DNA of 62,603 nt, the filler included, from Stramenopiles sp. TOSAG23-6 (lineage: Eukaryota): assembly GCA_900128565.1 (NCBI GenBank). It is 29 parts of 29 records of this genome, joined end to end, with 100 filler letters (N's around TTAATTAATTAA, not from the genome) between each part and the next. Parts side by side here need not be neighbours in the genome. Positions count along the whole stretch, not along the records: positions 32,559 to 34,617 come from LT638341.1; 28 more parts are not named here. The stretch is one strand, 5' to 3'. The translations under genes and the position numbers were made by a program. Below are positions 1 to 62,603 of this stretch, piece after piece (within the stretch, counting starts at the first letter, position 1; each line of letters starts with the position of its first letter). The notes beneath the pieces are model-generated. The model worked only from the letters and a program-made list of their open reading frames with translations, did not search any database and had not been told where the DNA came from.

Positions 1-12088: not shown

Positions 12089-12936
12089 ATGTTTGGTTTA
12101 TCTATCCGAAATACTTTTATATTATATATCTGCGTTGGGGCAACTTTTGCTTTTGGTAGTATATCCAAAGAATGTGAAGTTAATATAGGCTTACACTTGA
12201 TGACTAGTCTACTGAGCTCTGGTAAANNNNNNNNNNNNNNNNNNNNNNNNNNNNNNNNNNNNNNNNNNNNNNNNNNNNNNNNNNNNNNNNNNNNNNNNNN
12301 NNNNNNNNNNAGTCTCCTTCATAGCGAAAAGTAACTCTAACTCAACTGTTTTCATGGGTCGGTCTGAAGTTCCAGGCGAAGTTGGACTTTGTTTGCCAAA
12401 AAATTGTAATAAGACAGACGTGAAAAGCTTATTAACTTCACCTGGACGTTTACTTGATTTGTATTCGAAGCATGATATGAAAATGAGCGTCACATCAGTA
12501 ATGAACTCAACGGATAGAATTCATATTGATTGGGGTGGATGGTTAGCAATCATTTTTTGTGTTTCTATTTCAACTTTCATTTTCTCTATAACAATCCTTA
12601 GAGTAGTGTTTTCCGTAGTAGATGGTAAGTACTCGAATAACAAAAACACAGGGCAATTACAGAAACAAACAAACTTGGAACAAATTTCATCATCACTCGA
12701 TTCAGAAATTTTGGATATTATGGAAAATAACGACAAAATTTCAAATGATTTTCATCTCTCACTTCATCGCTGTTTACTAAAGATATCTGAGAATTGGTTA
12801 TGCAAAGCCTTTGATGCGCGATTAAACTGGAATAAGTTGATAACATTACCAAAAGAACGAAGTACAGATTCATTAAATGGGGTAAGGGTTTTATCGATCC
12901 TTTGGATTATTTTAGGCCACACCTTTCTCATGCCAT
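12089..12936 (+). CDS. NRF-6/O-acyltransferase (acyltransferase-3) family protein, 5' part
   Basis: Signal peptide, GLCLPKNC, a TM helix, then DSLNGVRVLSILWIILGHTF. It ends at a family donor at 12937. Confidence 0.85.
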
Positions 12937-13254
12937 GTACGTTTTATATGAATTTCTAATTTAATTTTTTNNNNNNNNNNNNNNNNNNNNNNNNNNNNNN
13001 NNNNNNNNNNNNNNTTAATTAATTAANNNNNNNNNNNNNNNNNNNNNNNNNNNNNNNNNNNNNNNNNNNNTGTTGCTGCTGTAATTGATTCATAATTTTT
13101 GTAAAAAAATAAATATAGTTTTCTAAATAATGGTGTATATGTAGTACATGGTGTGTTTATATGAAATTCTCAAATTGAAATGATAATGTATTGGGTGTAG
13201 TGTCAAATTAAGGTTCTGCATTTTTTTTTTTTTGTTTTTTGTTTTTTGTTTTTT

Positions 13255-13920
13255 GTAACAGCCGCACCAACAACTGCATCACCAACAGCCGCGCCAACAA
13301 CTGCAACAACAACACCAACTGCAGCACCAACTGCATTACCAACAGCAACACCAACTGCAGCAAGCCGCGCCAACAACTGAATCACCAGCACCAACGGCAA
13401 CAACCGCAACACCAATAGCCACACCAACAACTGCATCACCAGCACCAACTGCATCACCAACAGCCTTACCAACAACTGCATCACCAACACTAACTGCAGC
13501 ACCAACAACTGCATCACCAACGGCAACACCAACGGCCGCACCAACAACTGCATCACCAGCACCAACAACTGCATCACCACCAACGGCAGCACCAAATGCA
13601 TCACCAACAGCNGCACCAACAACTGCATCACCAGCACTAACTGCAGCACCAACAACTGCATCACCAACGGCAACACCAACATCCGCACCAACAACCACCA
13701 GCACTAACTGCAACACCAACAGCTGCACCAACAACTGCACCAACAACTGCATCACCAGCACTAACTGTAGCACCAACAACTGCACCAACAACTGCATCAC
13801 CAGCACCAATAGCTGCACCAACAACTGCATCACCAGCAACAACAGCAACATCAACTGCAGCACCAACAGCCACACCAACAACTGCATCACCAGCACCAAC
13901 TGCAGCACCAACTGCAGCAT
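13255..13920 (+). repeat. Mucin-like Pro/Thr/Ala repeat (PTTASPAPTAA) coding-type tandem array
   Basis: Repeated ccaacaactgcatcacca units. No clear start codon or exon context. Confidence 0.75.
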
Positions 13921-15300
13921 GTTTTGTTTTCAAAAGTAAATATATTATATATGAATCATTTCATTTCAATTGAATGATTCATCAACTCCATTAATTCTTG
14001 CTTTACATTACCATATACATGATGTTGGGGAAAAATAATTGGAAATGGAGAATTGTAGAATTTTGGGTATCCGGATCTTTAAAATCCGGATATAGGACAT
14101 TAGTGAGGGTTGGGGTTCGACCCATCAAAATTTGACAGGCCGTTTTGCAACGAGCAAACAAAGAGTAACTACCTTAGTGGTTACAAGATACATGTGAAAG
14201 AGAAAGTATCTTGTGCACTGAGAGTGTTATGGTGTCGCTCAAATTGTAGTTTGAATTGCTAGCCAGTGCATGAATTGTTGTGTTTTAATCTTGCCAGAAT
14301 TCTGCAAGTGTAAAGAGTCAGTAAGTTTGTGCAAAATGGGTTTGTGTGCGCTTGTTTCTGTTTGTTTTTTCTTAATAAAATACATAGAAGTTTACAAGTG
14401 TTTTTGTTTTATTTAACATTACATTTTAAATTAAACTTGTTGGAGATTCATGCTAGAATCTCTCATCAATGACATTGTTTGTATGCATATATTGTCATTG
14501 TTACATAGTTGAATGTAATAGTTTTGTTTCACCAAAAGATGTATTACATGACCCTAATAATGATATTATAATTTTGAATTCATGGTATATATATATTGTT
14601 TTGATAAAAAGTGATAACGCCATTTGGGGACACCGCTGAGCGAGGACTTCACTTACCGATTGAGTTTATGTGTCCTGTTTTTTTTTTGTTCCTTGAGGAT
14701 GTCGTTTCAATCCCCTGTGTGTATTTTTTTTTATTTTTTTTTTCATTTTTTTTCATATTTAATTTTTTGATGTTACCGGGATCATAAGTAGAACTTGACG
14801 GGATGTTTATTTTTAAGGAAAAGTAGATGACGGAGGGATGTTATTTTTGGACCACCCCATAGAAAACAGGGGAACCATCATTTTCACATTAAAGGAATAA
14901 AGCAATGAACCAACTTAGTACAATTGATGATAAAATACATGTGTATAGACTCTTGTGGGTCTTCAATATGTCATTCTAATGCCATTATTACATCTTTAAT
15001 GCAAGGGGAACCTTTTTGAGAGTTAGGGTTAGGGTTAGGGGAAACTGTGCAAAACATTTTTGTTCCCCTCTTTTAATGCAAAACATTTTCGTTCCCCTGT
15101 TTTTATGCAAAATATAGCCAGGGCTTTAGCTAGGGCTTTAGCTAGNNNNNNNNNNNNNNNNNNNNNNNNNNNNNNNNNNNNNNNNNNNNTTAATTAATTA
15201 ANNNNNNNNNNNNNNNNNNNNNNNNNNNNNNNNNNNNNNNNNNNNTTTTGTACCTAACAAAAATTAAATTTTTTTTTTGAAATATTTTTCCAAAATACAT

Positions 15301-17249
15301 CAAGGTCTCGTAGTATAAATGTACCACAACAAGAAGGTGTATGGGATAGACACCCACAATACAACACGAAATCTTCACCTTCTGATATGATGCCTAGATT
15401 TGATGAATCCGATCTAAACCAAGAAAATGACGAAGCTGAGAAAATAAACGAATGTTATTCACCACTGTGGCTTCATTTAACTTATTACGGTGAAGGTGAA
15501 TCTGAAAATACCTGGAAATCTTCTTTGCATGCTGAAGATAATGTATGTTTTATTTATTTATTTTTTTTTTGGTATGATTTTTTTTTTTGGTTTTCGTACG
15601 AAATTTTGTACCTAACAAATCTTAGTTTTTTTTTTTGAAATATTTTTTTGAAATACATGTAGCTCTTTTCCAAACACCGCTACCTTATAAATCATCCAAT
15701 ATGTTTTCTAAAAAAAAGGATTCTTCAAAGAAACTGTCGATGAAGGAATCTTCTGTCACAAATAGTAAGAATGATGCAAGTTTGAGAATATCTTCAACAT
15801 CGTCATCTGAAAATAAACGTGAAAATAATTCATCAAAAACAAAAGTAAAAGTAAAAGGAAATGAAAGTGAGAATGTAACAAAACCTTTCATAAATAATCG
15901 TCAAGTTGTTTCAGATGACACTTCCGATGGGCTTTCAAAAACTAAAAAAGCTAAAACTGCTTTGTCTACTACTAATCGTATACATATTACTAAAATTGAT
16001 TCATCTAATGCGAATGATCAACGTGTTACTGCTGATTTGAGTTCTGTACGTACGAATGTACTTTTGAATGCTGATAAAGCTCATCGTGAAGAAGAAAAAA
16101 CACGAAAAATGGTGGATAAAAAAAATAGAGCATTAGAATGGAATCCAAAGTTTCCACCAGTGTTATTCTTACTTGGTGGAGTATCAGCAACACCGTGGGG
16201 TCTAGAAATACTCTATGGTAATCAGACTTTATCTCAGAGATTGAATATTTTGCGTCATAAAGATGAGATTGATCCTGATGACTATAGGAATTTTACAAAT
16301 ACAAAATTATCTACTTTCAACCGAATTGTATCAAATGAAACAAACAAAAAAAGTAAAAAAACAGTAAATATATTTGAAGAAAAAACACGAAATAAAACAA
16401 ATACACTAAGGCATGCAGTATCAACGCCGTTATTGACAAATGAATTAAAACGTACAAAAAACGAATTTAATGCTACAATGATTGGTACTGGGTGTTCATT
16501 GATTGGTACCGGGTGTTCATTGAAGAGTAGTAATACAAGTCCAAAGTCGCCACGAAAAACACGAAAAACAATCGTTAGTATTTTAGCCAAACAGGAATTC
16601 GATGATTCGAAAGTTTTTTCATCACAAACAGAGAATTCTAAATTGAACGTGTACAAAATAACAAAAGGGAATTCAAGAATTTATCCAAAAGAAATATTTA
16701 ATTGTAAATGTTCAGACAATTCCTTTACCTGGAAAGCCTTGTATGTTTTCAAAATTTCAATTTTTTTTTCGTACGAAATTTTGTACCTAACGATTTTTTT
16801 ATTATCCAAAAAAAAATATATATTTTTCACAATACTTGTGTGCTCCTGCTACATTACCGTTACGAATTGGTAAATTTCCATCATTGATTGATTTAAAAAA
16901 TTCTTTTCATAGAACTCCAATTGATGTATTATTGCCATATGATTTAAGAGCTGTAGGATATTTGACTCATGAGGAATTAGTCCTGGAGATGCTTCGGCAA
17001 CGTTTAATATACGTTTTCACTATGAATTTCAATTTTTTTTTTTTTTTGGTTTTCGTAAAAAAAATTTTATACCTAACAAAAATATCAATTTTTTGAAATA
17101 TTTCCTACAATAAAAGCGTAATTATCAAATTGTGAATAAACCATCCGAAAATGAATATAATCGAGTGACCACCACGAATCAATTTAATGGGTCCTCTCCA
17201 AGTGATATAAATATTTCAAGAAATTCGAAAAGTAGCAAATTAGAATATT
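15301..17249 (+). CDS. DEPDC5: DEPDC5/IML1 (GATOR1 subunit), internal part; introns 15543-15658, 16741-16837, ~17009-17115
   Basis: PLWLHLTYY, WKALCAPATLPL (cf. WKSLTTPASLPL) and EMLRQRL.RNYQIV (cf. ELISQRLSQGFQLV). Confidence 0.75.
16741..16837 (+). mobile_element. Introner-family intron, GT...TT (97 nt)
   Basis: AAA GCC TT|GTATGT...CACAATACTT|G TGT GCT gives WKALCAPATLPL with no indel. Confidence 0.85.
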
Positions 17250-17416
17250 GTATGTTTTATTTTTTTTTTTACAAAAAAATCGAATTTATTTTTTTATAGT
17301 AAATTTTGTACCTAACNNNNNNNNNNNNNNNNNNNNNNNNNNNNNNNNNNNNNNNNNNNNTTAATTAATTAANNNNNNNNNNNNNNNNNNNNNNNNNNNN
17401 NNNNNNNNNNNNNNNN

Positions 17417-18511
17417 GAGTGCTCAGATCAAAACTGTCCCGACTGTAACAATTGCAATTATTGTCACACCTGTCAGCTGAACGGCCCGGATGATGACAAG
17501 TGGGATTGTTGTCATTGGACAAAAGATAGAGCTATAGGGAAGAGCAAAACTATGGTGCCTATCATTATAATGATATTATTTTCAGTATTTGGAATTGTTT
17601 TTGCGTCTCTACCAGTATGCTGCAAAATTTGTACGAAAGGGTGTACTCCTGTTATACTTGGTTTCATTGCTTTTTTCTTTGGTATTTTGTGTATTATTAT
17701 GCCTCATATTGTTCTCTCTAAAGGCTGTGATGAGGAGCAGAAAATGTGTAATGACTGGTGCCGTGATAAGATAGTGGGAATGTTCTACAAAGACTCTTAT
17801 GGTGCGGTAACAATTTTATTTGGACTTCCCGCTATTGCAATGGGAATAAGTGCAATGATGTCACCATTGTGTCATAAAGATGTACCATCAGCAGCCGTCG
17901 TTCCTACAGGAGTCCCTAATGCAGTTGTCGTTGGAGGCAATGAAACTGCTTTGGAGAATGCTAGATTAGCTCAACAACTTGCTGAAGCTAAAGAATCTTT
18001 GGCAAAAAAAGATCTGGAAGCAGACCGTGCTAAATTTGAAGCACAAAAGCTGGCCTTTGAAATGCAAAAGAAAGATCATATGAATCAATCAAAAGAGTTA
18101 CTGGCCGAAAACGAACGCCTTCAGAAAGAACATTCTCGCCTAGCAGGCCAATATGCTACTTTAGAAGAGGATGTATTAAGGGGGAAAATTACTGCCACTG
18201 AAGCAGAAGAATTGCGGAAAAGTAAAGCAGATAATGAAGCAGAAATTGCAAAGTTACAAAAAGAAATACATGCGGATTCAGAAAATACAAAGAAATCGAA
18301 TATGAGTCAAATAGAAAAGGCAAAAGCAAAGCAACAAGCAAAACTTGCTAAAAAGCGTGATGCACAAAAGAAAAAAATGGAGAAAAAACAAAAAAAGATA
18401 GAAGCAGCCAAAGCAAAGAAACAAGCCAAACTTGAAAGAAAACTTTCAAAAATAAAGGAAAAGGAGAAAAAAAAAGAAACTTCTGGTGATAGCGAGGATC
18501 AAGGTAGTTAA
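17417..18511 (+). CDS. C-terminal part (3 TM helices, Lys/Glu coiled coil) of a membrane protein whose N-terminus lies at 18935-19484
   Basis: The frame is continuous through the 55-nt terminal overlap of the contig (...CNYCHT-CQLNG...KTMVPIII). Confidence 0.8.
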   Translation, partial: ECSDQNCPDCNNCNYCHTCQLNGPDDDKWDCCHWTKDRAIGKSKTMVPIIIMILFSVFGIVFASLPVCCKICTKGCTPVILGFIAFFFGILCIIMPHIVLSKGCDEEQKMCNDWCRDKIVGMFYKDSYGAVTILFGLPAIAMGISAMMSPLCHKDVPSAAVVPTGVPNAVVVGGNETALENARLAQQLAEAKESLAKKDLEADRAKFEAQKLAFEMQKKDHMNQSKELLAENERLQKEHSRLAGQYATLEEDVLRGKITATEAEELRKSKADNEAEIAKLQKEIHADSENTKKSNMSQIEKAKAKQQAKLAKKRDAQKKKMEKKQKKIEAAKAKKQAKLERKLSKIKEKEKKKETSGDSEDQGS

Positions 18512-18934
18512 TTTGGTTCTTTAATTATAAACATTTTTGATTTGAATAATTGAGAGTATTGTATTTTTCCAATTTCGAATTTATTTTTCGTACGAAATTT
18601 TGTACCTAACAAATTTAAGGTTTTTTATTGTTTTTATACTTTATAGTAACCCTTTAAAGAATACGCATTGTTTTTTACGCAAATATACTGTTCTCTTTGT
18701 TTAGTATGGCTTATTTTGCAATTATTTTGCGTTTAAATTGAAATACAAATATATCCGTATATTCATACTATTATACCCACTTGCAACCTTTAATTCTGGA
18801 AAAATAAATTTAAAATTGGATAACCGCCGCATGGCCGTTACTGAAGTCTATAACGGACACTTCAAAGAAGTTCAAGTATTTGTTGCCTACTACAACGTTT
18901 TGTTTTCCTTATATTTCATAATATTAACTTTGAG

Positions 18935-19484
18935 ATGACATTATTAAAATTAATACTTTTTACAGTATTGATTTCTGTACGCTCTAACCATAATGGTAAT
19001 AATAAACACGCATTACCACCACACGTTCCGAGTAAGTGCAGGGTAGACAACAGCATGGACCCAAAGTGTAAAGGAACCAATGATAAGACAAGTTGTACCG
19101 ATGGATATTGGAAACTGTGGGAAAACAAGGAAAACTGTGACGAGAGATTTGAAGATTGTGACTTTAGTTGTCGATCTAACGCTTCTGTTCCCAGCAAATG
19201 TCAAGTAAATGGGCAACCAAATGCAACTTGTCAGGGAGATGAGCATAAAACGGGCTGTTCTGATGGATATTTTAAAATAATCCAATTTGATACGTGTTCC
19301 CCTGGAAGCGGACCATCAATTTGCAAGTTTTATTGTAAGCCTTTTAACGACAACAACAACAACAACAACAACAACCAAAACCAACACAACGACCGTGAAA
19401 ATTGCTCGGAGTGTATGGATGAATGTGAAGAGTGCTCAGATCAAAACTGTCCCGACTGTAACAATTGCAATTATTGTCACACCT
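18935..19484 (+). CDS. N-terminal part (signal peptide, two Cys-rich repeats, Cys/acidic region) of the same membrane protein
   Basis: MTLLKLILFTVLISV signal peptide. VPSKC...CxDGY repeats twice. Confidence 0.8.
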
Positions 19485-19651
19485 NNNNNNNNNNNNNNNN
19501 NNNNNNNNNNNNNNNNNNNNNNNNNNNNTTAATTAATTAANNNNNNNNNNNNNNNNNNNNNNNNNNNNNNNNNNNNNNNNNNNNCGAAATTTTGTACCTA
19601 ACAAAAAAATTAAAATTTTCAAAAAAAAAAAAATATTTTTCCAAAATACAT

Positions 19652-20783
19652 GAACGTCGTTTGTTGGACAAAACAGTGAGACGATTTAATCTCAACCCTA
19701 AAAAAGGAATTTCAGCTCTTTTAGGTCGAGATAAACGTGGTAAGCGTTTAGGAGGTGAAGCGGGTAAAGTTCTTAGCTATATTGAAGAGGCTCAATTTGG
19801 TGGAAAAGACCGAGAAGATATGGCAGTAGCACAATTTTTACTAGAAACGTTAGGTCTTAGTAAACAAAAAGTAGGAGATTGGCTAGGCGGTGCAGAAGAC
19901 CGTAATGTCTCTCATCTGAAACATTATGCTCTTTTATTACAGGAATTATTCAGAGGGAAGCCTTTTGAAACATCTCTACGATATTTTTTATCAAAATTTC
20001 GATTGCCAGGAGAATCTCAAAAAATAGAAAGAATTCTGGAGGCCTTTGCAGGGTCTTGGCTTACGGCAAATCCTTTGATAGAAAAAAAAAAAAAAAATAA
20101 TGACAAGACTAGTATGAATAATGATATAGATTTTCAATCATCTTCAGGTGCAGTATTAGGAAATGTAGCTCATTCATCTTTAGATGACGTTTTAGTTGAA
20201 GTGTGGATATCTTTGGAAAAGAGGAGGTCTCTTAAAAAGATGGGTAAAGAGATATTTTATTTTATCTGAATCAATATTATATTATTTTCTTGACGCAGAA
20301 GATGTTGATATTCGTGGATTCATTACTCTAAACTATGTCAAAATTGAAAAAAGCAAAAGTAAAAGAAGAAATGCCACTATTTACCCAAAGGAAGGACATT
20401 CGATTATCAAAACAGCAAAATTTAAACAGAATGGTGGCTTGTCCTTAGGAAATCATAAACAAATGCATTTGAGAGCAAGTAGTCGTCAAGAGATGGATGA
20501 TTGGATGTCGGCTCTTGTTGCAGCTATAAACCACGCAAATCCTGTTCATAAAACTGAGCAGGCACAAAAAGATGGACTTCGAAAAAGTTTGCGATTAAGT
20601 GGTGATTTCGTCGGTTTAAAAGTCGCAAATGTGTTAAAAGCAGGAGTCTGTGATGCAAAAAAGAAAGAAGAATTACGAAGAGAAAGACGTCATAGTGTCA
20701 ACTTGACATTACAGCATGGTCGTGAACTTGTAGGTGAGTCTCCTCTCCGCGGAAGGAAAAGAAGTTTGTCAACTGCAAACTAA
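19652..20783 (+). CDS. Cytohesin/ARNO-like Arf GEF (Sec7 + PH), with a frame break or deletion near 20195
   Basis: FNLNPKKGI, GLSKQKVGDWLG, FRLPGESQKIERILEAF (Sec7 glutamate finger), then PH motifs KCGYLWKRGG..KRWVKRYFIL and EMDDWMSAL. Confidence 0.85.
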
Positions 20784-20837
20784 ACAAATTAATCAATAAA
20801 TAATACAAATTTTATTGTTTCAAATGAAAATACAACA

Positions 20838-21651
20838 TCAAAAATAAGAATATGAATCTTCAGGTACCTCTTCGAGCACCGCAAAACTATCAAGATCTTT
20901 TGTCTGAGTGATTTTCGACCGAAAATCTGATGTAGTCGATGTTCCGATACTAGACCAGTTTTCTACATAGCTATCAAAATCTAAATCTTCAGTCCAAGTT
21001 AAGATATCTGATACGTTTTCTTCCCAATTATCTGCGTCGAAGTTAATAGTACCTACTCTTTCATCTCTAATGCTTTGTATATCTACTCTTTCATCTCTAA
21101 TGCTTTGTATACTTGATATATTCTGACCATTTTGTCCTTTATCTTTACTATCTTTTGCCGATTCATCTGTTTTTACTTTTCTACTTAAATCATTACTTGT
21201 TGCTCTACTTAAATCATTACTTTTTGCCCTTTCCTTGGCCAAGCCATCTCGATACAATCGTTGTAACCATTTTCTTTTATTCATTTTCCTTATCCTGACT
21301 AAATCTTCTCTTCTCCGTAATTTATTTCTATGATATGCAATTGTTTTTGCAGAAGATTTGACTGTAATTGGGTCATTTTGATCATCTTTCAAACTTTTCG
21401 CAGTCACGGACCTCCAACCATTATTTTCCCACCTGCTATACCATTGTGACTTCATATTATCTTCTTCTTCTATTTTTGACTGTGCCGACAAATTTGCAGC
21501 AAAGTATGTTTGGCCTACCTAAATTGTGAAAAAATATGTCAAACATTTGATTTGTTTTGTTAGGTACAAAATTTCGTACGAAACAAAATGGTAAAAACTC
21601 CTGACAGACAACATACACGAATTGTGGAAGACGTTGGAGAATAGGATGGAG
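20838..21651 (-). CDS. Hypothetical conserved-type protein, 3' part; intron 21519-21616
   Basis: Long open frame ending LTWTEDLDFDSYVENWSSIGTS. Confidence 0.6.
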
Positions 21652-21751
21652 NNNNNNNNNNNNNNNNNNNNNNNNNNNNNNNNNNNNNNNNNNNNTTAAT
21701 TAATTAANNNNNNNNNNNNNNNNNNNNNNNNNNNNNNNNNNNNNNNNNNNN

Positions 21752-23799
21752 ATGTCGAAGAAATTGATACAACCAATCATACAAAACCCATATCTGATAC
21801 ACATGAAGAAGGTGACACTCTACAACAAAGTGTCACTCCTCTGGAGAAACATTCTATGAGACCAAGAATGCCTAGTTTTATAAGTAGTTCAGTTGAATTG
21901 GAAATAGATGTAAAACATAGAGATGTATTATCAGAGGAACTTGAATTGATTTCGTTGTATCGACGATTTATATCGGATAAAAGTGTTGAAGTACGATTGG
22001 GTTGCTTACGACATGTAGGTGGGTTTTTAGCATGTCTCCGATGGAATATTCGAGAAAGAGTTATAAAAGAAGCAGGATCCAAAGGTTTTATAGAATGGGG
22101 TATCAATGTTGAGTCGTTATGTGGGAAAGAATATATCGATCATGTAATTTCTCCAGACAGGAACGTTGACGCAAATATTAATGAAAATAAGTATACTTCT
22201 AAAACATATAAATCATCGGCTGCTTCGGGTTACAAAAAGCCCCAGTCATCTATATTTAATTGGAGACTTCGTTGGTGTATTGCAGCTCAACTTGTACCTC
22301 TGGTGCAACTTTTTTCATTGAATACAACTATTAAATATATACTACCACTCACCTTAGCTCTCCGAAATGATGATGTCGCATGTGTTCAATCAAAATCATT
22401 AACGGGTATATGTACACTTCTTCATCGTTTTATTGTGACGGCTGATGAAAATTGCCATATGATATTGCCTAAATATACTGGAATTGATAGGTCAGCTGAT
22501 GTAAATATTGAAAGGAATGTTTCGCGAACTGAATTGAAAAAGCTAATTGAAAGAATTCTTTTAGATCTTGAAGGTGATAGTCATAAAAAAAGAATATTGT
22601 TGCCTCTATTATGTCGAATTTTACTCCTAGGGTGTCGTGCCGATGCAGATCTCTCAAAATCGGTCTCTGGTCAACGTGATTTTGGATTACAGTCACGTAG
22701 TTTTAAGAGATCTTATGTTTCACCATCACCTTGGGCTGGTTTAAGTGTTTCCTGTGGACCAGCTGAAATTGCTTCTCAAGCGTTTAAAGCAAACTCATCT
22801 ATCCGAAGTAATTTTCATAGACGAGGAAGTATTGGTATGAACGATTGCAGTTCCATTGGGCGCGGTGTATGCGATTCTAGTGTTGCAGTACGTCATGAGG
22901 CTTCATTTTCACTTAATTCGATTTTGTATGGTTGTATTCACACAAATGTAAATAAAAATTCAAGAGATGCAGAACAAGATGAAATTCAAGAAGTAAACTC
23001 TAAAAAAAAAGATAATTTCGAAAAATATAATGCTCCTGACTGGTATGGTGTGCGTAATATTCCCCCAATGCGTTTGAACTTCTTTAAAAAACACTTTCTA
23101 TCCGCTCTTTTGAAAGCTTGCAAAGACAAAGTAAGCAATGTGAGGCAGAGTTCTTTTGCGGTGCTCACATGTAGTGGATTCTCTTTTGAGTTTTGGAATA
23201 ATACACAAAAATCTGATAACAGTTGTAGTAAAGTAAGTAAAGATTGTATTGCTGCTGTTGTGGCAGCTGGACTGGAGGATTCGTCACCAGATGTCATATG
23301 GGCTGCAATGGCGTGTGTAAATTTTTATATAGCAGATGAGTGTCACAGATTAAAATCTTTGAAAACACTACCAAATATTGATTATAAAAGTGATGCGGAA
23401 AATTCCGTGTGGAAGAAACTATCTTTGTATGGAGTAAATCGTAGTTCAGCACGAGTACAATTAGCAAAGACACTCGTTAGGGGTCAAGGTGGACATAAAC
23501 CTGCTTCTGTTGATCTCTCAATATGGCGATATTTAGGAGGTGAGCTGCAGCAAGAAGAGAAATATCCAAAAAGTACTGTGCTGACTAGACTCGGGTGTAA
23601 AAATATTGAAGAAATGAAGACATCTAAACCACAGAAGAAAACGAATAGTATAATGATGCTATTTGATGATAGTGATACTACCGATACTTCAAATATATTT
23701 ATTGAAGATGGAAAAGAAGGTTCATCTAAGCAAACAGTAGAAAAGAACCTATCCCGAAGAAGAGCAACACCTGTATTTAGTATTCGGAAGCTTGCTTAA
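21752..23799 (+). CDS. HEAT-repeat phosphatase regulatory subunit (PP4R1/PP2A-A-like), 3' part
   Basis: DKSVEVRLGCLRHV, NWRLRWCIAAQL, DDVACVQ, DKVSNVR. Confidence 0.75.
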
Positions 23800-23914
23800 A
23801 AATAAATGAATAAANNNNNNNNNNNNNNNNNNNNNNNNNNNNNNNNNNNNNNNNNNNNTTAATTAATTAANNNNNNNNNNNNNNNNNNNNNNNNNNNNNN
23901 NNNNNNNNNNNNNN

Positions 23915-24790
23915 GAAACTTTTAATATCTGTATTAGAATCGAGACCATCTGTTTCGGAAGCAGTTTTAGATTTCGTCAGTTCAAATGATGTTCTTGGAA
24001 TCGTCCCAGATGTAAAAAATGATGTATCACCAATGGCAGGAGATGGATCTTCAACTCGGTTGACACCAGATAATATCTCCAAAGGCAAACGTGTATCAAA
24101 CACATTAATGAAAATGAAACGAGTTTTTCCAAAGACTATAATTGGGTTCATTCTTAGAAGATTAGTTCCTGTGAAAGAGTCAATAATGGCGATAGACGAC
24201 ACTAGTGTCTTCGAAGATGATGAATATGAAAAAAGACAAAAATGTCAGAAACGCGTTAATCATATGTTTGCGTTATTGTGTAACCAAACAGATGCAATAC
24301 GTTCACGAATTTTCAATGAACTCGTAGTATATATGAAGATGAAACCAAAGTACTGGACACTTGTACCACATCCACTGAAAAGTTCCATGCATGGGCAAAT
24401 CTTATTACACTTTTAATATTTTCATCTATAGGCGACGCGTCTAACAGAGGTGCTTCGCGTATAAATGCAAGTATTGCCCGACAACTGTGGAATTGTGGGA
24501 TGCCTGGAGCCTTATTCCAAGCTTTATTACATACCAACGTTCACGAAGTTGGGGCAATGCAAGCAACCACTGCAATACTTAAAGCAATTGCTCATCTTAC
24601 TCAAACGAATGTAGTGGGCGAAGTTGCGACCTATAATCTTAAAAACAAAAAACAGGACGAAAAAAAAGATCAGGACAAAAAAAAGGACGACCCTATGTAC
24701 ATAGATAGTTCTGATGGTTTTTGGCCTTCTTTTGACGCTGACTCATTAGACGATTTGAGTGATTCTTCTTCTGATAGTTTGGAATCTGAT
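23915..24790 (+). CDS. Internal fragment of a HUWE1/Tom1/UPL1-like E3 ligase (inverted relative to its 5' end; frameshift near 24330)
   Basis: IARQLWNCGMPGALFQAL...TAILKAIAHLTQT followed by an acidic tract resembles the pre-acidic region of Tom1/HUWE1. Confidence 0.5.
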
Positions 24791-24829
24791 GTATGTTGTT
24801 GTTGTGACATATTCGTCTCGTTATCCCAC

Positions 24830-25775
24830 CGATAAAACTCAAAGTACAAAGCACAATTTTCAGCGACAACACCACCACCAGTAGAACTACACGTTCCACT
24901 GATACTTCTATGAAGAGGGCGATACGAAACTGTACGAGTTCCAGTAAAGTTGGAACGCTTTTCATCCTTTTCATCTTTTGACGGACTTTTCGAACATTTT
25001 TCATCTTTTGACTTTGTAGGTTTTTCACCATTTCCATCTTGCAGCACACCAATACTAGAATTATTCACAGAACTACTATTTTGATCATCACACTGCATTA
25101 AATGAAATAATTTGGATATTAAAAATTTATGACCGTGAGCGTTTGTGTCGCGAACAACTCTATCATGAGGATCTCTGTGTGTTGGGTATGGTCTCAATAG
25201 TGCATCAACAACACCAAGAGCTTCATCCACAACTTTATCATCAACAGCACTTAGCAAAGCAGCTAAGTGTTCGACAGAGTTATAAATATGGTTGTTGCGG
25301 CAATTGATAACGAGAAGTCGAGAAAAGCGAAGAATTTCCAATACAATTGGAAGCGTCACAGTAGGGTATCCAGCTTCTGCAGGAGTAGAAGCGACTGGTA
25401 TGTTTTTAGAAGCCAGACAAGCAGGTACAAGGCGACCAGCAGTGGCATGCTTTTCCAGAATAGTGTCGAATTTATTCAGTACGTTAACCCAAGTGAAAAG
25501 GTCGCCTCTATCAGCGAAGGGCCATATATCTATTCTACGAAGAAGCTTGACAAGTTTCTCACCTTCAGCATCCATAATTTTAGCTGCAAATGATGCATGA
25601 TCCTCTGGCTGTAATGTGAAATGATGGTAAAATATTGAAAATAAGATAAACATATGAACACATAGATTAGAAGACAATAAAAAAGACTTAAACGGGAAAC
25701 TGAACGTACCTTACTGAGCTCAGGTGTCGGTTGATCAGCTGTAGTTGGACCTAAGTCCTTACTTAACTTGACCAT
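24830..25775 (-). CDS. HUWE1/UPL1/Tom1-like E3 ligase N-terminus (DUF908); intron 25609-25709
   Basis: WPFADRGDLFTWVNVLNKFDTILE and ILRFSRLLVINCRNNHIYNSVEHLAALL. Confidence 0.85.
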
Positions 25776-26164
25776 CTATATATTATTGTGTGCAATCTAA
25801 ACACAACAATATAACAAAGCACTTCTGTGCAACTGCCAAGGTGATTGAAGAATTCTTTTGAAGAGACGAGAGAGAGTCTCCCTCCTTCCTTCTTCGCAAA
25901 CCAACGAAAAACACCTTCAGGACCTGTTGACATCATGTGATCATCACCGGTCACCGTGATACCCGGTACTCGAAATCNNNNNNNNNNNNNNNNNNNNNNN
26001 NNNNNNNNNNNNNNNNNNNNNTTAATTAATTAANNNNNNNNNNNNNNNNNNNNNNNNNNNNNNNNNNNNNNNNNNNNTTTATTTTTTTTCAAATTCGAGT
26101 TTTTTTTTCGTACGAAATTTTGTACCTAACAATTTTTTTTTTCAAATATTTTTCCAAAATACGT

Positions 26165-26835
26165 GTAATTTGGGAATAAATGACAATACCAATGGTGAAG
26201 ATAATGACCCTACAAATTGTGGAAAACTTAATATGGCATCAGCAAGATGGCAGAGTCAAGACAGTGGCTACGGTGCAGGTTTAATGTACGTTTCATATGA
26301 ATTTCTAATCTTTTTTTTTTTTCATATGAAATTTCGTACCTAACGATTTTTTCTTAACTAATTTGTTTTTTCACAATACATGAAAGTTGAACATTCGAGA
26401 GAAACATTCAGATTTGTATCAACGCGTAACAACAATTTCTCTAATCGATCTCAAAAGTGGGTGTTACACATTACGGGGCTTTTGTGGTGGGAAATTGCAC
26501 TTATTGTTTTAGGTGTTGTGGCATTTCTTCTTCTTCTTAATCTTGCATTTATTTATTTCTTGAAAAAAAATGAATATAATGTTTGTCTGGGGTATCAATA
26601 CTTTTGTTGTCCATGCTGTCGGTCTGCTTTAGAAGTAGAAAGTATTGAAGATATCATGGTGATTAATCAACCAAAACCCAAGAAGAAAAGTTCTAGTAAC
26701 TCATCAAAACGAAGTACTCAGAAATCTTCTACAGATTCGAAAACGAAGAAAAAGAAGAAAACAAGAAAATCACAACAGGGTGGTTCATATGACGCTGGTA
26801 AAAGTGTCAAGGAAACTGAGTTAATGCCAATTTAG
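26165..26835 (+). CDS. DD3-3-like membrane protein, 3' part; intron 26286-26381 (GT...AT)
   Basis: CGKLNMAS and STRNNNFSNRSQK, followed by a TM helix. Confidence 0.65.
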
Positions 26836-26955
26836 TGAGAGTATTATGGTGAAAGTGTAAAAGAACATAATTGACGACATTTTAAAGAGTGTATTATGTT
26901 TATAGTGTTTTACCAAATTATAAAAAATCAGGTCAACTCATCGATAATTAAAATA

Positions 26956-28087
26956 TCATTCAAAGTCATCTTCACCATTACTATAATCAATATCATCATC
27001 CTCATCCAACACTAAAAGTTCATCTTCATCTAAGTCAACAAACCAATCATCAGCATCATCATCTACAACTTCATTTTTATTCGTAGTATTTTCCTCAGAA
27101 ATTGGATTACAGTCTTCAGCAGTGCATTCTTTTTCTTCATCAACAACAACAGCTTCAGGATAATACTGTGACATTTCTTCGTCAATTTCATCTCTTTTTT
27201 TTCTTTCTCTTTCTTTTTGGTCCTCTTGTTTTTGGGATTTTCTAGATTTCGTACTAGTTTGCCTTTTAGATGCTGTCTTGCGAGATTTCTCCTTCTCACG
27301 TTTTCGTTGCCGTTCAAGGCGTTTTTTTTTCATTTCTTTATTTTTTTCCTCTGTTTTTTTTCGACGTTCTTTTTTGACATCCTCTTTTTTTTTCTTGGAT
27401 TGTTTCAATTTTGGATTCTGAGTGAGATAAGAAAATTTCACATTTTGTTGAATTACGCCCGATACAAGATCATTCAACGCATTCACATTAAAACCACTAC
27501 GAAGAGGCACCACTCCAAGTTTTGGAAGTGTCACACTTATTATTGGATGGAGTTGCTCCAACTTTTTCATAACACTTAAATTCAAAGATTTGCCAAATAC
27601 CTATATTGTGAAAAATTAAAAAAAAATATTGTTAGGTACAAAATTTCGTATGAAAAAAAAAAAGGTAAAAAAAATATGATGAAAACGTACATTATGTGAT
27701 AGTAGGTATGGCGCAGCTGCCTTCCAGGAATAATACTTACCAAAAACATTCACAACATAATTTTCTGGGGTATCCTGTAGTTCTGATATTTCAGATAATG
27801 AATTTGTAAATTGATCAGCGACTAACCGATGTTCTTTGAAAATGTTTTGAGCTTCAATTGGACTCATTCCAGCAACCATATGCTTTCCACATTTTGAAAT
27901 AGAGAAGCCTCCTTTAAATACAGAATCTGGCACCGGTTTAAAACCCGCTTCACGACTTTCAGAGTTTGAAAGGGTTTTCAAGAGAACAGCTTGAGGTTGA
28001 AGTTTATCATTCAAGGTGTCGAGTTGCGGCTTGGGCAGCCTACTTGATAATGAAAATTCGACATCTTCAAGATTTGCAACAACAACA
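26956..28087 (-). CDS. Hypothetical protein, 3' part, basic then acidic tail; intron 27601-27690
   Basis: Removing a family intron joins the two ORFs in frame (SHN|VFGKSL). Confidence 0.6.
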
Positions 28088-28238
28088 TGTATTGTAAAAA
28101 AAATTAAATTCGAAATTTGTTAGGTACAAAATTTCGTANNNNNNNNNNNNNNNNNNNNNNNNNNNNNNNNNNNNNNNNNNNNTTAATTAATTAANNNNNN
28201 NNNNNNNNNNNNNNNNNNNNNNNNNNNNNNNNNNNNNN

Positions 28239-28964
28239 CATGACCATGCCAAACCCATCCATACAATGTGAAAAAATATATTTTTTTTTGTTTGTTTGAG
28301 ATGAATGATGAAACGTACATCATCTGATATTTCAACAACAGGATATTTCGTGTTTCGTAAAGCGGCACATGCACCAAGGAAAACCGCATCTCGAATATTT
28401 CCCGCCATACTTAGGATTTCAACATCAACATGAATTTTAAAAAAAATATTGAAAAAAAAAATCTAAAAAAAATTGTTAGGTACAAAATTTCGTACGAAAA
28501 AATAAATTCGAAATTCATGATGAAACACGTACGTGTAAAATCCAACATCGTTTACCAGGTACAATACACAAACTTTCAAGACAGTTGTCAACTGCTGCCG
28601 TACGCATAAATGCTTGTTGTAAAGATTTTGTAAGTTCTGCGGTCAATTCATTGATTTCGCGAACTGTTGTACCAAAAACACCATCACTAGCGAGAGGAAG
28701 GCAATGAACGTTCACAACAATTTGTCCATTTTTGGCATTATCTTGAGACGGAACACCAATGGACGCCTTGACAGCAGCGACTACATCTGTCGCACCGATT
28801 TGTCCACGGAATGTAACACGAGCTGATCCATTAGCTTGTGGTAATAATCCTGTATCTATCGCAATGTCTCGAAAATCTAAACGACTCCGTCCGTCAGCAC
28901 GTATACCTTGTTCAATTCCGTGTACTAAAAACCCTGATTCTCCGTTTGACATTGCATATGGCAT
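28239..28964 (-). CDS. RRP42: Exosome complex component RRP42/EXOSC7, 5' part; introns 28430-28532 and 28261-28318
   Basis: GIRADGRSRLDFR, PQANGSARV, LCIVPGKRCWILHVDVEIL..GNIRDA...AALRNTKYP. Confidence 0.9.
28430..28532 (-). mobile_element. Introner-family intron, GT...AT (103 nt)
   Basis: TTA CAC|GTACGT...AAAATTCAT|GTT GAT gives CWILHVDV (cf. CWVLYVDV). Confidence 0.85.
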
Positions 28965-29404
28965 TTCTATTCGTGTAGTGTACAAGTTGAGGCTATACTC
29001 TATATCACAATGTATGTGTAATGTGTATACAATGTATACTGTAGGGTTCAACGGCTTCTATGCGTTGTACTCCACGTTACAATAGTATAGGTCTGCTTTG
29101 TAGTAGAAAAAGTTGTACTATTTGCTGTTGATGCTTTTGTAAAAAATGTTCAGTGCGGAGAGAAAGTTGAGAAAGTTTTCATTTTTTGGAACAAACCTGT
29201 TTTACCATACAATATTTTTTTTTGATGAAGAATTTTCAAAATAAAAGAATACCAAACCATTCTCACCTCTCTCTTCTCTCTCTGAAAAATAACCAAACGA
29301 TCATCAGATCTCTTTTATAGTAACACAATGCGATATATCAATTGTCATATATCGTATCTCGCTATACTATTCTATTTCTACTTCACTTTATGTAGTATAG
29401 ATTG

Positions 29405-30119
29405 GATGTGTACACTCGCCATACAACAACAACAACAACAACAACACAAAGTAAGCAAAGAAATAGTAATTGGGAAAAGCACAACAAAATTAACGACAAA
29501 ACGTTCTCCCCCTACTACTACATCTCCACAAACACAAACACATCCAACACTTCAAAATACACAAAAACAACACAAAACACTATATAATACACAACTTGTA
29601 GAACAACTGGTCAAACATAGACACTTACTTAATAATACTTGGTTAACTGTCTTGAAAGAAGAAGCAAAGAAAAGAAGAGCAAGAGTTCAACATGACGTTC
29701 AATTACATCATCGCAGCCTGACCACAACTACTAATAGTAGTAGAACAATAATGTCATCAAAAGCAGATCCAAGTCCAACGCATGGACATGTCATGAACCA
29801 ACTAAAACACGAAACTAATATAGTAGAAGAAAATGTACTTGATGATTTTCAACGTAAACTCCGAGCTGACATTAAAGAGACTTTATATAATACACATCAA
29901 TCCATTACGATGACTGACAAATCGTTAGGTACAAAATTTCGTACGAAAACCGAAAAAAAAAAATTTCAAAAAAAAAAAAAAAAAATGGATTTCAAATTTA
30001 AATCAATTCAACATACAAATGAGAAAAAAGACAAGTTTTTGTCTTATTTACCAGGACATGATTGCCTTGTCTGTGAAGATGTGGCACAAACCTGGCGTGA
30101 GACCTTTCCCTGTTTAGGC
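29405..30119 (+). CDS. Hypothetical protein (start uncertain) containing an antisense introner copy
   Basis: Open frame to DCLVCEDVAQTWRETFPCLG, then a family intron from 30120. Confidence 0.45.
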
Positions 30120-30399
30120 GTGCGTTCTTTTTTTATATCAAATATTTCAAAAATTGTAAAAAAACAGAATTTCGTAGATAATTTTGTAACTAACGATTTT
30201 TTTTTCAATTTTTTTTTTTTTTTTTTTTTTTTAATTTTTTTTTTTGTACGAAATTTTTTACCTAAAAAAAAAAAAATTTTTTTTTTTTTAAATATTTTTN
30301 NNNNNNNNNNNNNNNNNNNNNNNNNNNNNNNNNNNNNNNNNNNTTAATTAATTAANNNNNNNNNNNNNNNNNNNNNNNNNNNNNNNNNNNNNNNNNNNN

Positions 30400-32370
30400 T
30401 TGAAGTAATTGAATTGTCCCGTTCAATACACATATTAGATTTGAGTCAAACATTTATAAACAGATTGTCCACAGGGCAAAAACCAAAACAACCATATGCG
30501 CCTTGTGAACCCATACGGGAATTTATTAACATATTTAGACGGTGGATTGGGCATGCAGCTTTCGCCCACTTGGGTGGTAGTAGTCATACGGGATCTGCTT
30601 CAGGTAGTACAGATGGTACAGATGGTACAGATGCTGGTGGTAGTACACTACCACAAAAAACAGAGCAACCACAGGAATCTGGTGATTCCGGTAGTACAGA
30701 TGGTGGTAGTACAGATGGTGGTAGTAAAGATGGTGGTAGTGATGATTCCGGTAGTACAGATGGCGGCGGCAAGATAGGAGCTAGTATAAGAGCTAATGCC
30801 AAACACGGGTATCCTGATCAAATTCAAGTTTTACTTTTACCAAGCACAATTGTATATTTCGATTATCGCAACTTTTTTAAGATCAAATATCTGGATTTCC
30901 GGAATACGAATTATTCATTTGGCGAAGAAAAAAAATATTCGACCACTTCTGAAGACGATGTTGATGATGGTGATGGTGTTGATGATGGTGATCAGGTCGT
31001 GGCATTAAAAAACACAGATATGTTAGCTTCAATAGGTGTACATTTTCCATACACTACAACTGAAAAAATAGATTCCATATATATTTCAAAACATCTTCAA
31101 TTTATAGACCTAACTGGTTACCAAAACGACGAAACGTCTACAATTACACTTAAAATTAAAGGAAGAAACCCCGACTCTACCCTCGAGTTGTTCTTGGGAC
31201 CAGTCTTGGAACATGAAGAAGAGCCAGATATAAACGTAATCAAACGTTTGGATTGCTCTAATCCTGAATCAGACAGCTATGGAAAAATTAAAATATGTCG
31301 AAAATGCCCATCGAATGCAAAATGTATACATTATGAAATCCCCGATACCAAAATAAAGTGTACAGATGAAAGTTCCAAAACAATGGAAACAAATTGTGAG
31401 GAAAGCCTTCGCGGTCTTAATAAAGATGAATCTCAATGCAAGTGTAATTCAAATTATGAACATTTTGATGATGATACATTGAGTTGTGAACTAAATGAGA
31501 AATGTGGTAAAAACAAATCAGGCTTACAGTGTACAGGAAATACGAAAATAATTAAAGAGAATTTCTGTGAAGGAGAATCATGTGAAGAAAANGATTTTGC
31601 GGAAAAGACTGGCAAGTGTTGTGGAACAATTGAATCCTGTGATATACAATATCATTTCTCTAATTGCACTCATATGAGTTTTGAATTTGGAACGCAAACT
31701 ATGGATTTCGGTCAAAATTGCCCGCGACTAAGTTGTACTCAAATTATAAATGGCAGTAGTTTTAGTACTCAACAAAATTACGGTGTAATTGGGTTTCAAC
31801 TATCCTTGGTTAACGATTATGAAGAATGGAAGAATTGGAAAAAAGAATCAGAAGAATGGAAAAGATATAAAGAAGAATTACAACTAGTAGAATCAGACGT
31901 AGTAGACCCACACCTAGAATATTGGATAGTACAAGACTTCATGACTAAATTTAACAAATTAGCAAAAAGTACTTACCGCTTGAAAAGTTTGAGTGATACT
32001 TTTTTACCTACATACGGAACTACTAGTAGACTCACAGATGACATGTATTGGTTAGATAGTGTCCTTGCTGCATTCCGCGGATTTGAAAAGATAAGTATGT
32101 TACTTAATAGTGATAATGAAGAACCTAAAAAAAATGAAAATCAAGATATTCGTACGCAAGCGCAATATCTTGCAGATACAAAAGTTCATACAAAATATAC
32201 AGTAGTATACGATACTGGATTTGATCTTATAAGGGAGCATCTATGTTACACCAAAGAAAATCAAGATCAATCTAGTATGCATTGTTGTGGGGCTTTCAAG
32301 TATACTTTAAATGCTTTGAAAAATGTTGTGGACACTGGTTGCAGAGTGATTGTTCTTGCAATAACTAAAA
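30400..32370 (+). CDS. Large Cys-rich putative surface protein, internal part; GSTDG repeats
   Basis: Open frame of >650 codons with EGF-like Cys spacing. It ends at a GC-type family donor at 32371. Confidence 0.65.
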
Positions 32371-32664
32371 GCATGTTCGTTTTATTTTTTTCAAATTCGA
32401 TGTTTTTTTTTTCGTACGAAATTTCGTACCTAACAAATTTAAGTTTTTTTTTTTTGAANNNNNNNNNNNNNNNNNNNNNNNNNNNNNNNNNNNNNNNNNN
32501 NNTTAATTAATTAANNNNNNNNNNNNNNNNNNNNNNNNNNNNNNNNNNNNNNNNNNNNATTTTGGAAAAATATTTGAAAAAAAAAATTTGAAAATTTGTT
32601 AGGTACAAAATTTACTATAAAAAAAAAAATTCGATTTTTTTGTTAAAAAAAAAATAAAACATAC

Positions 32665-33519
32665 ATTGTCATCACACGAAATTGTTTTGGCATTGACTCT
32701 GTGGCTAATGAAGTGATTACAGGCATGTATTGTGAAAAAATATGAATTGTAGCAAAAAAAAAACAAATCGTTAGGTACGAAATTTTCAAAAAAAAAAAAA
32801 AATTTGAAAGTGAAACAAATAAAACATGCATGTATTGTGAAATTTTTTTTTTTTTTTTTTTTTTTAGAGAAAAAAAAAATTTTTAGGAAAAAAATTTAAT
32901 TTCGTACGAAAAAAACAAAAAATCAAATTCAAAATTCAAAAAAAATAAAACATACATGAACCCTCCAATCATTACTCCACAACCTGCGCGACTTACTAAT
33001 AAAAAAGGAAAAGAAGTTGAAAATGTTGATAAAGTTCCTAGGAGTAAGAGTAACGCCATCGTAACAATTATAACTGGTTTTCTTCCATGGAGGTCAGCTA
33101 AACAACCAACAGAAAAGGCACCTAAAAAGAAACCTAGAAATACTGACGTATTGTGAAAAAATATTTCAAAAAAAAAATTTGAAAATTTGTTAGGTACAAA
33201 ATTTCGTACGAAAAAAAAAATAAAATTAAAATTTTGAAATTCCAAACGTACACGACCCAAGAAGACCTTCATTTGTTGCATCGAGATCCCATTTGCGACG
33301 TATTTGTGGAGTGATTAGTGCAATGACAAGAATTTCTTGGCCAAAACAAAGTGCAGTAAAAAGTGTCACAAAAATCATTGGTATGTGAAATGAGCTTTTT
33401 AAAACATCGCATCCGTCTAAAACATTTAGACGTCGACGCACAATATCCAGATTTGTTTTGTTTTTGAAGTTTTTGAGGTTTTTGAGGTTTTTACCGTTTT
33501 TGATCTTATCCTCATTCAT
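32665..33519 (-). CDS. MFS transporter (SVOP/SV2-related), 5' part; exons 33519-33252, 33145-32956, 32724-32665
   Basis: GLLGSSVFLGFFLGAFSVGCLADLHGRK (MFS motif A), SRAGCGVMIGGFMPV...ESMPKQFR. Confidence 0.9.
32725..32955 (-). mobile_element. Two tandem introner copies (32955-32830 GT...AT and 32829-32725 GC...AT) with no exon between
   Basis: TTC AT|GTATGT...CAATACAT|GCATGT...CAATACAT|G CCT gives GGFMPV. Confidence 0.8.
33146..33251 (-). mobile_element. Introner-family intron, GT...GT (106 nt)
   Basis: GGG TCG T|GTACGT...CACAATACGT|CA GTA TTT gives LGSSVF. Confidence 0.8.
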
Positions 33520-34201
33520 TTTTTTGAAGAATATTTGATTAATAGTTATATAATATCATACAGCTATTAGTAAAAAGGCAGTACAATCACTTGGAACTTC
33601 TACACGTCTGTCTCTTGTACCCGTGATATATTTTTTTTAGAATTTTCAAATTTAAATTATATTTTCCCTCCGCGCTCCTATACTTTCGTAGGCCTTCGGA
33701 GATTTTTTTCTCCAATAAAAACGAACAAACCTGTTTTGTTGCTCTTTCTCCCTCCTCCTCCAAGGTTTTCTATAACCTTGCCTCCTCTCTTGCTCTCTCG
33801 TATTGATTATTCAATATTGATATCATGTCGACTCTGCGGATAGTCTTATTTATACTAGTAATGCCGTAGTAATGTTTATTTTATTTCTTCTGATAATATC
33901 ATTGCATCTATATAGAACTTTTAGTAGAAACAATTGCATTGGAAAAAAGATACAACAAATTGTGATGTGGAAAGGGCGGAAAGTGCGTGTCAAGAAAGCG
34001 AACCTTTCCCTGAGTCTTGGTCATGGTGGAAACACGAGATTCTTTCCGAAGCGTATATTTTATTACCCAAAGTTTCTTTCTGATTGGATAAGCATTGAAA
34101 CATCATATAATAAAGTATAATTACTCATTATAATCAAAAAAATTTTATATTTAATCTTCCTCGACTCAATATTGCAATAAAAAGAACAAATTTTCCGTGT
34201 G

Positions 34202-34617
34202 TTAACTTACTGTTTTCGTTGTTACAGAACCATTCGAGTCATCCATGCCACTCATATCCATATCTGCATCAAGTTCAATAGGAGCCGGGCACTTACCTCC
34301 TCGTTTCTCAACTTCTGGATCGCATTTTGGGGTGAAAAATGCAACCTTTTCCGTAGGCCACCATATTCGACGCATGTTCCCTTCCTTTTCAGCTGCAAGC
34401 GCAAAAGCTCGAGTGCTTTTGTATTTTGCTTTTGCGTCATTTAAATAACTCTCCACATCTTGTAGTGTGTCTGCGATTCTTTTATCCTGGGCAATGAGTT
34501 TTTTTCGTGCGGCGCAATCATGTGGGTCAAGGGTTGGCTCCGTCAATATATCACAACGAACCTTGCCTTCATTATAACCTAATGTTTTGACGTTCATTGG
34601 CTCTGGTGGATCTAATT
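34202..34617 (-). CDS. Hypothetical protein, 3' part
   Basis: Open ORF of 131+ aa with normal composition. Confidence 0.55.
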
Positions 34618-34717
34618 NNNNNNNNNNNNNNNNNNNNNNNNNNNNNNNNNNNNNNNNNNNNTTAATTAATTAANNNNNNNNNNNNNNNNNNNNNNNNNNN
34701 NNNNNNNNNNNNNNNNN

Positions 34718-36776
34718 ATCAAATTAGGAAGACTTGATGCAGTTGCAAAACGAAGTGACAATATGTTTTCAGTATATTATGATGTTATTGATGTAGATTT
34801 CAAAGAAGTTAATAAATGAGAGTACTAATTCATGACATTTTTGATACTTTTTGAATATTTTAAGTATTACAATCTCAAATGATGATGAAAGAACAGCCAC
34901 TATATACTATATTTCACAAGATACTTTTTATACAATGAGTGAATGGGTTGATACATAGCTAAAACGAAATAAATTATAAATAAAAGTAAAACATAAAAAA
35001 AAAATTATAAATAAAAGTAAAACATTATTTTCTACAATTTCTACAAAAACATCTCAACAAAAAAAAATTCAAACAAAATGTATCAACAAATATTTCTTTT
35101 ATATATTTGATTATGTTCACAATGAAATTATATATATATGTAAATCATATATAAGTATGAAAGAGCTAATATTTCACTTAGTTGGTCCTAATCTATTGTT
35201 TCTAAAGATAGAAAACAAATATTTTATTCCCACTTAATCTTCCAGACTTCACACCATTGAATTTCATAGATTTCGACNNNNGTTCTTCACCTCTCTTTAC
35301 CTTTGCTTTCAATTTCTTTTTGTTTTCACGAATTTCAGCACGAGACATTTCAGAAATCTTTGGAATACGTTTCTTATCAATCTTGTTACCAAATGCATCA
35401 GTTTCTTCAACATCAACTTCAGCAGCGTGAACTTCAGCAGCATATTTTTCCCACTCTGGATCTCCCTTAACATCGCACCTATTATTTGCAACAACCCAAG
35501 TTTCACGTGTTGTAGCATCAGCGAATTCTTTGTTATGTGTAATCAATACAACACCTCCTTCGAATTCATCGTATGGATGATAATGGTTGGTATCCTCGTG
35601 ATTCATTGGTCCGTCGTGGTTTTGCTAAGATGCTTGCTGCTCTTGATGCACGTCTTGCTGCTGCTGAATCAATGCAACATCGTCCATTAACACGTACCAA
35701 TGTCACTGCTCATCTTAAGTGTGTTGGTTTGGATGAAGAAGAAGCAAATCATTCTCTTCATCCAAACCAACACACTTAAGATGAGCAGTGACATTGGTAC
35801 GTGTTAATGGACGATGTTGCATTGATTCAGCAGCAGCAAGACGTGCATCAAGAGCAGCAAGCATCTTAGCAAAACCACGACGGACCAATGAATCACGAGG
35901 ATACCAACCATTATCATCCATACGATGAATTCGAAGGAGGTGTTGTATTGATTACACATAACAAAGAATTCGCTGATGCTACAACACGTGAAACTTGGGT
36001 TGTTGCAAATAATAGGTGCGATGTTAAGGGAGATCCAGAGTGGGAAAAATATGCTGCTGAAGTTCACGCTGCTGAAGTTGATGTTGAAGAAACTGATGCA
36101 TTTGGTAACAAGATTGATAAGAAACGTATTCCAAAGATTTCTGAAATGTCTCGTGCTGAAATTCGTGAAAACAAAAAGAAATTGAAAGCAAAGGTAAAGA
36201 GAGGTGAAGAACNNNNGTCGAAATCTATGAAATTCAATGGTGTGAAGTCTGGAAGATTAAGTGGGAATAAAATATTTGTTTTCTATCTTTAGAAACAATA
36301 GATTAGGACCAACTAAGTGAAATATTAGCTCTTTCATACTTATATATGATTTACATATATATATAATTTCATTGTGAACATAATCAAATATATAAAAGAA
36401 ATATTTGTTGATACATTTTGTTTGAATTTTTTTTTGTTGAGATGTTTTTGTAGAAATTGTAGAAAATAATGTTTTACTTTTATTTATAATTTTTTTTTTA
36501 TGTTTTACTTTTATTTATAATTTATTTCGTTTTAGCTATGTATCAACCCATTCACTCATTGTATAAAAAGTATCTTGTGAAATATAGTATATAGTGGCTG
36601 TTCTTTCATCATCATTTGAGATTGTAATACTTAAAATATTCAAAAAGTATCAAAAATGTCATGAATTAGTACTCTCATTTATTAACTTCTTTGAAATCTA
36701 CATCAATAACATCATAATATACTGAAAACATATTGTCACTTCGTTTTGCAACTGCATCAAGTCTTCCTAATTTGAT
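34718..36776. repeat. Whole-contig perfect palindrome (fold-back), centre ~35747
   Basis: The left arm is the reverse complement of the right arm, including the N positions. The loop is ~15 nt. Confidence 0.95.
35924..36270 (+). CDS. Elongation factor 3 (eEF3, ABC-F) C-terminal fragment; an upstream fragment lies at 35573-35755; mirrored on the - strand
   Basis: EFEGGVVLITHNKEF..TRETWVV, EETDAFGNKI and a basic tail. The upstream piece reads W.PRDSLVRRGFAKML...RPLTRTNVTAHLKCVGL. Confidence 0.8.
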
Positions 36777-36919
36777 NNNNNNNNNNNNNNNNNNNNNNNN
36801 NNNNNNNNNNNNNNNNNNNNTTAATTAATTAANNNNNNNNNNNNNNNNNNNNNNNNNNNNNNNNNNNNNNNNNNNNAAAAAAAAAAAAAAAAAAAAATCA
36901 TAATAATAGAAACAACGTA

Positions 36920-37346
36920 CATCTTCCATTTTTCGAATTAATCGTGATGAGGAATCATTCAATAATCTTGATTGTAAGTTACTGATTGGTGAGTTTTCGA
37001 TATCTATTATTGGACCAGCTGAAGTTTGTTTATTCTCCAAATCAAAGTTATCCTTTAGTTTTCTTTGCTCTTTGTCATTTGTTTGCTCATCATTGTCGTT
37101 TGTTTGCTCATCATTGTCAAGAACAAAATTTTCACCTTCTGAGGTGTCAAAAACACCTACCGTACCTCCATGTATACTTATATGTCCTAATTCATGAAGT
37201 GCAGGAGTGCGATACACATTTTCGTTGAGTAATGTTTGTATTTGTATATTCTTTTCTTCCTCTAAAGCATTCATATTATGGACACGTAAAAAAAGTTTCT
37301 GTCGAAAATGCAAAAAAAGTGTCTGTCGAAAATGCAAAAAAGCCAA
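36920..37346 (-). CDS. Hypothetical protein, 5' part (start uncertain)
   Basis: The ORF ends at a family donor (GAT|GTACGT, 36919). Confidence 0.45.
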
Positions 37347-37798
37347 AAAAGCTTGTTTTTGGTTTTGTTTTTTTGTCTTTTTTCCACAGCGGTCACTTAC
37401 TCTGTGTTCTTTTGGCTATTTTATAGTATACGCATTGATATATTTAGTATAGTAATAATGAACGTACTACATATCCTAGTATTTTATTAAGAGTAATCAT
37501 TCGTAGTACAACTAAAAAAAAAATTACAAAACATTAACAAAACATTACAAAAAGGAAAATGAAACTGCCAAACATCATATCATCATATAATGGACGCGTC
37601 GATAATTGCAAACAGGGTACCCGGTACCAAGCCCGGTACCTTGTAAAAAAGAAGTCAGTTTACAGTTCCATCATTCGATTCATCCAACACACGAGAGCTG
37701 TTTCATTCCAATATATACTCTACGACTACACTCGTAATTATCAATTTACTACACTCGTAATACACTCAAAAGACGCATTGTACCTCAAATATACTTAA

Positions 37799-38557
37799 AT
37801 GGCGGACACTTCACTTGATATGGAGTCTGAGAAGTTACTAAGCATTGTTGTCAATACGTGCCGTATGCTCAGCGCCCGTGACTTTGAAGTAATGGATGGC
37901 TGGAACACAGTGACTACACTTGAGCACTTGAGGAAGCAACTGATACAATACCAAGATAAAAAACTCTGTATTGATGCGTTAGGTATGGGTACGGGAGAGA
38001 AACTTCGTGTATTCTTTCCAAAAGATGAAAAGTTTAATATTAAAGTTCTCAAACATTTCTGTGAAGAAATGAGTTCGGAAAACATCCGACGAGGGATCTT
38101 TCTAATTCCTGGGACGATTACTCCACGAACAGTGTCTGCTCTTGGGGAAGTTGCACCGACATTTTTACTTGAACTTTTCTACCGCTATGAATTGCTTGTC
38201 GATATCACGCAGCATTATTTAGTACCCAAACATGTGTTGTTGACAAGTGAAGAGAAAGAACAATGTACGTTTTNTTTTTTTTTTTTTTTCAATTTTGATT
38301 TTGATTTTTTTTTCGTACGAAATTTCGTACCTAACGATTTTTTTATTAAATTTANAAAAAAAAAAAAAAAAAANATATATATATTTTTCCAAAATACAGT
38401 ATTAAAACGTTGTAAAGTAAAAGACACACAACTTCCAAGAATTGTGAAAAGTGATCCAATAGCTAGATACTTTGGTCTCCGAATTGGCGATGTTTTGAAA
38501 GTGTTTAGAAAATCAGTAAATGCAGGTAGATATGTCACATATAGAATCTGTTTATAA
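37799..38557 (+). CDS. RPB5: RNA polymerase I/II/III shared subunit RPB5; intron 38265-38399
   Basis: [74 protein letters not shown]. Confidence 0.97.
   Translation: [252 protein letters not shown]
38265..38399 (+). mobile_element. Introner-family intron ending in AG (135 nt)
   Basis: CAA T|GTACGT...CCAAAATACAG|TA TTA. It fixes the register of the family's 3' end (AATAC-NN). Confidence 0.9.
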
Positions 38558-39034
38558 TAAAATATACTATTATAAGTTGCTACTATATGTCTAGAAAATT
38601 TCATATTATACTCAACCCTATGTGTTTTCTAGTGCTTCTTATGCTTCTGCTTACTCCAGCGTCAACAATATCACGATTGCCAGTACTGATTTGACAACGG
38701 AAGGTCCGACACGCGCCGATTTCTACGGATTTTTTTTTTTTTTTTTTTTCTACCAAAAAATTTTTGTACATCTTCATTCGGTGCAAGTGCTGGTGCTGCT
38801 GGTGCTGCTGGTGCTGGTGCTGCTGGTGCTGGTGCTGCTGGTGCTGGTGCTGCTGGTGCTTCTGCTGTTGTTGCAGCTGCTTCTGTTGTTGGTCCTCCGA
38901 TGGCTTCTACGATCGTTGCCGCGGTCTTTGCATCNNNNNNNNNNNNNNNNNNNNNNNNNNNNNNNNNNNNNNNNNNNNTTAATTAATTAANNNNNNNNNN
39001 NNNNNNNNNNNNNNNNNNNNNNNNNNNNNNNNNN

Positions 39035-41092
39035 AAAAAAAAAAAAAAAAAAAAATCATAATAATAGAAACAACGTACATCTTCCATTTTTCGAATTAAT
39101 CGTGATGAGGAATCATTCAATAATCTTGATTGTAAGTTACTGATTGGTGAGTTTTCGATATCTATTATTGGACCAGCTGAAGTTTGTTTATTCTCCAAAT
39201 CAAAGTTATCCTTTAGTTTTCTTTGCTCTTTGTCATTTGTTTGCTCATCATTGTCGTTTGTTTGCTCATCATTGTCAAGAACAAAATTTTCACCTTCTGA
39301 GGTGTCAAAAACACCTACCGTACCTCCATGTATACTTATATGTCCTAATTCATGAAGTGCAGGAGTGCGATACACATTTTCGTTGAGTAATGTTTGTATT
39401 TGTATATTCTTTTCTTCCTCTAAAGCATTCATATTATGGACACGTAAAAAAAGTTTCTGTCGAAAATGCAAAAAAAGTGTCTGTCGAAAATGCAAAAAAG
39501 CCAAAAAAGCTTGTTTTTGGTTTTGTTTTTTTGTCTTTTTTCCACAGCGGTCACTTACTCTGTGTTCTTTTGGCTATTTTATAGTATACGCATTGATATA
39601 TTTAGTATAGTAATAATGAACGTACTACATATCCTAGTATTTTATTAAGAGTAATCATTCGTAGTACAACTAAAAAAAAAATTACAAAACATTAACAAAA
39701 CATTACAAAAAGGAAAATGAAACTGCCAAACATCATATCATCATATAATGGACGCGTCGATAATTGCAAACAGGGTACCCGGTACCAAGCCCGGTACCTT
39801 GTAAAAAAGAAGTCAGTTTACAGTTCCATCATTCGATTCATCCAACACACGAGAGCTGTTTCATTCCAATATATACTCTACGACTACACTCGTAATTATC
39901 AATTTACTACACTCGTAATACACTCAAAAGACGCATTGTACCTCAAATATACTTAAATGGCGGACACTTCACTTGATATGGAGTCTGAGAAGTTACTAAG
40001 CATTGTTGTCAATACGTGCCGTATGCTCAGCGCCCGTGACTTTGAAGTAATGGATGGCTGGAACACAGTGACTACACTTGAGCACTTGAGGAAGCAACTG
40101 ATACAATACCAAGATAAAAAACTCTGTATTGATGCGTTAGGTATGGGTACGGGAGAGAAACTTCGTGTATTCTTTCCAAAAGATGAAAAGTTTAATATTA
40201 AAGTTCTCAAACATTTCTGTGAAGAAATGAGTTCGGAAAACATCCGACGAGGGATCTTTCTAATTCCTGGGACGATTACTCCACGAACAGTGTCTGCTCT
40301 TGGGGAAGTTGCACCGACATTTTTACTTGAACTTTTCTACCGCTATGAATTGCTTGTCGATATCACGCAGCATTATTTAGTACCCAAACATGTGTTGTTG
40401 ACAAGTGAAGAGAAAGAACAATGTACGTTTTNTTTTTTTTTTTTTTTCAATTTTGATTTTGATTTTTTTTTCGTACGAAATTTCGTACCTAACGATTTTT
40501 TTATTAAATTTANAAAAAAAAAAAAAAAAAANATATATATATTTTTCCAAAATACAGTATTAAAACGTTGTAAAGTAAAAGACACACAACTTCCAAGAAT
40601 TGTGAAAAGTGATCCAATAGCTAGATACTTTGGTCTCCGAATTGGCGATGTTTTGAAAGTGTTTAGAAAATCAGTAAATGCAGGTAGATATGTCACATAT
40701 AGAATCTGTTTATAATAAAATATACTATTATAAGTTGCTACTATATGTCTAGAAAATTTCATATTATACTCAACCCTATGTGTTTTCTAGTGCTTCTTAT
40801 GCTTCTGCTTACTCCAGCGTCAACAATATCACGATTGCCAGTACTGATTTGACAACGGAAGGTCCGACACGCGCCGATTTCTACGGATTTTTTTTTTTTT
40901 TTTTTTTCTACCAAAAAATTTTTGTACATCTTCATTCGGTGCAAGTGCTGGTGCTGCTGGTGCTGCTGGTGCTGGTGCTGCTGGTGCTGGTGCTGCTGGT
41001 GCTGGTGCTGCTGGTGCTTCTGCTGTTGTTGCAGCTGCTTCTGTTGTTGGTCCTCCGATGGCTTCTACGATCGTTGCCGCGGTCTTTGCATC
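39035..41092. repeat. Exact duplicate of contig 36877-38934
   Basis: Identical at offset 2158, including internal Ns. Confidence 0.97.
39957..40715 (+). CDS. RPB5: RPB5 (duplicate copy); intron 40423-40557
   Basis: Identical to 37799-38557. Confidence 0.95.
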   Translation: [252 protein letters not shown]

Positions 41093-41247
41093 NNNNNNNN
41101 NNNNNNNNNNNNNNNNNNNNNNNNNNNNNNNNNNNNTTAATTAATTAANNNNNNNNNNNNNNNNNNNNNNNNNNNNNNNNNNNNNNNNNNNNTTGTACCT
41201 AACAAATTTTCAAATTTTTTTTTTGAAATATTTTTTCAAAATACATT

Positions 41248-42159
41248 TGTCCAAATGAATGAAGAGCACACGAAATATTTAAAAAGAGGCTTACACTGCC
41301 ATGAATCAAATAGTGCATTTTTATATAAATTACAACATACGTTACCAGGCACCCATGTCACAAGTATTACCGGGTTACATTATTTTAGTAAAGAATTGAC
41401 ATCAATGGATGATTTTTTATCAAGTACGTTTTAAATTTTTTCATTTTTTATTTTTTTTTTAGTATAAAATTTTCATAGTTAAAAAAAAAAAAAATTTGAA
41501 AAAAATTTTGAAAAATTTTGAAATTTTTTTTGTTACAATGAAAAATCTAAAATTCTTTTTTTTATTTTTTGAAATATTCTTACACAATTTATACTCGGAA
41601 AGTACAACATTACAATCCCATAGGTCAAAACACAATGCGGTACGTTTTCTTATTGAATTTATGAATTTATTTTTTTTTGAAAAATTTTGAAAAATTTCGA
41701 AAATATTTTTATACTAACAAAAAAAATTATTATTTGAAAAAAAAAAAAATATTTGTATACAAAAAATGTAGTATCGTTATCAAGGAACGGTAGAATGAAA
41801 ATTCATACTTTAAATGATAATTGTACGATGAATGATCGATGGGTTTTGACATCATTGTATGTTTTTATTTTTATTATTTTTTTTTTATACAAAATTTCAT
41901 ACCTAACAAATTTTTTTTTTTAATTTTTTTTTTTTTTTTTTAAATACAAAATTTCATACCTAACAAAAGTATTAAAATGTTTTACAAATATTTCTTCACA
42001 ATACTTTTATCAGTCACAAACCTGTTCAAGGTCTCCGTTTACACATTTAAATCATTATAATTCCTCTATACAAACTTATGTAGCAAAATCAATATGTTTA
42101 CCATTTATAAATGCTGTTGTTATAGGAAGCACTTCTGTATGTTTTATATGAATTTTTAA

Positions 42160-42192
<33 letters not shown>

Positions 42193-42637
42193 TTTATACG
42201 AAATTTTGTACCTAACGATTTTTTTTTTTAGAAAATTTTGAAATATTTTTGTACAATGTCTGGTGCAATTGAAGTGGTTGTACTTTCACCAGAGACTATG
42301 CTTCCATTAGGTTTAGAGTTTGATAAAACACATGAAAACAATGAAAACAATGAAAAAAATAAAAAAAATGATGATATACTATCAAATACAAAATATACAA
42401 AATTGTCCATGACAAAAAATATAGATGAAAAAACACGAAATATCAAAAATCAATATGTAATGATTTCCCATGCTCATGAAAAATCAATTACGGCACTTGA
42501 AGTATCCATCAGTGGACAAACATTTCTCTCTGCATCAAGAGATTGTATGATTACCATATGGTTAGCTTATGTATGTTTTAATTTTTTAATTTAGTGTCGT
42601 ATTTTTTGTCTCAAATTTTTTTTTTTTTTTTTTACGG

Positions 42638-42668
<31 letters not shown>

Positions 42669-43057
42669 TTTTTAAATTCTAAAATTTTTTTATTTTTTTT
42701 TTTTTTTCCTTACTATGAAAATTTCATACGAACTCTATCCATTCAACAAAACAAAAAAAAAGATTGAAATATTGTTCACTATACATGGTGATTTTAATTG
42801 TTTACGAAGAATTGCCGTACCAAATGTTATACAGAATATTTGTTATTTAAATCATTTTGAAGAAATTTTAATCCAACAAATACTTGATATAAACACGAAA
42901 TCTTCAATACGAAAAAGTCGACGGAACAAACATGTCTCAGTCAAAAACCCTAGTTGTATGGGTAAAGACAGAAATGGTTTAAATAGTAATGATACACTGG
43001 ATGTAGTAGTGTCACAACAGAAACAATGTTTATTTTGTGTTGATGCATCGGTTCCGT
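41248..43057 (+). CDS. WD40-repeat protein, internal part, split by ~6 family introns
   Basis: HAHEKSITALEVSISGQTFLSASRDCMITIW. The homopolymer-rich introns are of low sequence quality. Confidence 0.65.
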
Positions 43058-43118
43058 GTATGTTTTTATTATGTATTATATTTTTTTTTTTTTTTTTTTT
43101 TTATACGAAATTTTTTAC

Positions 43119-43151
<33 letters not shown>

Positions 43152-44207
43152 TTTTTTTTTTTTTTCCGAAAAAAAAAAAAAAAAAAATTTTAAATTTTTT
43201 TTTTTAAAAAAAATTTTTTCCCAAAAAAAAAAAAAAAAAAAAAAAAAAANNNNNNNNNNNNNNNNNNNNNNNNNNNNNNNNNNNNNNNNNNNNTTAATTA
43301 ATTAANNNNNNNNNNNNNNNNNNNNNNNNNNNNNNNNNNNNNNNNNNNNTTTATTTTTTTTCAAATTCGATTTTTTTTTCGTACGAAATTTTGTACCTAA
43401 CGAAAAACAATGTAAAATATTTTTTCACAATACATGTTTTACTTTTGAGTGAGAATCAATCTTGGATAAGAAATTGGAAATACTGGAAAGATTTACCTCA
43501 AGTCGAACTTTATACGTTTTCATCATTTTATTTTTGTTTTTTTTCCTAGAAAATTGAAAGATTTCGTGTCTAACGATATTTTAAAAAATATTTTTTCACA
43601 ATAAGTCGAATTTTATTTATAGTTATCATTTGCATGCTGGAATTGAACAAAACTATTTTAATACAATTAAACAAAATTGGGAATTGATGATGAATGATGT
43701 ATTTGCTCAACATGCTTGTATGGAGGCTAGTAACAATCTTACATAGGGTATTATTTTTTTTTATCAAAATCAATTCAATTTTAAAACACGAAATCTCATA
43801 AATAAAATACAATTCATCATGCAAGTCAGTCAGAATGTTCAATTTTTTTTGCTACCAAATTTTTTTACCGGGTAGATTAGACAATACTCTACAGTAAGTT
43901 GTAGTTCGTTGTAGTTTAAGGGTATTATCAAAAAGTCGAAAATATCGTTTTAGTTGATACTGCTGTAGTGATGAAAACTATGTCTGATTCAGTGATCTGT
44001 GCTTTGGCAAAAGTCATTCCTCAAAAAAAAGAATCCTTCGCAGTATTTCCAAAGCGTTTGAAAGTAAAGAATGTTGTATTTTTGGTTTTATGCATCTTCC
44101 TAGTCGATCAAATATTCCAAATGAGCTTACTACAATCCGTATTGAATGGTCACTGAGAAGGTAAAACGGGGCTTACTGAAACTCTCTATCTTGTCATCCT
44201 TTTATGT

Positions 44208-45326
44208 ATGATAGGTGTATGTTTGTGTGCAGGGTTTTTCATTTTTCTATGTCGGCTTAGAAAAAGATTAGTTCGTAAAGTATTATTTGTCATTTTCTTC
44301 ATGTTCGTGATATATTTACTCCTAACTTATGTATTCATAATAAGTGAGCAAAAATTGTACACAGATCTCTTGAAACAAGACACAGTGGGATCAGTTACTG
44401 CTTGTGGTATCCCTCAATATACAGCATGGTGGTTACTTTTTCCTCTCCGATTTATCGAACAAATAGTTGGTATTTTCGTACACCCAAGAGTACTTATTCA
44501 ACGTATATCAACACATATAATAGGAAATTCAGTCAAAGCTCACATCGATGACGACGGATTCTTACATATTGTATGCTCTACTCGTGGAGCTGTTCCACGC
44601 TATCGTGTTCATCAAACTTTCTCCTGGGACGATGTATGTTTTTTTTTTCAAATTCGATTTTTTTTCGTACGAAATTTCGTACCTAACAATTGTTTTTTTA
44701 AATATTTTTCCAAAATACATGTAGGAATTAAATCTGAAATTGAAAAGTTACCTGATCTCATTGACACAAAAAATATATTTATTCCACAGAAAAAATTTTA
44801 CCATAGAGAAACACATGAAGGTACTTGTAATAATTTATTGACTGCAGAAATGGCTAAACATGCTTTTCTTCAACCTGCATCAACTGCAACAATATTTAAA
44901 AGTCCTGTGAATATGTACGTTTTTATTTGAATTTGAAATTCGATTTTTGTTTCGTACGAAATTTTGTACCTAACGATTTTTTTTTGGATTTTTTTTTTTT
45001 CACAATACATTAATACTGATGAACCTTTAACAGATTTTGTGTTGTGTTACTGTGGGGATGCTGTTGCAGTTGTTACACACATTCCACGCAAAGTTTTTTT
45101 CTCGAGCAACAAAATTAATCCTGGCAAAACAAAATTAGCAAAAATAAGTGATGAAAACAACAAAAATCCTAAAAACGTCGAAGAAGTTCCTCAAGAAATG
45201 AATACATCTGATAACCCTAACCCTAATATGATACGCAAAGATAATGATGACAAAGTTACAACACTTTGTGACTTGAATATAGCTATGTTTGTCTTGGATG
45301 CGGTTTCGATGCCATATTTTTTACGG
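44208..45326 (+). CDS. Membrane protein with probable DUF229/alkaline-phosphatase-superfamily domain start; introns 44634-44720, 44915-45010
   Basis: TM segments, then NIAMFVLDAVSMPYFLR. The true start is probably further upstream. Confidence 0.5.
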
Positions 45327-45505
45327 TCGATTTTTTCGAATTTGAATTTATTTTTCATACGAAATTTTGTACCTAACAAATTTTTTTAGATTTTTTTTGA
45401 AATATNNNNNNNNNNNNNNNNNNNNNNNNNNNNNNNNNNNNNNNNNNNNTTAATTAATTAANNNNNNNNNNNNNNNNNNNNNNNNNNNNNNNNNNNNNNN
45501 NNNNN

Positions 45506-46402
45506 TCTGTCATCATATCTCGAGTTAGAATATCTGTCACCTCCACGAGAATATCTGTCACCTCCACGAGAATATCTGTCACCACCACGAGAGTAAGAAT
45601 ATCTGTCACCACCACGAGAATATCTGTCCCCTCCACGTCCGCGGGGACGATCTCTGCGCCCTCCTCGGGGCTCTTCGTATGGATCGTCTGTTGCGCTTGG
45701 TCGATTTCCATCTCGGCCACCTCCTCCTGTCTCCCACCAACGTCGGTCACGATCACTGATTGTTACACCTTCCCCTTTTAATAAATCACGTAATGCATCT
45801 GCCTCTTCATAATTGCGTTCCATACGTAATTTCTCACGTTTAATCAAAATTTTTCGAATTGAAACAGTAGTGATTTTTCCGTCATCGCCTTTCTCTATAT
45901 CGTCATCATTTCCTCCACCACGGCTTCGTGAACGGGACCTAGAACGGGAGCGAGATCTAGAACGGGAGCGAGATCTAGAACGGGAGCGGGATCTAGAACG
46001 GGAACGAGATCTAGAGCGTTTCTTCATATTATTTTCAGTGTCGTCGAGAGAATCGCCTTCATTTACAGTATTTTGATTCTCCTCGCTCTCGGGAGCAGTA
46101 TTTTTCACAAGTGAATCCTTTTCTGCCACAGTACCGTTTGTTGTACCGTTTGATTCTTCCACGACATCCATTTTTTCTTGTTTTTCCACTGGAGTTTCTT
46201 TAGTGACAGTCTCTTCCGTTGTTTCTTCAGCGACATTTTCAGTTGTTTTAGTTGTTTCTGATTCTTCCGCCGGCTTATTTTCTGTCTGAGCAGCTTCCAA
46301 TCGTTCAATCAAAGCAGCTTTTAAGCCAGTTGTGTCTAAACCTTGCTTTTTTAATGCAGCACGGAGCTTTGTTACCGTCATCTTTGAATAATTAACTTCC
46401 AT
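45506..46402 (-). CDS. SAP-domain, RS-repeat, RGG-type RNA-binding protein with a CysRS C-terminal-like helical module
   Basis: SAP motif MTVTKLRAALKKQGLDTTGLKAALIERL, an (RS)n tract, REKLRMERNYEEADALRDLLKGEGVTISD, and SRGGDRY repeats. Confidence 0.85.
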
Positions 46403-46909
46403 TGTAATTTGTTTGGTGCAATCCTATCACGCAAGGCAGCGCAATGTTTTTCTGAACGAGTCGAGTCGAGGTCGAGGAGAACAAATGTGCTCCGTCGCGG
46501 AATATCCTGGGCTGAATCATATCTACAGCAGGTTTGTTCCAAAAATGTGCAATATTTATTTTCTGATCGTTTTTGCGCGTTTTTGCTTGATGGTATCTGG
46601 ATTGTATCGAATCATCGAATTGGAATTTCACACAACGTGTGTCATTGCAGTAATTGCCATTAGATCTTTTTCTGAGACGGAAGCGTCGGGTTTGTTGCCC
46701 ATTATTCTGGGGCTAAAATAAATTATTGAAGAAAAATTATTGGAAGTGAATTAATTTTTCTGATTTCGTGTGATTTCTTCGGTTAGAAAACAAAAAAGAC
46801 GTTAAAAAATTGGCACCACATTTTTTTTTCTTGCGAAAACGTTGTATATCTATAGTGAAATATTTCTTATCCCCTTTGCTTATTACAGGATTTCCAAATC
46901 AAAAAGAGA

Positions 46910-47557
46910 ATGAATACGTCAACATTCTTTGTCTTAGCCTTAATAGGTACCTTCACAACCACATCTCAAGCAAAGCCATGTAAGTCTTATGAATCTGAAC
47001 CCGCAACTGTTGAGACCATTTGTGAACAATGTATTGCCGACGACAACTGTATCTTTTACCCAACATCCTGTAGTTCTAACCCAGGAGAGAATAATTCTTA
47101 TCATTGCCAAAGTATTCCAGACGATCCAGATGAGAAGAGTAACTTCATTGTTAACTTGTTTGCAAAAAAGAAAACCATTGGCAACTGCAATGAGCTTAAT
47201 ACGTTTTCTTTAACGAAAGGAAAAGACCTTTTCTGTCAGGATGTGGGGACTCTGGTGGACAGAATTGCGTATATTGGTATACATTATTTCACAGATCTTC
47301 TACCGTACAAACGTCAACTCACCAAAAAACGGTTAGATTACAGGAAAGAAAACCCCAATGAGACATATCTCAAAAGCATTCAAGCTGGATATGAACAAGC
47401 TTACGAAAATGATAAACAATGGGTGCGTATGTATCTCATGAAAAATCCAAATGTGGTAAGAGCGGCAATCTTCAAAGATTACCAGACAACTTTGGATACT
47501 CTCGAGGTGTTGGGCATTCAACACTCAACATATAAAGAAACGTTTGCGGAGTGTGCA
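46910..47557 (+). CDS. Secreted Cys-containing hypothetical protein, 5' part
   Basis: Signal peptide MNTSTFFVLALIGTFTTTSQA and an open frame to the contig end. Confidence 0.7.
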
Positions 47558-47657
47558 NNNNNNNNNNNNNNNNNNNNNNNNNNNNNNNNNNNNNNNNNNN
47601 NTTAATTAATTAANNNNNNNNNNNNNNNNNNNNNNNNNNNNNNNNNNNNNNNNNNNN

Positions 47658-48752
47658 ATTGATGACCGTGAATTTTCAAGTTGTAACTTCAAATCATCCA
47701 ACTCATAATATCCCATCCTCCTCGAACGGACTCTAGAAACATTTTTTACACCAAAGACTGATTTTGTAAGTTTAGTAATTCGTTTTAATGTTTCAGGATC
47801 GCTCTCATCCACCAATTCTCGAATATTGTTCCATCCTATTCGGGCACCGGTATTAACAATAAGCCCACCAATTATTATACCTGCCATTGGGTCAACTAAT
47901 GGTAGACCCATAAAGGAACCACATATACCGCCCAAGGCAACAAGAGACGAAAGAGCATCAGAACGATGGTGCCAAGCGTTCGCTACCAAAGTTTGACTTC
48001 CAAGTAATGTGAAAAAATATTTTTTTTATTTTGTTTTGTTAGGTACGCAATTTCGTACAAAACAAAATTGGAAAATAAAATTGAAAACATACAATATGGC
48101 GAGCCACACTTATCGTTTTACGGTATAATACTTCTTTCATGATGATAGCACTGGAAGCAACAGACGCAGCAATTATTGGTCCTACCTTTACTTCCTCAGT
48201 AGTGCCCAGAAAATCTGACAATGCTTCACTTAAAGTTTGATCACTTCCGAATACACTCAAGTCTGTTATCTGATCAACTAAAAATTGATCCGTTCCAAAT
48301 TGAAGCAACGGTTCTATCGACATCAATAACTGGTCATAAGAATGTGTCACTATGTTGACACCAGCAACCGTTAACAAAGCGCCAATGGATAAAGCACCCA
48401 TTGTTTCGAATTTACCGTGCCCATACGGATGATCTTCATCTGCAGGTGTTCGACTAAGGCGAACAGCAAAGACTGTTAGCGCATCTGAAAACAAATCGGA
48501 TAAAGAATGGGCAGCATCTGCAAGTAGGGCCGTTGAACCAGTTAGATAACCAATCGCACCTTTAGAACCAGCTAGTCCGACGTTAACGACTGCTCCGACT
48601 TTCGTAATATGAACACCAGCGGCAGCATCCTTCTCTCCCATTTTATCATGCTTGGTTTTCGTTGAAATACATTGAAATTGACGAGGAACAATATACCTTC
48701 TACGAATGAACTGGTTTGAAAATGCAAATCTATGTATATGGTATCGGCGCAT
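47658..48752 (-). CDS. Mitochondrial CDF metal transporter (MMT1/MTP6-like); intron 48002-48092
   Basis: ALLADAAHSLSD, HPYGHGKFE, ANAWHHRSDALSS. Confidence 0.93.
48002..48092 (-). mobile_element. Introner-family intron, GT...TT (91 nt)
   Basis: CAT ATT|GTATGT...CACATTACTT|GGA AGT gives YRKTISVARHIGSQTLVANAWHH with CDF-typical spacing. Confidence 0.85.
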
Positions 48753-49102
48753 GTAATTTAGAAACATCGTCACAAAAGGACGATTTACTAAGAATCAGTA
48801 AGAAGGTATTTACGAGGCGAAAGTCGAAACGGTTTACGTCAAAAAAATACCCTAACCCTACCGTAAAAAACTACTGTAGTAACCGTTAAAAGTTAAAACT
48901 TGCAGCTCAACGTTCATGAAGAATTTGCGGAGAAGATACTGGTACACCTGTTCAATAGAGTTTCTATCGAGTGAGATCAATTTTAATGCCAGCAGCATCA
49001 CCAAAAGGACTTCAAAAAAAGGCGAAACCAGCTATGGAGTGGACCCCTTCTCTCAATTTGAAGCTCTTAAAGCTCAGTAGATAGTATCTGTTTAATTGGG
49101 AA

Positions 49103-49615
49103 ATGGTTTCAACCAAACTAGTCGAAAAGCAAATTAAAAAAATCAGTGATAAAAAGAAAAATAATGATATTAAAGCTTTTTTTACATCTGAAAAATGTCG
49201 TAAACAATACGCAATACAAGACGCTAAACGCTCTAAGCCTCGCAAGACTCGTATATCAAGAGAAGTAATCGAAAGTTGCGGGAAGGATATGAAAGTAAGT
49301 GATTCCACTTCAGACCTAGAGCTAAAGAACGCTGGGGGAAGCGTATACAAAAAAACAGCTTTAAAGACAGTATCTAAGTCACCAGGGCAAGCACCAACAG
49401 AAAACTCAAGTTGGAAACTTCTTAAAGAATTTGATGCGAACTTAAAAATACATCGTGCGCGAATGAAAGTAGAAGAAACTGAAGTATTTAACAGACTTGC
49501 AAATACACTTGGAATTTCCGAACAAGAATTGTCAGAAGCAAGTGAAGAACTCAAGGAAAGAAATAGTAATATGGAAAATGAAATCACAGATTGTGATGAG
49601 AGCTTTCGGAGACAT
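49103..49615 (+). CDS. Coiled-coil protein, possibly DUF4200/CFAP100-like, 5' part
   Basis: Charged heptad pattern. It ends at a family donor at 49616. Confidence 0.5.
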
Positions 49616-49874
49616 GTATGTTTTATTTTTTTTCAAATTCGATTGTTTTTTCGCACGAAATTTTGTACCTAACAAATTTTAGTTTTTTTTTGAAATATTT
49701 TTCCAAAATNNNNNNNNNNNNNNNNNNNNNNNNNNNNNNNNNNNNNNNNNNNNTTAATTAATTAANNNNNNNNNNNNNNNNNNNNNNNNNNNNNNNNNNN
49801 NNNNNNNNNTTAGGTACAAAATTTCGTACGAAAAAAAAATTCAATTTCAAATTAAAAAAAAAAATAAAACATAC

Positions 49875-60621: not shown

Positions 60622-62488
60622 AAGCAAACCCAGTATTGTTTGTCATACAAGATTGACTCATCGCAAGTTGAACTTTGGATTCGTTTACTAAAAGATGAAT
60701 TAGTTGAAGTGATCCACTTGCTTGTGTTTCGTTTTCAGTGACGTTATCATGTATTTTAGAAAAATATTTCAAAAAAAAAAATCGTTAGGTACAAAATTTT
60801 TATAAAAAAATAAATTCGATTTTTTTGTACAAAAAAACATATATCATCAATCTTGTTATTTGGTATTTTAGGGTGCAATAAGAAGGATACTGTTGATTCC
60901 AAAACGAAATTTGTCTCTTTATTAGCATGTAATTCAGACTTTGGTTCACTTGTTTGTATCAAATGATGCCGAGAGAAACATAATTTAAGAATATTAATAA
61001 ATGCAACGTGATTTTCTGATAGTAAAAGTTCAGCTTCAACATATTTTGAAAATTTTGTCTTTTGTCGTTTTGAATACACAAATTCAGTCATCACAATATT
61101 TTCGTCTTTTTGTTTGCATATATGCTTGAGTAAACTTAATAATGCAGATCTACAATATAATATAAATAGAGAAGAAGATGCTTGGATGAGCAATTTCTCT
61201 AATTCAAATTTGTCAGAGGCATCTGCAATCGCACAGAGGGAATCAATTATTTTTTCTTCTTTTTCCTCAAAGGCATACAGTCGAGGCCCAACTGATGTAG
61301 GGAAATAGTTTTCATTTTCTGTTGGAATTTTACTCGCTTTTAGACTATATGGATCACTATGACTACCTTTTGTTTCCTCTTTTGAATTTCTAGAGTCGCT
61401 GTCTCTTTTTTCCTTCTTTTTATGAACTGAAGTTCGACCATTACTCGATGATCCCTTTCCTTCTGATAGATACTGTATTTTGGAAAAATATTTCAAAAAA
61501 AAATATTTCAAAAAAAATTGTTAGGTACAAAATTTTTTTACCAAAAAAAAANAAAAAAAAATTCGATTTTTTTTTTTTTTCGTTTAAAAAAAAAAAAAAA
61601 TAAAATGAATAAAAACATACCTGCAATCGCCTCCCTGTTAATTCCATTGCAAAATTATCAGTAATGGAGAGAAATCCAGAATTACTTGAATTTTCACTTT
61701 CCATTTGCTCTATGATCCAAGATACTGCAAGCTCCTCTTGCAAACCAGTACGCCAATTATTTGCAGCACGTACACACCATTCAACTGGAAAACCCATTGA
61801 AATTAAATTATCAACTAATGTTTGGCGTCTATCTTCATCTTCATGCTCATCATCCCCAGCCTCTTCGTATTCGTTGCCATCTTCATCCTCTTCATGAATA
61901 AAAGTGATTTTGGGTTCACACGAAACTTCGCCGTCCATATCTTCTTCATACCCTTCTTCCTCTCCATATTCTTCATCATATTTTGATTCCTCATAATACC
62001 CATCTTCTTCTTCTTCTTCATCATCATCATCAGTATATCTATCTTCTATTTCTTTCAACTGTTCTACATCATTTATTTTAGAAAATATTTTTGTTTTTTT
62101 AATTTTTTTTTTAATTTTTGTTAGGTACAAAATTTTGTATGAAAAATTAAAATTAAAAAAAAAACATACATTTTCATCCTCTTCAGAATCAATATTTTTT
62201 GTTGTAGTATTACTTTTTGCCCCATAATTAGACTGAGATGTGTCATTACCATCCAAATGTATATTTTCCATTTGTTTTGATTTTTGGTGTTTTATTTCAT
62301 CATTATTATTATTATTAGGGTTAGCGTAAAAATTATCTAACTTTGAAGCGATTGGTTGAAAACTAATTTCAACTGGTGGATACAAGAATGATTCAAATCC
62401 AAAGTTAAAGCGCATACTTTGTCCATGATTAATTGATGCCGCTGGAAAAATTCCACCTTCAGCCTGAAAATTTGAAAACGCAAGTCTC
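60622..62488 (-). CDS. Large SPRY + UBA protein (HERC/HECT-type ligase-like), internal part; introns 62071-62169, 61473-61620, 60749-60842
   Basis: IFPAASINHGQSMRFNFG..FLYPP (SPRY end) and VDNLISMGFPVEWCVRA (UBA). Confidence 0.75.
61473..61620 (-). mobile_element. Introner-family intron, GT...AG, where the upstream exon also ends in AG
   Basis: TTG CAG|GTATGT...CCAAAATACAG|TAT CTA. Confidence 0.85.
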
Positions 62489-62603
62489 ATATATTTTTGA
62501 AAAATATTTCAATTTTTTTTTTTTTTTTTTAGTTTTTTAGTTTTGGTTGAAAATTCAAAAAAATTTTAATTACAAAATTTCGTACAAAAAAAAAAAAAAA
62601 AAA

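Follow-up and report, generated by a model that had tools for sequence, protein, structure and literature searches.

Bursts of intron gain are at present best explained by introners, which work by Huff et al. in 2016 is said to have presented as transposon-derived intron families of marine protists. The same description is given by Gozashti et al. (2022, PMC9860276). Non-canonical introner elements are reported from Amoebophrya A25 and A120; in the account given there they carry inverted repeats of 8-20 nt and direct repeats of 3-5 nt, lack conserved terminal dinucleotides, are MITE-like and without a transposase, and are supported by RNA-seq (Farhat et al. 2021, PMC7789003). Recursive splicing through zero-nucleotide exons is described for the ratchet points of Drosophila, RNA-supported sites within very long introns at which AG is directly followed by GT (10.1101/006163). 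Fungal stwintrons are described as spliceosomal twin introns, some of them repeated and mobile (PMC8469720, PMC9024468). The locus discussed here, in which two short family elements lie back to back in a gene for an MFS protein, has points in common with each of these systems and departs from each of them.

The window, by which we mean the whole stretch of DNA analysed, is 62,603 bases long and is not one molecule, as it consists of 29 contigs of 2,047-2,081 bp each, arranged from longest to shortest and chained via N44-TTAATTAATTAA-N44 linkers. Its GC content is about 32%, with G making up 16% of the bases, and its unique sequence amounts to 55,619 bases (55.6 kb); the duplicate contigs 3 and 19 were excluded from the curation of element copies. 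The tandem lies on contig 16 (32559-34617; 2,059 bp), 167 bases from the contig end. A protein encoded on another contig corresponds to a public entry labelled 'MAST32', identical over the shared exons, with the next matches in brown algae and oomycetes, and the host, an uncultured protist, is probably an AT-rich marine stramenopile of the MAST-3 type. The stretch was recovered in two small DNA runs (shares of 0.71 and 0.62) and in seawater metagenomes; its share in poly-A metatranscriptomes was low. The two DNA runs, which contain most of the stretch, may themselves be the source of the assembly. No Rfam family matched within the window.

Both members of the tandem, referred to as elements A and B, belong to a family of which 26 copies were curated in the window, in unrelated genes, with the pattern GTAYGT..TACCTAAC..YCAMAATAC and lengths of 85-194 nt. 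This membership is not due to chance, since the family 17-mer around the internal box has 22 matches at <=2 mismatches where 0.02 are expected, and the 3' 12-mer has 24 matches where 1.7 are expected. At the 5' end GTATGT is the commonest hexamer (14 copies), followed by GTACGT (9), GCATGT (2) and GCAGGT (1), which gives a GT donor dinucleotide in 23/26 copies and a GC in 3/26. The box TACCTAAC is exact in 24 of the 26 copies and has one mismatch in another; it is missing in A only, even when <=1 mismatch is allowed. A palindromic core, TTCGTACGAAA, is found in 15/26 copies. Among the genes interrupted are those for Rpb5, RNase PH, a CDF transporter, a kinesin and a kinase, in each case within core motifs and with no other damage to the gene. 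The copies are old, with a mean pairwise identity across the family of 0.64 in a 21-copy alignment, yet their donor, TACCTAAC box and 3' box are nearly invariant, which points to selection on each copy for removal.

The family extends well beyond the window. The element is matched by 5,712 of the 119,919 contigs in DNA run X1, by 3,637 contigs in seawater metagenome X3 and by 765 in RNA run X5, so the genome holds thousands of copies. A search of metagenome contigs for the element pattern returned one locus only (L001), where AT, the element GTATGT..CACAATAC, a second AT and G follow one another inside an open frame. No transposase was found among the 49 ORFs scanned.

The boundaries at which a copy would be removed were examined by a frame test based on the longest open frames on both sides of each copy. 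Removal of the element plus 2 nt was needed in 25/25 copies with a well-defined 3' box when the test was read automatically, and in 24/25 after hand reading; the exception is copy 50874, where a normal AG acceptor lies 3 nt beyond the aligned box. Among copies with a poorly defined 3' end the figure is 1/6, and one junction of this kind, at 51228, fits no simple model.

Protein profiles and homologues bear on the same boundary. At the TT/TT copy 48092, residue 233 of exon a falls on position 130 of the Cation_efflux profile and residue 2 of exon b on position 133; at the AC/AT copy 28532, residue 172 falls on position 97 of RNase_PH and residue 1 of exon b on position 101; and at the AT/AG copy 38265, positions 1-22 of Rpb5_C are followed by one junction codon and then by positions 24-73. 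The junction in the CDF gene, where VARHI is joined to GSQTLVANAWHH, is colinear with homologue P0003, and the public gene model P0002 has a different junction at this copy, without GSQTLVA. In the kinase, single junction residues connect GTTA to WSPE (Y) and LICR to LDPRPEKR (M), and a match to Pkinase positions 165-188 was obtained. The upstream kinesin exon has IYDL at its end and then a TTG junction codon, and this junction rests on these two features because the downstream exon is matched weakly (profile E=0.009, no PDB match). For intron 1 of the MFS gene, an AG lies 12 nt further and its use would delete SVFL, yet 17/17 aligned homologues have residues there; the longer exon scores 28.0 bits against MFS_1 versus 26.4 bits.

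Taken together, the reading frame, three Pfam profiles and the homologue alignments require a predicted cut 2 nt past the element end, although the flanking repeat would equally allow both ends of the removed segment to be shifted two bases leftwards. The dinucleotide that would leave with the element is AT in 16 of the 26 copies, A and B among them, TT in 4, AG in 4, GT in 1 and TA in 1. As predicted from the DNA, the family is thus not one that makes GY-AG introns, the leaving dinucleotide being AT, TT or GT far more often than AG. The position of the 3' cut would be 2 nt beyond the conserved 3' box, regardless of which dinucleotide stands there.

Other ways of placing the ends were considered and rejected. 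A TA-bounded reading of the mariner or IES type leaves the 5' end of B without a TA in register and would add two residues that homologues lack, and if insertion were Helitron-like, between A and T, the element ends would have to differ in the copies flanked by TT and GT. Guidance of the cut by a terminal helix also fails. The terminal symmetry is merely GTAT/ATAC, with about 4-7 bp of pairing at the ends that comes partly from the palindromic AT duplication (fold z-score -0.74), and copies with GTACGT keep ..ATAC or ..ATAT, so that no compensatory change is seen in the GTAY/RTAC pairing. Given this lack of covariation between the element ends, a terminal helix is not supported as a guide for the 3' cut.

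The family is like introners in being a high-copy, short, non-coding family that occurs in sense orientation in unrelated genes of an aquatic host and brings its own 5' splice site. It is also like them, as they are described in the main text of PMC9860276, in its target-site duplications and in leaving the mRNA length unchanged after removal, which is here predicted from the DNA. Unlike the duplications described there, those of this family are 2 nt long and supply no AG, being AT, TT, GT or TA in 22/26 copies and AG in 4/26. The GY...AG termini of introners are accordingly found at one end only, the 5' GY being kept. The preliminary description had called A and B introners, a label that suits the dispersed family and the full-length state of both elements but not the 3' ends, as most copies, including these two, are without a terminal AG.

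With the Amoebophrya elements, as far as these are described in PMC7789003, the family shares a marine protist host, short direct repeats over the borders, termini that are not GT-AG and a cut that is ambiguous within the repeat. In contrast to those elements, it keeps a GTAYGT donor, the TACCTAAC box and the 3' box, has terminal symmetry of about 4 nt and a repeat of 2 nt, and has no 8-20 nt inverted repeat pairing its ends, where only the few base pairs given above can form. Its host is a stramenopile and not an alveolate, and it is known here from DNA sequence, whereas the Amoebophrya cases come from RNA-seq. No report of introners in MAST-3 was found among the papers searched, and intron features are not discussed in the main text of two MAST genome papers; the supplements of these papers or of introner surveys could list the family.

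Two further classes were set aside. U12-type AT-AC introns have a 5' consensus of the ATATCC type and a branch box about 10-20 nt from the 3' end. An AT...AC reading of the family would give ATGTAYGT at the 5' end, the TACCTAAC box stands 28-47 nt from the element end in 22 of the 24 copies where that box is exact, and the copies flanked by TT or GT cannot be AT-AC. Ciliate internal eliminated sequences are TA-bounded and removed from DNA, in organisms with nuclear dualism and usually a variant code. The flanks of the present family are AT, TT, GT or AG, TA bounds give no consistent product, and there are frames of 500-700 codons in which none of the three stops occurs.

On the minus strand, exon 2 of the MFS gene ends in ..GGA GGG TTC AT and is followed by element A, AT, element B, AT and the G CCT GTA.. 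of exon 3 (Table 1). The coordinates bear out the AT-A-AT-B-AT layout of the preliminary description: the two elements lie head to tail, separated by AT only, and A, AT, B and AT make up the interval 32725-32955, exactly 231 nt. A reads GTATGT...CACAATAC and B reads GCATGT...CACAATAC, with the identical terminal string at both 3' ends. Beyond these two, the MFS gene holds two further family copies, one forming intron 1 (33251-33146) and another that begins at 32664.

Table 1. Parts of the MFS gene on contig 16 and of the two elements that lie in tandem within it, in window coordinates.
Feature	Position	Strand	Basis
MFS gene exon 1, ends in codon phase 1	33252..33519	minus	ATG at 33519-33517; open frame; alignment of the joined model to MFS homologues
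Intron 1, family element 33251-33148 plus GT (33147-33146); flanks GT/GT	33146..33251	minus	Alignment and profile scores
Exon 2, TM2-TM4 region with GRK motif	32956..33145	minus	MFS_1 profile 42-102; Sugar_tr profile 56-118; 33 homologues at E<=0.001
Element A, 124 nt; GTATGT donor, core TTCGTACGAAA (32910-32900), 23-A run (32865-32843), 3' box ATTTCACAATAC	32832..32955	minus	
Degraded branch-type box of A, TTTCCTAAAAA replacing ..GTACCTAAC..	32880..32890	minus	26-copy comparison
AT between A and B, middle copy of the triplicated target dinucleotide; no exon	32830..32831	minus	
Element B, 103 nt; GCATGT donor, without core, 15-T run (32802-32788), 3' box TTTTCACAATAC	32727..32829	minus	
Intact GTACCTAAC box of B, 43 nt before the end of B	32770..32778	minus	
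AT after B; predicted to be lost from the mRNA along with the elements (loss of the AT before A would be equivalent)	32725..32726	minus	Frame test and alignment
Exon 3, ..PVITSLATESMPKQFRVMT.., E..P...R motif region	32665..32724	minus	Open frame and alignment
Beginning of a further family element, the fourth (GTATGT at 32664), truncated by the contig end	32559..32664	minus	

Retention of A would introduce an in-frame stop. B with its AT is 105 nt long and keeps the frame open, and retention of B alone would place 35 extra residues in TM4. From the 33 homologues of exon 2, 17 were picked for length and coverage and aligned with an in-silico model from which all 231 nt had been removed. Across the junction of GGF with MPVITSLATE and on to the E..P motif, 10/17 are gap-free; 4/17 have a one-residue deletion a few residues past the junction, and 3/17 are truncated or unalignable there. 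Removing both elements does restore normal MFS spacing, as had been proposed. Exons 2 and 3 are consecutive in the homologues, so there is no missing exon between A and B, an outcome that the preliminary description had named as contrary to its reading and that is not borne out by the colinear model. The whole 231 nt has to be absent from the predicted mRNA to restore the protein.

The arrangement resembles the Drosophila ratchet points, as described, in that a 3' end abuts a 5' splice site with a zero-length exon between them, and stepwise removal would be possible by sequence, with AT followed by GCATGT regenerated. It differs from them in being formed by two short mobile elements with the junction ..AC AT followed by GC.., and stepwise removal is not favoured here. 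As in the stwintrons described from fungi, two intron units form one complex intervening sequence; unlike in them, where the inner unit sits inside a splice signal of the outer one and so forces an order of removal, A and B abut and split no signal. A stwintron was rejected on these grounds, as both are complete units and neither interrupts the donor, branch or acceptor signal of the other. Tandem introners are not mentioned in the main text of PMC9860276, nor tandem or nested ones in the main text of PMC12130899.

That the flanking AT behaves as a 2-nt target-site duplication is supported across the family. The dinucleotide before the donor G equals that after the terminal C in 19/26 copies (AT/AT 13, TT/TT 4, GT/GT 1 and AG/AG 1), against a mean of 11.4 matches when partners are shuffled (P=7.5e-5 for 19/26), and the six matches other than AT were never reached in 200,000 shuffles. 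Flanks are unequal in the remaining 7/26 (AT/AG x3, GT/AT x2, TA/AT x1, AT/TA x1); the GT/AT copies are 53856 and 52211, and the TA/AT copy is 59822. The base after the duplication is G in 17/26 copies, compared with the 16% G of the window. The family may consist of a short non-autonomous mobile element that makes a 2-nt target duplication and prefers WT followed by G. Since each element itself starts with G, AT-G is recreated at the 5' junction, and an AT that has been used stays a good target. The chance that one site is shared comes to about 6-15% per window, a rough estimate from 26-40 copies, 4,876 WTG sites and the unique bases of the window, and the tandem therefore needs no special mechanism. 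Over a whole genome, target preference by itself would, again roughly, yield tens of back-to-back pairs.

Under the scenario that we prefer, A and B would stem from two independent insertions at the same AT, that of the Met codon after GGF, and the earlier suggestion of a second insertion into the target-site duplication of the first element fits the flank matches and the divergence of the two copies better than its alternatives do. An AT-E-AT-E-AT layout would also be produced by unequal exchange or slippage between the flanking AT-G repeats, that is, by tandem duplication of one element together with its AT and later divergence; we regard this as improbable, since the global identity of A and B is 0.63, close to the family mean of 0.64, and 119 of 210 pairs among 21 copies are more alike. 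The nearest copy to A is 38265 (0.73; also with a long A-run) and the nearest to B is 52211 (0.78). A has the core and is without the box, B has the box and is without the core, and the architecture of A-run and T-run differs too. Because each of the two has a closer relative elsewhere in the family, a pair of insertions at one AT is favoured over duplication and likewise over assembly expansion. Slightly less probable than a local duplication is an artefact, in which mis-assembly or a chimera of whole-genome amplification would have made two elements from a true locus with one. The contigs are only about 2 kb long, and the assembly does contain amplification artefacts, with contig 17 matching its own reverse complement at 99.6% and two pairs of contigs, 2/3 and 18/19, being identical. 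The element is also extremely repetitive, and no contig bridging the tandem is among the run contigs listed, an alignment that used run contigs rather than reads, covered contig 16 alone and skipped 32777-32899 as repeat. These artefacts and the lack of a listed bridging contig leave a small doubt about the tandem. However, A and B differ throughout and so are not a simple expansion of one copy, the joint between them shares too few bases to mislead an assembler, the protein continues directly from exon 2 on one side to exon 3 on the other, and a chimera could have produced this layout only by adding a single whole element together with an AT precisely at the duplication.

As for how the two insertions leave the transcript, removal at the RNA level as one composite 231-nt intron is the most likely route, at somewhat better than even odds, and is favoured over stepwise removal. 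The composite intron would use the GTATGT donor of A with the TACCTAAC box and 3' box of B, and the branch box and 3' box of A and the donor of B would become dispensable. It is favoured because the box of A is gone and because B carries the rarer GC donor; the pattern of decay fits it only in part, as A has kept its 3' box and a GC donor is found in two solitary copies as well. The box of A reads TTTCCTAAAAA where 24/26 copies have TACCTAAC, so the degraded branch motif of the first copy reported earlier is real in the sense that A is the sole copy of 26 without it, and it fits decay within a composite intron. The homopolymer error offered at the time as another cause does not hold, because the change consists of substitutions and not of homopolymer length. 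Were the loss random, the chance that the one box-less copy among 26 is A would be about 1 in 26. Sequential, recursive-type removal, with A and B as separate introns taken out in either order, is possible but unlikely. The middle AT would go with the intron removed first, after which a working donor (AT followed by GCATGT) or 3' end would again be present; both copies retain a donor-type 5' end and an intact 3' box, solitary copies with a GCATGT donor lie in open frames (1541), and it can be read directly from the sequence that taking out either copy leaves the other with unchanged flanks. Against this, A is without the TACCTAAC box that the other 25 copies keep, so that A alone would lack a seemingly essential signal. 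Finally, it is very improbable that the insertions are never removed from RNA, whether because the gene is dead or because excision takes place at the DNA level in expressed nuclei, as in ciliates. The absence of AG at the 3' ends would agree with this, as would the element sequence in poly-A RNA contigs and the fact that exact transposon excision also loses the element and one duplicated dinucleotide. No joint of exon 2 with exon 3 is among those listed either, for run contigs on contig 16, where the unique-part cover of the X5 RNA is 33469-33611 and 34287-34588. In the X5 contigs the ratio of element depth to flanking-exon depth is about the same as in X3, and the element in RNA contigs could therefore be unspliced RNA or DNA carry-over. 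However, old copies keep three short boxes almost invariant, their 5' end is a textbook donor hexamer, and the five genes named above are interrupted in core motifs while otherwise undamaged. For excision of the ciliate kind, the long frames without any of the three stops speak against a ciliate code, and pointer-guided DNA excision would not tolerate the unequal flanks of 7/26 copies.

Many joints of the types 'skips 186-230' and 'goes back' were discounted, as they reflect other family copies or internal duplications mapping piecewise. No orthologous locus for MFS exon 2 was found in metagenome contigs, and protein searches with MFS exon 2 and the kinase exon returned no transcript-derived or annotated protein crossing a junction.

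A further and more far-reaching interpretation is tentative, with a probability that we put at roughly 0.4. The genome would hold thousands of transposon-derived introns that are removed with a 3' cut set by position, 2 nt past YCAMAATAC, and not by an AG, so that an insertion at almost any WT followed by G could become a working intron, and A and B would be two such introns in the course of fusing, the internal branch box having decayed. The tandem offers a rare direct view of two mobile introns landing on one site. It gives a testable prediction, that of one composite intron depending on the branch box of B, and it provides an internal control for which boxes removal needs. Gene callers that accept canonical introns only would arrive at wrong gene models in such genomes, and the CDF gene is a case in point. 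Described introner families make GY-AG introns, which limits where an insertion is tolerated. As the 3' boundary of the present family appears indifferent to AG, far more sites could be open to it, which would account for the very high number of copies.

The 29 contigs, each 2,047-2,081 bp, are chained in order of decreasing size to make up the window, with linkers of the form N44-TTAATTAATTAA-N44 between them (e.g., 32459-32558). Genes on either side of a linker are adjacent in the window and not in the genome. The assembly is redundant, as two contig pairs are identical end to end (2182-4260 with 4361-6439, and 36877-38934 with 39035-41092; 100% identity over the full length in each case), and the second member of each pair was excluded from all counts. 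Along its entire 2,059 bp, contig 17 is 99.6% identical to its own reverse complement, and it resembles either an inverted chimera produced during whole-genome amplification or a genuine long palindrome. Contig 4 has a GC content of 55%, compared with about 32% in the other contigs, and carries long ORFs overlapping on both strands; no Pfam match was found in it (6540-8617). It is possibly a contaminant or DNA of a different kind.

Features discussed, with positions along the joined stretch
Feature	Position	Strand	Contig
Kinase plus EF-hand gene	49810-51860	minus	24
CDF transporter gene	47660-48794	minus	23
Variant family copy	41857-42004	plus	
Candidate intron without family internal boxes	25611-25709		
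Candidate intron without family internal boxes	57387-57540		
Candidate intron without family internal boxes	11876-12010		
Self-palindromic contig	34718-36776		17

In intron 1 of the MFS transporter gene, a normal-looking acceptor, TTTCTAG, lies 12 nt beyond the introner-like element (33134-33147, minus strand). Despite its presence, the non-AG junction directly after the element plus GT is favoured by all 17 of the 17 aligned homologues. Within the tandem of the same gene, in which elements A and B are arranged as AT-A-AT-B-AT, element B together with its AT (32727-32829 plus 32725-32726) amounts to 105 nt and has no stop codons in the frame of the gene, unlike element A, which contains an in-frame TAA. 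Were only A removed, the protein would be expected to gain a 35-residue in-frame insertion rather than be truncated. In the fold predicted for the A/B tandem, the 23-A run of A (32843-32865) is paired with the 15-T run of B (32788-32802); as a whole, this fold is not better than those of shuffled sequences (z = -0.74).

At least eight family elements fall within the 2 kb of the kinase plus EF-hand gene, leaving exons of 43-164 nt. At the element at 51228-51115, the flanking frames are inconsistent with restoration of the frame by removing the element plus 2 nt, and the exon upstream looks unlike a kinase. In the variant copy, the segment bearing the branch-type box is duplicated internally, and this copy therefore has two boxes. 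The three candidate introns lacking the family's internal boxes start with GTAYGT, like the family, and end in ..CACATTACAG, ..TTTCACAG or ..AATAATACAG, similar to the element 3' box followed by AG. The ends of the family element may imitate ordinary host intron signals.

The public model of the CDF transporter (P0002, which carries a EukProt label) uses an alternative junction at the TT-flanked element of that gene. As a result, seven residues of the conserved TM5 metal-site region, GSQTLVA, are absent from the model while present in homologue P0003. Two stretches of uninterrupted ORF in contig 23 are also omitted from P0002. Gene calling restricted to canonical introns gives wrong models in the TOSAG23-6 genome.
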